Shown here: positions 1-64,000 of the stretch, one piece after another
Position numbering within the stretch: position 1 is the stretch's first letter
Layout of the letters: each line of letters starts with the position of its first letter
Virus record (IMG/VR): IMGVR_UViG_3300016472_001104
Location: 28,042-92,041 of that record
Length of the DNA stretch: 64,000 nt
Source: a virus
Strand: one strand, 5' to 3'
Program-made: the position numbers and the translations under genes
The notes under the pieces: model-generated
The model's database searches: none
The model's input: only the letters and a program-made list of their open reading frames with translations
Told to the model about the DNA's origin: nothing

Positions 1-22
1 TTCAAAAAATGCAGCAAAAGGA

Positions 23-3000
23 TTGACACTTTTATCTGCTGCGTCTAAGGCACTAAGTGCAGCGTTTAATACGATAAAGTTCGGTGTCACAGGATTAATA
101 GACGTCATTTCAAGCCTTTTTGGTGCCGCAATGACGTTGGGAAAACTCGTATTTAACTTTGTCTCAGCCCTTTGGGAAAAAGTCTTTGACATGGCGAAGG
201 AGATGATGCAACAGGGGGTTGAGTACGCCAGAGCCGTAGAAGAAATAAGGGAAAAATTTGGTGATGTGTCAAAGGGTGTCGGTAAGGCCGTCGTTGACAT
301 GGGAAATCAAATTTTTGCGGGAGGTGCTGCAGGCCTATCAGGTTTCGCGCTTTTTGAAAACAAAGCAGATGCGTTAAGAAAAATGGGTGAAATGGCTGCG
401 GCCGGAGGCGCTGCTTTCGAATTATTGATTGATCAATTTAGAGGAAAAAACCTTAACGATTTATACGCATTCAAGGAGGGTCTTGGTCTCACAAATGAAG
501 AGTTTGCTGGAATGACACGTGCAGCAATCGTTGCAGGCAAACCAATCAAGAGTTTAATGTTAGATGTTCAAAAATATGCCAGAGGTTTAACAAATGAGTT
601 TGGTGGAACTGCAAAGGCGTTTAAATCAATCTCGCGTGATATAGTGAAGGCAAGAATGGATGTCAGGCACTTTGCAAACGTTGCCACAAAGGACCTGGCT
701 GCCGCTGCTATGTATGCCCGTAAGCTTGGTGTTGAACTTGAAAAGATCGTTGGCATCATGGATGCATTTGATACGTTTGACTCTGCCGCAGAAAACGTAT
801 CTAAGCTGTCACAGGCGTTCGGCGTCAACTTAGACGTCATGGAATTGATGAGTGCAAAGACGCCGACCGAGCAGGTCGAAATGATCAAGAAATCGTTTGC
901 TGCGGCCGGCAAGTCAGTTGAGACGATGAATCGTCAAGAATTGAAATACCTTGCAACTACGTTGAGCCTCGATGAGGCGACAACCCAACAATTGTTGTCT
1001 ACCAAGAATCAAGGTGTCGCAATGGACAAGTTGAACAAATCAACAAAGTCTATGGAACACCAGATGTTAGACACCGCCTCGGCCATGAAGGATATCATGG
1101 GTGAAATCAAGAAGGTCGTCAGGGAAATTCAGATACAAGGAAGTGGGTTCTTCAGCGTATTTCTTGAGGGATTCATGCAAGGTATCGTCAGGTCTGGTCC
1201 TTTTAGGAACATGTTGAAGGATATTGCCCAGGCTATTGTCAAGGTGAGAAATGCCGGAATAAAGCTCGGAATGATCTTTGTTGAAACATTTCCAGGGCTA
1301 AAAAAGATGATGGAATCATTGGGTCACCTCATGCCAAAGATTTCAAACCTTTTCACAGTATGGGGAAACACCGCTGCAAACTTCTTTAAACAATTGAAGG
1401 AAGGAAAGGCAAATGTTGATGATTTTATTGACTCTTTGATCGGCGACACAAAGGGATTCTTCAGATCTGCCGGTAAGGACGGAGAAGATTTCCTTGATGG
1501 TGTCTCTGAGGTGTTCGGTGCATTTGGAACGATACTCAAAGGAATTGCGATAAAAATCGTCAAGACGATCGGCGAGGTCCTTCAAAAGGCGTTTTCTTTC
1601 ATTGCAGACGTGTTAGAAGGAAAGAAGAGCATTTCTGAAATACTATCGAATCAATTTGGCAAAGTTGGTGGTGCAGCGACCAAGGGTTATAACAAGGCCA
1701 AGAAAGAATTATCACCGGTGTGGGATGCATTGGTCGGAGCATTTGAAAAAGTTCAACCACAACTTGAAAGAATCTGGAATGCCATAGTTGAAAAGATGAA
1801 AAAAGGATTCGATGAATTTCTAGATTATCTTGGAAAAAAATGGCAATCATTTGATTTAATAGGTTTTATTGCCAATAATCCTAAAGCAAGTTTTATGTTG
1901 ACACTCTGGGGGATTAGTAAGTTTCCAGGTGTTGTAAGCGCTGGTGCAGATTTTGCTAAGTTTTTTTTCAGAGGATTTTCATCAGTTGGTATACCTGCAC
2001 TAAAAAATGTTTTTGAAAACGTTCAAGCAAATTTTGCTCCAGGTGGTGCAGGGTTAAAAGGTTTACCTGGAATGATGTCTAAAAACACAAAGGTCGGTGG
2101 TGGTATGGCCCTAGCTGGCGTTGCGGCGGGTATGGGTGCTGATAAACTTTATGAATCAGGTCATGAACGCCTTGGCGGTGCAGCACGTATGGGTTCCCGT
2201 GCGCTTGAATTTGGTGGATTAGGGATGATGGTTGGTGGTCCTCTTGGAGCCGCCGCTGGTGCCGCTCTCGGTTTAGCATATGCAACAGCATTTGATGGTG
2301 CTTTGGATGATGTTCTTGTTACTAAGCTTCCATCCGCTGAAAAAGTACAAAAAACAGCTGAAGACATATTGTCACACAAAGGTGCATTAAAAGTTGAAAT
2401 CTCAAAAACAACAACAAGTCAATCATTTCTTAATTTAAAAGAAAACCTTGATCAACAGCGAGCACGTTATATTGCTGAAGCAACATCAACATGGAACGTT
2501 GATGATCAAGAGATCGAAAATATGCATGGAATGATGGAGGAATATTTTGCCTCAACTATTCCTCAAATGTCTGAAGCGCAAATTAGAGATCTTGCAAAAC
2601 AAGAAGAATATTCATTAAATAAGGTCGGGGAAGGTTTAAATACCGCAAGGATGTTTAGTATCAAGCAGTTAGAGGAAGAACACAAAGGTGAATACCTTAC
2701 GATGGAACAGCTTGGTGAACTTGGTTTATCTGATCAAGCAAAAGCTGTGTTTAGGAGTTACCAAAGAATTAGAAAGTTGAATGATGCGGTTAATGAGAAA
2801 TCAAAAGCCGCTGCAAATGTTTCTACATCTGTAGGAGCCTCTGCAAGTGCCTCCGCAGAGGCCTCAGCGGCAGCAGCAAAGAAAGCAGAAGAAGAAGGAA
2901 AGAGGATGATGGAAGAGACCATTGATGAAATGGGTCTTACAACTGTTGATAATGTTGATGAAAGAATAAAAAAGATTTTATCGGTTGGCGAAAAGATCTC

Positions 3001-3784
3001 TGGTAGTAAAGATAAATTTGAAGAGCAAATGAAAAAGGTTAGAGCTGACCTTGCAAGCATGAATTTTTCTTTATTTGAAAACGAAGGAGATCGTAATAAA
3101 TTCGCGAAGAATCTCGGTGATGCATCATCCATCCTTACGTTTATAACAACGATGGAAAAACTTATCGTATCAATGGACAATCTGAACAAGGCGGCAACAA
3201 ACTTCGGTGGTGCAGACCAACAGGCATCGATACTAGGAAAATTCTTAAAAAACATATCATCGATCAAGAGTGGATTTGAATCGATATCAAACACATTCAA
3301 GGGTGCTGCGTCTGCTGACTTTAGTGGTATTGAATCTTTCATACAACTGACAGAGAAGCTAAGTGATCATTCAGGAAAAATTGTTGAAAATCTTGAAGAG
3401 TTTGGTGAAAACGTTGGAAAGATTCAAGTCAGCAAGACGATGGACGCAATAAGGGGGTTGTCGAGATCCTTGGCAGATATGCAAGCAGAGATGAAAAAGA
3501 CCCTGGAAGAAGGTGCAAAAGGTGTCAGTATTAAACTAGCACCCGCTCAAACAAATCTTGCAGGAAAGGGTGGAGTACAGGTCAAGAGTACCCCGATACA
3601 GCAAAACATCAAAATCGAAGTTCAGATGAAGACTTCAGATATTGAACAGATGATATTCAAGGATTCAAAGTCAATAACGTTGGAGGGTCTTAATAAGACT
3701 CTTGAAATGGTAAATGCTCATCAAGCAGACAACAAGTTGTTTTATACCGGCGTAGGATTTACTGCTATTCCTCCAAAGTCATAA
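23..3784 (+). CDS. Tail tape-measure-like protein (probably 5'-partial, frame likely open beyond the window edge)
   Basis: 1253 aa, Ala/Gly/Lys-rich and helical, with a Gly-rich hydrophobic stretch (GGLGMMVGGPLGAAAGAALG); lies upstream of baseplate-like genes; TTG start at the window edge. Confidence 0.65.
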   Translation: MTLLSAASKALSAAFNTIKFGVTGLIDVISSLFGAAMTLGKLVFNFVSALWEKVFDMAKEMMQQGVEYARAVEEIREKFGDVSKGVGKAVVDMGNQIFAGGAAGLSGFALFENKADALRKMGEMAAAGGAAFELLIDQFRGKNLNDLYAFKEGLGLTNEEFAGMTRAAIVAGKPIKSLMLDVQKYARGLTNEFGGTAKAFKSISRDIVKARMDVRHFANVATKDLAAAAMYARKLGVELEKIVGIMDAFDTFDSAAENVSKLSQAFGVNLDVMELMSAKTPTEQVEMIKKSFAAAGKSVETMNRQELKYLATTLSLDEATTQQLLSTKNQGVAMDKLNKSTKSMEHQMLDTASAMKDIMGEIKKVVREIQIQGSGFFSVFLEGFMQGIVRSGPFRNMLKDIAQAIVKVRNAGIKLGMIFVETFPGLKKMMESLGHLMPKISNLFTVWGNTAANFFKQLKEGKANVDDFIDSLIGDTKGFFRSAGKDGEDFLDGVSEVFGAFGTILKGIAIKIVKTIGEVLQKAFSFIADVLEGKKSISEILSNQFGKVGGAATKGYNKAKKELSPVWDALVGAFEKVQPQLERIWNAIVEKMKKGFDEFLDYLGKKWQSFDLIGFIANNPKASFMLTLWGISKFPGVVSAGADFAKFFFRGFSSVGIPALKNVFENVQANFAPGGAGLKGLPGMMSKNTKVGGGMALAGVAAGMGADKLYESGHERLGGAARMGSRALEFGGLGMMVGGPLGAAAGAALGLAYATAFDGALDDVLVTKLPSAEKVQKTAEDILSHKGALKVEISKTTTSQSFLNLKENLDQQRARYIAEATSTWNVDDQEIENMHGMMEEYFASTIPQMSEAQIRDLAKQEEYSLNKVGEGLNTARMFSIKQLEEEHKGEYLTMEQLGELGLSDQAKAVFRSYQRIRKLNDAVNEKSKAAANVSTSVGASASASAEASAAAAKKAEEEGKRMMEETIDEMGLTTVDNVDERIKKILSVGEKISGSKDKFEEQMKKVRADLASMNFSLFENEGDRNKFAKNLGDASSILTFITTMEKLIVSMDNLNKAATNFGGADQQASILGKFLKNISSIKSGFESISNTFKGAASADFSGIESFIQLTEKLSDHSGKIVENLEEFGENVGKIQVSKTMDAIRGLSRSLADMQAEMKKTLEEGAKGVSIKLAPAQTNLAGKGGVQVKSTPIQQNIKIEVQMKTSDIEQMIFKDSKSITLEGLNKTLEMVNAHQADNKLFYTGVGFTAIPPKS

Positions 3785-3807
3785 ATAAAATCTTTATATT
3801 TGTAAAA

Positions 3808-4092
3808 ATGAAAACCCAAAACCTAGAAGATTACCTAAAAAACTTAAGATCAGATCCAACTCATGCTGCACTTATTAAGAAAGTTCCGCAAGAGGAACGA
3901 AAAAAAGTGATCAATCTTGTCGAGTACATAACAAGCACGTTGTTTGAAAGCATGACGTTAGCTATGAGCGCAGCAGCGTCTGATCCTGAAATTTCGCAAC
4001 AACTTACCGAGGCGTTGAAAGACGGAAACGGGATAATTAAGGAGAGCGATGGTTCACCCATTGTATCCACGGAAAAACCGGAAGAAAAGTGA
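3808..4092 (+). CDS. Hypothetical protein in tail module
   Basis: 94-aa ORF filling the gap between two large structural ORFs. Confidence 0.6.
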   Translation: MKTQNLEDYLKNLRSDPTHAALIKKVPQEERKKVINLVEYITSTLFESMTLAMSAAASDPEISQQLTEALKDGNGIIKESDGSPIVSTEKPEEK

Positions 4093-4101
4093 CGGTGTTC
4101 A

Positions 4102-7100
4102 ATGTCTGATATAAAAACTGGAAACAAGGGGTTTGTCAATCCCATCGACGGAAAGGTTTATCACATCGATCAGGTTCCTGTCGGTGAGGATGGCGTTAAC
4201 ATACCAGACAACCTAAAACCCGTTGATCCAGGAAATATTAAGATAGATTCAACTGTCAAGGACATCGGGAAGAAAACGCGATTGACGTTGGGAACATACC
4301 TCAGCGAGCTAACGAAGGGAAACGTAGGTTCAACCAGCGTTTCTAACAAGTATACAATCGATCCTCCCACTGATGCAACCCAGACATCAACCATTGTTGA
4401 TGAAAAAGGCTATCCATCACCGATATCACCCTCACAAAATTCGAAACAATTTAATAAGGGTTTACCTTCATCATTTTCAAATGAATTTTCTAAGTTGCAG
4501 CAAGGTGGAGAGAAGATAAAGAAAGGGTTATCATCTGTCGACGCTCCGGACGGAAACACGTTGCTACCGGATGCAAAGAAGCAAGGATCACCAATTCCTG
4601 AATATACGTCTTCTGTCGTATCAAACAATGTTTTTAACTCTGAAGTAAACACGTATCTTGATCCGGAAATAGATCCGACCGCTCCTCCTGCGTCTTTTGA
4701 ACCAGAGATTAACGACATTGCTGGTGGTGAAGCAAAGGGTGTTTATTCTGGAGCTGACAAAGACCCTCTAACCCTAAAAGAGTCCCGTCAGAAGGCCGTT
4801 GATGCCACGGAGAAGAATAGGTTTTCTTTGGACAAGACATCCGCAGATAAACCTCTTTCTTCAACGACAGATCCCGTGACCGGGGTGCCCTCTCAGCTAA
4901 GCGGGCAATCAAATGAAAATTCTTACGTTCCTGGGATCGACATAAAGCCTCAATCGTCTGATCCCAGTCTTGTTGGAACTGGTTTTTCAAAAGGAAAAAA
5001 TGTCAAGGTAGAGTATGACGGTCACAATCTTCTAAAGACCGTGTCTGGAAACACAAATACAACGACCAACAACCTTGCTAAAAAATCAAGCGGTGTTGGC
5101 GGTGCAACTGATGATGAGTTTGGCGTCCCCGTCAACAATGGAAAGAACGTTCCATCAGGTCATCCAATTTCAAGTTATAAAACCGGTGGTTTGGGAGTCT
5201 TGTCTGCAGGAAATAATCGTTGGGCACCCAAGGTCACATCAGATCCAGGTTTCAATCCTTCATTAAAGGTTGTGGGTCAGTCTGAACCGGTGTCTCATTT
5301 GAAGATGGCCAAGGTTGGAACGGGACTTTTGCAACGTGCGTCTGCAGAAATACCAGCTTTTACTGCTGATAGATTTGATCCTACGTCTAACACTGCGGAA
5401 TTAGGTGCGATTTTGCCCTCTGCTGCCCAATTAGGAATATTAAAGGTTAATAACCAGTTATTGAGTGCAAAGGATGTGTTAAATTCACTTGAAGATTCTG
5501 AAGTTGATACTGCCTCTTTGTCATCAATTGCACCGTTCGGTGGACAATCATGGGGAAATTTAACGTCACCATCAGAACCCTTTGATGATCCCAGCAGCAT
5601 CGGACTTAGCGTAACGATGCTATTGATGGTTAATGCAATCACGCTTTTATTAGATTCGATTGCACCTCCAGGTAATGGTGATCGACCAATAAAAACCGAA
5701 AAAGGTCGTAGGGTAAAAGGAAAGAGCACGTTTAAAGCTGAAAATAATTCTTTTGCATTTGATGTTTGGAAGTTTTTTGGAATCTATCAAACAAGAAACA
5801 ACTTTAGGCGAGCTGTATCCGTGGGCAGTAAGGCATTCTTTTTAGGGGGTAAGAATGCAGGTATCACAAACGGTGACTTGGCACTTGCGACCTTAGGAGC
5901 AGGCCTTGATTCAATCATCGGTGATGGTTCTGCTGTCGGTGCAAACCTTTCAGTGTGCAGAACGATCATCAGATCAGGCTTGATCATTGCTGATTATTTT
6001 TCTTCAATTTACAAGAGAGGTGTTGAAAGTTTCACCGGAGGTGCCAAGGCATCACTGGGACTTGTCAAAATCGTTAGGTCTTCTAAACTGGTTCGTGCTC
6101 TCAACGTTTTTGCGATGCTAGGTGATAATGTGATCGAAGCGAGCCGTGGCCCCGCGCTCACAAATCCAGACGGAAGTTTTGAGAAGTTTTCAGGTCCTGA
6201 TTCAATTGACCCAAACTTCTTTGATATTGATAAAGGTAACAAAAAAATTAAAGGAATCAAAGGCAGTCAAACATCAATTAAAAAAAGCAGATTAACATAC
6301 GGCGATAATTATGATCCCACTTTGGCATGGTCATCAGCTCGTTCTCCATCAATTTATTTGACAAATCCTGGAATAACCGCGATAGTAGCGCAAGATTCTG
6401 AAGGAAATTTAGGATCATTTAAAGGTAGTGCGTTGTTATCAAACAAAAGCAACGGTGGAACTCCACACGCGATATTTCACAAAACTGCCGAAAGTGGAAC
6501 GTCAAGGATCAGTAATGACGACAGGGAAGTTTTTGAAAGAATCCTTGATGCAGAGTACGTACCGTTTTCCTTTCACGACGTGAGAACGAATGAGGTCATT
6601 TCTTTTCATGCATTCCTTGCATCACTAACAGATGATTACACCGTTGCATACGATACGACAGAAGGTTTTGGAAGGATTGAGCCCGTTAAAACTTACAAGG
6701 GAACGATAAGAAGGATTGGAATGAGCTTCTACGTTGCTGCGACGTCGGAGCAAGATTTCGACCACATGTGGTTTAAGATCAATAAGCTGTCAACGATGGT
6801 ATATCCTCAGTACACGTCAGGAAGAGATTTATTACCAGGAAATTACAGCTTCAAAGCTCCATTTAGTCAATTGCCTGCAGCAAGCCCCTTGATAAGAATC
6901 AGGCTTGGAGATTTAATACGATCAAATTATTCTAGGTTTGCACTGGCAAGGTTGTTCGGTGCTGCTGATGGAACGATGAAATTGCCTAATTCTGACGCAG
7001 TTAATTTTGATAGTGAACAAACTAAAAGAGTTAACAAATTAGCAAAATCTTTTCAAGAATCTACAAACCCAATATTTGTTGGAAAATCTTTAGATAAATT

Positions 7101-7764
7101 TGCGTTTAATGATAAATTTCAACATAATAGTTTTTTTGATCTTTATCTAGAGGATGAATTAAGTGATGATTTGATCATTTCTTTAAAAGAAACTGGCGTT
7201 GTTAATTCAGTAAAAATTAAACAAATTTCTAGTGAAGATTCTGAAGAATATATCGTTGATTGTAATGTTTCTTTTAATCGTGTACAGATTGAAACTACGT
7301 CAATTATTGAAGAATTTTTAAGTGATGTTTCAAAAAAATATTTTTCAAATTTAAATCTTACATTTTCTATCCCGCCTGATAATCCTATTTTTTATCAGCT
7401 TTATCAATTTCAAGCAGGATTGCAATTAGGAATTGATATAAAATCCGCAGGTGAATTTGCTGCACTAGATAGTTTCATGCAGCCTGAAAACAATGCAATT
7501 GTTAAATCTTTTGAATCAGCTGCGGGTCGAGGTTTAGCAGGTGTTATTGAAACCATGAATTTTGATTGGTATGATAAGGTCACGTGGTCAACAGATTTTG
7601 GTCGCACTGCACCGAAGATGTGCAAGGTGACGATATCCTTCTCACCGATCCATGATATTTCTCCTGGAATTGATCACTTGGGTTACAATAGGGCTCCTAT
7701 ATATCCTGTCGGCGCTGGATCTGCACCATCAATAACTAAAAAACCAGTACCAGATGAAATCTAA
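4102..7764 (+). CDS. Large tail/baseplate protein with C-terminal tube-initiator-like domain
   Basis: C-terminal FHAFLASLTDDY...GRIEPVKTYKGTIRRIGMSF...SPLIRIRLGDL...PKMCKVTISFSPIH pattern resembles contractile-tail tube-initiator domains; Pro/Ser/Thr-rich N-terminus; position between tape measure and LysM-like gene. Confidence 0.5.
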   Translation: MSDIKTGNKGFVNPIDGKVYHIDQVPVGEDGVNIPDNLKPVDPGNIKIDSTVKDIGKKTRLTLGTYLSELTKGNVGSTSVSNKYTIDPPTDATQTSTIVDEKGYPSPISPSQNSKQFNKGLPSSFSNEFSKLQQGGEKIKKGLSSVDAPDGNTLLPDAKKQGSPIPEYTSSVVSNNVFNSEVNTYLDPEIDPTAPPASFEPEINDIAGGEAKGVYSGADKDPLTLKESRQKAVDATEKNRFSLDKTSADKPLSSTTDPVTGVPSQLSGQSNENSYVPGIDIKPQSSDPSLVGTGFSKGKNVKVEYDGHNLLKTVSGNTNTTTNNLAKKSSGVGGATDDEFGVPVNNGKNVPSGHPISSYKTGGLGVLSAGNNRWAPKVTSDPGFNPSLKVVGQSEPVSHLKMAKVGTGLLQRASAEIPAFTADRFDPTSNTAELGAILPSAAQLGILKVNNQLLSAKDVLNSLEDSEVDTASLSSIAPFGGQSWGNLTSPSEPFDDPSSIGLSVTMLLMVNAITLLLDSIAPPGNGDRPIKTEKGRRVKGKSTFKAENNSFAFDVWKFFGIYQTRNNFRRAVSVGSKAFFLGGKNAGITNGDLALATLGAGLDSIIGDGSAVGANLSVCRTIIRSGLIIADYFSSIYKRGVESFTGGAKASLGLVKIVRSSKLVRALNVFAMLGDNVIEASRGPALTNPDGSFEKFSGPDSIDPNFFDIDKGNKKIKGIKGSQTSIKKSRLTYGDNYDPTLAWSSARSPSIYLTNPGITAIVAQDSEGNLGSFKGSALLSNKSNGGTPHAIFHKTAESGTSRISNDDREVFERILDAEYVPFSFHDVRTNEVISFHAFLASLTDDYTVAYDTTEGFGRIEPVKTYKGTIRRIGMSFYVAATSEQDFDHMWFKINKLSTMVYPQYTSGRDLLPGNYSFKAPFSQLPAASPLIRIRLGDLIRSNYSRFALARLFGAADGTMKLPNSDAVNFDSEQTKRVNKLAKSFQESTNPIFVGKSLDKFAFNDKFQHNSFFDLYLEDELSDDLIISLKETGVVNSVKIKQISSEDSEEYIVDCNVSFNRVQIETTSIIEEFLSDVSKKYFSNLNLTFSIPPDNPIFYQLYQFQAGLQLGIDIKSAGEFAALDSFMQPENNAIVKSFESAAGRGLAGVIETMNFDWYDKVTWSTDFGRTAPKMCKVTISFSPIHDISPGIDHLGYNRAPIYPVGAGSAPSITKKPVPDEI

Positions 7765-7812
7765 CATTAACGTGGGAATCATTAACGTTTAATGTGATAG
7801 TTAATTGTTGAA

Positions 7813-8109
7813 ATGGCCTTCAGTCGATATAGAGGTGCTCCTGTTCTTTCTTTAGGAAAGCAATATGGAACGTATAGGGCAATCGCAGCCGTGAGACAAG
7901 CGATAAAAAACGGAATCGTTCCGATTGTTTCAACAATAACGATCAAAGAGGGACAACGATTAGATCATCTCGCTGGGCTTTATTATAATGATTCAAATCT
8001 CTGGTGGGCAATTGCTGCAGCATCTGATATAGGATGGGGACTACAAGTACCGCCAGGAACAATAATCAACATACCAGACATTAATGCAATTTCTTCTATC
8101 GTTGGGTGA
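7813..8109 (+). CDS. LysM/tail-X-like baseplate protein
   Basis: TIKEGQRLDHLAGLYYNDSNLWWAIAAAS...PGTIINIP is a typical LysM-like baseplate motif. Confidence 0.8.
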   Translation: MAFSRYRGAPVLSLGKQYGTYRAIAAVRQAIKNGIVPIVSTITIKEGQRLDHLAGLYYNDSNLWWAIAAASDIGWGLQVPPGTIINIPDINAISSIVG

Positions 8110-8112
8110 TCT

Positions 8113-11100
8113 ATGGCCGATGTTGACTTAAAAGAGCTTACAGGGATTTATCGAAGTTTTTCTACGATAAACGATATAACTTCTGAGTACATTAGCACAA
8201 AAACTTCAGTAAACACAGACTATGTAAATAACTTGTTGAAAATTTTATTCCCAACAAGTTTAACGTTTCATTCTGGTTTATCGTTATGGAAAAAATTTAC
8301 TGAAATTGCAAGTGATTCTGAAAAAAAACTTTCTAAATTGGTTAGATTTTACTATTTTGAGCCGAATCAAACAAATAGTTCAAGTGCAATATCTAGTTGG
8401 TATAGCGAAAAGGGTGGTAGGCCTTCAACGTATGCTTATCCAAGCATCAATAAAGATCAAAAAAACAAAAATCAACCAGAATATTCTACGGGATCATCAT
8501 TGTCAGAAATGATGGATCCAGATGTTGTTGAAAAATTTAAGTCAAAAGTATCAATGATACTCGTTGATACACCGGCGATAGATTTGAAATTAAGAAATGC
8601 TGACAAAGTTGAGATCTTTGCAAATTATTTTCCTTCTGTGATGATGTCACAAACAGTTCCTTATTTAGACGTTAAATTTATAACGCAGAAGGACGTTATA
8701 ACAAATCCAAACTCAAAGATTATTGAAAAAGACGGGAAGCAAATACTGCTCACGGGTGGGTTTGATTTTTTAAGTCCAATTGGTTTTTTGAAAGGAAAGG
8801 GAATTTTTTCCGGGATTTCAAATGATCTGATGTATTCTGCATATAGCACTTATTATGATAAACACGGTTCAGTTCCTACAAGGCCACCATCAACATCCAA
8901 CAACGACCCTCCATCTGTGGGAAAAAACAGTTTGATGCAACAGGTATCTACGGGAATCGAAATGTTTACAATGCCTCAAACGTTGATCAACATGGATGAC
9001 GTAGATAAGGTAAACCCACGCTACAATCCCATATTGAATCTAACAGTTCCTTTTGGAGCAATTCAAAGTGTTTCGATAAATGCTGTACCGTCATATAGCG
9101 TATTTTCATTTAAAACAGCTGCGTTAACGATGAAGATATTTGATCGTTCTAGGCTCAATGAGATTGCAGAGATTTTAAATCCAATTCTATACTCAAAAAC
9201 AACAGTGTTATTAACTTACGGTTGGAGAGCACCAGCACAACCACACAACGTGCAACTACAAAACAAATATCACAATTTCATCAATGGAACAATGATGAAA
9301 AGTGAAACCTATGGGATTAGAAATTCATCAATTTCAATTGATAATTCAGGTGTGGTTAATGTCACCCTAGATTTATTCACAAAAGGAACGGCAGAGTTAA
9401 GAGATGTGACGCCCACAAGTGGAACTGAAAATTACAATACACAGCAAAATGAATTATTACAAAGGTTTGAAGATATAAAAAGGTTGGCGGAAAAATTAAA
9501 CATTGTATCGATAAAATCAGCCGGCGAAGACATTAGAGGTTCAATGTTACTTGGTGCTGCTCTTGGTGGAGGTTTTCCACAAATGTCAGAATATGATGCA
9601 TTTTATGATTTTAACAAATTACAAAATTCTCTTAGGCTGCAAAGTAACGAAAAAACCAAGAAAGATTCAGAAAAATTAATTAAGCTTATAAAAGATCTGT
9701 ATATTACAACGGCTGATTTAAGACCTAATAATAACGGTCAATTATTACAACAACAGTTTAACGCTGGAGGAGATCAAAACCAGGTAAAGACATATTTTCA
9801 AGGTAAAGCAACAAATACTGTTTATAAACAACAACAGGAAATTCAAAATGCTGCTAAAAAAATAATCAAAAGCAGATTTGAATCTTTAAAAAAGAATAAA
9901 ATTGATTTTTTCTCTTATATTCCAAAACTAGATAAACAACAAAAAGATTCTCAAGAGGTAAAAATTGCAAATCATCCTCTTCTTAATTTAACAGACAACA
10001 TAGTAAAGGAACTTGCTAACGCAAAAGGTGATGTCAATAGTTTTCTAGGTAGCATTAAATCAGATTATGGAGATTTTGGAAATCTTTCTTTTGGAAAGGT
10101 TTTGTTGACATACATCACATCTGCATGTCAAAACATCGATCCTAATGCAATTGCAGAAGAATATCAACTATTCTTTTACAACATGAACGAGAATGCAGGT
10201 CTTGTTGCAAATTTAAACATAGCTGAATTTCCAATAGAAATGTCAAGATTAGAGGATGCGTATACAAAAAGAGTCGTTGAACAAAGAGGCGAAAACATGA
10301 CGCTTTTAAACTTTCTTGAAATTGTTAGAGAGTCTCAATTTTCTGACATACGACATCCGGCATTTGGATTTGCAGATCTTTATGAAAAAAAGCAGGGTAC
10401 AGAAGACTTAATCTTAAAAGAAAAATGGGGTGCGCAGACTCTAGATGCTAATTTTATTCTTACGACTAGAGTAGCAAATGCAAACAAAGGTACGGGAGAA
10501 CCGTTTTGTCAACCAACTATAGATTTTTATGTAGAGAGTGGTTATTCACAGAGTGATTCAAATCAAAACATAGAAGATTTGCTGGTTGGGTTTGACAAGG
10601 TTTCAAATGAAAAAATCTTTAGGAAATCTCAACCTGAAAAGATAATCAGAATTCACATATATGATAAGGCTGCTTCACCGCACCAACTTGCCACAAGCAT
10701 GCTAAAATCTCAAAAAGGTTTTATAAGGAAAACAGGAAAATATAAACAAACACAACCTGTAAATCCTCCCAACCCACCCGCAAAACCCTTGTCAAAGGAA
10801 CAACAACAACAAAAGACTCAAGCAGAGGCATCTGCGCTTCAAAAAAAGAACCAAGAGATATCACAAATTACGGAGTCAGCAAAGAACGGTGATTTATCGT
10901 TGTTGAACAGTCGCAATGAGGCAACCGGTGAACCCGTAAGATACGAAAACATTTCATTCAGAGACGCAAACGGAAATCCAAGATTTGATCTACTAAAAAA
11001 GGAAATATCAAGGTTTGTTCCAACTTTAATCGTTGGTTCAGAAGGAAGCATGATAACAAATCTATCGTATAGTACGAACCAAGACAGTGCCTTAAGCACG

Positions 11101-11451
11101 ATCATGATGTTACGTAGCAAGAATCAATCACAAGGGTCAGATACACCGGGAACTCCCGGAATTGGAGATCTTCCTATGCGCGTCATTCCAGGCCAACTTA
11201 CGGTGTCAATGTTGGGGTGTCCGTTAGTAGAATACATGCAACAGTTCTTTGTTGACCTTGGAACAGGAACGTCAATTGATAACCTGTATAACGTTGTAGG
11301 AATAACTCACAACATCTCGCCTGGGAAATTCACTACCGAATTAAAGATGGGATTCTATGATGCTTATGGGAAGTACGAAGGTGCTTCATCAATCGTAAAC
11401 GAGATGGAGGCTGTGTTTGGTGCTATCAGCGATGCCTCAAAAACAAAATAA
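8113..11451 (+). CDS. Baseplate hub-like protein
   Basis: 1112 aa; C-terminal LTVSMLGCP...LYNVVGITHNISPGKFTTEL resembles hub (gpD/gp27/VgrG-like) C-termini; follows the LysM gene. Confidence 0.55.
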   Translation: MADVDLKELTGIYRSFSTINDITSEYISTKTSVNTDYVNNLLKILFPTSLTFHSGLSLWKKFTEIASDSEKKLSKLVRFYYFEPNQTNSSSAISSWYSEKGGRPSTYAYPSINKDQKNKNQPEYSTGSSLSEMMDPDVVEKFKSKVSMILVDTPAIDLKLRNADKVEIFANYFPSVMMSQTVPYLDVKFITQKDVITNPNSKIIEKDGKQILLTGGFDFLSPIGFLKGKGIFSGISNDLMYSAYSTYYDKHGSVPTRPPSTSNNDPPSVGKNSLMQQVSTGIEMFTMPQTLINMDDVDKVNPRYNPILNLTVPFGAIQSVSINAVPSYSVFSFKTAALTMKIFDRSRLNEIAEILNPILYSKTTVLLTYGWRAPAQPHNVQLQNKYHNFINGTMMKSETYGIRNSSISIDNSGVVNVTLDLFTKGTAELRDVTPTSGTENYNTQQNELLQRFEDIKRLAEKLNIVSIKSAGEDIRGSMLLGAALGGGFPQMSEYDAFYDFNKLQNSLRLQSNEKTKKDSEKLIKLIKDLYITTADLRPNNNGQLLQQQFNAGGDQNQVKTYFQGKATNTVYKQQQEIQNAAKKIIKSRFESLKKNKIDFFSYIPKLDKQQKDSQEVKIANHPLLNLTDNIVKELANAKGDVNSFLGSIKSDYGDFGNLSFGKVLLTYITSACQNIDPNAIAEEYQLFFYNMNENAGLVANLNIAEFPIEMSRLEDAYTKRVVEQRGENMTLLNFLEIVRESQFSDIRHPAFGFADLYEKKQGTEDLILKEKWGAQTLDANFILTTRVANANKGTGEPFCQPTIDFYVESGYSQSDSNQNIEDLLVGFDKVSNEKIFRKSQPEKIIRIHIYDKAASPHQLATSMLKSQKGFIRKTGKYKQTQPVNPPNPPAKPLSKEQQQQKTQAEASALQKKNQEISQITESAKNGDLSLLNSRNEATGEPVRYENISFRDANGNPRFDLLKKEISRFVPTLIVGSEGSMITNLSYSTNQDSALSTIMMLRSKNQSQGSDTPGTPGIGDLPMRVIPGQLTVSMLGCPLVEYMQQFFVDLGTGTSIDNLYNVVGITHNISPGKFTTELKMGFYDAYGKYEGASSIVNEMEAVFGAISDASKTK

Positions 11452-11504
11452 AACATGCGTGTTGTTTTTGTGAAAATTCACATGTTATTTGTTACAGTTA
11501 GGCT

Positions 11505-12701
11505 GTGGATGTACTTTTTGATAAATCATTGATTGGCTCTCAAAAACATTTACTGTTTTCTAGCGATGGATTTTCAAGACATGAAAAAACGATCGATGGT
11601 GCATGGCATCTGAGTGGTCACATCAAGCCTACATCAACGTTTTGTTTTGATACTGTTTTGCTGTTAAATTCAGCAGGCCAGATTCCCAAGGTTCCAGATC
11701 AATATAGACGTTGTATGGAAAAGTTAGCGCCTGATCTTTTATCACCACCTTGGTCAATGATAATTCCTCCTGAAATTTACAGAAATTATATTGATGATCT
11801 GGTCAACTATGCCAAGAAAAATTTAAACATTGACGTTGGGTATTATAAGACCGCATGGATTCCCGGTAGCCACGTTTTAAATTCATTAAAACCGGCAAAA
11901 GTTGATGGTGCAAGAATTACTGAAATAATTAATTCGGGTGCTCATAACTCACATATCGCTGAGACCTTTAAACCAAGATCCGGTGGTTATGCACAACCGG
12001 TTCTATACAATAGATTCTCAACGGTGACCGGAAGGTTGACTGTTGAATCGGGACCTAACATCTTGTTGTTAAAAAAAGAATATCGTGACGTTATTAAACC
12101 CTCTGATCCCAATGGAAAGATTCTTTCACTTGACTTTTCCTCGCTGGAGGCCAGGATACTCCTATACGAATCAGGAAATGATTGTGTTGAACAAGACCTG
12201 TATTCAACACTAGCAAACCGATTTGGTGGAATGCCACGTGATCTAGTGAAAGCCGCAGTGCTTTCTGTCTTGTACGGTTCATCAAAATCGATGGTTGCAT
12301 TGAACCTAGGCGTCACCGAATCAAAGGTCAATGATATTGTTCTTAAGATAGAGGAATACATTGACACAAGATCATTATTGAAAAGATTAAAATCGCAGTT
12401 GTCTTCAACGGGACACATCACAAATAAGTTTGGAAGAAAAATCAAGATCGAACGTCCTCAAGACAACATTCTTGTCAACTACTACGCTCAAAGCACGGGT
12501 GTTGATGTATCATTGATGGGATTCTCAAAAATCATTGAAACCTTAGGTGGCGAAGGAATAAGACCGATCTTTGTTTTACATGACGCACTCATCCTTGACG
12601 TTCACGGTGACAGGGTCAATGATGTGTTGAACGTTTCAAAGACAACAGTACCAGGATACACACAGACCTTCCCAATAAAGGTCGATGAAATTACGAGGTA
12701 A
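11505..12701 (+). CDS. Minimal family-A DNA polymerase-like protein (polymerase domain only)
   Basis: TVTGRL, motif A LDFSSLEARIL, motif B RDLVKAAVLSVLYG, motif C LHDALIL; no recognisable exonuclease domain. Confidence 0.8.
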   Translation: MDVLFDKSLIGSQKHLLFSSDGFSRHEKTIDGAWHLSGHIKPTSTFCFDTVLLLNSAGQIPKVPDQYRRCMEKLAPDLLSPPWSMIIPPEIYRNYIDDLVNYAKKNLNIDVGYYKTAWIPGSHVLNSLKPAKVDGARITEIINSGAHNSHIAETFKPRSGGYAQPVLYNRFSTVTGRLTVESGPNILLLKKEYRDVIKPSDPNGKILSLDFSSLEARILLYESGNDCVEQDLYSTLANRFGGMPRDLVKAAVLSVLYGSSKSMVALNLGVTESKVNDIVLKIEEYIDTRSLLKRLKSQLSSTGHITNKFGRKIKIERPQDNILVNYYAQSTGVDVSLMGFSKIIETLGGEGIRPIFVLHDALILDVHGDRVNDVLNVSKTTVPGYTQTFPIKVDEITR

Positions 12702-12762
12702 AAAACTGTATCGTAATATTTTTAATTTTTTATAACCAAGAAATAATTATTTTCGGGAGGTC

Positions 12763-13686
12763 TTGTTGACCATGGAAATAAATTACATCGTTTATTGTTA
12801 CAGTTGTCATTGTGAAAAGTGCCTGGGTAAAGACATTTATGTTGGTAAGTCAAAGTACGGATTAGAAAATAGACACAACGGTCACGTAAAATGTGCTAAA
12901 AGAATTTTATCTGGTAAAGGTAAGCCCAAAGATATTAGATTCGATTATTTTCTTGCCAAACATGGAATTGAAAATTGTCATATTAGAGAGCTGAAAACAT
13001 TTCTCACCGAAGAAGAGATGAATGATGGAGAAATTCATTTAATTCAAGAAATGAAAACAGATATTTCATTTGGCGGAATGAATTTCGACGTTGGTGGGAA
13101 AGGAGGTCGAAAAAAAGGACGTTATAAAATGTCTCAACAGGCTAAAGAAAATTTGAGCATATCGTTAAAACAATATTATTCTCACAATAGCTTTACCCAA
13201 GTTGCTAAAGATCATCTTTCAAATTTGGCAAAAAAAAGACATGAAGATGATCCTGAATTGGGAAAGAGAATAAATCATTCATCATGGGAGACAATTAAGA
13301 AAAAATGCCTTGAAGATGAAGAATATAATGAAGCATTTAAAAAAATGCAACTTAAAAAAGCGAACAAGGGTGGTCAAGCATTTTTAAAAAAATTAGAAGA
13401 TGAAAATTTTAAACAAGATTATTGCGAAAAAGTAAGTGAAGCAGTTTCTACGTGGTGTGAAGAAAACAAAGAAAAAGTTAAGCAAAGAGCAAAAAAAATA
13501 GCAGAGAATAGATTTGCTAACGGAGGGTGGATCGAATCTGTTAGGGAAGCTAACAAAAAAGTTACAAAAGAAGAGTACAAAAAAAGAGTAAAAAAGGGTT
13601 GGGAAACACGCAGAAAAAATCTTTTGAACAAATTAAAAGATTCCGATGATAATCAAGAAAATGAAACAGAGACAATTGACTCCTGA
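12763..13686 (+). CDS. GIY-YIG family homing endonuclease-like protein
   Basis: IVYCY...IYVGKS...RHNGH...E...GMN catalytic pattern followed by a Lys-rich helical DNA-binding tail; AT-rich; GGAGG upstream. Confidence 0.75.
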   Translation: MLTMEINYIVYCYSCHCEKCLGKDIYVGKSKYGLENRHNGHVKCAKRILSGKGKPKDIRFDYFLAKHGIENCHIRELKTFLTEEEMNDGEIHLIQEMKTDISFGGMNFDVGGKGGRKKGRYKMSQQAKENLSISLKQYYSHNSFTQVAKDHLSNLAKKRHEDDPELGKRINHSSWETIKKKCLEDEEYNEAFKKMQLKKANKGGQAFLKKLEDENFKQDYCEKVSEAVSTWCEENKEKVKQRAKKIAENRFANGGWIESVREANKKVTKEEYKKRVKKGWETRRKNLLNKLKDSDDNQENETETIDS

Positions 13687-14287
13687 AGAAATTGCTGCGA
13701 ATTTTGATAAATTTAGATCATTATGTGAAAAACTTAGTGATCGCTCAGAAGTAGCGCTGAAGATGGTAGATTCTCTTGGTGAACAATTGGCATTGTGTCC
13801 CGCTTCATCTAGGACCGATTTTCATAATTGTATGGTAGGAGGTCTTGTCGAACACTCTCTTAGGGTTCTTTCAAATGCTATGAAGTTAGTGAAGACATAT
13901 GGGTGGGAGGTTTCAAAAGAATCGTTAATTATCAGTTGTTTGTTCCACGACATTGGAAAGGTTGGATTGGCCAACGATGATGGAACTGTCACTGATTACT
14001 ACGTTCCGCAAGATTCTGATTGGCATCGTGAAAAGTTAGGTGAGTTCTATAAACACAACAAAGACATGCAATATATGTCAACCCCTCAACGAAGTGTGAA
14101 CATGTGTCAAGCATTCGGTCTTAAATTGAAAACCGATGAATATCTTTCAATTCTTCTTAATGATGGATTCGTTCTTGACGAGAATAAGCCATACTGCTTA
14201 AAGACAAGTCCACTAGTCTTTACAGTGATGACCGCAGACTATATTTCTACAATGCAGGAAAAAGTCGGCGGTGCTTGGACACCTTGA
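13661..14287 (+). CDS. HD-domain phosphohydrolase
   Basis: HNCMVGGLVEHSL, LFHDIGK and terminal TAD motifs. Confidence 0.85.
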   Translation: MKQRQLTPEEIAANFDKFRSLCEKLSDRSEVALKMVDSLGEQLALCPASSRTDFHNCMVGGLVEHSLRVLSNAMKLVKTYGWEVSKESLIISCLFHDIGKVGLANDDGTVTDYYVPQDSDWHREKLGEFYKHNKDMQYMSTPQRSVNMCQAFGLKLKTDEYLSILLNDGFVLDENKPYCLKTSPLVFTVMTADYISTMQEKVGGAWTP

Positions 14288-14301
14288 CCATATTTAATTT
14301 C

Positions 14302-14586
14302 ATGGATGATCAACTTAGACATTACATCAGAATGATGCTGCAAGAAATTCTTGCAGAGATGAAAGATGACATTCATGAGGATGAGGACAATCTAAAAGAA
14401 TTTAGCGCGGTTGGCGCAGGTGCAATACAAGGAGTTCCAGGCGTACCTGGGGCTTTATCTATTTCTGATCCCGGAGGACATTCCATTGAAGGGCCACAGG
14501 CTCCTCTAGGAAAGAGTTCCGATGAACCAATTCCGGGAACGAAGAAGAAAAAGAAGCATCGCCGCAAAAAGCCAAGTTGGTCGTGA
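14302..14586 (+). CDS. Hypothetical protein with shared N-terminal motif and basic C-terminus
   Basis: MDDQLRHYIRMMLQEIL; ATATTTA 5 nt upstream; KKKKKHRRKK tail. Confidence 0.6.
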   Translation: MDDQLRHYIRMMLQEILAEMKDDIHEDEDNLKEFSAVGAGAIQGVPGVPGALSISDPGGHSIEGPQAPLGKSSDEPIPGTKKKKKHRRKKPSWS

Positions 14587-14699
14587 ATTAATCAGTTGAA
14601 CACATAAAAAGGTTAGTGGTAGGGTACAAATTACCTGCACGGTGCAGGGTGATATTCCTGCCACAAGTTAGGAATAGGAAACGGAAAAGGAAAAACAAA

Positions 14700-15542
14700 A
14701 TGGCTATTGATCTAGAAGCAATTAAACGTCGTGTTGCAGAGCTCTCGGGTGTTAAGAAGACCTCGTCGGTCCAACTTTGGAAACCCGGTCTTGGAGAACA
14801 CAGGGTTCGTTGTCTACCTTGGAAGAACGCTCCCGATGGGCAACCTTTTGCTGAGCGATGGTTCTATTACATCGGTGAGAATGCAGGTATCCTGGCACCG
14901 AACCAGTTTGGTAAACCAGATCCCATTAATGATTTGATTCGTAAGTTGTACAGCAGTGGTAAGCCGGACGACCGCGTTCTTGCCAAGAAGTTGCAACCGA
15001 AGATGCGCTGTTACGCACCAGTCATCGTTCGTGGCGAAGAGGACAAGGGTGTTCAGGTGTGGGCGTTCGGTAAGCTTGTCTACCAACGTATGCTTGGGTT
15101 CTTTCTTGATGAGGATGTGGGTGATATCCTTTCACCGACAGAAGGCTTTGATCTAAAGGTTTCAATCACGAAGCAGCCAGGCAAGCAGTTCAATGATACA
15201 ACAGTTGATCCTGCCCGTCGTCCAACAAAACTTCATGATGACTCAAAGCAGATGGAGACATGGCTTAACTCGATCCCAAATCTTGATGATATGTATCGTC
15301 TTAAGTCAACCCAGGAAATTGAAACAGTTCTAAACAACTGGCTCAATGGTGGTTCAACCGGCGATGCAACACCAGAATTGTCTAGGGGACCTGTTACGAC
15401 TGATGCTCTTGACGATTTGGTTGCCGAGGTAAAGTCAACTGCAAATGAAAAACCTTCACCAAAGAAATCAAAGAAGGATGACGGTGACTCGAAGAAACAA
15501 TCTCTTGATGATGCATTTGCAGATCTCATGAGTGACGAGTGA
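14700..15542 (+). CDS. Single-stranded DNA-binding protein, T4 gp32-like
   Basis: LWKPGLGEHRVRCLP, GVQVWAFGK, GDILSPTEGFDLKV, acidic C-terminus LDDAFADLMSDE; lies upstream of recA. Confidence 0.8.
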   Translation: MAIDLEAIKRRVAELSGVKKTSSVQLWKPGLGEHRVRCLPWKNAPDGQPFAERWFYYIGENAGILAPNQFGKPDPINDLIRKLYSSGKPDDRVLAKKLQPKMRCYAPVIVRGEEDKGVQVWAFGKLVYQRMLGFFLDEDVGDILSPTEGFDLKVSITKQPGKQFNDTTVDPARRPTKLHDDSKQMETWLNSIPNLDDMYRLKSTQEIETVLNNWLNGGSTGDATPELSRGPVTTDALDDLVAEVKSTANEKPSPKKSKKDDGDSKKQSLDDAFADLMSDE

Positions 15543-15560
15543 ATTAAACTGAGGTAAAAT

Positions 15561-15591
15561 AACGCCGGAAATCAAATAGGTTTCCGGCGTT
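15561..15591 (+). terminator. Stem-loop after ssb (probable terminator)
   Basis: AACGCCGGAAA...TTTCCGGCGTT perfect 11-bp inverted repeat. Confidence 0.7.
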
Positions 15592-15630
15592 TGTACTATT
15601 TTCCATGCAAGGTAGATAATAACAAAACGT

Positions 15631-16821
15631 ATGGCAAAAAACAAAGAAGATACGACGGTTTCAAAAAAGGGTGAGGTTGATTTTGCTGCCGAGCTGATCA
15701 AGGATATCAACAAAGAATTTGGTTCTCGTATCGCATACAACCTCGCAGAAATGGATGCACCAACTATCGTTAAGCGATGGATTGACACTGGATCTATTCA
15801 ACTAAATTACGCGATTAAAAACGCATTTGGTGGAGGATATCCTGAAGGCAGAATCATTGAAATTTCTGGTTTGCCATCATCAGGCAAGTCTCACCTTGCA
15901 TATCACGCTGCTTCAATCGTTCAGAAACAAGGTGGATTAGTCGTTTATATCGACACCGAGAATTCGGTGCCCGTACAGAAGCTTTCAGACATGGGAATTG
16001 ATGTTCGTAAACGCTTTGTTTATTGCGATTCTCACTGCACTGAGGAGGTATTTTCTATCATTGAATCAACAATCGTCAAGGCGAAGCAGATCATTGAGAA
16101 GAATGTACCGATCCTGGTTATCTGGGACTCTGTTGCAGCGACTTCTCCAAAGGCAGAGTTGGAAGGTGAATACGATCAAAACTCAGTAGGTCTACAGGCT
16201 CGCGCTATCTCGAAGGGGATGCGTAAGATCACAGGTGTCATCGGCCAGAACAACGTGACGTTGTTGTGTCTCAATCAACTTCGAGACAACATCGGTGTGA
16301 TGCACGGCGATCCTGCGGTGACCCCCGGTGGAAAAGCGATTCCATTCCATTCATCTGTCCGCATTCGTCTAGGCAGCGGAAATCAAGTGAAGGACAAGAA
16401 CGGTAATCCGATTGGTATCCATACGACAGTGACGATCAAGAAGAACAAAGTAGCGCCACCGTTCCGCAAGCTCGAGTTCGATATCATCTTTGGTAAAGGA
16501 ATTGTCGAAGATGAGTACCTCTTTGACGAGTGCAGGTCGCACTGCAAGGAGAACGGCCCCGTGAAGAGAAAGGGACACATCATTAATGTTTCTGGTGAAG
16601 GTGCCTGGAAGGAGCTCAGCGTCGTCAACGAGAAGACAGGTGAGGTCGTCGTTGAGAAGAAGTTCTACAAGTCTGAGTTTGGAGCGATGATGAAGGATGA
16701 AGTATACTCACCTTTCCTCACTGAGGTGATCGACGCAGCGCTGACTCTCACGGCAGGTCCACCAGCGGCAGAAGGTGAGGTTGACGATAACGTGACAGAC
16801 GATGGAGGTTCAGATGCTTGA
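15631..16821 (+). CDS. recA: RecA/UvsX recombinase
   Basis: GRIIEISGLPSSGKS Walker A, YIDTE, VIWDSVAA, LNQLR, TPGGKAIPFHSSVRI, KNKVAPPFR. Confidence 0.95.
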   Translation: MAKNKEDTTVSKKGEVDFAAELIKDINKEFGSRIAYNLAEMDAPTIVKRWIDTGSIQLNYAIKNAFGGGYPEGRIIEISGLPSSGKSHLAYHAASIVQKQGGLVVYIDTENSVPVQKLSDMGIDVRKRFVYCDSHCTEEVFSIIESTIVKAKQIIEKNVPILVIWDSVAATSPKAELEGEYDQNSVGLQARAISKGMRKITGVIGQNNVTLLCLNQLRDNIGVMHGDPAVTPGGKAIPFHSSVRIRLGSGNQVKDKNGNPIGIHTTVTIKKNKVAPPFRKLEFDIIFGKGIVEDEYLFDECRSHCKENGPVKRKGHIINVSGEGAWKELSVVNEKTGEVVVEKKFYKSEFGAMMKDEVYSPFLTEVIDAALTLTAGPPAAEGEVDDNVTDDGGSDA

Positions 16822-17263
16822 AAAGCCGATAAACCCAGTGTGGGTCAAGGTTCTAACTGAAAATGACACTCAGATACCCCAGTATCAAACGTCTGGATCT
16901 GCAGCTTGCGATTTAAGATCGACGGACTCCGTCGTGGTTCCGCCGTCTTCAAGCGTGATAGTTGGAACAGGTATCAAGTTAGAAATGCCAAGTGGCTTCG
17001 GCGCAATGGTTTGTTCAAGATCAGGTCTTGCTGCGAAGAACGGTATCCACGTTTTAAATGACCCAGGTCTCGTAGATCAAGACTACAAAGGGGAGATAAA
17101 GGTCATCCTACACAACGCAGGAAAGGACGAGTTTATTGTCAAAAAAGGTGATAGGATTGCCCAACTTTTATTTTTCCCGATTTTTCAAGCAATATTCCAA
17201 AAGGCACCAGAGCTGATCCAAACAAAAAGGGGCGAGGGCGGATTTGGAAGCACAGGGGTTTGA
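16814..17263 (+). CDS. dut: Trimeric dUTPase
   Basis: SAACDL, RSGLA, GLVDQDYKGEI, GDRIAQL, RGEGGFGSTG; GGAGG upstream of ATG 16814. Confidence 0.95.
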   Translation: MLEKPINPVWVKVLTENDTQIPQYQTSGSAACDLRSTDSVVVPPSSSVIVGTGIKLEMPSGFGAMVCSRSGLAAKNGIHVLNDPGLVDQDYKGEIKVILHNAGKDEFIVKKGDRIAQLLFFPIFQAIFQKAPELIQTKRGEGGFGSTGV

Positions 17264-17264
17264 A

Positions 17265-18242
17265 TTGAGCTCAGAACATCCAGTATTGATTGTTGACGGT
17301 AGCAACCTTTTTATTCGTAGTTGGGCAGCATACCCAACCATGAACAAGAACGGAGAACCGATGGGAGGTTGCATCGGTTTCATGAAATCCTTGCAAAGGA
17401 TTTGTAGAGAAATACAACCATCACGTGTATACATCGCTTGGGAAGGCGGTGGTTCCCAGCGAAGAAGGAATTTATATTCTGAATACAAGCTGGGCCGCCG
17501 CCCAGAAAAATTGAATAGGTTTTATGGAGATGACATACCTGATTCTGAGGAAAATAGAAAACATCAACTGATAACGTTGTTGGGAATGTTAAAGTTTTCT
17601 CCGGTGTGTCAGGTTTATGTTTCTGACTGTGAAGGTGATGATATCGTTGCGCACCTATGTAGGGGACCGTTCAGGCGACAAGAAAAAATCATCGTTTCAT
17701 CCGACAAAGACATGTACCAATTGCTTGATGAAGTAACTAAAATTTACAGTCTTCACAAGAAAAAAATTGTCACTTCAGAAGAGATATTTGAAGAATATAG
17801 GATTAAGATGCACAACTTTGCGATTGCAAAAGCAATTTGTGGTGATCCTGGTGACAACGTTCCTGGAATCAAGGGCGTTGGTTTTAAGAAGCTTTCCTCA
17901 AAGGTTCCTGTTCTTGGTGGAGATGAATTGATCCTACAGGATGTGATTGATTTTTGTCAATCGAGAATCGATGAATCGATTATTTATCGTCGCATCGTTG
18001 AAGGAGTGGACGATATCAAAAGAAATTGGAAGTTGGTCCACCTTGATGGTAGCATGTTGTCAGCAGATCAGGTTTCAAAGGTGCAATATGTTATAGATAC
18101 ATTCCATCCTAAGGTGGATAGGATCGGTCTCATTCGATCGTTGGTCAAAGAGGGAATAGAAGGCTTTGACGTTGAAGGGTATTATTACGATCTTAAGTGC
18201 CTCGTTGTGAATAACCAGGTGACCGGAGAAACAAATGTCTGA
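17265..18242 (+). CDS. 5'-3' exonuclease / flap endonuclease (T4 RNase H-like)
   Basis: LIVDGSN, YKLGR, EGDD, SSDKDMYQL, GDPGDNVPGIKGVG. Confidence 0.92.
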   Translation: MSSEHPVLIVDGSNLFIRSWAAYPTMNKNGEPMGGCIGFMKSLQRICREIQPSRVYIAWEGGGSQRRRNLYSEYKLGRRPEKLNRFYGDDIPDSEENRKHQLITLLGMLKFSPVCQVYVSDCEGDDIVAHLCRGPFRRQEKIIVSSDKDMYQLLDEVTKIYSLHKKKIVTSEEIFEEYRIKMHNFAIAKAICGDPGDNVPGIKGVGFKKLSSKVPVLGGDELILQDVIDFCQSRIDESIIYRRIVEGVDDIKRNWKLVHLDGSMLSADQVSKVQYVIDTFHPKVDRIGLIRSLVKEGIEGFDVEGYYYDLKCLVVNNQVTGETNV

Positions 18243-19668
18243 ACAAGATAACAGAACAATGACCAAGGTATCTTTTGGAACCTATGGTAAGTCATTTCAA
18301 GAAAAAATCATGCAAGCTTTGTTAACTGACTGGAAGTTTGCAGAGCAAATGACCGAGGTTTTTGACACTTCATATTTTGAGTTGAAATATCTTCAATTTT
18401 TAGCAGATCGATATTTTTCTTATTCTAAGAAATACAAAGTGTTTCCCACCCTACAGTTGCTTGCTACGATCATTAAAGAAGATCTTAAGGTCGGAACCGA
18501 TATGATCCTTAGGGATCAAATCATTGATTACCTTCAGCGTATGAAGGCAAATCCAGATGCCGGAGATCTTCAGTTTGTTCGCGAAAAATCACTTGATTTT
18601 TGTCGAAAACAGGCTCTTAAGGCAGCACTTGAAAATGCCGTAGATCAGATGCAAGCAAACAAGTATGAATCGATTGTTGAGTCTATCAAGAAGGCGGTTC
18701 AAGTCGGTACTGCCCCATCTGTCGGTCATGATTTCTTTAACGAGATGGACGCAAGGTTTACACGTCTAAAGCGTGATACTATTCCAACAGGCATACCAGA
18801 GCTTGACAAGAAAGAACTTCTCAATGGTGGTTCTGGAAAGGGAGAGCTACTATGCGTTGTCGGAGGTAGCGGTTCTGGTAAATCACATTTCCTTACAATG
18901 ATAGGAGCAAACGCCATTCGTCACGGAAAAAATGTGCTTCATTACACGTTTGAATTGTCAGAAACAGCTGTTGGCATCAGGTATGATTCAAACCTTTGTG
19001 ACATGGATTCTAATGAAGTCATGGATCGAAAAGATGAAGTTAAGAATTTTTATGATTCGACCAAGGGTCTTGGTCGGTTGTTCATTAAGGAGTATCCGAC
19101 AAACACTGCCTCTATCTTTACGATTCGATCTCACGTTGAAAGGCTTGATTTAAAAGGATTTAAACCTGATATCATAATCATTGACTACGCAGACATCATG
19201 AGGTCAACACGGCAGTTCGATTCTTTACGTCATGAATTAAAGCTTGTTTATGAAGAGCTTCGTGGACTTGCCATGGAATATGGTATCCCAATTTGGACTG
19301 CATCGCAATCCAACAAGGAAGGTGCAAATGCCGAGGTCATTGACATGACCAACATGTCTGAGGCGTATGGAAAGGCCATGATCTGTGATTTCATCATCTC
19401 AGTTTCCAGAAGAACACATGAAAAGGCAACTGGATGGGGAAGGTTGTACGTTGCAAAGAACAGGGCCGGAAGAGATGGCCTTGTCTTTCCTGCAAAGATC
19501 AATACGGCAAGGTCACAGTTTGAAATTGTTGGTGCCGCCGATACGCCTGAAGCAACTGCAGTTTCAGATGATGAACAGCAGAAGAGGGCCTTACGTGCAA
19601 AATGGCAAGAATTAAAGAAGGAATTTTCGGTTCAAAAGCCTAGTACTGTAGAAGCAAACGTTATATAA
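18235..19668 (+). CDS. Replicative DNA helicase, DnaB/gp41-like
   Basis: GGSGSGKS Walker A, YTFELSE, IDYADIM, IWTASQ, KNRAG. Confidence 0.92.
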   Translation: MSEQDNRTMTKVSFGTYGKSFQEKIMQALLTDWKFAEQMTEVFDTSYFELKYLQFLADRYFSYSKKYKVFPTLQLLATIIKEDLKVGTDMILRDQIIDYLQRMKANPDAGDLQFVREKSLDFCRKQALKAALENAVDQMQANKYESIVESIKKAVQVGTAPSVGHDFFNEMDARFTRLKRDTIPTGIPELDKKELLNGGSGKGELLCVVGGSGSGKSHFLTMIGANAIRHGKNVLHYTFELSETAVGIRYDSNLCDMDSNEVMDRKDEVKNFYDSTKGLGRLFIKEYPTNTASIFTIRSHVERLDLKGFKPDIIIIDYADIMRSTRQFDSLRHELKLVYEELRGLAMEYGIPIWTASQSNKEGANAEVIDMTNMSEAYGKAMICDFIISVSRRTHEKATGWGRLYVAKNRAGRDGLVFPAKINTARSQFEIVGAADTPEATAVSDDEQQKRALRAKWQELKKEFSVQKPSTVEANVI

Positions 19669-19692
19669 TTACTTTTCCACTAAGGATCATAT

Positions 19693-22600
19693 ATGTCATA
19701 TACTCGTGATGAAGCATACGCGGCGTCTCTCAAATACTTCAACGGTGATGAACTCGCTTCATCGGTGTTCGTTGACAAATATGCATTAAGAAATCCAAAA
19801 GGTGAACTTCTTGAAAAAACCCCTGCGGACATGCACATCAGGCTTGCAAAAGAGTTCGCTCGAGTTGAGGCGAAGTATCCCAATCCAATGAGCGTTGAGG
19901 AGATCTTTCTTCTTCTTTCTGACGTAAGCCTTCCTCCTCTTGAAGCTGCAAAGGCAAAGCTCGAAGATCTTCATGCAGCGGCCTGCGGATTAGGTCCCGT
20001 GGTCCCACAAGGATCACCGATGTCGGCTATCGGTAATGATTTTCAGTATCAATCGCTGTCCAACTGCTTCGTCATTCAATCGCCTTATGATTCCTATGCA
20101 GGTATCCTAAAGGCAGATCAGGAACAGGCACAGATCATGAAGCGTCGAGGAGGTGTTGGCTTTGACATCTCTACGATTCGTCCCAAGGGACTTGTCACTG
20201 CCAACGCGGCTCGAACAACGGATGGCATCGGCGTCTTTATGGAGCGGTTCTCCAACACCTGCCGCGAGGTTGCCCAAGGAGGTCGTCGTGGAGCGTTGAT
20301 GCTTACCATCGACGTTCATCACCCAGAGATTCGTACGTTTGTTAACATCAAACGTGACCTCAAGAAGGTTACTGGTGCAAACATCTCTATCCGTCTTTCT
20401 GATGAGTTCATGCAGGCGGTGAAGGACGGTGGCAATGTTCATCTTCGCTTTCCTGTTGAGAAGGATGCAAAGCACACTGTTGAAGAGTGGGTCGACGCCA
20501 AACAACTCTGGCACGAGATCATCGAGGCGGCTTGGGCTTCCGCAGAACCAGGTTTGCTGTTTTGGGACACGGTAAAGCGCCGGACTCCGACAGAGGCTTA
20601 TCCTGATTATTGTTCTACGTCGACCAATCCGTGTCTTGCTTACGATACTCAGATTGCAGTGGCTGATGGTAGAGGATATGTTTCTATCGGCGATCTCGCC
20701 AGGGCCGGTGTGGATGTTCCCGTTTACGCTTACGATAACGACACAGGCAAGATTATCGTAAAAACGATGAGGAATCCACGTTTGACAGGAAAGAACATGC
20801 CTGTCTACAAGGTAACCATCGAAGGAGGTCATACATTCAAAGCTACCGGTAACCACACCATGATCCTTCGCGATGGAACACGAAAAATGGTCCAGGACTT
20901 GCTACCAGGCGACTCACTATGGATTGCTCAAAAGGCTCAGGCAAAGTTCAACGAAGTGCTACCTGGACTACGAGCCACGCAGTCTCAAGACTACCTCTGG
21001 GTTAAAGACTGCAACTCTAAGTCGTGGAAGGCAGAGCACAGGATTATCTGGGAAGCGCACAATAACCGCAAGGTCGACCTCCATGAGGTCATCCACCACG
21101 TTGACTTCAATGCTCAAAATAACAACATCGACAATCTTCGCCTTATGAGCAAAGAAGACCACGACGCTTACCATGCCTCATTGATCAAGGGAGAAAATAA
21201 TCCGATCTTCAAGATCAAGGCAGATCCTGCGAGATTTGCTGAATACTCTGCGAAGATGTCGCACTCTGTTGGTGGAGTTAACAATCCACGAGCTTACGAC
21301 GTCAGCAACGATGATCTACTACAACACGTCGAAAACCTCGTTGCATCGATGGGTCGTCGTCCAAGTGGAGGAGACTGGGAAATCTATGCTGAGAAGAATT
21401 CCTTACCTCGTTTCTTAAACTCATTTAGGTTGGGAGGTAAGCAGTTCTCTCAAGTTGTAGCCGACATCTCAGACAAGCTTGGCATTCCAAGTGAGTTGAC
21501 TTCCTTGGATCCTCGTATGGCAGTAAGAGCTCTTGAGGCTCAAGGGTCTGGATACTCGTGGAGAATGTTGGACGGTGAGCTTCAAGTCGAGAAGAAGTGC
21601 GAATGGTGTCATGACAACTTCTGGGGTTCATACGATAAGAGAGAGGTGTCTTTCTGCGGACACTCTTGCTCCAGCTTCTATGCCAACCGCAAAGCAGGTA
21701 AAAATGCAGCTCGCGCTGCAACGCTGCAAAAGATGCATCTTGAGAGAGGATCCAAGAATCGGATGGCACAGCTCGATGCGTATACACAGCTTCGGTTCAC
21801 CCTTGGACGAGATCCTCTCCAGGGTGAGTGGGCAGCGCAGTGCAAGTCCAACAATCTTCCGTCACGCCTGGGAACAAAGAACGGCTTTGAGTCATGGAAA
21901 CAGCTGAAGAGCGAGGCCTCCCTTCACAACCACCGAGTCGTATCTGTTGAATTCGCAGGAAATGAAGATGTTTACAATGGAACGGTAGACGACGTCCACA
22001 CGCTTACGTTCAAGGTAGGACAGGAATCAATTGAAGGCCTCAGAAATCATGTCGACGTATTGATTGCCAGCGAGCAATGTGGAGAGATCGTCTTGTCTCC
22101 ATACGACTCCTGTCGTCTCTTGCTCGTAAACCTCTACAAGTTCGTGAAGAACCCATTCACTTCTGCGGCTGCTTTTGACAACGAACGTTTCAAGGATGTC
22201 GCAGCAAAAGCGCAACGGCTCATGGACGACCTGATTGATCTCGAGATTGAGGCTGTCGACAGGATCATCGCAAAGATTAAAAAGGATCCTGAACCTCAAG
22301 AGGTGAAGCAAGGAGAGCTGGACCTCTGGAACAAGATTCGTTCTGCTGCCCTCGGCGGTCGGCGAACTGGTCTTGGAATCACCGCACTCGGTGACACTCT
22401 GGCGGCGATGGGGTTCGTCTATGGATCCAAGCAATCAATCCAGATGACGGAATCACTCTACAAGGCGCTCTCGCTCTCTGCATACAAATCGACTGTAAAG
22501 ATGGCCGAGGAACGTGGAGCATTCCCCGTCTTCTCTCACAAGTTGGAAGAGAGCCATCCATTCATCCAACAGGTCCTTGAGGCAGAACCTGACCTTGTCG

Positions 22601-23709
22601 AGGCTTATAAGAAGCATGGTCGTCGAAACATTGCGTTGACCACGACAGCTCCAGCCGGTTCTGTCTCAGTTCTTACACAAACTACTTCTGGAATTGAGCC
22701 GGCATTCATGCTCTTCTACAAGCGCCGCAAGAAGGTCAACGGTGATGATCCAAATGTTCGTGTCGACTTTGTCGATCCACTAGGCGACAAGTGGCAGGAG
22801 TTCATGGTCTATCACCACGCTTTCAAGAAGTGGATGGAGGTTAACCATAAGACAGAGGAAAATGTTACTGAATCTCCATACCATGGTGGCACTGCCAATG
22901 AGATCGACTGGGTTGCCAAGGTCGACCTACAAGCTGCGGCCCAAAAGTGGATCTGCCACTCTATCTCCAACACCACGAACATTCCAAACTCAACTTCTGT
23001 CGATGTCGTTAAGGACATCTACATGAAGGGTTGGGAGACCGGATGCAAGGGCGTCACCATCTATCGTGATGGTTGCCGAACAGGTGTCCTCGTGGCGGAG
23101 ACGAAGACAGAAGAGAAGAAAGTAGATTCCTCTGGTCAACCGGAGACCATGGTAGAAAGCCACGCGCCAAAGCGACCTAAGGAACTAACCTGTGATATTC
23201 ACAGAATTAACGTGAGGTCAGGTAGTGACAACGAGAGCTATCTGGTACTCGTCGGTCTCCTCGAAAGTAAGCCCTACGAGATCTTCTGTGGTAGATCTCA
23301 CCACGTCGAGGTACCGAAGAAAGCCAAGTCAGGTCTTCTAATCAAGAATGGAAAGAAGGACGGCGTCGCGACGTATAACCTCCAGATTCCGGTTGGAGAT
23401 GATGATCATCTTATGTTTAAAGATGTTGTCGAATTGTTTGCAAATCCAAATCACGGGGCCATGACAAGAACTTTATCTCTTGCGCTTCGCCACGGCGTTC
23501 CAGTTCAGTATATGGTTGAACAGTTACAGAAAGATAAACACAGCGGTCTTCAATCTTTCTCTAGAGCAATATCCAGGGTTCTTAAGACGTACATTCCTGA
23601 TGGCACAAAGTCTCAGTCTGACAAAGTTTGCGGATCTTGTGGGCTTGAAGGAATTGTTTACAAGGAAGGATGCGTTACATGTGTGGCTTGCGGTTGGTCA
23701 AAATGTTGA
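19693..23709 (+). CDS. nrdJ: Class II (B12-dependent) ribonucleotide reductase containing an intein
   Basis: SNCFV, RRGGVG, GRRGALM, TNP/CGE split by an intein, RRTGLG, APAGS, TTSGIEP, CKGVTIYRDG, C-terminal TSCPD-like and Zn-ribbon region (EGCVTCVACGWSKC); no small subunit nearby. Confidence 0.92.
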   Translation: MSYTRDEAYAASLKYFNGDELASSVFVDKYALRNPKGELLEKTPADMHIRLAKEFARVEAKYPNPMSVEEIFLLLSDVSLPPLEAAKAKLEDLHAAACGLGPVVPQGSPMSAIGNDFQYQSLSNCFVIQSPYDSYAGILKADQEQAQIMKRRGGVGFDISTIRPKGLVTANAARTTDGIGVFMERFSNTCREVAQGGRRGALMLTIDVHHPEIRTFVNIKRDLKKVTGANISIRLSDEFMQAVKDGGNVHLRFPVEKDAKHTVEEWVDAKQLWHEIIEAAWASAEPGLLFWDTVKRRTPTEAYPDYCSTSTNPCLAYDTQIAVADGRGYVSIGDLARAGVDVPVYAYDNDTGKIIVKTMRNPRLTGKNMPVYKVTIEGGHTFKATGNHTMILRDGTRKMVQDLLPGDSLWIAQKAQAKFNEVLPGLRATQSQDYLWVKDCNSKSWKAEHRIIWEAHNNRKVDLHEVIHHVDFNAQNNNIDNLRLMSKEDHDAYHASLIKGENNPIFKIKADPARFAEYSAKMSHSVGGVNNPRAYDVSNDDLLQHVENLVASMGRRPSGGDWEIYAEKNSLPRFLNSFRLGGKQFSQVVADISDKLGIPSELTSLDPRMAVRALEAQGSGYSWRMLDGELQVEKKCEWCHDNFWGSYDKREVSFCGHSCSSFYANRKAGKNAARAATLQKMHLERGSKNRMAQLDAYTQLRFTLGRDPLQGEWAAQCKSNNLPSRLGTKNGFESWKQLKSEASLHNHRVVSVEFAGNEDVYNGTVDDVHTLTFKVGQESIEGLRNHVDVLIASEQCGEIVLSPYDSCRLLLVNLYKFVKNPFTSAAAFDNERFKDVAAKAQRLMDDLIDLEIEAVDRIIAKIKKDPEPQEVKQGELDLWNKIRSAALGGRRTGLGITALGDTLAAMGFVYGSKQSIQMTESLYKALSLSAYKSTVKMAEERGAFPVFSHKLEESHPFIQQVLEAEPDLVEAYKKHGRRNIALTTTAPAGSVSVLTQTTSGIEPAFMLFYKRRKKVNGDDPNVRVDFVDPLGDKWQEFMVYHHAFKKWMEVNHKTEENVTESPYHGGTANEIDWVAKVDLQAAAQKWICHSISNTTNIPNSTSVDVVKDIYMKGWETGCKGVTIYRDGCRTGVLVAETKTEEKKVDSSGQPETMVESHAPKRPKELTCDIHRINVRSGSDNESYLVLVGLLESKPYEIFCGRSHHVEVPKKAKSGLLIKNGKKDGVATYNLQIPVGDDDHLMFKDVVELFANPNHGAMTRTLSLALRHGVPVQYMVEQLQKDKHSGLQSFSRAISRVLKTYIPDGTKSQSDKVCGSCGLEGIVYKEGCVTCVACGWSKC
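20632..22077 (+). mobile_element. Intein (482 aa) with HNH homing endonuclease, inserted in the NrdJ active-site NPCGE motif
   Basis: Starts CLAYDT after TNP, block B TGNH, HNH motif IHHVDFNAQNNNIDNL, block F DVYNGTV, ends SEQ before CGEI. Confidence 0.9.
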
Positions 23710-23762
23710 GTTGTTTATCCACAAGCTAATCAACTTTTACAACCTATTGAATAGTTATTAAC

Positions 23763-24779
23763 ATGATAACATGTTTTATCTGTTCAATAACATTTTCAAA
23801 CAATTTGGGTGGACAATTAACAAATCATCTAAAAGATACCCATAATATTTCTTTGAAGGATTATGTCATCAAATTTGATTACGATGGAAATCCTCCAAAA
23901 TGTGAATGCGGTATTTGTGAAGATATCCCTGTTTTTTCTAGAGGAAGTTTTCAAAGATATGCTTTAAATCATCACAAATTTGAGGTTAGAGAAAAGTTAT
24001 ACATCCAAAAACATGGCAGCCCTAAATGTTATGAATGTCAAAATCCAGTAAAATTCCATAGAGGTATTCCAAGGAAGTATTGTTCTGCGAGGTGTGTCGG
24101 AAAAAATGTGGGTTTTTCTTTATCAGAGACACAGGATACAATTAAAAAAGTCGTTCAAGAAAAATACGGAGTCTCTAATGTTTCCAACTTAGACTCTACG
24201 AAATCCAAAATTTCAGCTTCTAATTCAGGAAAAACCTGGAAGATGAATGATGAGGGAAAGAAAAAGATTAGTGAAGCTTCAAAAAAACAATGGACAAATC
24301 AAGAATACAGACAAAAAATGTCTGAAGTTGTTTATTCGAAAGAAGAGTTAGAGAGACGTTCAAAATGGTTAAAAGAGAAAAATAAAGACTTAGAATTTAG
24401 AGAAAAAAACTTTAAGAATCACAAAAATAGGCTCAGTAAACTTCATCAAAAAATTAGAGAAAAATTGAGCCTTGATGACCTAGGCTTTGTTTCAGAACAA
24501 AGAGTTTTAAAGTATTTTGTTGATGAGTTAAATGAGGAGAAAAAGTTAATCGTCGAGATTTATGGAGATTATCCTCATGCAAATCCTAAAAAGTATTCAG
24601 AAGATTTTATTGTAAGATTACATGGTCAATCGTTTACCGCAACAGAAAAACGAGAACAAGACTTATTAAGAAAAAACAAGTTAGAAGAAGCTGGCTATAC
24701 TGTCATCGTTGTTTGGGAATCCGACGACATTGAAGAAAAGAAGAAAGAAATAACAAATTTTTATAGTTATTCAATATGA
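23763..24779 (+). CDS. Free-standing homing-endonuclease-like protein (Zn fingers + Vsr/DUF559-like domain)
   Basis: N-terminal CxxC/H motifs, KYGVSNVS and NUMOD-like KKKISEASKK segments, C-terminal YFVDE...VEIYGDYPH...GYTVIVVWESD; AT-rich. Confidence 0.75.
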   Translation: MITCFICSITFSNNLGGQLTNHLKDTHNISLKDYVIKFDYDGNPPKCECGICEDIPVFSRGSFQRYALNHHKFEVREKLYIQKHGSPKCYECQNPVKFHRGIPRKYCSARCVGKNVGFSLSETQDTIKKVVQEKYGVSNVSNLDSTKSKISASNSGKTWKMNDEGKKKISEASKKQWTNQEYRQKMSEVVYSKEELERRSKWLKEKNKDLEFREKNFKNHKNRLSKLHQKIREKLSLDDLGFVSEQRVLKYFVDELNEEKKLIVEIYGDYPHANPKKYSEDFIVRLHGQSFTATEKREQDLLRKNKLEEAGYTVIVVWESDDIEEKKKEITNFYSYSI

Positions 24780-25108
24780 AAATGAAGGTTAAAGAGCTTC
24801 GCCGCATAATTCGAGAGAATTATGCTCGTGAGATTCCTCAATATGCCATTGATGATACATGCCTGAAAGTTATCAAGTTGAAGATGAATCCCTCTCAGGC
24901 CGCAGATTATTGTAGAGAACAGCTTGAACACTACTTCAAGATGCACATCAATTCTACGTCAAATAGTCCTGCTGATATGCGTTATAAAATTGTTAAAATG
25001 CACCAAGTGTTTGATGACATGGAAGAAGAAATTCGAAAGTTGAAAAATCTAAAAGATAATTTAAAAGATGTCGTAGATCAATGTGTGAGACGTTTTTTGT
25101 TTATTTGA
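24776..25108 (+). CDS. Hypothetical protein with shared N-terminal motif
   Basis: MKMKVKELRRIIRE; ATAGTTA 6 nt upstream. Confidence 0.65.
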   Translation: MKMKVKELRRIIRENYAREIPQYAIDDTCLKVIKLKMNPSQAADYCREQLEHYFKMHINSTSNSPADMRYKIVKMHQVFDDMEEEIRKLKNLKDNLKDVVDQCVRRFLFI

Positions 25109-25114
25109 TTGACA

Positions 25115-25378
25115 TCATTCTTCACATTTAAGTGAAAGATCATAAACTTTTTCGGTTGTATTTAAACCCAAAAATTTAGGTTCTTTATAGTAATTTTTTG
25201 CCCATAAATCTTGTATTTCATGATCTTTGTGTAATAGTTTTTTTTCATTCAATACACATTTAAATGAATCATTGAGGTTGTAATTTTTTATTGGTGTTGC
25301 GGTAAAGCAAGAACCGGTAAATATACATGAAAAAATCACTGTAAGGTTATCTAATTTGGTCATATTTTTATGTGACAT
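25115..25378 (-). CDS. Hypothetical protein
   Basis: 87-aa AT-rich ORF filling a gap; hydrophobic N-terminus with Cys. Confidence 0.45.
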   Translation of the reverse strand: MSHKNMTKLDNLTVIFSCIFTGSCFTATPIKNYNLNDSFKCVLNEKKLLHKDHEIQDLWAKNYYKEPKFLGLNTTEKVYDLSLKCEE

Positions 25379-25453
25379 ATCTATTAATCACGTTTAAATT
25401 ATGATTAATAATCAACCATATCCAATTTAAAAATAGGATTTAATATACACTTT

Positions 25454-26113
25454 ATGCCTCCACATTCAAATAAAGTAGAGTTAATTGGACATTATGGATC
25501 CGATGAAACTCATGCACTTTCAGCATGGACTTCAACATCACGAGATTTAACAGAAGACAAAAAAAACAGAATTCCTAATCTTCTTAAGATGTTGGCTGAA
25601 AACGGGCATGAGACTCCCTTTGAAAAGAGCTCACTGCATTTCCTAGTCACAACAGATGTGAGTGCCCATATCCATCTCATTAAACACAGGATTGGAGTCT
25701 CCGTCAACGCAGAATCGGCACGTTATAAAGAGCTCAAGGATGACAAGTATTATGTTCCCGTTGATTGGCCCGTAGAAGAGAAAGAGCTCTACATCGAGCA
25801 TATGGAGTCTTCTCTTCAAAAATACCATGCCACCCTTGAAAGACTTGTTCAATCAGGAATGAGTCGTAAACGGGCAAAAGAATCCGCACGACTCTATCTT
25901 CCTTATGGAAACCAGATCACAGCTGATGTCATGTTTAACTTTAGAAGCTTCGTCCACTTTCTAAGGTTGAGGTATTCCGATCACGCTCAGGTCGAGATAA
26001 GAGACATTGCGAAGCAGATGTTAGATCTTGTCGTTGAAACCGGATCTTTTAATGCGACGCTCGAGGCTTTTGGGTTGATGAACGGCGGAAACGTTCGAGG
26101 TCCCTTTGGATGA
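25454..26113 (+). CDS. thyX: FAD-dependent thymidylate synthase
   Basis: GHETPFE, HLIKHRIGVSVNAESARY (ThyX motif), ESARLYLP, NFRSFVHFLRLR, HAQVEIR. Confidence 0.93.
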   Translation: MPPHSNKVELIGHYGSDETHALSAWTSTSRDLTEDKKNRIPNLLKMLAENGHETPFEKSSLHFLVTTDVSAHIHLIKHRIGVSVNAESARYKELKDDKYYVPVDWPVEEKELYIEHMESSLQKYHATLERLVQSGMSRKRAKESARLYLPYGNQITADVMFNFRSFVHFLRLRYSDHAQVEIRDIAKQMLDLVVETGSFNATLEAFGLMNGGNVRGPFG

Positions 26114-26649
26114 GCCACGTAAACCTTCCTTTTCACTTCTATGTGAATGTTGAAAATCGGCACCTGGGCCCAAACATGCCTCCTGGAACAACTCGTGGAA
26201 TTTGGCACGGCGTCTACTCTAGACCCCATCAGGTCTTGATGTGCCATGTGATGTTGGAGTCCGGAGCCCACTGGTCTGGTCTTCCAATCCATGCTTTATC
26301 ATCCAAGGAAGATTTTTCCCTTAACCATGAACAGTTGATGCCTTGGGCGTCGATGGGGGATGACGTGACTGCATATCACGCGAAGTATCTTGAAGGATTA
26401 GAATGTGAGGTTTTTCGACCGATCAAGTCACAAGGGAGGCACACAGGAATCATCATCGATTGGAACGATGGATATTCCAGGTATCCAGCCGAGCACAAAC
26501 CGTTGAACATGATTCAGTTAGAGAACGGTCAATTTTCTCTATCACCGAATAATTTTGTCCTGTTTAACGACAAACATTTTGTTGATGAATCTTGCAGGGT
26601 AAACTTGAAAAACTATCGCCGTGGCGAGATTGTATATTGGGAGAAGTGA
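26110..26649 (+). CDS. Hypothetical protein
   Basis: 179 aa, ATGA-coupled to thyX; LESGAHWSGLPIHAL. Confidence 0.7.
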   Translation: MSHVNLPFHFYVNVENRHLGPNMPPGTTRGIWHGVYSRPHQVLMCHVMLESGAHWSGLPIHALSSKEDFSLNHEQLMPWASMGDDVTAYHAKYLEGLECEVFRPIKSQGRHTGIIIDWNDGYSRYPAEHKPLNMIQLENGQFSLSPNNFVLFNDKHFVDESCRVNLKNYRRGEIVYWEK

Positions 26650-27239
26650 TGTCAAAAATAATCGTGATTGAGGGCCCAGATCGCGTAGGAAAACAGACGC
26701 AGACAAACCTCTTGAAACAAACTCTAATGAGCCACGGTATGCTTTCTACCGTCGTAGAGGTTCCAATCAAGTCAGCCATCACGTATCCAGTCATCTACTG
26801 GATGCTTCGAAATGGCCTCGCAAAAAAGTTTCCAAAAATCTTTCAATGGTTTCAATACCTGAATAGAAAGGTTTTTCAGACGTGGAAGCTGCCGCGGTTA
26901 GAAGAACATTATGATGTTATCATAATGGACAGGTGGAGCCTTTCCACTATCGTGTACGGGATCGCAGAAGGAGTTCCAGAAAAGTTTACGTTAGACCTTG
27001 CGGATAAGTTACGTAAACCAGACTATACGATCATCCTTCACGGAGAAGCTTTTGCTCACGAAGCCGAGGATGCTTACGAAGCAGACTCTGGCCTACAGAA
27101 AAAAGTTAGGCTAGAATACGCTAAGTGGGCGATAAATCACCCTGGTGAAGTTAAATTGATAGATTGTAAGCAACCAAAAAAGATCATTGCAAGAAAGATT
27201 AAAGATGCTTTGCAGGAGAAAAAGATATTACCAAGGTAG
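26649..27239 (+). CDS. tmk: Thymidylate kinase
   Basis: IVIEGPDRVGKQTQ P-loop, IMDRWSLSTIVYG, KPDYTIIL. Confidence 0.85.
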   Translation: MSKIIVIEGPDRVGKQTQTNLLKQTLMSHGMLSTVVEVPIKSAITYPVIYWMLRNGLAKKFPKIFQWFQYLNRKVFQTWKLPRLEEHYDVIIMDRWSLSTIVYGIAEGVPEKFTLDLADKLRKPDYTIILHGEAFAHEAEDAYEADSGLQKKVRLEYAKWAINHPGEVKLIDCKQPKKIIARKIKDALQEKKILPR

Positions 27240-27257
27240 AGTGATATTTAATAAATC

Positions 27258-28199
27258 ATGTATATAGCACCTAAAAAGCTGAAAAGAGGTTCAAGGGTTG
27301 CAATCATAGCCCCAGCATCTCCAGTGCACACCGATAGATTGATGGAAGGTCTGGACATCATTAAAGAGGTTGGGTTGATACCGGTTCTTGGTCCTTGTGT
27401 AAAAAACCTAAGAAACGATGGATGTTCTTCTGCTCCTTTGAAGGAAAGAGTTGAAGAGTTTAATTGGGCTTTTCGTAGCCCAGAAATTGCTGGTGTGATT
27501 TGTGCTTTAGGTGGTGAAGGTTCAGCTGCATTACTTCCTCATATTGATTATGATGTTATAAGATCTAGTCGCAAACCATTTCTTGGTAGATCTGATATAA
27601 CTGCGTTGAATACCGGAATTCTAAAACACTCCGGTTTGATAACGATAAACGGTCAGACACCAAGCATTCATGTTGACAGAGGTAAAAAGGTGTTGTCTCT
27701 GGAATCAGAATCTTTTTTAAGAACGTTATTGTTGATGATGTCAAATGAGCAGTGGGGATCTAAGCCTTTTGAAAACAATCTTAATATTCCACAAACTGTT
27801 TCTCCAGGCAACGCCAGTGGTATTGCTTTAGGAGGAAACCTAGATACATTTACCAGATTATTTGGTACCCAATACATGCCGAATGTTGATGATTGCATTC
27901 TTTTCATAGAAGACGTTCATAAATCTGGCGTTGTTTTGGACAGAGAGTTTCTTCAGCTTGAGCTCGTTGGTGTCTTACAAAGTGCTGCAGGGTTTGTCAT
28001 TGGTGAGTTTATAGACTCAAAAGACAATAATCTTTTTAACGTTGAATCTGCCGTTGAAAGATATTTCCTTGAAGGAAAACCGTGTATGTATAACATGCCA
28101 TTTTCTCACGGACCCGTTGTTGCTCCAATTCCAATTGGAGCGATGTGTCACATTGACGCAAGTTCTTGCAGCGTTTCTTTTGATTTTGCGATGTCTTGA
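27258..28199 (+). CDS. LD-carboxypeptidase / MccF family serine peptidase (S66)
   Basis: VAIIAPAS, GRSDITAL (Ser), GGNL, LFIEDV (Glu), FSHG (His). Confidence 0.88.
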   Translation: MYIAPKKLKRGSRVAIIAPASPVHTDRLMEGLDIIKEVGLIPVLGPCVKNLRNDGCSSAPLKERVEEFNWAFRSPEIAGVICALGGEGSAALLPHIDYDVIRSSRKPFLGRSDITALNTGILKHSGLITINGQTPSIHVDRGKKVLSLESESFLRTLLLMMSNEQWGSKPFENNLNIPQTVSPGNASGIALGGNLDTFTRLFGTQYMPNVDDCILFIEDVHKSGVVLDREFLQLELVGVLQSAAGFVIGEFIDSKDNNLFNVESAVERYFLEGKPCMYNMPFSHGPVVAPIPIGAMCHIDASSCSVSFDFAMS

Positions 28200-28231
28200 T
28201 ACAACCGTATCTTCCGTTGTAAAATCGTCGT

Positions 28232-28489
28232 ATGAGCTACAAAATTTCAGATTCAGTTGCATTACGATTTGTTCAAATTTTTCAAGAGGCAGTTCTACTT
28301 GGCGTAGATGGTGCTGATCTCATGAGGCAGGTTAGGCTCACGGTTGATGAAACGCAATCTGACACTGTTACACTTTGCCCAGAGTATGAAAAACAAGTCG
28401 TAGAAATGCATAAAAAGTACCTTGAAGACGCAGAGAAGTTAAAGTCTCAATCTACAGTAACCTTTCCAAAGGTTCTTTTTGAGAGCTGA
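28232..28489 (+). CDS. Hypothetical protein
   Basis: 85-aa ORF; TAAAAT -10-like element 6 nt upstream. Confidence 0.65.
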   Translation: MSYKISDSVALRFVQIFQEAVLLGVDGADLMRQVRLTVDETQSDTVTLCPEYEKQVVEMHKKYLEDAEKLKSQSTVTFPKVLFES

Positions 28490-28564
28490 ACGTGACAATT
28501 GCGATCGCATTTGTTCTTTTTTCTTCTTTGATCATCGTTAGATTTTTTTTCGTTGAGGATGACG

Positions 28565-28930
28565 ATGGATAAATTAAAAGAAATGTGGGATCAACAAACA
28601 TCATTCATGTTGCTTCTTCAAAAGCACAGAAATTTCCCGTCATTTCCTGTTGATCCTACGACAAAGTCAGGTCAAAAGTTGCTAAAAAACATTACGCATG
28701 AGTGTATGCATGAATTGTTTGAGGCAAATCAGGCCTTGAAAAATTCAAAGGATCACAGGGCAACTGAGGTTGATGAGTTCAATAGAGATCATTATGTTGA
28801 AGAGTTAGTTGATGCCCTACACTATTTCTTTGAGATTGCAATTTTAAGTGGTGTGTCCCTAGATGAATTACACGACGCTTATTTGAAGAAGGGAAACGTT
28901 AATATTGACCGTATAAAAAACGGTTATTGA
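28565..28930 (+). CDS. All-alpha NTP pyrophosphohydrolase (dimeric dUTPase/dCTPase/MazG-like)
   Basis: HELFEA...EELVDALHYF...YLKKGNVNIDR. Confidence 0.8.
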   Translation: MDKLKEMWDQQTSFMLLLQKHRNFPSFPVDPTTKSGQKLLKNITHECMHELFEANQALKNSKDHRATEVDEFNRDHYVEELVDALHYFFEIAILSGVSLDELHDAYLKKGNVNIDRIKNGY

Positions 28931-29025
28931 AAAATGCATATGACCCCTTCCATTTCATAAAACAGTGATTATCTTTGTCTTGTAACGACGGATTAACCGT
29001 CGCAATTGAAAGGAGAATCATTAAA

Positions 29026-29385
29026 ATGTTATCCAGATACTATGATACTATTCGTACGCCGATGTTCGATCTCATCGACCCATTGAGAGTTTTTTCTGAC
29101 CTTGAAACAACTTCGTTACGTCATCGATCAGATACGATAGATGATGAAGGTATCAAAATAGAACTTCCAGGTGTAAAAGCTGAGGATGTTGAGGTGACAC
29201 TTGATGGCAGGTCATTGAAAGTTTCAGGAAAAACACGACATGGTAGGGAATTTAGTTATTCTTACTCCTTAAAACCAAGTGTTGATGATTCTGCCGTCAC
29301 AGCCAGCCTTAAGGACGGTCTTCTATCAATTTCTTTGCCCCTGAAACAAGAAAGCACTTCAAGAAAAATTCAAATCATTTCTTAA
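29026..29385 (+). CDS. Small heat-shock protein (Hsp20 family)
   Basis: IELPGVKAEDVEV, ASLKDGLLSISLP; AGGAG RBS. Confidence 0.9.
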   Translation: MLSRYYDTIRTPMFDLIDPLRVFSDLETTSLRHRSDTIDDEGIKIELPGVKAEDVEVTLDGRSLKVSGKTRHGREFSYSYSLKPSVDDSAVTASLKDGLLSISLPLKQESTSRKIQIIS

Positions 29386-29414
29386 TTTTTAAAATTTAAA
29401 GCGTTCAAAAAGAT

Positions 29415-29449
29415 AAGGCCCTTCCTCAACGGTTGGGCCTTTTTGTTTT
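29415..29449 (+). terminator. Rho-independent terminator
   Basis: AAGGCCC...GGGCCTT stem followed by a T tract. Confidence 0.75.
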
Positions 29450-29490
29450 GTTGATTATAGTTATTGTTACACGTTAATACAGGTGTATTT

Positions 29491-29994
29491 ATGAAAATCA
29501 CTAAGACACAGTTACAGACAATAATCCGTGAAGAGTACGTCAAGGTATTGTTTGAATCACAGGGCAAAAAGATTTCTCAATCCCAGGCAAAGATCTTGGC
29601 TGAGAATCTTGAAGAAGGAATTTGGGATTCAATTGGAAAAGGAATCGAAGCCTATAAGTCATCTAGGGCTGAAGAAAAATCAGCTCAACAAATACAGAAG
29701 AATAAAAGCGCAGTTGAAAAAACTAAAAAAGATTTAAGACGCAACATTGGTACGATTCGCGAGCAAGCAAAAGACATACTACGAAAACACGGATTTGTAG
29801 GCCCTAACGAAACCGGAGTTTATCTTTTTGAGGATGCTGCATTAGAAATTTTAGGATTTAATGAAGACCTGAAAAGGGAAGCTCTTGGTCTATTAAGGGG
29901 TAGTAGAAAATTGCCTTCAAAGGACGAGTCTGGAGCTGAAGTTGAATCTGGCGGGTATCAACCCGGTATGGGAATGTTTGGATCAAGACGATAA
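29491..29994 (+). CDS. Hypothetical protein with shared N-terminal motif
   Basis: MKITKTQLQTIIREEY; internal NLEEG. Confidence 0.7.
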   Translation: MKITKTQLQTIIREEYVKVLFESQGKKISQSQAKILAENLEEGIWDSIGKGIEAYKSSRAEEKSAQQIQKNKSAVEKTKKDLRRNIGTIREQAKDILRKHGFVGPNETGVYLFEDAALEILGFNEDLKREALGLLRGSRKLPSKDESGAEVESGGYQPGMGMFGSRR

Positions 29995-30018
29995 CAAAAT
30001 TTTAAGTAAAGATACTTG

Positions 30019-30046
30019 CAACGCTTTTACTCATGTAAAAGCGTTG
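30019..30046. terminator. Intergenic stem-loop
   Basis: CAACGCTTTTAC-TCAT-GTAAAAGCGTTG perfect 12-bp stem. Confidence 0.6.
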
Positions 30047-30070
30047 TGTTGTTTATAATATCTAAAAATC

Positions 30071-30490
30071 ATGACTGACGAAGAAGATCTTCAACTATGT
30101 CAAAAATATCCAAAGATCTTTAAACATCGCAATGAATCTATTATGGAAACATGCATGGCATGGGGTTTTGAGTGTGGATCTGGATGGTATAACATCATTG
30201 ATACACTATGTTATCAAATTCAACAACATGTTGACTGGAAATCTAAGAATCTTTCAGAAGAAGAAAAAGAATCTTTTCAAGTCATTGCCGATCAAGTGAA
30301 AGAAAAGTTTGGAACGCTTAGGTTCTATTATCACGGTGGTGATGATTTTGTCGAAGGTCTTGTTAACATGGCCGAATCAATGTCATCATTGACATGCGAA
30401 AGGTGTGGATCTCCAGGTATAAAAAGAACCAAGGGATGGATTGTTACGTTGTGTGATTCTTGCAATGATAAAAAGGAAATTCAAGGATGA
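30071..30490 (+). CDS. Hypothetical phage protein with C-terminal Zn ribbon
   Basis: GFECGSGWY, QVKEKFGTLRFY, TCERCG...LCDSC. Confidence 0.75.
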   Translation: MTDEEDLQLCQKYPKIFKHRNESIMETCMAWGFECGSGWYNIIDTLCYQIQQHVDWKSKNLSEEEKESFQVIADQVKEKFGTLRFYYHGGDDFVEGLVNMAESMSSLTCERCGSPGIKRTKGWIVTLCDSCNDKKEIQG

Positions 30491-31320
30491 AATTAGCGTG
30501 GGCAACGGATCTACACCTTGACATGGCTGGTGACTTATTGGGAAAAATCAACCAGCTTTCAGTTTCATCAAAGGATTGTGATGCGGTTCTTCTCACTGGT
30601 GACATTTCAATTTCAAATTTTGTCGTCCAACATCTTTCAATGTTGGAAACGATGTTAGAGAAACCCATCTATTTTGTGTTAGGAAATCATGACTACTACG
30701 GTTCAAGCTTCAATATCGTTAGAAAAAACGTTGTTGACCTGTGTCGTTCTTCTTCATACCTCAGGTACATGACGGCAACACCATACATTAAACTTGGTGA
30801 TGGCAAATACCTTGTGGGACACGATGGTTGGTATGATGCCCAGAATGGAAATCCTCACGGTAATTCGATATTCATGAATGATTGGATGCAGATATCGAAT
30901 TATAATTCAGCACTACGAGGATCGTATGGAGGATTTGGAATCAATAAAAACGTCATCATTGACATATCACGTAGGTTGGCTCAGGACTCTGTGAATCACA
31001 TTGCAAATGCAATTAAGGCCGTGATAAAGAATAGTGAGCACATTGTTGTTATGACACACGTTCCTCCTTTTCGTGAATCTTTCAACGCTGCTGACAAATA
31101 TAAGGGAGTGTCTGTCATGGAAGTCATTCCATGGTACACGTCAAAGATTATGGGTGATACGTTGATTGCTGCTGCGAAGGCGTATCCTGGAGTCAAATTT
31201 ACAGTTCTTTCTGGACACGTTCACAGTCATTATGATGACGATCTTTTGAACAACCTAAATGTGAAAGTTGGCCGTGCAATTTATGGGAATCCGCAGTTGG
31301 CAAATAAGCTATCAATTTAA
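30487..31320 (+). CDS. Calcineurin-like metallophosphoesterase
   Basis: TDLH, TGDIS, GNHDYY, THVPP, GHVH. Confidence 0.9.
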   Translation: MKLAWATDLHLDMAGDLLGKINQLSVSSKDCDAVLLTGDISISNFVVQHLSMLETMLEKPIYFVLGNHDYYGSSFNIVRKNVVDLCRSSSYLRYMTATPYIKLGDGKYLVGHDGWYDAQNGNPHGNSIFMNDWMQISNYNSALRGSYGGFGINKNVIIDISRRLAQDSVNHIANAIKAVIKNSEHIVVMTHVPPFRESFNAADKYKGVSVMEVIPWYTSKIMGDTLIAAAKAYPGVKFTVLSGHVHSHYDDDLLNNLNVKVGRAIYGNPQLANKLSI

Positions 31321-31336
31321 TTATTATCAGGGCGGT

Positions 31337-31867
31337 ATGAAAAGATCGCTGTTATTAAACTCAAACGGAGAACCTTTACAATTCATCAGTGAGGTAAGGG
31401 CAATCAAATTGATGCTTAGCGGCCGCGCTGATCCTCAAAGCGGGCTTAGTGGAGCACCATCATACTGGGATGATGAATACAAAAGTTGTAGCTATAGCTT
31501 TAAGCTTCCTGCAGTGTTAAGATTAAAAAGATACATTAGCAGAAAAATAGACAGAAACCCACCAAGGTTTCAAAAAAGGGTACTATTCAATAGAGATTCT
31601 TGGTGTTGTCAGTATTGCGGAATAAACCTTAGCTATTCTGCTATAACCATTGATCATGTTGTTCCTGTTTGCAAAGGTGGACCAACGACGTGGTTCAACT
31701 GTGTTGCAGCTTGCAAACCTTGCAACAGAAAAAAAGGAGGAAAGACGCTTGAAGAATCTGGGTTGCACCTCTCAAAGAGACCCATAGAACCTTCTGCTCT
31801 TCACTTTTGGGACATATCAAAATCATCTGTGTGGCACGATGATTGGACAATGTTTGTAAACGTTTAA
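31337..31867 (+). CDS. HNH endonuclease (McrA/HNH_5-like)
   Basis: RDSWCCQYCG, TIDHVVP...GG...NCVAACKPCNRKKG. Confidence 0.88.
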   Translation: MKRSLLLNSNGEPLQFISEVRAIKLMLSGRADPQSGLSGAPSYWDDEYKSCSYSFKLPAVLRLKRYISRKIDRNPPRFQKRVLFNRDSWCCQYCGINLSYSAITIDHVVPVCKGGPTTWFNCVAACKPCNRKKGGKTLEESGLHLSKRPIEPSALHFWDISKSSVWHDDWTMFVNV

Positions 31868-31931
31868 TATATTAGACATCGTTTACAAAACAGCATTCGT
31901 CATAAATAGTTATGCTAGGAGTTTTTTGCCC

Positions 31932-33011
31932 ATGCGTTTGAAGTTATCTGATCTACAGAGAGTCGTAAAAGAGACTTTGCACGAAAAAAAACGTAACGAC
32001 GTTTTTTGTGATGAAATTAAAAAGGCATTTGGTCCGTCTGTCGTCATCAAAGAAGATCTTGCTTCTCTTGCTGAATCTGCAAACGAGCACTTGGATGTTT
32101 TGGAATATAAAGGCCAATTGAACACCGTCAATTTTTCTCAAAAAATTGCAAGGGTCATGTCGAATCACGAATTGGCCGACGTGCGGAAGCTTGCAGCCAG
32201 GTTGTTACCTGAAGGTACGACGTCATCACTTCTCCTTGATAAAAGTGAAAAGGTCAGGTATGCAGCGTCAAAAAGGGCATCTGTCACAGAGTTAAAGACT
32301 GCGTTAAGGAAGTTTCCTAATGATGTCGTTCTTCGTGAGGCGCTTGAAACTCGCAGGATGTCTGAGACAAAAAATGCCTTAGAATCAGCCGCAACAGACG
32401 ATAAGGTTGACATGTTGAGTGAGGAATGGTACACAAGCGTTGCAAGGAAACTGATACAGGATTATGGAAGGACGCTTGATACCACATGGAAAAATTCCGC
32501 GGTAAAAACATTCTGTTCATCATCAAGATCTGTAACAAGGTTACCCATTGATTCTGAGAAGCTGTTGGGTAAGATCAATGAACTTCTTGATGAGTATGAA
32601 ATCAATCGTGCAAAAGAATTGGGCCTGTCGCTGAAGGAAGGTCTAGTGTTAAGCGAAGGTTTTTCTGACGATGAGGAAGAAGTCGATCCAGTTTTGGAGA
32701 TGGTTAATGAGGGTTTAACTCCACAGGAATTCATTGATCGCTTTAAAGACGTTGCGAACGTAAAGTTTGCAGTGCTACCTCCGTCCATCATGAAATACAA
32801 GATCAGGGAAGGTCTTTCATTACAAAAAATTCCAGTTTCATGCACGCTGCCTCACGGTGGTGCCCCAAGAAGGATTGATGAGGTTGCGTTGGATTCTTTT
32901 GTGAAGCATTGGAATGAAAAGCAAAAGATCAAGGGTGAACCATTTAGGATGTCTTGGACACAACATCCTGATTCTCAAGATAAGATCAGCTTTAAGTTGG
33001 AGTTGAAGTGA
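31932..33011 (+). CDS. Hypothetical protein with shared N-terminal motif and HEAT-like segments
   Basis: MRLKLSDLQRVVKETL; DVRKLAARLL and KVRYAAS; ATAGTTA and AGGAG upstream. Confidence 0.65.
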   Translation: MRLKLSDLQRVVKETLHEKKRNDVFCDEIKKAFGPSVVIKEDLASLAESANEHLDVLEYKGQLNTVNFSQKIARVMSNHELADVRKLAARLLPEGTTSSLLLDKSEKVRYAASKRASVTELKTALRKFPNDVVLREALETRRMSETKNALESAATDDKVDMLSEEWYTSVARKLIQDYGRTLDTTWKNSAVKTFCSSSRSVTRLPIDSEKLLGKINELLDEYEINRAKELGLSLKEGLVLSEGFSDDEEEVDPVLEMVNEGLTPQEFIDRFKDVANVKFAVLPPSIMKYKIREGLSLQKIPVSCTLPHGGAPRRIDEVALDSFVKHWNEKQKIKGEPFRMSWTQHPDSQDKISFKLELK

Positions 33012-33571
33012 TGAAAAGAAAAAGACTTTCAGAGTCCGTTGAAATGATTTTGACGGTTGAACCAAATCTCAATGTTGTTCTTGAGAACATGCTGGCAGAG
33101 TGGGGAAACGTTCCGTATCCTCAACTTTCTGTAGCCCTTGTTCACCTGAAGTACCTCTATGCACTTCACCAGAATCATCATTGGACTGCAATGGGTGATT
33201 CGTATTATGGTGATCATCTTCTATTCCAAAGGTTATATGATGGAATTCTTAAGGAAATTGACACACTTGCTGAAAAATCGATAGGTCTAGGTTGTGTAGG
33301 AAACGTAGATTTGCACCTTCAACACAGTCAATTGCTAAGGTTGGTGACAGGTCAAGGATCGGCATCCATGATTCCACAGTCTTCTGATCTTGCAAAAAAA
33401 TCATTGATGGCCGAGATGAACTTTTTATCTGTCATGAAGCACCTTTGCGATTCTCTCAAAGAATGTGGATTGATGACACATGGCCTCGACAACCTGCTTG
33501 CAGGAATTGAGGATGCACACGAAGGTCACGTATACCTACTAAAACAGAGGATTTCAAGATCTCTGGTGTGA
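33011..33571 (+). CDS. Dps/ferritin-like protein
   Basis: HQNHHW...YGDHLLFQRLY...EIDTLAEK ferroxidase-centre pattern. Confidence 0.75.
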   Translation: MKRKRLSESVEMILTVEPNLNVVLENMLAEWGNVPYPQLSVALVHLKYLYALHQNHHWTAMGDSYYGDHLLFQRLYDGILKEIDTLAEKSIGLGCVGNVDLHLQHSQLLRLVTGQGSASMIPQSSDLAKKSLMAEMNFLSVMKHLCDSLKECGLMTHGLDNLLAGIEDAHEGHVYLLKQRISRSLV

Positions 33572-33579
33572 GGAAAATC

Positions 33580-34032
33580 ATGAGAATTACAACAACACAA
33601 CTTCGCCAAATTATTAAAGAGGAAGTTACAAAATTACAAGAACAAGTAGAAGATCCAGAAGATAAAGCATTAACTGATTTTTTGAATGTTGTTAGTGAAA
33701 GCTGGAAAAATTCAGAAGTGGGTCGGGTCTCTGGTAGGATTATTTGGGAAGGTCAAGTTGATGATGCGATTGCCGATTTAAAAGAAAAGATAAAGGAAAT
33801 TGTTTCTAGCATTTATAATAAACTCGAAAGAGGAAAATACAAACAAGGCCAATTAGACGTGCTAGGTATATTCAACAATCTATTAAAAAGATTTGGAAAA
33901 GTTTCTGTCGATGAATTGTCTTTTGGACTTGGGATGACAACAGATGATCTTATATCATCTGGTGATTTGGAGTTATCTGGTCTAGAAGTAATAGACGGTT
34001 ATGTTGTTAAAAAACGAGGAATAAGATTATGA
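33580..34032 (+). CDS. Hypothetical protein with shared N-terminal motif
   Basis: MRITTTQLRQIIKEEVTKLQE. Confidence 0.7.
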   Translation: MRITTTQLRQIIKEEVTKLQEQVEDPEDKALTDFLNVVSESWKNSEVGRVSGRIIWEGQVDDAIADLKEKIKEIVSSIYNKLERGKYKQGQLDVLGIFNNLLKRFGKVSVDELSFGLGMTTDDLISSGDLELSGLEVIDGYVVKKRGIRL

Positions 34033-34640
34033 AGATTACAACGCAACAATTACGTCTGATTATCAAAGAAGAGCTTGAAAAGCAAACACAAAGTGTGAAA
34101 GATCCAAACACTGGTAAAAGCTACGGAATTACCGTTGGAATTTCAGATCCAGTTTCACGTTCAATTCACCTCAGCTTTGGATCTGCATTTTCAATTACGT
34201 TGGCAAAAAAGGATGCGGAGAGATTAATTCAAGAAGTTCAATCAGTTTTGGCTGGGGTACCTGATGAAGATGATGAAGATAGACGACGTCATGATCTTTT
34301 ATCCTATTATGAAAACAGGTATGAAGAAGAAGTTCATGGTAGATCACCTCCCGCAGATGACTATGATTTGTTTATTGGACCACCTGAAAAAAGACTATCG
34401 ATTGAAGAGCTAGAAAAGTTTGTTAATGAATTTGATGAACCAGTTGTTCCCGGTTCTAAAAAGTCGTCACAACGAACTTCTTTTTCTGAGGATATTCTTT
34501 CATCGATCAGAAAAAAACTTGAATCAAAATCTGAACCAACCGGTCGTCGTCTATCAGAATCTCATGCACGTATTACCGAAGAAGAGATGAGGGCATGGTT
34601 AAGTGGTGACTGGGGATTTGTTTCAGAAGAAAACGAGTGA
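34029..34640 (+). CDS. Hypothetical protein with shared N-terminal motif
   Basis: MKITTQQLRLIIKEEL; 5' DNA similar to that of the preceding gene. Confidence 0.7.
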   Translation: MKITTQQLRLIIKEELEKQTQSVKDPNTGKSYGITVGISDPVSRSIHLSFGSAFSITLAKKDAERLIQEVQSVLAGVPDEDDEDRRRHDLLSYYENRYEEEVHGRSPPADDYDLFIGPPEKRLSIEELEKFVNEFDEPVVPGSKKSSQRTSFSEDILSSIRKKLESKSEPTGRRLSESHARITEEEMRAWLSGDWGFVSEENE

Positions 34641-34676
34641 TACATCAATACGTTTTTAGTATATCATTCTTATGAT

Positions 34677-35759
34677 ATGCAAAGAACACTGTGCTTTGAT
34701 GATGTCCTTCTTGTCCCGCAGTACTCAGACATTGAATCCCGATCCCTTGTAGATTTGTCAGTACCAGGCTTCGATGAAGAAGTCGCTAAGCTGACTAAAT
34801 CTCTTCCAGCTTTAACGTGTCCAATTGTTGGTTCTCCAATGGACACTGTCATCGGTCCTGCCGCCGCGGCGGTTCTCGATGATGTGGGAGGTTTTGCCGT
34901 TCTTCACAGATATTGCACTGTCGCTGATTCGGTAAAGATGTACCTTTCTGTCGTAGAAAAGAGGCGGCAACAAGGAAAAGAAAAAGTAAACGTGATGGTC
35001 GCGGTAGGGGCTACGGGAGACTATCTTGAACGTTCCTCTGTACTATATGAAGCGGGTTGTAGAGCTTTTTGTATCGATGTCGCGCACGGGCATCATGCCT
35101 CTGTCAAGGCAGCAATTACTGAAATGCGTTTGAAATTTGGCGATGATATTCACATCATGACGGGAAACGTAGCGACGCTCGAGGCGTTCAATGACCTCGC
35201 CGACTGGGGATCAAACTCGATCCGCGTCGGTGTCGGTGGAGGGTCCATGTGCTCGACGCGCATTCGAACAGGCCACGGAATTCCGACGCTTCAATCAGTG
35301 ATGGACTGTGCAAGGTCTGATCGAGACGTTTACCTCATCGCGGACGGGGGAATTAGAAACTCAGGCGACGTAGTTAAAGCCCTCGCTGCCGGAGCAGACA
35401 TGGTAATGCTTGGTTCGATCCTTGCGGGTCACGAGGAATCTCCCGGTGACCTGGTGGACAGCAAAGGGATGGTGTACACCTCTGCACCACCAGGGGTTCC
35501 TCTATTCAAGAGGTTTCGTGGAATGGCGTCGAGAGAAGCACAAATGCAGTGGAGGGGTCGCGTCTCTGTCGTCGAAGGTGAGGCAACGATGGTACCCTAC
35601 AAAGGGTCGATAAGGAACACTTTGACGGATCTTCTTGAGGGCGTCAGGTCAGGTTTGTCGTATTCAGGAGCCAGAAAGATTCGCGAGCTCCGATCTAGAG
35701 CTCGCTTTGTCACAGTGACGTCTAATGGGGTCATCGAAAATAGACCCCATGGTAAATGA
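34677..35759 (+). CDS. IMP dehydrogenase / GMP reductase family protein (no CBS domains)
   Basis: FDDVLLVP, SPMDTV, IDVAHGH, GVGGGSMCSTR, IADGGIRNSGD, FRGMAS. Confidence 0.88.
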   Translation: MQRTLCFDDVLLVPQYSDIESRSLVDLSVPGFDEEVAKLTKSLPALTCPIVGSPMDTVIGPAAAAVLDDVGGFAVLHRYCTVADSVKMYLSVVEKRRQQGKEKVNVMVAVGATGDYLERSSVLYEAGCRAFCIDVAHGHHASVKAAITEMRLKFGDDIHIMTGNVATLEAFNDLADWGSNSIRVGVGGGSMCSTRIRTGHGIPTLQSVMDCARSDRDVYLIADGGIRNSGDVVKALAAGADMVMLGSILAGHEESPGDLVDSKGMVYTSAPPGVPLFKRFRGMASREAQMQWRGRVSVVEGEATMVPYKGSIRNTLTDLLEGVRSGLSYSGARKIRELRSRARFVTVTSNGVIENRPHGK

Positions 35760-35770
35760 TCCGAATTAAA

Positions 35771-36070
35771 TCATTTTTCTGCAGGCCATTTTCCAGTGGC
35801 CTTGTGCATCATCCACGCCGCGGCGGCACCTGGATCGCTGGCCCATCCGGACACTTTTTTCATCTTTTGTTTGAAAGTCTTTGTTCCTCGAAGTATCTTT
35901 TGGGCTGTCTTCTTGCTTGGACCCTTACGTTTCTTTCTTTTCTTTCTTTTCTTTCTTTTCCCTTCGTTCATGTATCCGCATTCACAGACTTCATCTAACT
36001 CGCCACAAACTTCGCAAACCTCTTCATCCATTTCATTCATCGAACATTCACAAGGATCTTCTTCACACAT
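35771..36070 (-). CDS. Cys-rich / poly-basic hypothetical protein (possibly the frameshifted C-terminal half of 36063-36362)
   Basis: CEEDPCECSMNE...CEVCGELDEVCECG then (KRK)n; start uncertain. Confidence 0.55.
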   Translation of the reverse strand: MCEEDPCECSMNEMDEEVCEVCGELDEVCECGYMNEGKRKKRKKRKKRKGPSKKTAQKILRGTKTFKQKMKKVSGWASDPGAAAAWMMHKATGKWPAEK

Positions 36071-36362
36071 GCATGATTTTGCCCTCTGACATGCAACCAC
36101 ATGACGATCCAATAGACGGTGCCATCATCTTGCAAGAGTTACATACACCGTCATCTGATTCCTCAACATCATGAATGCACCCACAACGACCGTCTATCGG
36201 CATCATGCCGCAGTGCGGGCAGACAGTACCTAATTCGTTTTCTCTCATGTCTCTAACACCAACTGCACCAAACGTTGTGATCCCAGGAACTTCGCCTACC
36301 CTTGTTGGTTCAAGCGGGTCACCAAACATTTCAAGTAATTGCTTCTCTAGATTCTTTTTCAT
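36063..36362 (-). CDS. Cys-rich repeat hypothetical protein
   Basis: CPHCG...CGC and CNSCK...CGC repeats; ATATTTA 5 nt upstream on the minus strand. Confidence 0.6.
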   Translation of the reverse strand: MKKNLEKQLLEMFGDPLEPTRVGEVPGITTFGAVGVRDMRENELGTVCPHCGMMPIDGRCGCIHDVEESDDGVCNSCKMMAPSIGSSCGCMSEGKIMHV

Positions 36363-36395
36363 GGTACTAAATATCTTTGTGTGATAAATTATCTC

Positions 36396-36704
36396 ATGAC
36401 GGAACCGATGATTCTTGTGAATAATGTCCTTTTATACGCAACCGCGTTCATCTTGGGTTTTATCGTGGGAAGGATGACGGGAAAACCGTATTTAGGTGAT
36501 CCACGTATTGATCCCAAAGGTTCATTCTTCAATCCACAATTAAAACAAAAAAAGAATGTTGAGATTGATGAGAAGAGGTTTGTCACGACAGTCACGACAG
36601 ATTCCCTGGAGAAAAAGGGAAAAGATCTCGGAACAAAGACAACGGTCGATGACGATGTTGGTTCTTCGGTTTCAAAGCTTGCAATGCTGAAGAAGAATAA
36701 GTAG
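36396..36704 (+). CDS. Small membrane-anchored protein upstream of actin-like gene
   Basis: Hydrophobic N-terminal helix VLLYATAFILGFIVG and charged C-terminus. Confidence 0.65.
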   Translation: MTEPMILVNNVLLYATAFILGFIVGRMTGKPYLGDPRIDPKGSFFNPQLKQKKNVEIDEKRFVTTVTTDSLEKKGKDLGTKTTVDDDVGSSVSKLAMLKKNK

Positions 36705-36727
36705 TATATCTAAATTAGGAGAAAAAC

Positions 36728-37732
36728 ATGGCTAAAGGATTAGACGTAGGTACATCATTCATTGTCCTCGCAGAAGAGGGCTCAAAAGGTAAGGTCACAT
36801 ACAAGGACTTCAGGGACGCGTTCTACGTCATCAAACCCACGACTCCCATTGCGACGAAGATGATCGAGAAGGGTTTGGCCGGTAAAACATTCGTCAAGGA
36901 TGCCGATGGTTCTTTCATCATCTTAGGAAAGGACGCCATTGAAAAGGCGGTTGAACGTAATGACTCTGCAAAACGTCCCATGTATAAGGGTGTCGTATCA
37001 TCAAAAGAAAAAGATGCAAGGCGAATTCTGACATACATCCTCAAAGAGGTCGCAGGATCTCCCTCAGAACAAGGAGAGAAACTCGTCTTCTGCGTCCCGG
37101 CACAGCCTGTCGATCAAGAAGATGAGGACTTCGATGTCGGTTACCATGAGGACGTCATCGTCAAACTTCTCACCGAGGTCGGTTATTCAGCTCGTGCTAT
37201 CAACGAGGCCGAGGCTCTCTGTTATTCTGAGTTGGAGAAGGATGACTATACTGGTATCGCGCTGTCGTGGGGCGCAGGTATGGTCAACGTCTGCGTTATG
37301 TTGAACGGTGAGCCAGTCGTCACATTTTCTACGACAAAGTCTGGTGATTGGGTGGATCGCATGGCCGCTGTTGCAACAGGAGAAGCCGACTCAATTGTCC
37401 AGGCTGAAAAGGAACAAGGAGACTTTACGGTTGGTCAACCGAACGAAAACCAGGTCCTTGCCGCCGTGGCGTCCTACTATGATCGTCTCATAGATTATAC
37501 TACGAAGCAGCTCGCTTCATCAATGGACGGTCACAAATCCCTTCCAAAATTTAAGGATCCACTACCTGTGGTCGTGGCCGGCGGCACCTCAAAGGCAAAA
37601 GGATTCGTCGATCTGTTTGCTAAGAAATTGGATGAAAACGGGTTCCCTCTTCCTGTCAAAGAAGTCCGCCATGCAGCTGATCCTCTTCACGCGGTTGCTC
37701 GTGGATGTTTGATCGCAGCACAAATAATGTGA
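36728..37732 (+). CDS. Actin-fold ATPase (MreB/ParM/MamK-like)
   Basis: Phosphate-1 GLDVGTS, VFCVPA, connect-1 INEAEA, phosphate-2 SWGAGMVN, adenosine VVAGGTS, connect-2 AVARG; AGGAG RBS. Confidence 0.82.
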   Translation: MAKGLDVGTSFIVLAEEGSKGKVTYKDFRDAFYVIKPTTPIATKMIEKGLAGKTFVKDADGSFIILGKDAIEKAVERNDSAKRPMYKGVVSSKEKDARRILTYILKEVAGSPSEQGEKLVFCVPAQPVDQEDEDFDVGYHEDVIVKLLTEVGYSARAINEAEALCYSELEKDDYTGIALSWGAGMVNVCVMLNGEPVVTFSTTKSGDWVDRMAAVATGEADSIVQAEKEQGDFTVGQPNENQVLAAVASYYDRLIDYTTKQLASSMDGHKSLPKFKDPLPVVVAGGTSKAKGFVDLFAKKLDENGFPLPVKEVRHAADPLHAVARGCLIAAQIM

Positions 37733-37752
37733 TTCTATATTGAATTGAACAT

Positions 37753-37784
37753 GAAAGGCTCCTTCACGGGGCCTTTTCGTTTTT
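37753..37784 (+). terminator. Rho-independent terminator after actin-like gene
   Basis: GAAAGGCTCC-TTCAC-GGGGCCTTTTC followed by a T tract. Confidence 0.75.
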
Positions 37785-37839
37785 AAACTTTTGTTGTGCA
37801 AACCTGTTTGCCTGTAGATTACAATGCAAATAGGCAAAG

Positions 37840-37938
37840 ATGAGCGTAAAAGTTCCTTCACGATTTGTAGGGCTCCATTGTCACACAGGACGTTTGACAA
37901 GTATTTGTGTAAATTATTTGATTTGTTTTTTTGTGTAG
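37840..37938 (+). other. Mini-ORF A: upstream copy of DnaE N-terminus (PHP motif I)
   Basis: My translation: MSVKVPSRFVGLHCHTGRLTSICVNYLICFFV*; FVGLHxHTG matches PHP motif I and the second copy at 38911; below the ORF-track size cut-off. Confidence 0.7.
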
Positions 37939-37962
37939 TATAACCACAATGTGTATGTTGCC

Positions 37963-37978
37963 CCTACTTAATAGTAGG
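37963..37978 (+). promoter_or_regulatory. RBS-sequestering hairpin upstream of endonuclease gene
   Basis: CCTACT-TAAT-AGTAGG stem covers the AGG of the AGGTG RBS; overlaps a CTACTTA variant of the ATANTTA motif. Confidence 0.55.
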
Positions 37979-37984
37979 TGAACT

Positions 37985-38908
37985 ATGTTGATAAAAACAA
38001 TATGTGAAGTATGTAATACAGAATTTGAATTCAAAAAACAAAAGCCGTCGAAACCACCCAAAAGAGCCTGTTCTAAAGAGTGCTCTTATAAATTGAGAAT
38101 AAAAGTTAGATCAACTGTACACGATCCAATCGATAAGACGTGTGTGGATTGTGAGAAAACTTTTCAAGACACCACCAAAAAGAAACAGTCTGTTAGGTGC
38201 AATGATTGCATAAATTCCAACATGGTAAAAACCAGACATTTAAGAGGAAATTATGCAAGAACACCTGAACAAAATGCAAAAACAACCGCTTCTTTACTTA
38301 AGAAATATGAATTAGGTTGGGAACCCAATACACCTGAATCAAGATTAGAAACTTCTCTTAGGAACAAAAGACTTTGGTCTGATCCCGATTGGATAGAAAA
38401 AGTACGTAAAACATGTAGGAGTAAACGTGGCGTTGATCACTGGACACAGACTCCTGAGGCTCGTCTTTTCATTTCAAATATGAAAAAAGGTAAAAAATTA
38501 AGTGAAAAGGCGAAACAGAGAATGAGTGAGTCCGCGTCAAACAGGGTTAGAAACAAAAGAGAAAGCTTATACACGTCTGCAATTGGTGGAACCAGAGAAG
38601 ACTTGAAGGGCTACTTCAGGAGTAACTGGGAAGCAAATTTTGCCAGGGTGTTAAATTACCAAAATAAATCTTGGGAATATGAACCTTCTTCCTTCACGTT
38701 ATCTAATGGGAGGACATATACACCTGACTTCTTAAGTGAGAATGTTTACTATGAAATCAAGGGAAGGTTCACCGATGCCTGTAGAGAAAAGTTAGAACTT
38801 TTTAGGAGCGAATATCCAGACATTCAACTAGTATTGATAGACGGTGTAAAGTACGACGAGTTAAGATTACAGTATAAGAGTCTGATCCCTACTTGGGAAG
38901 GAAAATAA
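37985..38908 (+). CDS. Free-standing homing-endonuclease-like protein (Zn fingers + PD-(D/E)XK-like domain)
   Basis: CEVC...CSKEC, CVDC...CNDC, NUMOD3-like KGKKLSEKAKQRMS, C-terminal FRSNWEANF...YEP...YTPDF...YEIKG. Confidence 0.75.
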   Translation: MLIKTICEVCNTEFEFKKQKPSKPPKRACSKECSYKLRIKVRSTVHDPIDKTCVDCEKTFQDTTKKKQSVRCNDCINSNMVKTRHLRGNYARTPEQNAKTTASLLKKYELGWEPNTPESRLETSLRNKRLWSDPDWIEKVRKTCRSKRGVDHWTQTPEARLFISNMKKGKKLSEKAKQRMSESASNRVRNKRESLYTSAIGGTREDLKGYFRSNWEANFARVLNYQNKSWEYEPSSFTLSNGRTYTPDFLSENVYYEIKGRFTDACREKLELFRSEYPDIQLVLIDGVKYDELRLQYKSLIPTWEGK

Positions 38909-38910
38909 AC

Positions 38911-38991
38911 ATGAGCAATGGAGATAATATGCGCCCGGTGAGAGTGCCGAACCACTTTGTCGGTCTGCACGCCCACACCGGGCGCTCGTAG
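38911..38991 (+). other. Mini-ORF B: N-terminus of DnaE (PHP motif I), out of frame with the gene body
   Basis: My translation: MSNGDNMRPVRVPNHFVGLHAHTGRS*; AAGGA RBS; the body (AFDGMG...) resumes in the +1 frame. Confidence 0.75.
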
Positions 38992-38992
38992 C

Positions 38993-41959
38993 TTGGCTTT
39001 CGATGGAATGGGCGGTCCGAATCAACACATTGATTTTGTCATGAAGAACGGCATGGACGCCTGGTCTCTTACAGATCACGGTCATATGAACGGATTTGCA
39101 GAGGCATATCTGTATGCTGAGAAACTGAAAAAGTCGGGAAAGAAATTTAAGTTGATCCCTGGATGTGAAATGTACGTGCATCCCAGTCTTGATCAATGGC
39201 GTCGTGATAAGCTTCAAGCAGAAGAGCTTGCTAAGGATGCCAAGGCAGCCAAGATCGCTGCAAAGAAGGAAAAGGAAAAGATCAAAACAGAAATTGAAAG
39301 GAAGGGTGACGAGGACGATGAAACCGTAGCGATTGAGACAAGCAATGCCTTAACCATCGAGAACGAGGACGAAACAAAGTCTGGCAAGTCATTCAATCCA
39401 GTAAATCGACGGCATCACCTCGTTGTCCTTCCGAAGACATCAGGTGCCCTCTTAAAAATCTTTCGATTAGTTTCCAGGGGTTACCTCGAAGGATTTTATC
39501 GATTTCCCAGGATCGATCTCGAGATGCTTCGCGAGGTTGCCAAGGATGACGATATCATCATCTCATCTGCGTGCCTCGGTGGAATTTATTCTCACGAGGT
39601 CTTTTCTCAACTACGTCAGGTATCTTTTGACAAGATGGACGCGAGTCTTTTAGACGATCCTCGGTTAATGGATACAATCGTTAATGCTATCGGCAACTCA
39701 TTTGATCAATACTCAGATGCTGTCGGCCGCCATAACATGATGTTGGAGCTTCAGTTCAATAGGCTTCCTGCACAGGACGTTGTCAATCGTGCAATCATTG
39801 AATTTGCACGGCGAAATTCATTGACGGACCAACTAGTGGTCACCGCAGATTCACATTATGCAAACCCGGATCTGTGGTATCACCGTGAGATGTATAAGAA
39901 GCTTGGGTATCTAAACTTTAGCGAATATGGTCCAGATTCTCTTCCAAAATCAAAGGATGACGTCAAGGCTGAATTGTATCCCAAGAATGCAGAACAGGTC
40001 TGGGACGAATTTCAAGATGCAAAGAAACGTCAACCCTTTTATGGTGATTGTGAAGACTTGATTTTCAATGCAATCGAGAGGACACACGATATCGCACACC
40101 AAGTGATTGGTGATATTAGTTTGGATACCAATTATCGATATCCAAAAAACGTTGTTCCTAAAGGAAAGACTCCGTTTCAACGCCTATTAGAACTGTGTAA
40201 GGCGGGAATGGTTAAGCGTGGTCTTTCTGAAAATGATGAATACGTTTCTCGTCTTCGTCACGAGCTTGAGGTCATCAAGAAGCTCGACAACTCTGCGTAC
40301 TTTGTGACCCTGGCAAGAGCGTTAGAGCTAGCACGTGATGTGTGTCTTCTCGGTGTTGCCCGTGGATCTTCAGGTGGTTCACTTGTTGCTTACGTCCTGG
40401 ACATCACCGACCTGGATCCAATCAAATACGAGTGTCGCTTCGATCGTTTTATGAACGTGTACAGGCACGGGGCCCCCGATATAGACTGTGACGTCGGAGA
40501 TCGCGACAAGGTCCTTGATGTTCTACGCAAAGAGTTTGGATTCAACAACGTTGTTCCAATCTCCAATATGAATACCTTCAAGGTAAAGACGCTCGTGAAG
40601 GACATCTCAAAATTCTATGGAATTCCCTTTGAAGAGGTCAACAACGCAACAAAGACCGTGGAACAAGACGTCAGAAAAGCGACGATGAAGCATGGAGACG
40701 ATAAGAACCTCTTTGTCCTTACGTTTGATGATGCGTTGAAGTACTCTCCATCGTTTAAGGAATTCATTGATAAACATCCACAGGTTGCAGAGTCTATCAA
40801 CGTCTTGTTCAAGGAACAACGTTCCCTGGGGCGCCATGCAGGAGGAGTAGTAATTCTTGACGATGCTCCGAATCAGATGCCTCTCATCACAAACTCTGGT
40901 GATCCTCAGACACCATGGGTAGAGGGTGTCGGTCAGAAAACACTCGAGCCGCTCGGGTACATAAAATATGACATTTTGGGTCTTGAAACTATGCGTCTCA
41001 TTGGCAGAACGATAGAACTTATTCTTAAGAGAAAGGAAGGACTGAATGATCCGACTTTTTCAGACGTAAGGGAATGGTATGAGAAACATCTGCACCCAGA
41101 TGTAAATGATTATAACGATCAAAGGGTTTATGAATACGTTTATCACGATGGAAGATTTGCTGGTGTCTTTCAATTAACTTCAACAGGCGCACAAAAGTTG
41201 TTTAGGTCTGCTAAGCCTAGATCAATTGTTGACATTGCAGTGTTGACTTCGATCTATCGCCCGGGACCACTTGCCGCGAACGTTGATAAACTTTATCTCA
41301 AGGCCAGGAAAGGCGAGAAGTATGAATGGGGTCATCCCCTCTTTGAAAAGGTGTTGGGTCCCACAAATAATCTTCTCATATTTCAAGAAAGTGTGATGGA
41401 TCTAGCAGAACACGTTGGCGGATTTCCAAAGGATCAATGTGATAATGTCCGCCGCGCAATCATGAAGCGAGATCTTTCCAAAGGTGATGCAGCAAAGGCA
41501 GAAGCAAAACGACTTGAGGATGACTTTGTTAATGGTGCAGTAAAAAATGGTGTAGAGGAAGAGACCGCAAGAAAAGCATACCAGAATATCCTCTGGTTCG
41601 CAGGCTATGGTTTTAATAAAAGTTTGTACTTCCGGCAAACTATAGACATAGTTAGATCTGGAGAAAAGATCACGTGTCAGATCAACGAAGTGAAACCAGG
41701 AGATCTGGTGATGAGCAAGGACCAAACAACAGGGAAACAGACCCAAGTTTCCGTAAAGAAGCTGATCAACAATGGAAAAAAGCCACTCGTCAAGGTGACC
41801 TTGAAAGATGGTCGGACAGTGATCAGCAGTATGAATCACAGATTCAGGACGACAACGGGTCATGTTCTTTCTTTGGCGGAGATCATTCGGAAAGGTCTTT
41901 CCATCGAGACGTCAGACCAAATCCGGGATACTACTGTAACAGGTGTAAAAAGTGTATAA
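38993..41959 (+). CDS. dnaE: DNA polymerase III alpha subunit, N-terminal part, fused to split-intein N half
   Basis: LTDHG, PGCEMY, SACLGG, TADSHY, ARGSSGGSLVAY, PDIDCD, GRHAGG, KYDILGL, YRPGP, GYGFNK then intein; the track's 38957 start gives a non-homologous N-terminus, so the true start is uncertain. Confidence 0.9.
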   Translation: MAFDGMGGPNQHIDFVMKNGMDAWSLTDHGHMNGFAEAYLYAEKLKKSGKKFKLIPGCEMYVHPSLDQWRRDKLQAEELAKDAKAAKIAAKKEKEKIKTEIERKGDEDDETVAIETSNALTIENEDETKSGKSFNPVNRRHHLVVLPKTSGALLKIFRLVSRGYLEGFYRFPRIDLEMLREVAKDDDIIISSACLGGIYSHEVFSQLRQVSFDKMDASLLDDPRLMDTIVNAIGNSFDQYSDAVGRHNMMLELQFNRLPAQDVVNRAIIEFARRNSLTDQLVVTADSHYANPDLWYHREMYKKLGYLNFSEYGPDSLPKSKDDVKAELYPKNAEQVWDEFQDAKKRQPFYGDCEDLIFNAIERTHDIAHQVIGDISLDTNYRYPKNVVPKGKTPFQRLLELCKAGMVKRGLSENDEYVSRLRHELEVIKKLDNSAYFVTLARALELARDVCLLGVARGSSGGSLVAYVLDITDLDPIKYECRFDRFMNVYRHGAPDIDCDVGDRDKVLDVLRKEFGFNNVVPISNMNTFKVKTLVKDISKFYGIPFEEVNNATKTVEQDVRKATMKHGDDKNLFVLTFDDALKYSPSFKEFIDKHPQVAESINVLFKEQRSLGRHAGGVVILDDAPNQMPLITNSGDPQTPWVEGVGQKTLEPLGYIKYDILGLETMRLIGRTIELILKRKEGLNDPTFSDVREWYEKHLHPDVNDYNDQRVYEYVYHDGRFAGVFQLTSTGAQKLFRSAKPRSIVDIAVLTSIYRPGPLAANVDKLYLKARKGEKYEWGHPLFEKVLGPTNNLLIFQESVMDLAEHVGGFPKDQCDNVRRAIMKRDLSKGDAAKAEAKRLEDDFVNGAVKNGVEEETARKAYQNILWFAGYGFNKSLYFRQTIDIVRSGEKITCQINEVKPGDLVMSKDQTTGKQTQVSVKKLINNGKKPLVKVTLKDGRTVISSMNHRFRTTTGHVLSLAEIIRKGLSIETSDQIRDTTVTGVKSV
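41621..41956 (+). mobile_element. Split intein, N-terminal half (112 aa)
   Basis: After GFNK: SLYFRQTI...INEVKPGDLVMS...NGKKPLVKVTLKDGRTVISSMNHRF (blocks A and B) then stop. Confidence 0.85.
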
Positions 41960-42915
41960 AGTCTGCTGGTTATACAACTGAATACACCCATGAACAACAC
42001 ATTATAGATTGTTGGCCAGGAGGTGTAGAGGGAGTTGACTACGTGGAGTGTAGGCTGTGTAAGTTTGCGGCGTTAAAGATCACGCAACATGTGAGGACCA
42101 AGCATAACATCACAAAAGAAGAGTATGAAACTAATCATGGACCAGTCAAGTGCATTTCAACCGTGGAGGCTTATTCAAAGGTCAATAAATACAACGGAGA
42201 TTGGATCAATAGAAAGAAAGAACAAGGGATCGATCTGACTGATTATGCGAAGAAGATGGGTGTGGCTGTGAGTCGTTCAATCATGAGTAATCCAGACGAA
42301 CGCGCAAGAAGGGCAGCCAATATGATCTCCATGAACAAGACAGATGAAGCGAGACAAAAATCTTCAATCACTGCTAAAATAACGTCAGCTAGACCTGAGA
42401 TTATTGAAAAAAGAACGATGGTACTTAGAAAATGGAGAAATGAAAATTGGGAAACATTCTATGAAAAATGTATCAAAAAACTTAGTTTTTCTGAGTATAG
42501 AATGTCAAATCCTGAAATTTGTCTTAGAAACGTCCTTTCTCAGGTTGATGGATATAATTTTACATGGTCACAGTTGGTAAAAAGTGACACATTTGACAAC
42601 AAATCCAAAAGAAAACAAGTTGATTTTGGAGATAAGAAATTACGAGTCTATGTAGAGTTTGATGGTATTCATCATTTTAAATGTTTTAAAGTTCGTGAAG
42701 ACTTTGAAAAGGGTAGAAGAAATGACATCGCACTTGATGAACACGTAGAAAAACATGGTTGGACGTTGATCAGGATTTCATATGATCAGTATGATCCAAA
42801 ATGTGAATTATCATTTAAAAAAACATGTCTTCAACGTCTCCATCATATTCTACAAAATCCGACTCCCGGTGTCCATCGTATCGGTGATGCATATAATCAA
42901 GAGAAGCAAACATGA
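41674..42915 (+). CDS. Homing-endonuclease-like protein (C2H2 finger + Vsr/DUF559-like domain) between the intein halves; start uncertain
   Basis: YVECRLC...HVRTKH, SNPE, QVDF...VEFDGIHHF...GWTLIRISY; alternative GTG start at about 42043 with GGAG upstream. Confidence 0.75.
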   Translation: MSDQRSETRRSGDEQGPNNRETDPSFRKEADQQWKKATRQGDLERWSDSDQQYESQIQDDNGSCSFFGGDHSERSFHRDVRPNPGYYCNRCKKCIKSAGYTTEYTHEQHIIDCWPGGVEGVDYVECRLCKFAALKITQHVRTKHNITKEEYETNHGPVKCISTVEAYSKVNKYNGDWINRKKEQGIDLTDYAKKMGVAVSRSIMSNPDERARRAANMISMNKTDEARQKSSITAKITSARPEIIEKRTMVLRKWRNENWETFYEKCIKKLSFSEYRMSNPEICLRNVLSQVDGYNFTWSQLVKSDTFDNKSKRKQVDFGDKKLRVYVEFDGIHHFKCFKVREDFEKGRRNDIALDEHVEKHGWTLIRISYDQYDPKCELSFKKTCLQRLHHILQNPTPGVHRIGDAYNQEKQT

Positions 42916-43196
42916 GCGTTAATTTTATTGAGCGTGGTGAAGAGTTGATCGCATCGACGACGATGGATAGAGAGCGGATCGTCGATGCGATGCTCGATTG
43001 TTACCTTTCAGGAGAGGTAGATTACTCTCTACATCCAGACCGGTGGGTGAGAGACCTAAAAAAAATTGATCTTTCGGGGGATGAATCCACAAACATTGCC
43101 ACCGTGGAATACTTTGGCGATGAAGATACGTACGACCTTGAGGTGGAACATCCGGATCACCAGTTCTACCTTCCTAATGGGATTCTGACATCAAAT
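42912..43196 (+). mobile_element. Split intein, C-terminal half (95 aa)
   Basis: Blocks F and G ending TSN before Ser+1 of SHAIAY. Confidence 0.85.
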
Positions 43197-44132
43197 TCCC
43201 ATGCAATCGCATATGCGATTGATTCATATATGTGTGCATGGTTATTGACACATTATGAAGAGGAGTGGCTGTGCGCATATCTTGAGACAATGTCAAACAA
43301 TCCTGACGATAAAGCAAAGGCTTTCGGCGAGATCAAGGGAATGGGTTACCAGATCGTTCCAATCGACATAAATTATGCCACAAAGACATGGACAATCATT
43401 CCTGGAAAGAAATTTATGCCAAGCCTGTTGACGTGTAAGGGTCTTGGTGATGCAGCCATTGATGAAATCATGGAAAATAGGCCATATAAATCGATGGAAG
43501 AATTTTTGTGGAATTCTGATGGGTCATGGCGTCACTCCAAATTCAACAAGAAGGCCCTGGAGTCACTCATCAAGATTGAGGCATTTGATTCAATGGAAGT
43601 TGTCGGACCTGGTCGGTTGTTTGAAAATTATGGACAGATGCATTTTGTTCTCGTTGAAAGCAATGATCTAATCAAAAAATCGACAAAGAAGGAACCCACT
43701 CTGGGACAGAAAAACTTTCAGGAGTTAACTGAAAGATCGCGTGATATGCAACCATGGTCACGACAGGAACGAGTGCAAAATTTTGTTGAATACCTTGGAT
43801 CTGTTGATGTGACGATGATCGTAGAACCAGACGTCATGAAAAAGTTAGTTGACAAGGGTGTTAGGTCAATCGATACGCTTGAAAATGGTGAGAAGGACAT
43901 CAGTTGGTTCTGTGTCCAAGAAACGACAGCAAAGAGAACGAAGGCAGGAAAATCTTACCTACTCATTGGGGCATTAGGGATGGACGGAAAGACACATCGA
44001 CTCAGCGTATGGGGATGGAAGGATGATTCAAAAAAGATTTCACCATATTCTTTGTGCCTTGCAGAGATCGAAAAGAATGACTTTGGTTGCTCTACAACGT
44101 CATGGAAACTAAAAACGATTGGTGATGAATAA
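42912..44132 (+). CDS. dnaE: Split-intein C half fused to DnaE C-terminal part
   Basis: TYDLEVEHPDHQFYLPNGILTSN then SHAIAY, PIDINY, KGLG (HhH), NKKALESLIKIEAFDS and an OB-fold-like end; ATGA-coupled to the endonuclease. Confidence 0.9.
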   Translation: MSVNFIERGEELIASTTMDRERIVDAMLDCYLSGEVDYSLHPDRWVRDLKKIDLSGDESTNIATVEYFGDEDTYDLEVEHPDHQFYLPNGILTSNSHAIAYAIDSYMCAWLLTHYEEEWLCAYLETMSNNPDDKAKAFGEIKGMGYQIVPIDINYATKTWTIIPGKKFMPSLLTCKGLGDAAIDEIMENRPYKSMEEFLWNSDGSWRHSKFNKKALESLIKIEAFDSMEVVGPGRLFENYGQMHFVLVESNDLIKKSTKKEPTLGQKNFQELTERSRDMQPWSRQERVQNFVEYLGSVDVTMIVEPDVMKKLVDKGVRSIDTLENGEKDISWFCVQETTAKRTKAGKSYLLIGALGMDGKTHRLSVWGWKDDSKKISPYSLCLAEIEKNDFGCSTTSWKLKTIGDE

Positions 44133-44162
44133 AGACCATAACTGTTGATATAAGATAGGGGA

Positions 44163-44696
44163 ATGAAACCAATGGATCAACTTGTTCTCATGTTCGGTGG
44201 TCCCGACATGACAGGAAAAACAAACATTGCAAAGGAGCTTTCACTAAGGATGAATGTTCCCTATTTCAAATCCTCAGATGAAGGGCGTACGTTTCTTGAT
44301 AATCAAGATCGTTTTATCATGGATCTTAGGTATGCTGATCCACGAATGGCAGACTTCATCCTCCAAACAGGTCACAGTGTGATCTTTGACCGGGGTTATC
44401 CTTGTGAATGGGTTTATAGTCGATTTTTTAGTAGAAAAACTGACGAAGCTGCACTTCGGTACGTCGATGACGTTCATTCAAGGATAGGAACAAAGTTGAT
44501 TGTTACGTATCGTTCATCTTATGATAACATTGTCGATGATCTCAACCCAGAAATTGCAGGCTCGAAGCTCAAAGAAATTGAAGGTTTATATAGAGAATTT
44601 TCTACATGGACAAGGTGTAATTGTCACTTTGTTAATGTTGATTCTAGTGATCTAAATCAAGAAATTAGGGACATCAGGAATTTTTTAAATCGGTGA
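44163..44696 (+). CDS. Second dNMP kinase (thymidylate-kinase-like)
   Basis: GGPDMTGKT P-loop, IFDRGYPCEWVY. Confidence 0.8.
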   Translation: MKPMDQLVLMFGGPDMTGKTNIAKELSLRMNVPYFKSSDEGRTFLDNQDRFIMDLRYADPRMADFILQTGHSVIFDRGYPCEWVYSRFFSRKTDEAALRYVDDVHSRIGTKLIVTYRSSYDNIVDDLNPEIAGSKLKEIEGLYREFSTWTRCNCHFVNVDSSDLNQEIRDIRNFLNR

Positions 44697-44700
44697 AAAA

Positions 44701-45987
44701 ATGCGTTTATTGATTCAAACACAACTTTCAAATTACGATTCAAACGGCAAGTTCATCCTCGAGGCTGATTCTGGATGGCAGATGACGATGGGTCGTGTCA
44801 GGCAAATGTTAAAGATTCTACCTGATCTTAAGATTGATGTCATGGGACCCTTGTTAGATCAATTGATCACATCTCCGTATCACCTCAACAAGGACCTTTT
44901 TGAATCCTATGAAGACCGTTTGCGTTATGTACCTCATAGAATCATGCCAAATGCACTAGCGACAAGGTTTGATTTTGATTTTACTGGACTGTCTGATATC
45001 CTAAATCTAAGGGATCCAGAAACAAGGCCTGACGTTGTTTATTTGAATGATCCGATGCACCTCAGAAATTTTAAAGCGTTATTTGAAGTTAATGTGAAGC
45101 AACAACCGAAGTTTTTTGTTCATTCACACTTTATCGATAATCCTGAGTGTCCAAAGTTTCCTACCGATGCATCTCTATGGTTGGGACAATGTGAAGCGGC
45201 TCTTCGCGCAGACTATAACTTTTGGCAATGTGAATCATCAATGAATGTTTTCTTTGAATCTTTTTCAAAAACGTACAATGAGACATCACTGAACATCGTT
45301 AAGTCAAAGTCATCTCCTTGGGATGATGGATATTCATCAGAGGAAATCAATTCAAAAATCGATTTTTCCAACGTAAGATTCAACATTGATCATTTTAAAA
45401 ACATTACAAAAGATAAGATCGTAATTTTTGTTCCAAATAGGATAGGTGGACAAGGTAGGTCTAGCGATTACACAAATTGTGGTAAATTCATGTTTGAAAT
45501 ACTTCCAAAGCTTCGTGAAAAACGAAACGATTTTGTAGTGATAGCCGGAAATCCAAACCAAAAGTTTTCAAATGAAGAATTGACGTCCATGTGTGGACAC
45601 AACGGTTACGTATCTATCGTTCCAAACGCTTTGACACGGGATGAGTTTAAGCTTGTCGTCAAAAACAGCCATATTTCAGTGGGATTGTATGATCAAGACA
45701 GCTATGGAGGAACTGTCGCAAGGGAGTGTGTAGATCTTGGTTGTCTTCCGTTGTGGTTGGATAACTACGAGTATTCTACGATTGCTAGGGATGCAGGTTA
45801 TCGTTACCTAGCAAGACCAGATTTTTCAAACATAGTAGACGTTGCAAGTGGTTTGATTGATAGGGTGAAAGTCGACGGGGGATTGTGGAGAGGTATCATC
45901 GTTGATGAGCTTAGAAAAGTTGTTAGACAAAGGTGCTCATACGAAAAAACGACTCCTATTGCTTTAAAGTTGATGGGATTGGTGTAA
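44701..45987 (+). CDS. Putative glycosyltransferase (GT-B-like)
   Basis: PDVVYLND, HSHF, IVIFVPNRI, DSYGGTVARECVDLGCLP resembles the GT-B nucleotide-sugar-binding region; adjacent to NDP-sugar epimerases. Confidence 0.55.
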   Translation: MRLLIQTQLSNYDSNGKFILEADSGWQMTMGRVRQMLKILPDLKIDVMGPLLDQLITSPYHLNKDLFESYEDRLRYVPHRIMPNALATRFDFDFTGLSDILNLRDPETRPDVVYLNDPMHLRNFKALFEVNVKQQPKFFVHSHFIDNPECPKFPTDASLWLGQCEAALRADYNFWQCESSMNVFFESFSKTYNETSLNIVKSKSSPWDDGYSSEEINSKIDFSNVRFNIDHFKNITKDKIVIFVPNRIGGQGRSSDYTNCGKFMFEILPKLREKRNDFVVIAGNPNQKFSNEELTSMCGHNGYVSIVPNALTRDEFKLVVKNSHISVGLYDQDSYGGTVARECVDLGCLPLWLDNYEYSTIARDAGYRYLARPDFSNIVDVASGLIDRVKVDGGLWRGIIVDELRKVVRQRCSYEKTTPIALKLMGLV

Positions 45988-46032
45988 TTTTTACCAACAA
46001 GACGATAGATTAAAATACGCAAGGAACAAAGA

Positions 46033-47022
46033 ATGAAAATCTTAATTACGGGGGTTGCAGGTTTGCTTGGTGCAAACCTTTCACGACACCTTTTGCAGAA
46101 AGGACATTCAGTCGTTGGAATCGATGATCTTAGCGGTGGCTATGCAGAATTTATTCCAGAAAAGGTTACTTTTTATCATGAAAATGTTGCAAACTCATCT
46201 GTCGTTGAAAAGATTTTTTCTGATGAAAAACCTGATTGTGTGTATCACTTTGCTGCATATGCAGCAGAGGGTCTGAGTCCGTTTATCAGAAACTACAATT
46301 ACACAAACAACGTTATTGCATCTGCAAACGTAATTAATTCTTGCATTAATTCAGGCGTAAAAAAGGTTGTCTTTACTTCTTCGATGGCAGTATATGGAAC
46401 GGGTAATCCTCCGTTTACCGAGGATCAACTTCCTACGCCTGAAGATCCATATGGAATTGCAAAGTACGCAGTTGAAATGGATTTGAAATTAGCACATGAA
46501 ATGTTCGGATTACGTTACAGCATTGTCAGACCACATAATGTCGTAGGTGTATACCAAAACATTTGGGATAGGTACAGAAACGTAATTGGAATTTGGATAA
46601 GGCAAGCACTTGCTGGACAACCATTAACAATTTATGGTGACGGAACACAGGTTAGGGCTTTTTCAGATATTAAATTTTACTTAGAACCTTTTGAAAAGTT
46701 GCTTTCAACCAACGATGGTCATACTTTTAATATTGGTGCCGATAAGTATTGCACCATAAATGAAGCAGCTGATACTGTAATTTCTGTTGCTAAACGTTTT
46801 GGCGTTAATGCAACGAAAGTGCACTTAGAAAAAAGAAATGAAGTTCACACGGCATATTGTGATCACTCAAAAGCAAGAAGATTGCTTGGGTTTGAAGATA
46901 ACACGAATCTAACACAGACCGTTGAATCAATGTTTACATGGGCAATGTCTGAACCCGTAAGGGAAACGAAGACAATGACATATGAAATTCAAAAAAACCT
47001 ATATTCATACTGGAAGAAGTAA
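46033..47022 (+). CDS. NAD-dependent NDP-sugar epimerase/dehydratase
   Basis: GVAGLLG, TSSMAVYG, YGIAK, GDGTQVRAF. Confidence 0.9.
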   Translation: MKILITGVAGLLGANLSRHLLQKGHSVVGIDDLSGGYAEFIPEKVTFYHENVANSSVVEKIFSDEKPDCVYHFAAYAAEGLSPFIRNYNYTNNVIASANVINSCINSGVKKVVFTSSMAVYGTGNPPFTEDQLPTPEDPYGIAKYAVEMDLKLAHEMFGLRYSIVRPHNVVGVYQNIWDRYRNVIGIWIRQALAGQPLTIYGDGTQVRAFSDIKFYLEPFEKLLSTNDGHTFNIGADKYCTINEAADTVISVAKRFGVNATKVHLEKRNEVHTAYCDHSKARRLLGFEDNTNLTQTVESMFTWAMSEPVRETKTMTYEIQKNLYSYWKK

Positions 47023-47027
47023 TAAAC

Positions 47028-47795
47028 ATGATTAGTTTTCCTGAAAAAATTAGCGATAGAGAAAAATACCTTTTAGATCAGGTGACGCAAGGGAATTTTG
47101 AAGCTACTTGGGTAAACCTTGAATTTGAATTAAGTGGAAAAAAAGTTGTTCTTCGCGTCACTCCTGATGCAATTAAGGTATCGGGAATCAGGATTAACGT
47201 TTCTGCAACGCTTCAACAACAGCTTGCAGATGTTTTTGATGCATCTCTTTTGACAGCCCAAGTTGCTGACCTTATGTTTTTAAATGCATCACACAGACTT
47301 GAACCGTCTCCTCAGCCAATTTCATCTTCGGTATTGTCGATGGTCAGTCACAATGAAAGGATTAACAAACTTTTAGGAACTTATAACGGTGGTATCGTTT
47401 CACCCGTTGGTAAGCACTGGATCTTGGACAAGAAACTAGAATATTCAAAAGATCGTGCCTGTAATTACGGTTGGCACTTTGTTGGCATGTCATTCAAGGG
47501 AATCAAGGGTGTGCCTTGCGCATCGGCATATCGTAAGACAAGTGATGGAAAATCAATTAGTGTTATTCAACCAAATGCAACTGCGCATGATGCAAAGCAC
47601 ACTGATTATTCTCAAATTTGCCAGCTTGTTTCACAACAATGTTGGGTTGATGGTGTTGAATATAGGTTCTCTGATCTCTTGGCTGATCCTACGCTGTGTG
47701 CAGTTGTGAATCATAATGGTGTGTTAAAGAACGTTAGGCAACCTGGTGTTCAACAGATTTCTACGCAAAAGATTGTTTTACAATCTATTTCTTGA
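47028..47795 (+). CDS. Hypothetical protein
   Basis: 255 aa; YGWH...IQP...HD...DYSQ pattern, function not assignable. Confidence 0.7.
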   Translation: MISFPEKISDREKYLLDQVTQGNFEATWVNLEFELSGKKVVLRVTPDAIKVSGIRINVSATLQQQLADVFDASLLTAQVADLMFLNASHRLEPSPQPISSSVLSMVSHNERINKLLGTYNGGIVSPVGKHWILDKKLEYSKDRACNYGWHFVGMSFKGIKGVPCASAYRKTSDGKSISVIQPNATAHDAKHTDYSQICQLVSQQCWVDGVEYRFSDLLADPTLCAVVNHNGVLKNVRQPGVQQISTQKIVLQSIS

Positions 47796-47807
47796 AGGAA
47801 AACAATC

Positions 47808-48020
47808 ATGACATACGAATATTCTTGTAAGTGTTGTGGACACGCTTTTGAAACAGTCCAATCGATAAAGGACGATCCTTTAACTGAATGCCCAAAGTGT
47901 CGAGTCAGTGCACTTGAAAGGTTGATTTCAGGTGGTTCAGGATTTACACTTAAGGGTGGAGGTTGGTACAAGGATTTGTACTCATCGCCAAAAAACACAG
48001 GAAATAGCTCAGGAGACTGA
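47808..48020 (+). CDS. FmdB-family zinc-ribbon protein
   Basis: YEYSCKCCGHAFE...CPKC...RLISGGSGFTLKGGGWY. Confidence 0.85.
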   Translation: MTYEYSCKCCGHAFETVQSIKDDPLTECPKCRVSALERLISGGSGFTLKGGGWYKDLYSSPKNTGNSSGD

Positions 48021-48719
48021 GGTTTTCTTTAAAACATTTCTGCTGGTTCTCGCAGCTGGGTGGTGAGGTTTTAAAAGATTATGAAGTTCTTCATCGTCCT
48101 TTGAACCAAATGTTGGTTTTACCTCACCAGTTTCACTATTAAAAATGATGTTATAACCTCCTCTTGCAAGAGTCAATGGAGCTCTTAATAAGGAGAGGTA
48201 ATCAAATCTTCCTGCGCCCAACATTTCTTTATCAAACCAGGAACTTAAAACAAAATTTGAAACGCTGACACTTGATCCACTTACATTTATTTCATAGCTA
48301 AAATCTTCAACAGGATCGCATATTTCGAGGGCAACAAAGGTTTCATCTCCTCTGTTTGCCCAAAGGTTTATGTATGGATTGTAAAAGGTTTCCAAAATTT
48401 CATGTGATAAAACAACAGAAATTGATTTTGATCCTTTTAACACAGTCCCACCGTTGTTTAAAACGGGATTAACAAAAACCCTACCCCAAACTTTTCCATC
48501 AGGATCTTGAGAGTGATAACCCAAAGCGCCAGCTTGATCAGAATCATCAAATAAAACCATTGGAAATCCATCATTTCCATCTATCTTTACATCCCAAGGA
48601 AATCTTTCCAGCGTTGGTCCTGCGTGATCTTTTAGTTGAATTTTGCATGCCTCGACCATCAATTGAAGATCTTCGTTTGAAACTTTTGTAGATTTGTTGA
48701 TGATATTGAAAGTTCTCAT
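48009..48719 (-). CDS. Putative zinc metallopeptidase-like protein
   Basis: ALGYH, LSHEILE (HExxE), EICDPVE, VSNFV. Confidence 0.55.
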   Translation of the reverse strand: MRTFNIINKSTKVSNEDLQLMVEACKIQLKDHAGPTLERFPWDVKIDGNDGFPMVLFDDSDQAGALGYHSQDPDGKVWGRVFVNPVLNNGGTVLKGSKSISVVLSHEILETFYNPYINLWANRGDETFVALEICDPVEDFSYEINVSGSSVSVSNFVLSSWFDKEMLGAGRFDYLSLLRAPLTLARGGYNIIFNSETGEVKPTFGSKDDEELHNLLKPHHPAARTSRNVLKKTSVS

Positions 48720-48779
48720 TGTTTCCCTTACATAAATAGCATGAACTTTTTATAAAAAAAGTGTATTATGAGTTGAATC

Positions 48780-49748
48780 ATGAAAGTAAGAAATGCATTG
48801 TTAACCGGTGGAGCGGGTTTTATCGGAAGCAACTTGGCCGGCGAGCTCCTCAAAAGAGGAGTAAACGTTGATATTGTTGATGATATGTCGAATGGACAGG
48901 TTCAGTTCGTTCCACAGCAACTACAAAATAAGCTAATCATTCATGATTTTGCTTCTAACGTTGTGCTTCAAAGGATCAAGACTGGAATGTATGACGTTGT
49001 TTATCACATTGCAGCTGTTCCAAGGGTTAGTTACTCCGTTGAGCATCCCGTTGAAACAAACGAAATAAACGTAACAAAAACCTTGAAGTTAATGGATGCG
49101 TGTAGGGGAAATGTAAAAAGAATCGTTTTTGCATCATCATCTTCGGTGTATGGAAACACGGACGTTCTACCAACGCCAACGACCTCTAGGAAGAATCCCC
49201 AGTCACCATATGCACTGCAAAAATCAATAATCGAAGATTACCTAAGGTTGTATCACGAGTTGTATGGCCTTGATTCTGTGTGTCTTCGGTTCTTTAACGT
49301 CTTTGGACCCAACCAACTTGGTGACTCTCCATATTCGACAGCTGTGTCTGCGTGGTTGACAGCGATTTATTCAGGAAAGTCGATGAGATCTGACGGTGAC
49401 GGCAGTCAGTCCAGGGACATGTGTTACGTTGATAACGTTGTTGATGCATGTGTTCGTGGAGGTGAGTCTGACTGTGATTTAAAGGCCGAGGTCTTAAACG
49501 TTGCATGTGGTGATAGAACAACGAACAGTGAAATTTTAAAATATCTTTTGTCAAAATTTCCAAACGCAAAATACCATGATGCCCCGTGGAGACCCGGGGA
49601 TGTAATGCACACGTTGGCTGACATCACAAGAACTAATGAAGTTTTAGGTTATGTTCCTATTGTTAAGTTTTGGGAAGGGCTTGACAGAACCATCTCGTGG
49701 TATGAGGAAAACTGGGATCAAATTAAAGGCTTGAGCTTGAAGGCGTGA
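48780..49748 (+). CDS. NAD-dependent NDP-sugar epimerase (WbpP/GalE-like)
   Basis: GGAGFIGS, ASSSSVYG, YALQK, LRFFNVFGP, RPGDVMHTLAD. Confidence 0.9.
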   Translation: MKVRNALLTGGAGFIGSNLAGELLKRGVNVDIVDDMSNGQVQFVPQQLQNKLIIHDFASNVVLQRIKTGMYDVVYHIAAVPRVSYSVEHPVETNEINVTKTLKLMDACRGNVKRIVFASSSSVYGNTDVLPTPTTSRKNPQSPYALQKSIIEDYLRLYHELYGLDSVCLRFFNVFGPNQLGDSPYSTAVSAWLTAIYSGKSMRSDGDGSQSRDMCYVDNVVDACVRGGESDCDLKAEVLNVACGDRTTNSEILKYLLSKFPNAKYHDAPWRPGDVMHTLADITRTNEVLGYVPIVKFWEGLDRTISWYEENWDQIKGLSLKA

Positions 49749-49749
49749 T

Positions 49750-50763
49750 ATGAAAACATACGAAAATTTCACAGAAGCATACGTTGACATCGTAAAAGAT
49801 GTCTACAATAATCCGGAATTTTCATCGTCTCCAAGAGGAATGAAGGTCAAGGAGATCATTGGTTATCAGTTTAGAATCATCAACCCAAGGAACAGAATAC
49901 CTTACGTTGCCGGAAGAGACTTTTCAATTCACTATATGATTGCTGAATTATTGTGGTACCTAAGTGGAAACAATTCTACCTCTTGGATATCAAATTACTC
50001 TTCATTTTGGTCAAAAATATCTGACGATGGTAAGACTGCAAACAGCGCATATGGTGCTAGAATTTTTAAGCCTCATGATAGAATTTCAGCCGGACTCGAT
50101 CCCGATTGGACGCAGTGGAATTATATCATAAATGAGTTGAAATCAGACCCAGACTCAAGGCGTGCTGTTGTTCACATTCGATCCCCTCAGGATTCGATCC
50201 TTGCTTCGCTGGACGTTCCGTGTACGCTATCATTACAATTTTTCCTCAGGAACGATAAGGTACACATGGTCACCTCAATGAGGTCTTCCGATGTTATCCT
50301 CGGTCTTGCCTACGATGTTCCTGCGTTTACTGTTTTTCAAGAGCTACTTGCTCTTCAACTGACTAAAGAGTTGGGTCGACCAATCGGTCTTGGGACGTAC
50401 ACCCACCTCAGCGCCTCTCTACATGTTTACGAGAGGCACTTTAAAATGGTTGAAAAAATATTAGATGAAGATAAAAAGCAAGATTATAGAAATGTTTTAG
50501 AGATGCCACCAATGCAACTCGAAGTACCTTTAAAACAATTGATGAGAGCTGAATCTGAGATTCGTAGGGCACCATCCATAGTTTCTTTGATTGGTACGTT
50601 AAATCAGATTTCATCTGAACCAAACCTCAGAAAAGATTATTGGTTGGATTGGTGTCAGGTTCTAGCCTCTCATAGGGCAACAAAATTAAATGACGTAGAG
50701 ATGGCATCAAAGTTTCTTTCTTCAACATCATTTGAAGGGTACAGGTATTTTTCAAAGCCATGA
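49750..50763 (+). CDS. Thymidylate-synthase-fold enzyme, probably dCMP hydroxymethylase/methylase
   Basis: ELLWYLSG, DSRRAV, VPCT, MRSSD, GLAYD (Asp where ThyA has Asn), SLHVYERH. Confidence 0.75.
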   Translation: MKTYENFTEAYVDIVKDVYNNPEFSSSPRGMKVKEIIGYQFRIINPRNRIPYVAGRDFSIHYMIAELLWYLSGNNSTSWISNYSSFWSKISDDGKTANSAYGARIFKPHDRISAGLDPDWTQWNYIINELKSDPDSRRAVVHIRSPQDSILASLDVPCTLSLQFFLRNDKVHMVTSMRSSDVILGLAYDVPAFTVFQELLALQLTKELGRPIGLGTYTHLSASLHVYERHFKMVEKILDEDKKQDYRNVLEMPPMQLEVPLKQLMRAESEIRRAPSIVSLIGTLNQISSEPNLRKDYWLDWCQVLASHRATKLNDVEMASKFLSSTSFEGYRYFSKP

Positions 50764-51341
50764 CAACGACTTTTACGATATACACCGGTCCAATGTTTTC
50801 TGCAAAGACAACTTCTTTGTTGTCAACGCTTGATAGATTCAAGTACCAAGGAAAAAGAATTGTTTCTTTTAAACCGCAACTTGACGACAGGTACAGTACT
50901 GACAATATTTCAACGCATGGAGGTTGGAAGATCCCAGCAATCTGTGTTAAAAGTGGAACAGACATTTTAGAACACCTTGCTGGACTGGATGAAAATCCCC
51001 ATGTTGTTGCTGTGGATGAAGCCTTCATGATTCCGGGGGTTGCTGAAGTTCTTGTTTGGTTGTACCGCAGTGGATATTCAATTGTCGTTTCAAGCCTTGA
51101 TCTATCTGCTACCGGTAAGCCATTTGAAGAGATTGAAATGATGCTTCCTTGGGCAACGAAAGTTGAAAAGTTGAGTGCTGTATGTGTTGTTTGCAACAGG
51201 GATGCATACTATACGTACAAGAAGCAAATCGGAGGAGATGAAATCGAAGTGGGTGGTTCTGAACTCTATGAACCAAGGTGCCTAAAGTGCCATCCAGCGA
51301 TTCTTAACCCAGAAAGTCTGGTTCCAAGGACACATGACTGA
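50760..51341 (+). CDS. tdk: Thymidine kinase
   Basis: GPMFSAKTT, VDEA, AVCVVC, GGSELYEPRCLKC. Confidence 0.92.
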   Translation: MTTTFTIYTGPMFSAKTTSLLSTLDRFKYQGKRIVSFKPQLDDRYSTDNISTHGGWKIPAICVKSGTDILEHLAGLDENPHVVAVDEAFMIPGVAEVLVWLYRSGYSIVVSSLDLSATGKPFEEIEMMLPWATKVEKLSAVCVVCNRDAYYTYKKQIGGDEIEVGGSELYEPRCLKCHPAILNPESLVPRTHD

Positions 51342-51813
51342 CTCTTTAAACAGGCATAAACAAAAGCTCAGCGTCTTCATGAAGATGTGTAATGAGCTTT
51401 CTACCCTTTCTTACGACACGAAGTACAAGGTTGCATCAATCATTATCACAAAAGATTATCGTGAGGTTTGTGCAATCGGGTACAACGGAGGATACAAAGG
51501 AGGTCCTAACGAAAGATCTTCGTTGGAACAAGGAAAGTCTGGTTTTCTTCATGCGGAAGAGAATGCATTGTTTCACCTCTGCAAACCTTATGAATTAAGA
51601 GGCGATCTTTTGATGATTTGTACGCATAAGCCGTGTTCAATGTGTGCAAGAAGGATCGTAAATAGTGGAATAAAAAACGTGATTTATTACGATGACTATG
51701 TTGATGCCGAAGCAGCGACAGATCACATTTTTGAGGTATCAGGAACCAAGTGCGTTAAATTTGATTGTCTTTTGCAGAATCCTGGGTCACTTGTGAAAAT
51801 TCGTGAGACTTGA
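51334..51813 (+). CDS. dCMP deaminase
   Basis: GYNG, HAEENAL, PCSMCAR. Confidence 0.9.
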   Translation: MTDSLNRHKQKLSVFMKMCNELSTLSYDTKYKVASIIITKDYREVCAIGYNGGYKGGPNERSSLEQGKSGFLHAEENALFHLCKPYELRGDLLMICTHKPCSMCARRIVNSGIKNVIYYDDYVDAEAATDHIFEVSGTKCVKFDCLLQNPGSLVKIRET

Positions 51814-51840
51814 TCGATAATTACTTTACGTGGAGTTGTC

Positions 51841-52188
51841 ATGAAACAAAGGCTTACGGAAAGATACATCATCAATCTCATGAGAGAAGAATGGACAAAG
51901 AAGGTCAATTCTTTGATTGAAAAAAAATCAAAACCAAAAAAGTCTAATAAACCAGGTGATAGTTTAACCCTTCAGATCGATGTTGATGGCGACGGCAAAC
52001 CAGAAAACGTAATTGATCAAGGATTTAAGGTAGAAAAAATAAACGATCCTATGTCTGGATTGGTTTATGATGTTGAATCTATTGATTATCCCAATAAAAA
52101 GGTTACTTTAAAACGTACCGATGATACGGGAACTAAGGTGTTTACCGTACCTTTTGAAGATTTTAAACAACAGTATGGAAGAAAGTGA
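51841..52188 (+). CDS. Hypothetical protein with shared N-terminal motif
   Basis: RLTERYIINLMREEW; ATAATTA and GGAG upstream. Confidence 0.65.
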   Translation: MKQRLTERYIINLMREEWTKKVNSLIEKKSKPKKSNKPGDSLTLQIDVDGDGKPENVIDQGFKVEKINDPMSGLVYDVESIDYPNKKVTLKRTDDTGTKVFTVPFEDFKQQYGRK

Positions 52189-52928
52189 TGAGCAACATGG
52201 ATAAAAAAATAATCGATAACGCACTTGACCTTTTGCTCAAACAGACGGTTAAGAAGGCAATTACTGAGCAAACTGCCTCGTTACCTGAAGTTGAATCTTT
52301 AAATGAGGCATACGTTGCTGAACCTAAGGTCTTCAAACAGGTTTCAGAATTTTCAACGCAAAAGACAAAGGATGCTCACACCAACTTATACAAAGGATAT
52401 ATTGAGACCCTGAATAAAGTTTCTGCAAAACTTGATTCTGTCGACAAATCTTCAGCCGATTCAAAACATTCAGATTATCGATCATTAAAGTTAGATGAGG
52501 TCTATAACCTTAACGCTTCGTGGTTGCATGAACTTTATTTTGCAAATGCATTTGATCCTCACTCAGAGATAACGATGGATTCAATGTCATACATGAGGTT
52601 GGAGCGTGATTTCGGAACATTTGAAGAATGGCAGCAGGACTTCATGGCATGTGCACTCTCGGCTGGATCTGGTTGGGCAGTTTGTGGATATCACATGTTT
52701 CTTCAACGTTATGTCAACACCGTAGTGAGTCATCACAGCGGCGATGTCATGCTTGGCCTTTACCCGGTCATCGTCGTTGATATGTGGGAACACGCATATT
52801 ATAGGGACTACCTCACCGACAAGAAAAGCCATTTAATCGCCAGGATGCGTGAATTTGATTGGAATGTCATAGAGGAGCGTTTCAACAAGGCAGAATCAAT
52901 TGCACAAGTTTTGAAGGTGAAATCATGA
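52188..52928 (+). CDS. Fe/Mn superoxide dismutase-like protein with N-terminal extension
   Basis: AHTNLYKGY, LHELYF, GSGWAV, DMWEHAYY. Confidence 0.82.
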   Translation: MSNMDKKIIDNALDLLLKQTVKKAITEQTASLPEVESLNEAYVAEPKVFKQVSEFSTQKTKDAHTNLYKGYIETLNKVSAKLDSVDKSSADSKHSDYRSLKLDEVYNLNASWLHELYFANAFDPHSEITMDSMSYMRLERDFGTFEEWQQDFMACALSAGSGWAVCGYHMFLQRYVNTVVSHHSGDVMLGLYPVIVVDMWEHAYYRDYLTDKKSHLIARMREFDWNVIEERFNKAESIAQVLKVKS

Positions 52929-53491
52929 CAAAGAGAATCAACGTTACCTCGTTGAAGAAGCTCATCAAGGAACAGGTCCGTTCTGTTCTGAAAGAAGAGA
53001 AAGAGGAAAAGCTTTTAGAGGATTCACTCGATCAACAGATCGATGATTTTTTTGCTGATTACGAGTCTGAAGCCAAGGTAAAGAAAAACGAAGGGTTTGA
53101 TTTCCATTCAATGACAAGAAGGTTTTTAACAACGTTGAATGAAGCAGAGGATGAAGAAAAACCTGAAGAAGACAAAGAAGAAGACGAAGAAGAAGGCGAA
53201 GAAGACAAGAAGAAATTAACCTCCGAGGATATCGATATTGAGGAGTTTGCCGGTAGCGTAGTAAGGCTCATCGACAACTATGATTCATTGCTTGAGGTGA
53301 GAAACACGATAGCAAGAAGGGCAATGAACTTCCTTTCAAAGAATTATGACGAAAGTGTCGTGAATGAGTTTAAACTTGTTCTGCAGGACCAACACGATAT
53401 TGAGGTTGGAAAATCAAAATCTGACGTTGAAGATCAAAAATTTCCTGCGCCATTCGCCGCGAGGTCGGGAGGCACCGGAGGTGGTGCTTGA
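52925..53491 (+). CDS. Acidic hypothetical protein with shared N-terminal motif
   Basis: SLKKLIKEQVRSVLKEE; poly-Glu tract after LNE. Confidence 0.7.
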   Translation: MTKRINVTSLKKLIKEQVRSVLKEEKEEKLLEDSLDQQIDDFFADYESEAKVKKNEGFDFHSMTRRFLTTLNEAEDEEKPEEDKEEDEEEGEEDKKKLTSEDIDIEEFAGSVVRLIDNYDSLLEVRNTIARRAMNFLSKNYDESVVNEFKLVLQDQHDIEVGKSKSDVEDQKFPAPFAARSGGTGGGA

Positions 53492-53844
53492 TAAGAACTG
53501 ATGTTTTATACGATAAGAAGTGCATTCACGTGAAATTAACGAAGGATGTTCACTTACGGCTTAGAGAGAAGCTTTTTCAATATCAACTATCGATGCAATC
53601 GATTTTTGATGAATTTGCCCGTCTCATCATAAATGATGACAAGGTCGCACTAAAAATTTTAGAAGAACTTGCCATTAGAAAGATAAAAGAAGAGCTAGAG
53701 AAACCGGTAAAGAAGCCTGGGCCATATAATCGTGATGGTATTAGTGAACTAGATCATAATACGTTGTATAATATGATCAACTCAGATGACTCAGGAAAAA
53801 AAAGAAGAACCGACCCAAACGAAGACGAAGATGAAACTCTTTGA
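53488..53844 (+). CDS. Hypothetical protein (possible ribbon-helix-helix)
   Basis: IHVKLTKDVHLRLREKL...SMQSIFDE. Confidence 0.55.
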   Translation: MIRTDVLYDKKCIHVKLTKDVHLRLREKLFQYQLSMQSIFDEFARLIINDDKVALKILEELAIRKIKEELEKPVKKPGPYNRDGISELDHNTLYNMINSDDSGKKRRTDPNEDEDETL

Positions 53845-54091
53845 TTACATCTTTGAGTCATCAATCAAATCATCAAAAACAATCATTGACATAGTGAATA
53901 GCTTGGTCACTATAGTCGAAGATATTAACCTTTTGAGGATTTCTGTTGTAAACCTATCAAAGATCATTCAAATACATCAGGATGCGATAGAAGATATTTG
54001 CAGGGTTCTTGAACAATCTGCTACAAACACAAAAAAAGGCGAAGACATTTTCGTGAACGCAAAAGACACAAAAAAGGACAAACCAAATTGA
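53831..54091 (+). CDS. Hypothetical coiled-coil protein
   Basis: ORF coupled to both neighbours. Confidence 0.55.
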   Translation: MKLFDYIFESSIKSSKTIIDIVNSLVTIVEDINLLRISVVNLSKIIQIHQDAIEDICRVLEQSATNTKKGEDIFVNAKDTKKDKPN

Positions 54092-54477
54092 AACTCTGGG
54101 AAAAAATCACAACGTTTTTAAAAAAACATTGGCAATACGTCGTTCTTTTTTTCGGTGGCATCATCGGACTTCTTACGGTTTGGAAAAAACCTGAATCAGG
54201 TGGGACAAAAACGTTAAGAGATCAAAGGGACAAGCAACTCGATGACATCGATAAGGTGCGCGCCGGTGAAAGGTCTCAGCAAGATGCCGCTGATAAAAAA
54301 CTTGAAAATGATCTTGCATCAATTGAGCAGCAATACGAACAAAACAAAAAAGAACTTGATGATAAAAAGAAAGATCAAATAAAAACGATCCTAAAGGAAC
54401 ATGGCGATGATCCTGTCGGTCTTGCAAAAAAACTTTCTGATGTCACCGGATTTAGAGTAATCATGCCTGAGGAGTGA
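54088..54477 (+). CDS. Membrane-anchored coiled-coil protein (i-spanin-like)
   Basis: N-terminal TM YVVLFFGGIIGLLTVW followed by a charged coiled coil. Confidence 0.5.
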   Translation: MKLWEKITTFLKKHWQYVVLFFGGIIGLLTVWKKPESGGTKTLRDQRDKQLDDIDKVRAGERSQQDAADKKLENDLASIEQQYEQNKKELDDKKKDQIKTILKEHGDDPVGLAKKLSDVTGFRVIMPEE

Positions 54478-54480
54478 AAC

Positions 54481-55029
54481 ATGAACAATAAAATCATCGC
54501 GTTTTTTTTGCTAATCACACAATTGTTTTCAATTACGTCTTTTGCCGGTGATGGTGTCCCAAGCCCAGACCCAGAACCACCAAAACCATCTACGAGGTTG
54601 CCTGCACCTCCGCAGTTGACCAAGGACGAAATTGACGTTGGTGAGGCAATATCACCAATGAAAAAAGGTCAAATTGCTCCGTTCACCGGCGTCTTGTTGT
54701 CGCCGGCCGCCGTGGCAAAAGTCATTGCGGATATTGAATCTAGGAATGATGCAATAAAGGTAGAGGTTAAAAAGGCAACATCAACCTTGCAGGCTCGCCA
54801 CGATCACGAAAAGACAGTGATAAACATCAGGAATGAAGCTGACACAAAGATATTCAAGTCCAGGATCGATCAACAAAAGAGAGAAATTGATAGCCTTGAA
54901 TTTCAAATAAAAAACGAAAGAGAGGATCGTCCAAATCCAGCAACGTGGACAGCAATTGGATTGGCAACAGGCGTTGTTCTCTCAACGTTGGCTGCCGTCC
55001 TAATTGTTTCAGTTTCTCAAAATAATTAA
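54481..55029 (+). CDS. Exported protein with Pro-rich linker and C-terminal TM (possible spanin partner)
   Basis: Signal peptide ending SFA, Pro-rich segment, APFTGVLLS, coiled coil, C-terminal hydrophobic helix. Confidence 0.5.
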   Translation: MNNKIIAFFLLITQLFSITSFAGDGVPSPDPEPPKPSTRLPAPPQLTKDEIDVGEAISPMKKGQIAPFTGVLLSPAAVAKVIADIESRNDAIKVEVKKATSTLQARHDHEKTVINIRNEADTKIFKSRIDQQKREIDSLEFQIKNEREDRPNPATWTAIGLATGVVLSTLAAVLIVSVSQNN

Positions 55030-55033
55030 GAAG

Positions 55034-55363
55034 ATGAAGGTAACAAAAATGAAAAAATCAATTCCTTGGTGGTGGATGAGAAACGATAAAGGTCTACAAT
55101 CTGTCTCTGTCACTTTTGCAGCCGTGTCTTTTATTGTAACGACACTCGTGTATCTTGGTTCTGCGTTTGAAAAGATAGGATCAGTCACGTTCAGGCATTT
55201 TGATGTGTCTGCCGCAATGACGTACTTCATTCCAGCAATTTCACTTTACTTCGGTAGGAAGCTTACTGACGCAAAGTATTCAGTTCCACAGGTGATTCAA
55301 CAAAATGTTTCTGTTGAACCGCAACAAAATGTTTCCATGGAACAAAACGAATCTCAAGAATAA
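55034..55363 (+). CDS. Two-TM holin-like protein
   Basis: Two hydrophobic helices, YFGRK, two possible starts (55034, 55049). Confidence 0.5.
   Translation: MKVTKMKKSIPWWWMRNDKGLQSVSVTFAAVSFIVTTLVYLGSAFEKIGSVTFRHFDVSAAMTYFIPAISLYFGRKLTDAKYSVPQVIQQNVSVEPQQNVSMEQNESQE
55298..55343 (+). repeat. 24-nt tandem duplication
   Basis: CAACAAAATGTTTC repeated at 24-nt spacing, encoding QQNVSVEP/QQNVSMEQ. Confidence 0.8.
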
Positions 55364-55380
55364 TACTTATCGTCATTAAC

Positions 55381-56565
55381 ATGCGCAAGGTATTGATCAC
55401 TGAATCATCGTTAAGGGATTTGTTGCGAGAGTTGATGAATTCTCACGCACCAATATTTCCAAATCCTGTAGTTGATCCTCAGGCAGCAGAAACAAATCCA
55501 ACAAATATTAATTTTGTTCCTGATGACAAGACAGAGCTGCTATCTGCGTTGAGGATGTTGATAACCAACGTTGATGATGAAAACGTTCCACAAGTGTATG
55601 TTGCCATAAAAGATGCAATAGAAAAAGAGGAAGAAGAAATGAAGGGCACAAAAGCTGAAGCAATCATTCGTAGTGCGGTAAGAAAAATTTTGAAGGAATC
55701 TTTTTTAAGTGAAGAAACTGCGGCCGAAAAACGTGAAAGACTTTCAAAAATTGCTCACTCGAAGCCAACTTATATGTTGGTAAGCCCAGAAATTGCAGAA
55801 GAATTTAATGTCACCTCCGTCGAGACCGTCGGTGATAAGGTCAAAGTAGATATTTCATCACTAACTGCGGATCAGAGAGTGGGATTAATTGCAGCAAATA
55901 GAAAAGCAGGCACGTTTAGTAAGCCTGGTGAATTAGGTAAAAGTCCTTCACAAGAAGAGAAATACCAAAAGTTCTTAAAGAGTTCTGCTGAATTAAGAGA
56001 AAAATTAAATAGTTCGACGTATTTACAAGACCAAGAAAAAAAGATTGTCTTGGATTATCTTGAAAGTGGGCAGGTAGAAGGAAAAAATATTTATGAAGGA
56101 CTTGAAGCATCCATGCAAGGTGCTAATGTTAAGTCAGCAGCACATAGGTTTTTTAAAGCGTTTAATAATGTTAAAGATGTTATTACCGCCGCGAAGAACG
56201 AAGGAAAAATTTCTGAAGATGAATTTAATTTTTATTTGACTCCATCTATTCTAATAAACGGAAAACTTTTTTCTAAAGCTTTTAAAGGAAATTTTAATGA
56301 ATTTTCGCAAAAATTAGGTTTAAGTATTTTGAAGAGTATAACTGAAAAGGGATATTATTCTGGTGAAGGTGAATCTTTACAAAAGATAGCAGATGAAATT
56401 GGTTTATCCGTCGCTGCAGTTAGAAAAATTTCTTTAATAGCTTTAGGTAAATTTGTGATAACTTTAACAGTTTTAGGTAATGAGTCAGAATTTATGCAAT
56501 ATCTAGACGTAGTTGATCCGGAAGATATTGTCAAATATTCAGCATTGAACCCTGAATCAAAATAA
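55381..56565 (+). CDS. Hypothetical protein with shared N-terminal motif and C-terminal sigma70-region-4-like HTH
   Basis: ITESSLRDLLRELM; SLQKIADEIGLSVAAVRKISLIALGKF. Confidence 0.6.
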   Translation: MRKVLITESSLRDLLRELMNSHAPIFPNPVVDPQAAETNPTNINFVPDDKTELLSALRMLITNVDDENVPQVYVAIKDAIEKEEEEMKGTKAEAIIRSAVRKILKESFLSEETAAEKRERLSKIAHSKPTYMLVSPEIAEEFNVTSVETVGDKVKVDISSLTADQRVGLIAANRKAGTFSKPGELGKSPSQEEKYQKFLKSSAELREKLNSSTYLQDQEKKIVLDYLESGQVEGKNIYEGLEASMQGANVKSAAHRFFKAFNNVKDVITAAKNEGKISEDEFNFYLTPSILINGKLFSKAFKGNFNEFSQKLGLSILKSITEKGYYSGEGESLQKIADEIGLSVAAVRKISLIALGKFVITLTVLGNESEFMQYLDVVDPEDIVKYSALNPESK

Positions 56566-56596
56566 AACTTTAAATGCTCACCGCGGAACCTTATCG

Positions 56597-57346
56597 ATGA
56601 ATACAATTGTAGCAGCAATTCAATTTGAGCCGAAGATACTTGAGGTTCATGATAACCTTGGCGCCGCGGTGCAACTTGTTCATGAAGCCGCCGCGAAAGG
56701 TGCGTCTGTCATCGTTCTTCCTGAGTTGTGTACAAGTGGTTATGCATTGACCGGTCCCGGTGAGGCAATGAGTTGTGCGCAAACGCGTGATGGTTACCAA
56801 ACACAGGCATTCACCGGAATTGCACGTAACTACAATTGCCATGTTGTCATGGGATACGTAGAGTTAAAAGAGGGATTGTTATATAATTCTGCGGCAATCA
56901 TCGGACCTAGAGGACTGGAAGCGAATGTTCAGAAGCACAACCTGTGGGGTAACGATTACCTTTGGGCGTCTCCATCGGAGAACATAAACCCTGTTGTTTT
57001 GACTCGCGCTGGAAGGCTGGGCACCTTGATTTGCAGGGACGCGATGAACAATTACCGTGGTTCATATAAATTCTATAATGAGAATCACAGGTTTTACAAG
57101 AAGGGATCCGTGGACACATTGGCCTTGTTGACAAATTGGAGTGGAGATTACGGATACCCAGATAGTTGTTGGGTAGATCTTGCTGAGCAAACTTGCTCGA
57201 ACGTCGTTGTTTCCAACAGGGTTGGCAAGGAGAGAGATCTCACCTTCAAGGGTGGTTCCTGCGTCATTGACAGGAATCAAAAGGTTTGGTCAAATGGTTC
57301 ATCGTTCTCTGAGTCTGCGGTTGTCGGAGGAATGGTAATCATTTGA
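56597..57346 (+). CDS. Carbon-nitrogen hydrolase (nitrilase superfamily)
   Basis: VLPELCTSGY (Glu), YNSA, QKHNL (Lys), LICRD (Cys), SNRVG. Confidence 0.88.
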   Translation: MNTIVAAIQFEPKILEVHDNLGAAVQLVHEAAAKGASVIVLPELCTSGYALTGPGEAMSCAQTRDGYQTQAFTGIARNYNCHVVMGYVELKEGLLYNSAAIIGPRGLEANVQKHNLWGNDYLWASPSENINPVVLTRAGRLGTLICRDAMNNYRGSYKFYNENHRFYKKGSVDTLALLTNWSGDYGYPDSCWVDLAEQTCSNVVVSNRVGKERDLTFKGGSCVIDRNQKVWSNGSSFSESAVVGGMVII

Positions 57347-57354
57347 GGACAAAC

Positions 57355-57732
57355 ATGAAGTTGGTCGAACTACATAGGGAGTTTATCGATAGGTCAGTGA
57401 GGCCCATGATTTCTCAAGATCTTCCCATAAAGGTTTCCAATCAGGACAAACCAATCATTGCGATTGAAAAGTGGAAGGTCGTATCCGGTTCCCTAAACAA
57501 GAAGTTCATGTTTGAAAACTACGGTGACAGGAATAGATTCCTTCACTCCATGTTGGAATATGAGACACAGGCTGGCCACCATGCGTCATATGACATCAGT
57601 GAACTTGAGGTAACAATAAATCTCATTACGAAGGATGTCAACAAAGTGACGGAATTGGACAAAGAGTTTGCAAGGTATGCCGACAAGGTCAGAAAAGACC
57701 TAATCTACAGGCCAGATAATGCAAGATTCTAA
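57355..57732 (+). CDS. Pterin-4-alpha-carbinolamine dehydratase-like protein
   Basis: LNKKFMF, GHHA, VTELDKEFARYAD. Confidence 0.7.
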   Translation: MKLVELHREFIDRSVRPMISQDLPIKVSNQDKPIIAIEKWKVVSGSLNKKFMFENYGDRNRFLHSMLEYETQAGHHASYDISELEVTINLITKDVNKVTELDKEFARYADKVRKDLIYRPDNARF

Positions 57733-58111
57733 GATCATGGTCAGCCCTGAGCTGGAAGGGTTGATACCAGAGCTTGAGGATCAACTTTCACTTGGTGATG
57801 ATTTTGTCACCGCATCGCTGTCATTGACCGGTGCGACCAGCATGCTGGACCTTCGACTAAAAGGTTTTACGACGTCACCTGTCATCAACATAGAATCTAC
57901 GATTGCAATAAAGACGGCTCTAGAATTATTGAAAAATAAGACCAATGTAACAGTTGAAAGGTTTCAAATTAATTATCAAGGGCTAAGCATGATGGTTGAG
58001 GGACCTTTTTTGTTAGGTAACATGTCGTTGAAGGACATCAATTACCCAACAGGTGATTGCATACTTGTCGTTGATTTGTTGCCTCAAGGCGACAAGAAAG
58101 TCATTTTTTAA
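57719..58111 (+). CDS. Hypothetical protein
   Basis: 130-aa ORF in operon context. Confidence 0.6.
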   Translation: MQDSKIMVSPELEGLIPELEDQLSLGDDFVTASLSLTGATSMLDLRLKGFTTSPVINIESTIAIKTALELLKNKTNVTVERFQINYQGLSMMVEGPFLLGNMSLKDINYPTGDCILVVDLLPQGDKKVIF

Positions 58112-58143
58112 TTTAACTTCATACTTATCTGAAGGAGTGTGTC

Positions 58144-58338
58144 ATGACGCACGATGATGAAGACCAAGAAGATTTGATGGAAGAGCAGGAGTTTACGTTC
58201 GACAAATTCATGGATGATATCCTCATCAAGGAATCCGTGAGATCACCCGTCCTCACAGAGGAAACACCTCAACGTGAGTACGTCAAGAGGTACATTGAGC
58301 GTGCCGCAAATAGAATCAAGTACGTGAGGAACAAGTGA
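58144..58338 (+). CDS. Hypothetical protein
   Basis: AAGGAG RBS and ATACTTA upstream. Confidence 0.65.
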   Translation: MTHDDEDQEDLMEEQEFTFDKFMDDILIKESVRSPVLTEETPQREYVKRYIERAANRIKYVRNK

Positions 58339-58844
58339 TGTCAAAGGATAAGGTCATCAAGGACGGTGTGTCGTTGAGGGATTTCCTAAACGACGTTATC
58401 AACGAAACATTGTCAAAAAAGAAGAGACTGCTCGAGCAGGACGATGAAAAAGAAAAGCTCAAGACAGGTGAAGTCACCGTTGAAGAGGTCATCGAGAAAC
58501 TCAATACAATTCGTGCAGGAAAATCTTTTAAAAGTGAAGAGATCAAGACTGCGATGGAATCCTACCTCAACGATCTTGACAAGGCAGAGAAGACTGCACT
58601 TTTTGCATTTCTAAAGGGAATCTCACAGATCGTAGGCGGCGAGGTCGAGGGCAAAGAGGCGATAGAACCTAGCGACAATCCGGCTTCTGTCAAGATGGAA
58701 AAGAAACCATCAAGCCAGAGGGTCGAGTTGAAGACATCCGTGATCAAAAAGCCATCATCACCCGAGAAGGCACCTGTGGGGAAGGCAGAGAAGTCCAAGG
58801 AAGATACGACTCCCCCGGCTCCAATTGTTGCGAAGAAAAAGTGA
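58338..58844 (+). CDS. Hypothetical protein with shared N-terminal motif
   Basis: SLRDFLNDVINETL...LLEQ; KLNTIRAGKS. Confidence 0.65.
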   Translation: MSKDKVIKDGVSLRDFLNDVINETLSKKKRLLEQDDEKEKLKTGEVTVEEVIEKLNTIRAGKSFKSEEIKTAMESYLNDLDKAEKTALFAFLKGISQIVGGEVEGKEAIEPSDNPASVKMEKKPSSQRVELKTSVIKKPSSPEKAPVGKAEKSKEDTTPPAPIVAKKK

Positions 58845-58877
58845 TATATTCACGGTGATCGTGTTATAATCTGTGAC

Positions 58878-59078
58878 ATGGACAACACAGAAATCAAACA
58901 CGTTAGGCTTCCAAATGGAAACACATTGGAGGTTACAATTTATCCGGGATTCCTTGAAAAGGTTCGAGAGCACTTTAGCCTCGAACCTTCTTCGCAAATC
59001 AATGATGATCACATCCGGATGTATATTTATAGTGCATTCAAGAGTGCAATAGACAAGCAATCGTATGGTACAATCTAA
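58878..59078 (+). CDS. Hypothetical protein
   Basis: TGTTATAAT extended -10 ending 7 nt upstream of the ATG. Confidence 0.6.
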   Translation: MDNTEIKHVRLPNGNTLEVTIYPGFLEKVREHFSLEPSSQINDDHIRMYIYSAFKSAIDKQSYGTI

Positions 59079-59346
59079 TAGGACACTAAAAGAATTCATC
59101 AAACTCATAGTTGAATCAAAGACCCGGAGTGCTCACCTGAGAGACGGTGCCGTCGTTGAATGGGGAGATCCCAAACACATCAGCGACCTTGAGGAACAAA
59201 TTGCCAGTATCCAAGAGAGAAAGAAACGATATGGCCGTGGCACCGCTGTCAGGGCAGAGTGGGCAAAGGTTGAATCAAGGCTTCGAGCTGAACTCAAGTC
59301 TGCTCGAAAACGTGCAAACCAAAATCTCCTTTCAGAAGAAGACTAG
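59065..59346 (+). CDS. Hypothetical protein with shared N-terminal motif
   Basis: TLKEFIKLIVES; ATATTTA upstream. Confidence 0.6.
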   Translation: MVQSNRTLKEFIKLIVESKTRSAHLRDGAVVEWGDPKHISDLEEQIASIQERKKRYGRGTAVRAEWAKVESRLRAELKSARKRANQNLLSEED

Positions 59347-59357
59347 GAAAAATTAAC

Positions 59358-60581
59358 ATGGGTGGAGCGGTAGGGCACCTTCAACACCTCTACGATGATC
59401 TTGATCTCTCTTTCAAAGAGATGACAGACATCATTCTGTCTGCTTCGTCAGGTCGTCTAGAGAATGTTAGCGAAAAACTGGATGGTCTAAACCTCGTATT
59501 TTCTTGGGATGCCTCCGTGGGTTCACCAAGGGTCGCAAGGTCCATCGGTGACATTAAACGCGGTGGAATGGATTCCACTGCCTTGTCGGCAAAGTTTTCA
59601 AATCGTGGGAACTTGACAGAAACATTCAATTCTGCGTTCAAGATTCTCGAACTAGCACTTGGTTCACTGTCAAAATCAATCCTCACCAACGTGTTTGGAA
59701 CCAACGCAAACAGGTGGTATTCGATGGAAGTGATCAGCAGGTCAACACCGAATGTCATCAATTACGATTATGACGCCATCGTCTTTCACGGATGGCCAAC
59801 GTTCCTCGTCAAACCTGACGGAACCTACGATGTGGTTCACGACGCCGAAAGGATCAAAAAACTCGTAAAGAACGTCGCAAAAATGCAGTCCGCAATCAAC
59901 GACACGGGCTGGAAGATTTCAGGTCCGTCCAGCGTCGTTCTTAACAGGGTTTCAACAGACGTTACTAATTCCACAATTTCAAAGATCAGCGGTGTTGTTA
60001 AAGGTACCGGATTGATGATGTCTGCAACGGTGCGTGATTACATCAAAGCAATGACGATCGCAGAGGTAAGAACGTTAGGTTTACCAAAGAATGTTTCAGG
60101 ACTCGTAGTGTTACGTTGTCTTGAAGAACAGGGGTATCCAACACTCGTTGACATCAATAAAATTGTTGATAAATCTTCTTATGTTGCAATCAACAATTTT
60201 GTGAAATCATTTCCAACAAGGATCAAGGAGTTCGTTAGGCCCTTTGAGTTGGCGATCAATGATTTTGCAGTCGAGTTGCTACGGAATACTGGATCAACGT
60301 TCATCGTGAATCACAACGCCGAAGTATTACGTCTCAGGGAAGAAGTTAGAATGGCGATCAAAATGATCACAGCATCAGATAACGAGGTTGCCAGGTCAAT
60401 CTTGGCGACGCAGATCAAGAAGTTAGGATCGCCTGAGAACATTACGTCTCCCATCGAAGGGATTGTATTTGTCTACAACGAAACTGCATACAAATTCACT
60501 GGATCATTTGCAGCAGCGAATCAGGTGCTTGGTCTTTTCAAGTACGGCAGGGGTGGAACAAAGTTAACGACTGCAGCATGA
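59358..60581 (+). CDS. Ligase-like (KxDG) nucleotidyltransferase-fold phage protein
   Basis: GHLQH, SEKLDGLN (motif I), IEGIVF (motif IV), YKFTG (motif V-like). Confidence 0.55.
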   Translation: MGGAVGHLQHLYDDLDLSFKEMTDIILSASSGRLENVSEKLDGLNLVFSWDASVGSPRVARSIGDIKRGGMDSTALSAKFSNRGNLTETFNSAFKILELALGSLSKSILTNVFGTNANRWYSMEVISRSTPNVINYDYDAIVFHGWPTFLVKPDGTYDVVHDAERIKKLVKNVAKMQSAINDTGWKISGPSSVVLNRVSTDVTNSTISKISGVVKGTGLMMSATVRDYIKAMTIAEVRTLGLPKNVSGLVVLRCLEEQGYPTLVDINKIVDKSSYVAINNFVKSFPTRIKEFVRPFELAINDFAVELLRNTGSTFIVNHNAEVLRLREEVRMAIKMITASDNEVARSILATQIKKLGSPENITSPIEGIVFVYNETAYKFTGSFAAANQVLGLFKYGRGGTKLTTAA

Positions 60582-60582
60582 T

Positions 60583-61458
60583 TCATTGATTGACGTTTCC
60601 GCAACACCGGAACCCCTGTTGGTAAAACGTGTGATTCGGGTAGTGGTTGCGTGTCGATGGTCGGCACCTTGTTCTTACTGGACCCCAATAACCACCCTTT
60701 AAGATAGACGGGTACTTACTTGGCCGCGAAGCCACTGTCCACTCATCTATGTTTCCAGTCATGTCGTGGACGCCAAACGGACTGACGCACTGTGGATCTT
60801 CACCGGATGCGTGACCCTTCCAGAGCCTCCACATCTCTGCGCCACACCTCTCTGTTCCGCGTGGAAGCATCACTGATCCGTTGTAGACGATCCACGGCCT
60901 GTCGATGTTGCACTTCGCAGAGTCTCTTTCGTAACCGTATGGGTATGGTAGCGTCTCTTCACCCTCACACGCGAAAGTCCACTCTTCTTCGGTACACAGT
61001 CGCTTTCCTTTTGACTCGCAGAGGTCCGCGGCCTCGTCCCACGTCACCATGATCCACGGCGCTGCACCGATCTGGTTCGGCCATTCATAAGGATCGATGC
61101 AAAAGTGCATGTCTTTCTTGGGCAGCGTGGCCTGGATTTTCTCCCACTTTCCCTCGTCGAAGACAGAGCACCGTTCTGGAAAGTTCTTGTTGATCCACTT
61201 CGTGCACGTCGTCTTTTGGAGGTACTCGACGGTTCCGTCGCCGTATGGGTTGGGTTTGATGTCGAGAGCCATCTTTCCTTTGACCTCGACCATGTCACCG
61301 CCGGGACAGTTTGGTGACCCTGCAGGTTTTACACCAGGTCCTATCTTGTAGACCCAGTGGTCTCCGATGAAGCCCCACGTGTCGGTCGGTGGAGGGTCGC
61401 ACTTTACAATCGTGCAGGGGGGTGAAAATAAAATTTGAAATAGGATCAAAGGATTCAT
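60583..61458 (-). CDS. FGE-sulfatase/SUMF1 (C-type lectin fold) domain protein
   Basis: CIDPYEWPN, GKRLCTEEEWTFAC, SPFGVHDMTGNIDEW, GFRCC; visibly GC-richer than its flanks. Confidence 0.85.
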   Translation of the reverse strand: MNPLILFQILFSPPCTIVKCDPPPTDTWGFIGDHWVYKIGPGVKPAGSPNCPGGDMVEVKGKMALDIKPNPYGDGTVEYLQKTTCTKWINKNFPERCSVFDEGKWEKIQATLPKKDMHFCIDPYEWPNQIGAAPWIMVTWDEAADLCESKGKRLCTEEEWTFACEGEETLPYPYGYERDSAKCNIDRPWIVYNGSVMLPRGTERCGAEMWRLWKGHASGEDPQCVSPFGVHDMTGNIDEWTVASRPSKYPSILKGGYWGPVRTRCRPSTRNHYPNHTFYQQGFRCCGNVNQ

Positions 61459-61467
61459 GTTTCTATT

Positions 61468-61722
61468 TTATTCCATTTTTTTAAAGAGACCTGTTACCGT
61501 TTCTGGTATCCATCCTACGTTTCCGCGTGGCGTTAGCAAAGAAAACCACTTCATTGATCTGCTGTTTAATGGTTGATGTCCCATAGAAATGTCTACGATA
61601 ATTCCGACCAAACCAGGCTCTATAGGTTCTACTATGTTGAACATGTAACCTGGTCCTCTTCTCATTGCAACGGGAAACTTTCTGTCATCCTTTATGATGA
61701 CAAGATCACCTATGTTTATCAT
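61468..61722 (-). CDS. Small SH3-like hypothetical protein
   Basis: IGDLV...GIIVD...GNVGWI. Confidence 0.55.
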   Translation of the reverse strand: MINIGDLVIIKDDRKFPVAMRRGPGYMFNIVEPIEPGLVGIIVDISMGHQPLNSRSMKWFSLLTPRGNVGWIPETVTGLFKKME

Positions 61723-61729
61723 TGCGTTT

Positions 61730-62293
61730 TTACTTGACAATCTCGTCAACGCATCCCCACTTAAGAGCGGATTTTGCATCAAGGTACCAGTCCTTCTTTT
61801 TCTTATAGACCTTTTCCAGCTTCTTTTTTGTGATCTTTGTATTTTCCAGGGTCATTCCCTCGATCATTTTTTGTAGTCGCATGGCCTCAATCAAGTCTTC
61901 CTTAATGTCTGCGACTTTACCATGAGCCCCGGTGCTGACCTGGTGATACATCATTGTTCCGTGCTTATAAATCTTTCGATTACGACCGTTGATTGCAATC
62001 ATGAACCCACAGGACATTGCACATCCAGTGATGATGGTATCAACCGGTGTTCCCTCGCTTTTCATGATCGATAGAAGACCAAAGCATTGGTACACTGCAC
62101 CACCGTAGGAATCGATGTGAATTAGAATCGGTTTTGGTTCATATTTTAGGTTGTGAAGCCTGTATAAGCCCTTCAAGTATTCGTCGTGTTCCCTGATTTC
62201 AATGATCGCCCTAGAGAGGATGTTCATTGAATCCTGATCAACTTGTTGTGCTAAGAATAAATTTCTTGGTGCTGGTCTTTCTAGGTCTGCCAT
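61730..62293 (-). CDS. clpP: ClpP-family protease
   Basis: IHIDSYGG, GCAMSCG (Ser), MYHQ (His), DWYLDAKSALKWGCVDEI. Confidence 0.82.
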   Translation of the reverse strand: MADLERPAPRNLFLAQQVDQDSMNILSRAIIEIREHDEYLKGLYRLHNLKYEPKPILIHIDSYGGAVYQCFGLLSIMKSEGTPVDTIITGCAMSCGFMIAINGRNRKIYKHGTMMYHQVSTGAHGKVADIKEDLIEAMRLQKMIEGMTLENTKITKKKLEKVYKKKKDWYLDAKSALKWGCVDEIVK

Positions 62294-62332
62294 TGTAGTT
62301 TACAACGTACACCGCACCATAATCAGTGTATA

Positions 62333-62605
62333 TCATTGTGATTTTATTACTATGACGCAGTTAACACAAATCCATCCAACGTGACCTTTTTCTGTGCATA
62401 CACGAACACCAGCCAAACAATCATTAGGCTGGCATACGTCAATTACAACTGCGATTTCATCGCTATACATCTTTCCTGATAACACCGGCCAAAAGTTAAA
62501 GTCGGTTTCATCATAATCGTCCCACGTAGACCAGATCACCATGGAACCTGAGATACGATTATTTAACGTTACCAAATCACCTATTTCGGGTGTGTTATCT
62601 TTCAC
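62333..62605 (-). CDS. Small SH3-like hypothetical protein
   Basis: IGDLV...AVVID...GHVGWI; resembles 61468-61722. Confidence 0.55.
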   Translation of the reverse strand: MKDNTPEIGDLVTLNNRISGSMVIWSTWDDYDETDFNFWPVLSGKMYSDEIAVVIDVCQPNDCLAGVRVCTEKGHVGWICVNCVIVIKSQ

Positions 62606-62613
62606 AATAATTC

Positions 62614-62769
62614 TTATTCTTCTGGATGTCCTAAAGCATCAAGCTCTAGGATCAACCTAATTAATTCATTTGTCTCCTCAGAATAATCTATCTTTGCTTT
62701 TCTCAACTCTTGTATCAGCTCATTGAGAACGTTTATTTTTTCTACTAAAGATTCGCGTTCGTTTGTCAT
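62614..62769 (-). CDS. 51-aa hypothetical protein (not in ORF track)
   Basis: MTNERESLVEKINVLNELIQELRKAKIDYSEETNELIRLILELDALGHPEE*; AGGA RBS and ATACTTA upstream. Confidence 0.55.
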   Translation of the reverse strand: MTNERESLVEKINVLNELIQELRKAKIDYSEETNELIRLILELDALGHPEE

Positions 62770-62884
62770 AACGTTTCCTACGCAACCTTAAGTATTTGCT
62801 TCGCTTACGACAAAAGTCAAGCTTTTCATACGCGAAAATGGATGCTTTGTTGATGTGTGCGAGCAACAAAAAGAAAAATAAAAA

Positions 62885-62962
62885 AACGTTTCGATGAATT
62901 TTGATTCATTGTCTCTGTATACATTATTTTATGTTGAGACAACAAACTTTCATCGAAACGTT
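62885..62962. repeat. Long intergenic inverted repeat
   Basis: AACGTTTCGATGAA/TTCATCGAAACGTT (14 bp) enclosing TTGTCTC/GAGACAA. Confidence 0.8.
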
Positions 62963-63047
62963 GAGGGTGTTTTTAGATTTTTTAGGTAAAATTTTCCTTG
63001 TTTTAGGCTTGATGGTAAAAGTTACAACGTTTCTCTACATATGAGAT

Positions 63048-63359
63048 TCAATAATCTTCATAATCGGTGGGAAATTGTTCGTATAACCCTTCCTCAAAAT
63101 CTCCGTCCTCAGACTTGATGTTTCCCACATAATCTTCAAATTCGTCCTCAAACATCGTTGTCTGGGCTTGTTCGTCTGTTTGGCAAACAGATTCCTCGGG
63201 ATTTTCTGAAATTTCATCATTTTCAATGATTTGAACGATATGTTCACTCATCGTTGGTTCGTCGTAAGACTGGCCTTTAACATGAGGCTCATTGGGAACG
63301 AAGCAAACCATCCACGAAGCGATGTATGCAAATTTAGCAATGATTTTTGTAATGTCCAT
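63048..63359 (-). CDS. Acidic hypothetical protein with hydrophobic N-terminus
   Basis: GAGGA RBS; very Asp/Glu-rich C-terminus. Confidence 0.55.
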   Translation of the reverse strand: MDITKIIAKFAYIASWMVCFVPNEPHVKGQSYDEPTMSEHIVQIIENDEISENPEESVCQTDEQAQTTMFEDEFEDYVGNIKSEDGDFEEGLYEQFPTDYEDY

Positions 63360-63441
63360 TTTCAATCCTCTTTATGAACAGCTTTTGAAATTAAAATGTA
63401 CCTGAATGACATAAAGTTTATCTTATGTTACTTTTTGTAGT

Positions 63442-63996
63442 TCATTCGACAGTGTCGTTGATCAATCTGTCATAAATCTCTTTTCCGTGCTCTCGAATTT
63501 TATTCGGCAATCCTGAAATGAATTCAACAACGTTACCGAAAAGTAGATGATCTCGTAGGTCTGTTCCACTGACCTCTATCGTTTCTGATCTTTTTACTCC
63601 TCGACGATTGATTTGTCCGTTTGACACCAACGTCGGTGCCGCATTGGTAAGTATTTCATCCGTGAATTTTAGAATATCTACGTCATCTGAGTAGATCACG
63701 TATGTGTCTTTTGAGCCCTCAGTGTCTGCTTTTTCAAGTTCTTTGAAAACCTTTGAGACAGGAGAGGTGACGTTATCGTAATCAGGAACCACGTTTTTAG
63801 GAAGGGTCGGTTCTATAAAATCCCACCACACTGTCTGCATGTCATCCCCATCGATCAACACCTCACCGGGTCGAGCACGATCTGACGTTGACACGTACAA
63901 CTTGACGATGTCGTTTTCGATCGATGCGATTCTAACGAGCTGATCATGTCCTGCGTGATATGGTTTTGCAGCCATGGGAACTAGCGCAATGATCAT
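63442..63996 (-). CDS. HIGH-superfamily nucleotidyltransferase (cytidyltransferase-like); may extend beyond the window
   Basis: KPYHAGH (HxGH), VSTSDR, VSGTDLR. Confidence 0.75.
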   Translation of the reverse strand: MIIALVPMAAKPYHAGHDQLVRIASIENDIVKLYVSTSDRARPGEVLIDGDDMQTVWWDFIEPTLPKNVVPDYDNVTSPVSKVFKELEKADTEGSKDTYVIYSDDVDILKFTDEILTNAAPTLVSNGQINRRGVKRSETIEVSGTDLRDHLLFGNVVEFISGLPNKIREHGKEIYDRLINDTVE

Positions 63997-64000
63997 AGAG

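Follow-up and report, generated by a model that had tools for sequence, protein, structure and literature searches.

We propose that positions 37894-38995 of the window (the whole 64-kb stretch of phage DNA analyzed here) form a free-standing homing cassette, lying between codons 6 and 7 of PHP motif I of the DNA polymerase gene dnaE (HxH-T-G-R/S-A-F-D-G, with the slash at the insertion point), and that ribosomes make a short programmed hop from the end of this cassette to the dnaE body. Taken jointly, these two proposals make up the best reading of the locus, and one that we consider probable. The cassette is composed of a leader, a nuclease gene, a substitute dnaE start, and a 7-nt insert that opens with a stop codon. 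All features described below lie on the plus strand.

Two versions of the dnaE start

The start of dnaE is present twice, on either side of the nuclease gene. Copy A (37840-37893; peptide MSVKVPSRFVGLHCHTGR) comprises the native first 18 dnaE codons and is now a stump; after codon 18, its open reading frame continues with unrelated residues to a stop at 37938, for a total of 32 amino acids. Copy B, the replacement start carried by the cassette, is an open reading frame of 26 codons (38911-38988), consisting of MSNGDN and the peptide MRPVRVPNHFVGLHAHTGRS (38929-38988), followed by TAG (38989-38991). Translation of copy B probably begins at the ATG at 38911, 9 nt upstream of which is a Shine-Dalgarno sequence, AAGGA. 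Over 16 aligned codons, the copies share 12 of 16 residues and 29 of 48 bases, and different codons are used at 10 of the 12 identical residues. The motif F[VI]G[LM]HxH[ST]G was looked for in all six frames of the 64-kb window and was found twice, in copies A and B only. A reading made from the sequence alone was right that the two copies are alike in protein and diverged in codons, that both contain the HxH motif, and that neither is in frame with the polymerase body (38996-41959). It had also placed the break at the same residue in both, and this needs a small correction: both end in PHP motif I, copy A after codon 6 of the HxH motif and copy B after codon 7. The same one-codon offset is seen in relatives.

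The two copies differ in origin. Copy A resembles the uninterrupted dnaE start of the closest relative (L001; DnaE 83% identical), with 15 of 18 residues and 37 of 54 bases identical, and similarity to L001 stops at 37893/37894, right after copy A. Judged by this comparison, copy A is the phage's own native dnaE start, now apparently a nonfunctional stump. Copy B, with its six-residue N-terminal extension, groups instead with dnaE starts borne by the same nuclease family in other phages. Copy A has neither this extension nor the strong hairpin described below (minimum free energy [MFE], −18.5).

Given its native sequence, its start, and its position on the promoter side, copy A might be taken for a true first exon, with 37894-38995 a self-splicing intron and copy B an intron-borne relic. 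The bases at the borders would suit this, as 37894 follows a U and 38996 follows a G, the pattern of group I splice sites. However, joining copy A to the body would give ...HCHTGR-AFDG..., one residue short of the canonical motif, and would remove the conserved Ser. No group I or group II match was found; an Rfam search at E values up to 10 over 37600-43300 returned three chance matches only. Copy B is conserved as a protein, and at least 10 related lineages have an interrupted copy B and no copy A (copy A is absent in L009-L013, L016, L019, L026, L030, and L031). We therefore consider an intron very improbable.

The nuclease and its surroundings

The left end of the cassette is the nuclease gene's own leader (37894-37984), about 70 nt of which align with leaders of related nuclease genes in L009-L012. 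A leader hairpin (37963-37978) overlaps the AGGTGA ribosome-binding site; alone, it is not significant (z, −0.91). On the upstream side, a terminator-like hairpin (37753-37777) follows an actin-like gene of the Volactin family (36728-37732).

The homing endonuclease gene (37985-38908) encodes 307 amino acids and ends 81 nt (38909-38989) ahead of the gap. The N-terminal part of the protein is Cys-rich and NUMOD-like and is followed by a PD-(D/E)xK domain of the T7 endonuclease I type. The single nuclease sequence scored 25.7 bits against Pfam PF05367, under the cutoff of 29.1. A profile of 26 family sequences matched PDB entry 1m0d with an E value of 8.9e-10, and the matches of this profile to 1m0d, 1fzr, and 2pfj ranged from 9e-10 to 2e-8. 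D248, E257, and K259 are invariant in the 26 homologues. By the profile and by these D...E-x-K residues, we assign the protein to the PD-(D/E)xK nucleases of the T7 endonuclease I family (PF05367). In all, 96 nuclease homologues were found. Single-protein scans for the nuclease in viral contigs and in metagenome contigs gave no match. In a phage collection, a DNA search gave no match, and the protein search gave only relatives of about 30% identity.

Downstream of the cassette, the dnaE body (38996-41620) runs from codon 8 of the PHP motif (AFDGMGG...) to an intein junction (…GYGFNK) and contains the PHP, DNA_pol3_alpha, and finger domains by Pfam. There it meets a second, separate interruption (41621-43196), made up of a split intein and a nuclease gene: the intein N-half (41621-41956), a Vsr/DUF559-like endonuclease gene (41674-42915), and the intein C-half (42912-43196), after which the C-extein resumes at SHAIAYA (43197). 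This is a fractured-gene arrangement as described previously, including the Vsr-like nuclease (PMC2677866).

Recurrence and mobility of the cassette

Among related phages, three arrangements of the locus are found. In some, dnaE is intact; in others, it is interrupted by a stop and has no copy A; and in a third set, as in this window, a stump accompanies an interrupted copy. The interrupted loci number 25, with 14 versions of the gap, of 5, 6, 7, 9, 10, 11, or 16 nt; all three frames and all three stops are represented. In every one of the 25, the stop lies directly after Ser codon 7. Deleting the gap always gives back the S-x-(F/Y/M)-D-G spacing, and this spacing is invariant in 81 intact relatives. 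Reassignment of a stop codon was considered and rejected, as TAA, TAG, and TGA all serve as the gap stop across loci. No tRNA genes were found in the 64-kb window, so that no phage suppressor or special tRNA(Ser) is visible.

In every full-length locus retrieved (L009-L037), the gene immediately upstream of dnaE encodes a full-length homologue of the nuclease, and none of the nuclease's more distant relatives with the C-terminal domain only (L038-L088) adjoins dnaE. Two loci (L155 and L160) keep TCG-TAG-TCG with no nuclease gene nearby. When L022 and L023 are compared, the cassettes are 94 to 97% identical, the dnaE bodies are 67 to 85% identical, and the upstream flanks cannot be aligned. The cassette recurs and is mobile. 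The earlier proposal that a nuclease gene had inserted into the 5′ end of dnaE and brought a replacement start is therefore borne out: copy A is of the native type, as in L001, copy B is of the cassette type, and the cassette is more conserved than its flanks.

Since the source record is a metagenome assembly, we also considered an assembly or sequencing artifact, either a chimera joining variants with and without the nuclease or a 7-nt frame break produced by an indel error. Misassembly is unlikely, as the same reading frames appear in independent assemblies (JGI, Logan, and ENA). A separate Logan contig of 8.4 kb contains the body open reading frame from 38957, across the 7-nt gap, without a single difference, and the 983-amino-acid form and the nuclease are each present on four contigs (JGI, Logan, and ENA). 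Moreover, the architecture recurs with different sequences in 24 other contigs, and no long k-mer is common to both variants at 37893/37894. An exact-pattern scan for the junction in metagenome contigs gave no match. Of all the explanations weighed here, an artifact appears to us the least credible.

A conserved RNA hairpin before the take-off codon

Within copy B, an RNA hairpin (38931-38985) with 10-bp GC stems (38931-38940 and 38976-38985) ends one base before the proposed take-off codon; its MFE is −32.7 kcal/mol. A hairpin of about 60 nt ending at the take-off Ser codon was present in 20 of 20 interrupted loci tested and absent from the 67 intact dnaE starts examined as controls (mean MFE, −31.7 kcal/mol in the former versus −13.3 in the latter). 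The register of the hairpin is common to this window and 10 relatives, with compensatory changes. In the ungapped alignment of these 11 sequences, 88.7% of cells are paired, compared to 32 to 52% with the partners shifted relative to each other; in seven pairs, both bases change, and the covariation score was reached by none of 500 shuffles. In the window, F6 has become R6 (TTC to CGC), and the 5′ arm has the matching GCG. Several of the conserved pairs are G-U, indicating an RNA structure on the sense strand; a role of the inverted repeat as a DNA cruciform was judged unlikely for this reason.

The hairpin also bears on the suggestion from the sequence-only reading that the replacement start is recoded and possibly immune to cleavage. 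Copy B is indeed recoded, with a GC content at third codon positions of 85%, compared to 44% in the dnaE body. As the only cause, immunity does not hold up; the GC-rich recoding is largely explained by the conserved hairpin. The hairpin could serve otherwise, for instance in the control of dnaE translation.

From copy B to the polymerase body

The coding gap, TAGCTTG (38989-38995), consists of the in-frame stop TAG, a C, and TTG (38993-38995), the proposed landing codon; the proposed take-off codon is TCG (38986-38988), the last codon of copy B, encoding Ser. The dnaE body lies in the +1 frame relative to copy B. Removing the gap gives HAHTGRS-AFDG, with the spacing of all intact relatives, and the Pfam PHP score is 47.9 bits for this hop product, 41.3 for the product of a +1 shift, and 36.1 for the body alone.

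In this reading, the nuclease cassette landed in the first codons of dnaE, leaving 18 native codons as a stump. Copy A would then act as the left homology arm, allowing the element to home into any naive dnaE regardless of the upstream sequence. The polymerase would be made from copy B: after 26 codons, the ribosome would reach the TAG while peptidyl-tRNA(Ser) occupies the P site on UCG, the 55-nt hairpin, refolding behind the ribosome, would help a 7-nt slide, and translation would resume at GCU (Ala) to give ...HAHTGRS-AFDGMGG..., with the hop junction peptide SAFDGMGGPNQHIDFVMK after ...HTGR. By splitting the presumed recognition site of the nuclease, the insert would shield the genome that carries it, a role played by the 50-nt gap for T4 MobA. 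Such protection more probably comes from the stop-led 7-nt insert than from the recoding of copy B.

Some considerations count against a hop. Short hops measured in Escherichia coli are inefficient, and the gap leaves no space for a take-off stem-loop and internal Shine-Dalgarno sequence such as make the T4 bypass efficient; neither a take-off stem-loop inside the 7-nt gap nor a Shine-Dalgarno-like element before the landing site is present. Structure 3′ of the take-off codon and around the gap was no better than in shuffled sequences (z, −0.75). In addition, the take-off UCG and the landing UUG are mismatched at the middle base; re-pairing at UUG in this window would be weak, and the UUG could act as a restart codon. 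In favor of a hop, the resumption point is preceded by TCT, TCA, or TCG in nine gap versions, and the take-off and landing Ser codons are then identical, as in L155 (TCG/TCG) and L133 (TCT/TCT), or wobble-compatible; in four others, the triplet there is ACN, with the last two bases as in the take-off codon. A TCN at this point can also be the recipient's own Ser codon and so is not independent proof of re-pairing.

Could the same cassette be read by conventional recoding, with a +1 frameshift at UCG-UAG-C here, a −1/+2 shift or readthrough in relatives, and 2 to 5 extra residues in the PHP loop? Stop codons are shift-prone sites, the net shift in this window is +1, the +1 product still reaches 41.3 bits on the PHP profile, and the landing UUG pairs poorly with tRNA(Ser). 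However, because the gaps span 5 to 16 nt in all three frames, three mechanisms would be needed in homologous devices. There is no slippery sequence at the site, and in every version the invariant spacing of the 81 intact relatives is regained by removing exactly the gap and not by a shift. We regard conventional recoding as unlikely.

Another possibility is that dnaE has been split or crippled, with copy B released as a free 26-residue peptide and the body restarted at TTG 38993, TTG 38957, or ATG 39008; the peptide would then be a noncovalent first strand of the barrel or dispensable. The junction lends itself to this, with a TTG exactly before codon 8 and a stop and TTG within 4 nt, as in coupled restart, and homing nucleases are known to split genes, such as nrdA in phage Aeh1 and T4 39/60. 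The relatives do not fit so easily. In most loci, none of ATG, GTG, and TTG occurs in the body frame over the 14 to 30 codons past the gap or upstream, yet these 14 to 30 codons are conserved, and differences there within the L022 group are synonymous only. The HxH strand of copy B is conserved at the protein level in every lineage. A free 26-residue strand carrying two metal ligands is an unlikely subunit, and it is hard to see what a hairpin that stops at the Ser codon would contribute to restart. A split gene thus seems improbable, although it is not negligible. Nor is the earlier idea that copies A and B are interchangeable first strands of the PHP barrel supported, as copy A is missing from many loci, and in most the body lacks a start codon of its own.

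Relationship to known systems

The only known element for programmed translational bypass in phages is T4 gene 60; it is called unique in its latest survey, as is the T4 MobA cassette (Manning & Atkins, bioRxiv 10.1101/2022.08.31.505936; Bonocora et al. 2011, as cited there). In that system, a homologous region borne by the insert and a stop-led gap protect from self-cleavage (bioRxiv 10.1101/2022.08.31.505936). The parallels with the dnaE cassette are several. In both, a nuclease gene lies within an essential replication gene and brings along its own diverged version ("HomR") of the coding sequence that it displaces, the insert opens with an in-frame stop right after the take-off codon (25 of 25 interrupted loci here), and the nuclease gene and adjacent gap make up one mobile unit, with some lineages keeping the gap after loss of the nuclease. 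The insert would, as in T4, disrupt the site of the nuclease, and for gene 60 too an upstream stem-loop and mRNA pairing behind the ribosome have been discussed as a driver.

The differences are equally clear. The nuclease here is PD-(D/E)xK, of the T7 endonuclease I type, and unrelated to the HNH nuclease MobA; the target is the PHP motif of dnaE rather than a topoisomerase, and the host gene, presumably read by bypass here, is not split into two proteins. The gap is 5 to 16 nt, compared to 50 in T4 gene 60 (20 in one clade), and has no room for a take-off stem-loop or internal Shine-Dalgarno sequence; unlike in gene 60, what is conserved is a hairpin on the 5′ side that reaches to the take-off codon, and this codon specifies Ser instead of Gly. 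The dnaE cassette is therefore an analogue of the T4 MobA/gene 60 cassette and not a member of it.

Other systems share parts of this arrangement. In the mobile open reading frames (mORFs) of fungal mitochondria, as in Allomyces macrogynus atp6 and Glomus atp6, atp9, cox2, and nad3, an endonuclease open reading frame also lies between two copies of one gene end; the native copy is near that of relatives and orphaned, and the cassette copy is divergent in DNA, similar in protein, and expressed, as copy B would be here (PMC3630166). Those mORFs, however, replace the 3′ end, in frame and without a gap, whereas the dnaE cassette replaces the 5′ end and has a stop-led gap (PMC3630166). In E. coli, early cases of short, nonprogrammed tRNA hops over a stop (reviewed in bioRxiv 10.1101/2022.08.31.505936) resemble the proposed hop in that peptidyl-tRNA detaches at a codon beside a stop or slowly read codon and pairs again a short distance (a few bases) farther on, independent of frame; L155 has exactly the TCG-TAG-TCG form. 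Those hops are synthetic or adventitious and inefficient, in contrast to an arrangement conserved in an essential gene with a dedicated hairpin. Finally, MobE in nrdA of Aeromonas phage Aeh1 and the fractured genes are also cases of free-standing homing nucleases inside essential genes of DNA metabolism (PMC2677866). There, function depends on assembly of two proteins or on trans-splicing (PMC2677866); the 5′ dnaE cassette has neither an intein nor dimerizing tails.

Implications

A selfish nuclease gene thus sits in the DNA polymerase gene of a giant phage, and ribosomes most likely hop over the seven stop-led bases, which would be a rare way to read a gene. With somewhat less confidence, we lean toward seeing here a second, independently evolved family of programmed bypass, with a stop-led gap of 5 to 16 nt, peptidyl-tRNA(Ser), a driving 5′ hairpin, a role in the self-immunity of a T7 endonuclease I-type nuclease, and portability by way of the left arm. 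If this is true, hopping would serve homing nucleases in general as a means of hiding their own target within invariant protein motifs. The form with both stump and replacement, as in this window, marks the insertion boundaries to the base and shows how a nuclease gene that stands free can turn into a mobile unit that is self-contained and intron-like, without a ribozyme or intein. The natural variants, which differ in gap length, frame, stop, and landing codon and have a covarying 5′ hairpin in common, would provide a ready-made mutant series for sliding driven by mRNA refolding. For annotation, the dnaE genes of many uncultured phages that appear "frameshifted" or "truncated" are probably intact.

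A homing cassette within the dnaE start

The source record, 92 kb long, is a fragment of a large uncultured phage and is estimated at 26% complete. In the window, an actin-like gene (36728-37732; Pfam Volactin) and a terminator-like hairpin 3′ of it (37753-37777) are followed by copy A, an 18-codon dnaE start (MSVKVPSRFVGLHCHTGR; 37840-37893) whose reading frame continues into unrelated sequence up to a stop at 37938, giving a stump ORF of 32 residues. An AT-rich leader of 91 nt lies 5′ of a homing endonuclease ORF of 307 aa (37985-38908). Copy B (MSNGDNMRPVRVPNHFVGLHAHTGRS) begins three bases beyond the nuclease ORF stop; its ATG (38911) has an AAGGA Shine-Dalgarno, and an in-frame TAG (38989-38991) closes it. 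Four bases beyond that TAG, in the +1 frame relative to copy B, the dnaE body (AFDGMGGPNQHIDF...) runs from 38996, with PHP, DNA_pol3_alpha and finger domains.

The sequence-only reading had proposed that the dnaE start is present twice, in copies divergent at synonymous sites, and both points hold: the copies share 12 residues over 16 aligned codons, with 29 of 48 bases in common and different codons for 10 of those 12 residues. No further occurrence of the PHP start motif was found in six frames of the window. Among six related dnaE loci fetched for native-start comparison, the closest relative is locus L001, whose protein is 83% identical and whose start, MSTKIPSRFVGLHCHSGRSAFDGMG, is uninterrupted. 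Copy A agrees with this start at 15 of 18 residues; the similarity stops exactly at 37893 and resumes in the body at the Ala codon at 38996. By this comparison, copy A is the phage's own dnaE start, and 37894-38995 is an insertion within PHP motif I, between codon 6 (Arg) and the codon 7/8 region. TTG occurs at both insertion edges, 37894-37896 (CGT/TTGACA...) and 38993-38995 (...TAGC TTG/GCT), which may be chance or a microhomology that took part in the origin of the stump form.

The sequence-only reading had both copies break at the same residue, copy B one codon later. They do not break at exactly the same residue, the stump ending at codon 6 and the cassette copy at codon 7; the one-codon offset noticed there recurs in relatives (in one exception, L014, the stump ends at codon 5). 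That the endonuclease carries a replacement start is borne out by copy B's N-terminal extension, common to cassette-borne starts (M-S-x-G-G-x-x-N-P-V-R-V-P...) and found on no native start. Copy A has neither this extension nor a strong hairpin, and shows no link to the body. It is very unlikely that a group I intron joins copy A to the body by splicing, given that there is no ribozyme match, that copy A is missing in many lineages and that the join would drop the conserved Ser. Assembly error, a concern of the sequence-only reading, is likewise very unlikely, with identical frames in contigs from three sources and the same architecture widespread in other loci.

A stop-led gap after Ser 7

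Interrupted loci number 25 in our gap survey, which includes a census of 80 further dnaE loci, and among them the gap takes 14 versions. Counted from the stop up to the base 5′ of codon 8, the gap is 7 nt in the window, 5 nt in L009-L012, 6 nt in L155/L160 and 9, 10, 11 or 16 nt in others. The versions fall in all three frames; TAA, TAG and TGA are all used as the stop, and a variant genetic code is therefore excluded. In every interrupted locus, deleting the gap gives back the exact H-x-H-x-x-x-S-x-(F/Y/M)-D-G spacing of 81 intact relatives. The body frame of most loci lacks ATG, GTG and TTG both upstream and for 14-30 codons after the gap, yet these start-less codons encode a conserved FDGLGYPxxHIDF, with synonymous changes only in the L022 group. 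Such conservation in a frame lacking a start codon implies that translation must enter the dnaE body from the cassette-borne start.

The 87 nt up to and including the Ser codon form one long hairpin in all 20 interrupted loci examined, its 3′ arm ending at the Ser codon or two bases into it. Mean MFE is -31.7 kcal/mol for interrupted loci (n=20) versus -13.3 in 67 distinct intact dnaE starts, controls that include starts adjoining a nuclease gene. In an ungapped 11-sequence alignment, 88.7% of cells are paired, compared with 32-52% with slid partners; seven pairs have changed on both sides, and none of 500 shuffles reaches the covariation score. The window stems (38931-38940/38976-38985) keep the register of the relatives' hairpins. 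One compensatory pair is Phe (TTC)/GAA in other cassettes and Arg (CGC)/GCG in the window, Arg being the native-gene residue in the window's clade. The conserved hairpin largely accounts for the GC3 of copy B, 85% versus 44% in the body. Several of the conserved pairs are G-U, in keeping with a sense-strand RNA structure; a DNA cruciform was considered as the role of the inverted repeat and is judged unlikely on this ground. In L022-L028 and L036, the sole ATG of copy B lies within the hairpin loop (…D-M-L-R-P…), with the 5′ arm upstream of it, after AGGAGG; there the arm may be untranslated leader, whereas it is coding in the window.

A proposed ribosomal hop

The arrangement closely parallels T4 MobA/gene 60: a nuclease gene, a substitute codon copy, a stop-led insert at the presumed nuclease target and an upstream stem-loop. 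In T4, the insert guards against self-cleavage and the ribosomal bypass spans 50 nt (bioRxiv 10.1101/2022.08.31.505936), with pairing of the mRNA behind the ribosome as a proposed forward driver. From this parallel, we infer that the 7 nt is most likely a miniature coding gap crossed by a ribosomal hop. Peptidyl-tRNA(Ser) would leave UCG once TAG fills the A site, refolding of the hairpin would pull its own 3′ arm out of the ribosome, and decoding would restart at GCU. The hop product scores 47.9 bits against the PHP profile, a +1 shift 41.3 and the body alone 36.1.

The triplet in front of the resumption point, the proposed landing codon, is a Ser codon (TCT, TCA, TCG) in nine gap versions and, in four, ACN sharing its last two bases with the take-off codon (TCG/ACG twice, TCC/ACC, TCT/ACT). 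In the window it is TTG, and this UCG/UUG mismatch weakens the hop reading for the window in particular. With a TTG in front of the resumption point, a split gene that stops and restarts there is an alternative reading local to the window. In L155 (2180-2200) and, at the same place, L160, take-off and landing codons are identical (TCG-TAG-TCG), with a 6-nt gap and the hairpin present; the upstream ORF is deaminase-like and there is no nuclease gene. Judged by these two loci, the gap evidently can persist after loss of the nuclease, and their dnaE looks like a hit-and-run relic. No paper that we found describes phage dnaE with a gap or a hop; a 2022 survey termed the gene 60 cassette unique (bioRxiv 10.1101/2022.08.31.505936).

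The nuclease and its mobility

The 307-aa protein has 96 homologues; D248, E257 and K259 are invariant across 26 homologues, and structures of T7 endonuclease I are matched by the family profile at E 9e-10. Scanning viral contigs with a profile yielded 246 loci, and we fetched 80 of them. Every full-length relative (L009-L037) lies directly upstream of a dnaE start; none of the distant relatives sharing only the nuclease domain is beside one. The gene adjoins an intact dnaE (L015, L017, L018, L021, L033, L034), a single dnaE start cut by a stop directly after Ser 7 (L009-L013, L016, L019, L026, L029, L030, L031), or a start of that kind with a native-type stump also upstream of the nuclease gene (the window, L014, L020, L022-L025, L027, L037). 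Ser 7 is TCN in interrupted loci, compared with AGC/AGT in four of the six intact, nuclease-adjacent genes, which may reflect target immunity by synonymous recoding. In one of the six, L021 (3959-5158), the first 400 codons of the dnaE body hold 12 stops in the expected frame, suggesting a further insertion or frame change.

Two contigs of the L022 group are 94-97% identical from the stump end to ~100 nt beyond the gap, as against 67-85% in the dnaE bodies, and their upstream flanks are not alignable. This difference indicates that the cassette moved recently from one diverged genome to another and that the co-conversion tract was short.

At left cassette ends (L020, L022-L025, L027, L035, L014, L037), the first 20-25 nt share a motif, TAAAAAC-TAGT(A/G)TGTG..., which in stump-less loci (L009-L012 leaders) occurs 60-70 nt 5′ of the nuclease start. 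It may be the nuclease promoter, and in most stump forms it opens with an in-frame TAA closing copy A. A 6-bp hairpin in the window (37963-37978; CCTACT/AGTAGG) overlaps the nuclease gene's ribosome-binding site, AGGTGA; not significant by itself, it resembles hairpins described as limiting the translation of homing nuclease genes in phages (PMC2677866).

The significance of copy A is probably evolutionary. The target's first six codons on the left and the body on the right would be homology arms flanking the cut on both sides, and a cassette with both could home into any naive dnaE, whatever the upstream gene. In this independence, a cassette with copy A resembles an intron or a fungal mORF (PMC3630166).

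Other interruptions of dnaE

The window's dnaE has a second interruption, a split intein (41621-43196; Ser1) with an N half of 112 residues and a C half of 95 residues ending ...TSN/SHAIAYA. Between these halves, and overlapping each of them, is a Vsr/DUF559-like endonuclease gene (41674-42915), as in the "fractured genes" of PMC2677866. An unrelated HNH gene, endonuclease VII-like with a DHDH...RGLLC motif, lies directly upstream of intact dnaE starts, at about 200 nt, in L004 (3700-3940), L005/L006/L104 and L123. The 5′ end of the polymerase gene seems to be a homing hot spot, shared by more than one nuclease family.

Follow-up and report, generated by a model that had tools for sequence, protein, structure and literature searches.

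The dnaE gene of an uncultured giant phage is split after 26 codons by seven nucleotides, TAGCTTG, at 38989-38995 of the window (the whole 64,000-nt stretch analysed here). Judging from comparisons of sequence, we consider it quite probable that ribosomes cross these 7 nt by a programmed short-range translational bypass, and that this coding gap belongs to a mobile homing-endonuclease cassette. It seems probable that the element represents a second, evolutionarily independent family of natural bypasses, common in uncultured, mostly freshwater large phages, in which a hairpin drives a hop of 5-16 nt to a wobble-compatible triplet and the nuclease target is broken, within an invariant catalytic motif, with the protein unchanged. 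We know of very few natural systems of programmed bypassing. If the reading is true, the dozens of natural variants in this second family would make a compact model of about 80 nt, in which stop, landing triplet, gap length and 5' hairpin each have a role that can be separated from the others. It would also bear on the open question of what moves a ribosome forward when it is unpaired from its mRNA.

Layout of the interrupted gene

The following features make up the region.
37840..37938, + strand, remnant of the native dnaE 5' end ('copy A'), matching the N-termini of the continuous relatives P0006-P0008
37985..38908, + strand, putative homing-endonuclease gene, 307 aa, with N-terminal Cys clusters and a C-terminal PD-(D/E)xK domain like T7 endonuclease I
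38911..38988, + strand, dnaE 5' end from the cassette, 26 codons: N-terminal extension and region homologous to the native one (HFVGLHAHTGRS)
38931..38985, + strand, predicted long RNA hairpin, closing just 5' of the take-off codon
38986..38988, + strand, putative take-off codon UCG (Ser), followed directly by TAG
38989..38995, + strand, putative untranslated gap TAGCTTG: stop TAG 38989-38991, C, landing triplet TTG 38993-38995
38996..41959, + strand, dnaE body: rest of the PHP domain, Pol III alpha core, finger domain and split-intein N half
41674..42915, + strand, open frame between the intein halves, likely a second free-standing endonuclease (weak DUF559/Vsr-like match)
42912..44132, + strand, split-intein C half, then the C-terminal part of DnaE (HHH_6 domain)

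The short upstream frame starts at ATG 38911, encodes MSNGDNMRPVRVPNHFVGLHAHTGRS and is closed by the TAG. An alternative in-frame start for this leader is ATG 38929, with GGAG (38920-38923) sitting 5 nt upstream. The body of dnaE lies in frame +1 (...AFDGMGGPNQHIDFVMK...), where it resumes at GCT 38996 with AFDG and continues for 987 codons to the stop at 41959. Reading both frames directly, we confirm the stop-led interruption of 7 nt, with the body in frame +1, that was the starting point of the original prediction. The gap falls within the conserved codons of PHP motif I. Without the 7 nt the product reads HTGRS-AFDG and has the spacing of HxGxS-SFDG in the continuous relatives P0006-P0009, in line with the PHP motif spacing that had been claimed, and by the same comparison a plain +1 shift does add two residues (SL) at the junction.

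Further downstream the gene is divided by a split intein. The true start of the open frame between the intein halves is uncertain because this frame overlaps the end of the dnaE body. Such 'fractured genes' were described for the same phage dnaE class, with a split intein and an endonuclease-like ORF between its halves (Dassa et al. 2009, PMC2677866). In those genes protein trans-splicing makes good the break; the paper does not treat the 5' gap of this window.

Interrupted dnaE genes in relatives

Conservation of the gap in relatives had been proposed as a check. Contigs of viral and metagenome origin, from independent assemblies, do indeed carry a break at the same site: they yielded 57 distinct junction sequences, among which we count 42 different gaps, each 5-16 nt long. 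A stop directly 3' of the same Ser codon is present in all 57 junctions and all three stop codons occur, with the proviso that the DNA pattern which retrieved most copies demanded a stop and several conserved codons. In a homology-based sample, free of the bias of the DNA pattern, 12 of 45 dnaE genes are interrupted, each at the Ser codon and then a stop. Because site, stop and hairpin recur in 57 distinct junctions from independent assemblies, the break is not a matter of chance or artefact. A sequencing or assembly error might be suspected in a single metagenome-derived record, but it is almost certainly not the explanation when the same site is broken in 57 different sequences, from independent samples and with different gaps. 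The closest interrupted relative (P0004, 87% identical) likewise has its start in the shifted frame; deduced from the protein only, as is the junction of P0032, the changes that set it apart (GCC to GCA, TAG to TAA) are silent when read in frame 0. The database proteins of both start in the wrong frame, examples of how dnaE genes of the interrupted type are mis-annotated by gene callers. A DNA search of deposited phage genomes gave no match to the region. The element was not seen in species-representative bacterial genomes either, where 27 scan matches were all due to chance and none lay in dnaE. A literature search found no paper describing a gap device in dnaE.

The gap lengths have remainders of 0, 1 and 2 on division by three in 21, 16 and 20 of the 57 junctions, respectively, and some gaps are in frame and contain one to three stops. 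This distribution bears on a +1 ribosomal frameshift at UCG-UAG, by which the product would become HTGRS-SL-AFDG. In its favour, 7 nt amount to +1 in frame, and shifting is classically stimulated by a stop in the A site, but re-pairing of the Ser-tRNA on CGU is impossible and two extra residues would come to lie inside PHP motif I. Because the gaps of relatives occur in all three frames, some of them with in-frame double stops, a frameshift cannot be the mechanism of the family, and we regard it as very unlikely. Suppression of the stop was rejected as well: no tRNA gene was found within the window, and readthrough is implausible because double stops of different kinds occur.

A quite different view would be that a selfish insertion merely inactivates dnaE or truncates its N-terminus, and that the phage copes, for example by means of an internal start or of the polymerase of its host. 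Mild harm from homing cassettes is possible, and since the 92-kb virus record, which holds no second dnaE, has a completeness of only about 26%, the rest of the genome could encode another polymerase. Drift would be expected in a dead gene, however, and the body frames are intact in dozens of lineages, with 283-1451 aa open where the contig includes a stop. In the homologous region, synonymous positions vary freely from copy to copy, yet F, G, H, H, G and S never change; the search pattern partly forces this invariance, but the 10 copies found by homology only share it. The catalytic HxH of this region is kept under synonymous change too. Hairpin, stop and landing triplet are moreover kept by compensatory change, and we find inactivation unlikely.

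A covarying hairpin at the proposed take-off site

The perfect GC-rich stem of the original prediction was recovered, with the 5' arm GCGCCCGGTG (38931-38940) pairing to the 3' arm CACCGGGCGC (38976-38985) over 10 bp. The hairpin has a minimum free energy (MFE) of -32.1 kcal/mol and a z-score of -2.45 in a 73-nt stretch, or -4.4 in the 69 nt that end at the stop. A long hairpin is found in every interrupted copy and the continuous genes are without it; the mean MFE is -29.9 (z -5.0, n=28) in the former and -12.5 (z +0.2, n=30) in the latter.

Covariation of the stem had also been put forward as a check on relatives. We observe it at synonymous sites in per-sequence partner tables. A formal count on 15 same-register copies found 89.7% of cells paired, compared to 32-52% with the partners slid, and seven doubly changed pairs; none of 500 shuffles attained the score. 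When 25 copies were aligned with MAFFT, RNAalifold found no single consensus structure, because the register of the hairpin differs between lineages. Two copies (L012/L023) have the take-off site three codons further upstream, and their hairpin has shifted together with it; they carry a 42-nt palindromic insert, and this variant is the only one with a hairpin inside the gap. The more bases of the 3' arm are paired, the longer the gap tends to be, but the correlation is weak (r 0.35). The idea that the hairpin acts as a terminator or stabiliser of the nuclease mRNA was discarded, as no U-run follows it and cassettes without a nuclease gene retain it.

A conserved structure adjoining the gap might also suggest that the gap is removed from the RNA, by cutting and re-ligation or as a tiny intron, with guidance by the hairpin, and phages do encode RNA ligases. 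No known mechanism cuts 5-16 nt out of bacterial mRNA, however, and both the obligatory stop after the take-off codon and the tRNA-compatible landing would be left unexplained. Scanning 37600-39200 against Rfam with a permissive threshold gave chance matches only and no intron. We hold RNA removal to be highly improbable. A group I or group II intron or an intein at the break was rejected on the same Rfam result and on size, 7 nt being too small for either.

The proposed landing triplet fits the take-off codon

The final triplet of the gap agrees with the take-off codon in at least two of its three positions in 93% of the junction types; at neighbouring offsets such agreement is seen in 0-30%. 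For a TCC take-off codon, the landing triplet has C (13) or T (10) as its third base, and neither A nor G occurs. For TCG, the third base is G (8), A (4) or T (3), and C is absent. The third bases of take-off and landing are thereby associated (Fisher 1.9e-7), although statistics on junction types overstate independence because the types share ancestry. Among continuous relatives, AGY encodes this Ser in 16 of 31 cases, and an AGY landing is never paired with a TCN take-off; the sole AGT take-off found (L176) has exactly AGT as its landing. In this window UUG would be the landing for UCG, a match at two of three positions with the mismatch at the middle codon position. The same TCG-to-TTG pair occurs in three gap types, which are TAGCTTG (window), TAGTTG (L085) and TGAAGTTG (L098). 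Taken across the family, the landing triplets appear to fit the take-off tRNA in the way that wobble decoding by one tRNA predicts.

The landing triplet of the window, TTG, can also act as a start codon. This opens the possibility of a split polymerase, in which the 26-aa peptide ends at the TAG, translation re-initiates at TTG 38993 and the two chains join non-covalently. The T4 MobA and MobE insertions do yield split proteins that assemble (bioRxiv 10.1101/2022.08.31.505936). Against such a restart, the body frame of 40 of the 57 relatives is devoid of ATG, GTG and TTG before the resume codon. Their landings are mostly TCN, ACN or GCN, and the next start typically lies more than 10 codons into the conserved motif. 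There is no SD before the gap, and a wobble match between take-off and landing is not predicted by re-initiation. We consider this split improbable, as it builds on a feature specific to the window. Of the three models that were originally offered, the hop from UCG to UUG is favoured by the gaps in all frames, the fit of the landing, the recurrence of the TCG-to-TTG pair and the covarying hairpin that shifts with the take-off site; the restart at TTG is disfavoured for the reasons above, and so is the micro-intron, for which 5-16 nt is too short.

A probable mobile nuclease cassette

The family profile of the upstream nuclease matches PDB 1m0d at E 2.2e-7 and PHROG 945 at E 6.6e-15. In 29 of the 48 loci with enough context, the window included, a homologue of this nuclease immediately precedes the interrupted dnaE. 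At 19 loci no homologue of this nuclease is found upstream, yet the hairpin, stop and landing triplet are conserved. The cassette, which comprises the nuclease gene, a new start, the N-terminal extension, a recoded native dnaE 5' end and the stop-led gap, now stands in place of the original 5' end of dnaE. In the window the displaced start survives as copy A, which was severed from dnaE by the insertion and encodes MSVKVPSRFVGLHCHTGR, followed by an unrelated 14-codon tail and a stop. A remnant of this kind is present in a second locus (L039) and a decayed one in a third (L014).

On a quick dnaE tree the interrupted state requires at least 8-9 changes. In one pair of loci (L005 versus L004) the sequences flanking a 1017-nt cassette are 99.3-99.6% identical on either side, and the right end of the cassette is the last base of the gap, i.e. 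at the landing codon. A nuclease adjoining its target, a patchy occurrence among close relatives and clean boundaries all point to a mobile homing-endonuclease cassette. The gap would then exist because of the upstream nuclease cassette, a link that was absent from the original prediction.

Proposed mechanism

The sequence holds the hallmarks of bypass, namely a stop after the take-off codon, an apparently tRNA-compatible landing, restored spacing and a structure at the take-off site. We suggest that a leader of 20-26 codons is translated until the ribosome, its A site occupied by TAG, stalls with peptidyl-tRNA-Ser paired to UCG. Because the 3' arm lies in the last 4-5 codons, the outer stem should be unable to form as long as the ribosome covers this arm. 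Borrowing from work on gene 60, the hairpin may re-zip behind the ribosome and pull the mRNA forward. The tRNA would release UCG and re-pair with UUG 7 nt downstream, and decoding would restart at GCT. The expected outcome is a single polypeptide, ...HTGRS-AFDG..., with the junction peptide ...HTGRSAFDGMGGPNQHIDFVMK. At the DNA level the gap presumably splits the nuclease target and makes the carrier genome immune to cleavage; because it separates the two halves of the target, immunity could be gained without a change to an essential protein.

Comparison with known bypass systems

The closest parallel is T4 gene 60/MobA, which has the same cassette of nuclease, N-terminal extension, recoded host copy and stop-led gap (Manning & Atkins, bioRxiv 10.1101/2022.08.31.505936; Wills et al., bioRxiv 10.1101/2024.12.09.627546). 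Both systems have matched take-off and landing codons, both are patchy among close relatives with a gap that outlasts the loss of the nuclease gene, and for both mRNA pairing behind the ribosome has been proposed as the driver. The differences are nevertheless many. The host gene is dnaE, at its PHP motif, instead of the Toprim domain of a topoisomerase, and the nuclease is of the PD-(D/E)xK type like T7 endonuclease I instead of the HNH type of T4 MobA. The gap measures 5-16 nt here; in the gene 60 family it is 50 nt long, except for one clade with 20 nt. T4 gene 60 has a stem-loop in its gap, which the dnaE element lacks except for the 42-nt variant, whereas the 5' hairpin of about 55 nt is conserved in the dnaE element and the 5' stem-loop of the gene 60 family is not. 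The take-off codon encodes Ser here and Gly in gene 60. The upstream fragment is a useless remnant in the dnaE element and a functional subunit in T4. With its T7 endonuclease I-like nuclease, dnaE as host gene and a 7-nt gap, the element was rejected as a member of the T4 MobA/gene 60 family; it parallels that family in architecture, with no sign of homology. The T4 cassette was still termed 'unique' in a 2022 survey (bioRxiv 10.1101/2022.08.31.505936). If our reading holds, two unrelated nuclease families would have solved self-immunity alike, by convergent evolution.

Short hops were seen in E. coli reporters by Weiss et al. 1987, as cited in PMC10732093 and bioRxiv 10.1101/2022.08.31.505936, where a peptidyl-tRNA passes a stop or a hungry codon and re-pairs a few nt downstream, independently of frame. 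Junctions of the dnaE family such as TCG TAG TCG and AGT TA AGT look much like these. The reporter hops were of low efficiency and in artificial or accidental contexts, whereas the dnaE hop would be obligatory for an essential gene and have a conserved putative stimulatory hairpin. Natural bypassed coding gaps are also described for the terminase of Streptomyces phage phiHau3 and as the mobile 'byp' elements of Magnusiomyces capitatus mitochondria (PMC10732093). These concern other genes and other signals (a rare UUA codon, GC-cluster elements), and the passages of PMC10732093 on them mention no link to a nuclease cassette. The 42-nt palindromic insert of L012/L023 resembles a byp-like element.

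The interrupted dnaE of the window

On re-reading the sequence, the dnaE gene of the window is split as the original prediction described, with a leader that ends at a TAG and a body that continues in frame +1. The features of the region are the following.

37840-37893: second dnaE start MSVKVPSRFVGLHCHTGR, upstream of the nuclease ORF
37985-38908: predicted nuclease ORF of the cassette, 307 aa, directly 5' of the leader
38911 (ATG) to 38989-38991 (TAG): 26-codon leader MSNGDNMRPVRVPNHFVGLHAHTGRS, read from the sequence
38920-38923: GGAG, 5 nt before the in-frame ATG 38929
38989-38995: gap, TAGCTTG
From 38996 (GCT): dnaE body, 987 codons, frame +1; rest of the PHP domain, Pol III alpha core and finger domain

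Leaving out TAGCTTG gives HTGRS-AFDG, with a spacing identical to that of continuous relatives, which have no stop-led gap in PHP motif I (...RFVGLHxHxGxS-SFDGMG...), and a simple +1 shift would give a product with two extra residues. The stem also pairs perfectly, GCGCCCGGTG (38931-40) with CACCGGGCGC (38976-85), and the hairpin has a minimum free energy (MFE) of -32.1 kcal/mol. The 3' end of the dnaE body encodes the N half of a split intein, and the finished polymerase would require both a hop and protein trans-splicing. The split intein interrupts dnaE at 41674-44132, and its halves flank an ORF that resembles an endonuclease (weak DUF559/Vsr-like match), a layout that matches the 'fractured gene' of PMC2677866. 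The virus record, of 92 kb and about 26% complete, contains one dnaE.

Diversity of the gap in relatives

A homology search of IMG/VR with the dnaE body found 45 dnaE loci. Twelve are interrupted, ten at the same Ser codon and two three codons upstream, and in all 12 the stop lies directly 3' of the Ser codon. We also scanned DNA for the pattern F-x-G-x-H-x-H-x-G-x-S-stop, which returned 28 viral loci (28/28 true cases), 73 metagenome loci (more than 46 true) and, in species-representative genomes, 27 loci that were every one a chance match. Conservation of the gap had been proposed as a check: the interruption recurs, and the pooled set holds 57 distinct junctions and 42 distinct gaps of 5-16 nt. 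Stop usage among the junctions is TAA 27, TGA 21 and TAG 9, the stop being built into the pattern by which most copies were retrieved.

Gap length modulo 3 leaves remainder 0 in 21 junctions, 1 in 16 and 2 in 20, and there are in-frame gaps with one to three stops, such as TAG TGA TCC, TAA TAA TCT and TAG GGG ATT TAA TCA. Gaps in all frames and in-frame multi-stop gaps exclude one frameshift or one readthrough event for the whole family, and a single frame-blind mechanism can serve all of them. We infer that the dnaE gap is probably crossed by a frame-independent bypass.

Database gene calls for close relatives misplace the start: those of P0004 (MSVCTHTPGARNLAFDG) and P0032 (...TRASVKCTFDG) open in the shifted frame, and that of P0005 lies downstream of the motif. 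The protein sequences alone imply TCG TAA CTTG for P0004 and, for P0032, take-off at AGT and landing at TGY.

The two loci interrupted further upstream, L012 and L023 (2943-3030 in each), have their take-off TCG after HAHS, and the hairpin has shifted together with it. Their gap is of a different kind, 42 nt in all, and consists of TAA, a perfect 12-bp GC-rich hairpin and the landing TCA, with resumption at GGA TTC. The loop of the gap hairpin is inverted between them (AAATAA and TTTATT), which would fit insertion of a small palindromic element in either orientation. Neither has a nuclease gene upstream of dnaE.

The proposed landing triplet

Homology fixes the resume codon: it encodes the residue that precedes [F/Y/M]DG. 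Comparison of the triplet just 5' of this codon with the take-off codon gives at least two identical positions in 93% of junction types, against 0-30% at neighbouring offsets. The GGA anticodon decodes UCC and UCU, and the modified UGA anticodon decodes UCA, UCG and UCU. For a TCC take-off the third base of the landing is C 13 or T 10 times and never A or G; for TCG it is G 8, A 4 and T 3 times and never C (Fisher 1.9e-7; the junction types share descent, so the evidence is at most as strong as this value suggests). Judged by these codons, the landing third base obeys wobble logic. The UCG-to-UUG hop of the original prediction agrees with this: the window's TCG/TTG pair is also seen with the gaps TAGTTG and TGAAGTTG, and the landings appear to fit the take-off tRNA.

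The Ser codon is AGY in 16/31 continuous relatives, yet AGY never serves as landing for a TCN take-off among the junction types; thus the native Ser codon has not simply persisted as the landing triplet. As a prediction test of the landing rule we scanned for AGY take-offs. The sole match, L176 (AGT|TAAGT|GTA), has an AGT landing identical to its take-off across 5 nt of gap, together with a hairpin of 14 bp, and the end of the nuclease gene precedes it.

Termination followed by restart at TTG, also part of the original prediction, fares poorly, since 40/57 copies offer no ATG, GTG or TTG in the body frame from the preceding stop to the resume codon, and this open stretch is often just one to three codons long. 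Body frames remain open, over 283-1451 aa in contigs that reach a stop. The leader keeps F, G, H, H, G and S, among them the metal ligands of HxH, while synonymous change is free; this conservation is partly forced by the search pattern, but the 10 copies that came from the homology search alone show it too.

The hairpin 5' of the take-off codon

The 66 nt that precede the stop form a long imperfect hairpin in all interrupted copies; its 3' arm takes up the last 4-5 codons, ending 1-3 nt short of the stop. Mean MFE of this segment is -29.9 kcal/mol in interrupted copies (z -5.0, n=28) and -12.5 in continuous ones (z +0.2, n=30). Covariation of the stem had likewise been proposed as a check, and partners do co-change at synonymous sites: the third-base pair of the Gly codon is U-A 7, C-G 7 or G-C 10 times, and that of the Phe codon G-C 19 or A-U 6 times. 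Among 15 same-register copies 89.7% of cells are paired, compared with 32-52% when partners are slid; seven pairs are altered on both sides, and the covariation score was reached by 0/500 shuffles. Pairing is kept despite unrelated leader peptides (NPVRVP, ERLVSRIK and LGSMKAP lineages). In the window, Arg (CGC), native to its clade, replaces Phe before the take-off Ser, and the 5' arm has a compensating GCG.

An SD-like 4-mer is present in 54/57 copies, at most 22 nt 5' of the base of the hairpin. The 5' arm of the window's hairpin starts at the final base of ATG 38929, and leader initiation could be gated by the same hairpin too.

For the hop itself, we suggest that the ribosome would stall at the stop, that the free 5' arm would zip with the 3' arm leaving the ribosome and so pull the mRNA forward, and that peptidyl-tRNA-Ser would pair anew at whichever compatible triplet comes first. 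The gaps (5-16 nt) span about as many nucleotides as the 3' arm has paired bases (5-18, mean 13), with a weak correlation between gap length and 3' arm pairing (r 0.35). This kind of driver has been argued for in T4 gene 60 (bioRxiv 10.1101/2024.12.09.627546). Members of the gene 60 family do not conserve the 5' stem-loop, whereas the 5' hairpin is the most conserved feature of the dnaE element.

A mobile nuclease cassette

The C-terminal domain of the 307-aa predicted nuclease resembles T7 endonuclease I (PDB 1m0d, E 2.2e-7 with a family profile) and also matches PHROG 945 (E 6.6e-15), and Cys clusters lie at the N-terminus of the ORF. Compared with the leader at 38911, the dnaE start at 37840-37893 is closer to the N-termini native to continuous relatives; it ends after the Arg codon, one codon short of the Ser take-off position. 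These positions give the order displaced native 5' end, nuclease gene, replacement 5' end, gap and body. A similar displaced start is found in L039, and a decayed version in L014. Just 5' of the cassette, at 36728-37732, lies an actin-fold gene with a match to the Pfam Volactin family (E 8.7e-68); 334-aa ORFs precede dnaE in a number of related loci (L001, L008, L009, L011, L012 and L017).

A nuclease homologue lies 5' of dnaE in 29/48 loci with enough context, and the other 19 keep gap and hairpin without it. On a quick tree of the dnaE body (46 rows) the interrupted state requires at least 8-9 changes, and L001, the sister of the window, is continuous. Interrupted L005 and continuous L004 differ by a 1017-nt segment, which in L005 stands in place of 124 nt and has its right end at the final base of the gap; the two loci share 99.3% identity on its upstream side and 99.6% on its downstream side.

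The cassette matches the layout of the T4 MobA element point by point. Gene, nuclease fold, gap length and stimulatory structure all differ, which places the dnaE element outside the MobA family. Our literature searches found no report of dnaE bypass, and the metagenomic split-dnaE paper PMC2677866 does not mention the 5' gap. Self-immunity is reported to have been demonstrated for MobA in T4 (bioRxiv 10.1101/2022.08.31.505936); by analogy, the gap would split the nuclease's DNA target within an invariant motif and make the carrier self-immune. In L003 a homologue of the cassette nuclease (1946-2881, 36% identity) lies 5' of a continuous dnaE without the hairpin (MFE -13.7); either this nuclease is a variant with another target, or the dnaE is immune through base changes alone.
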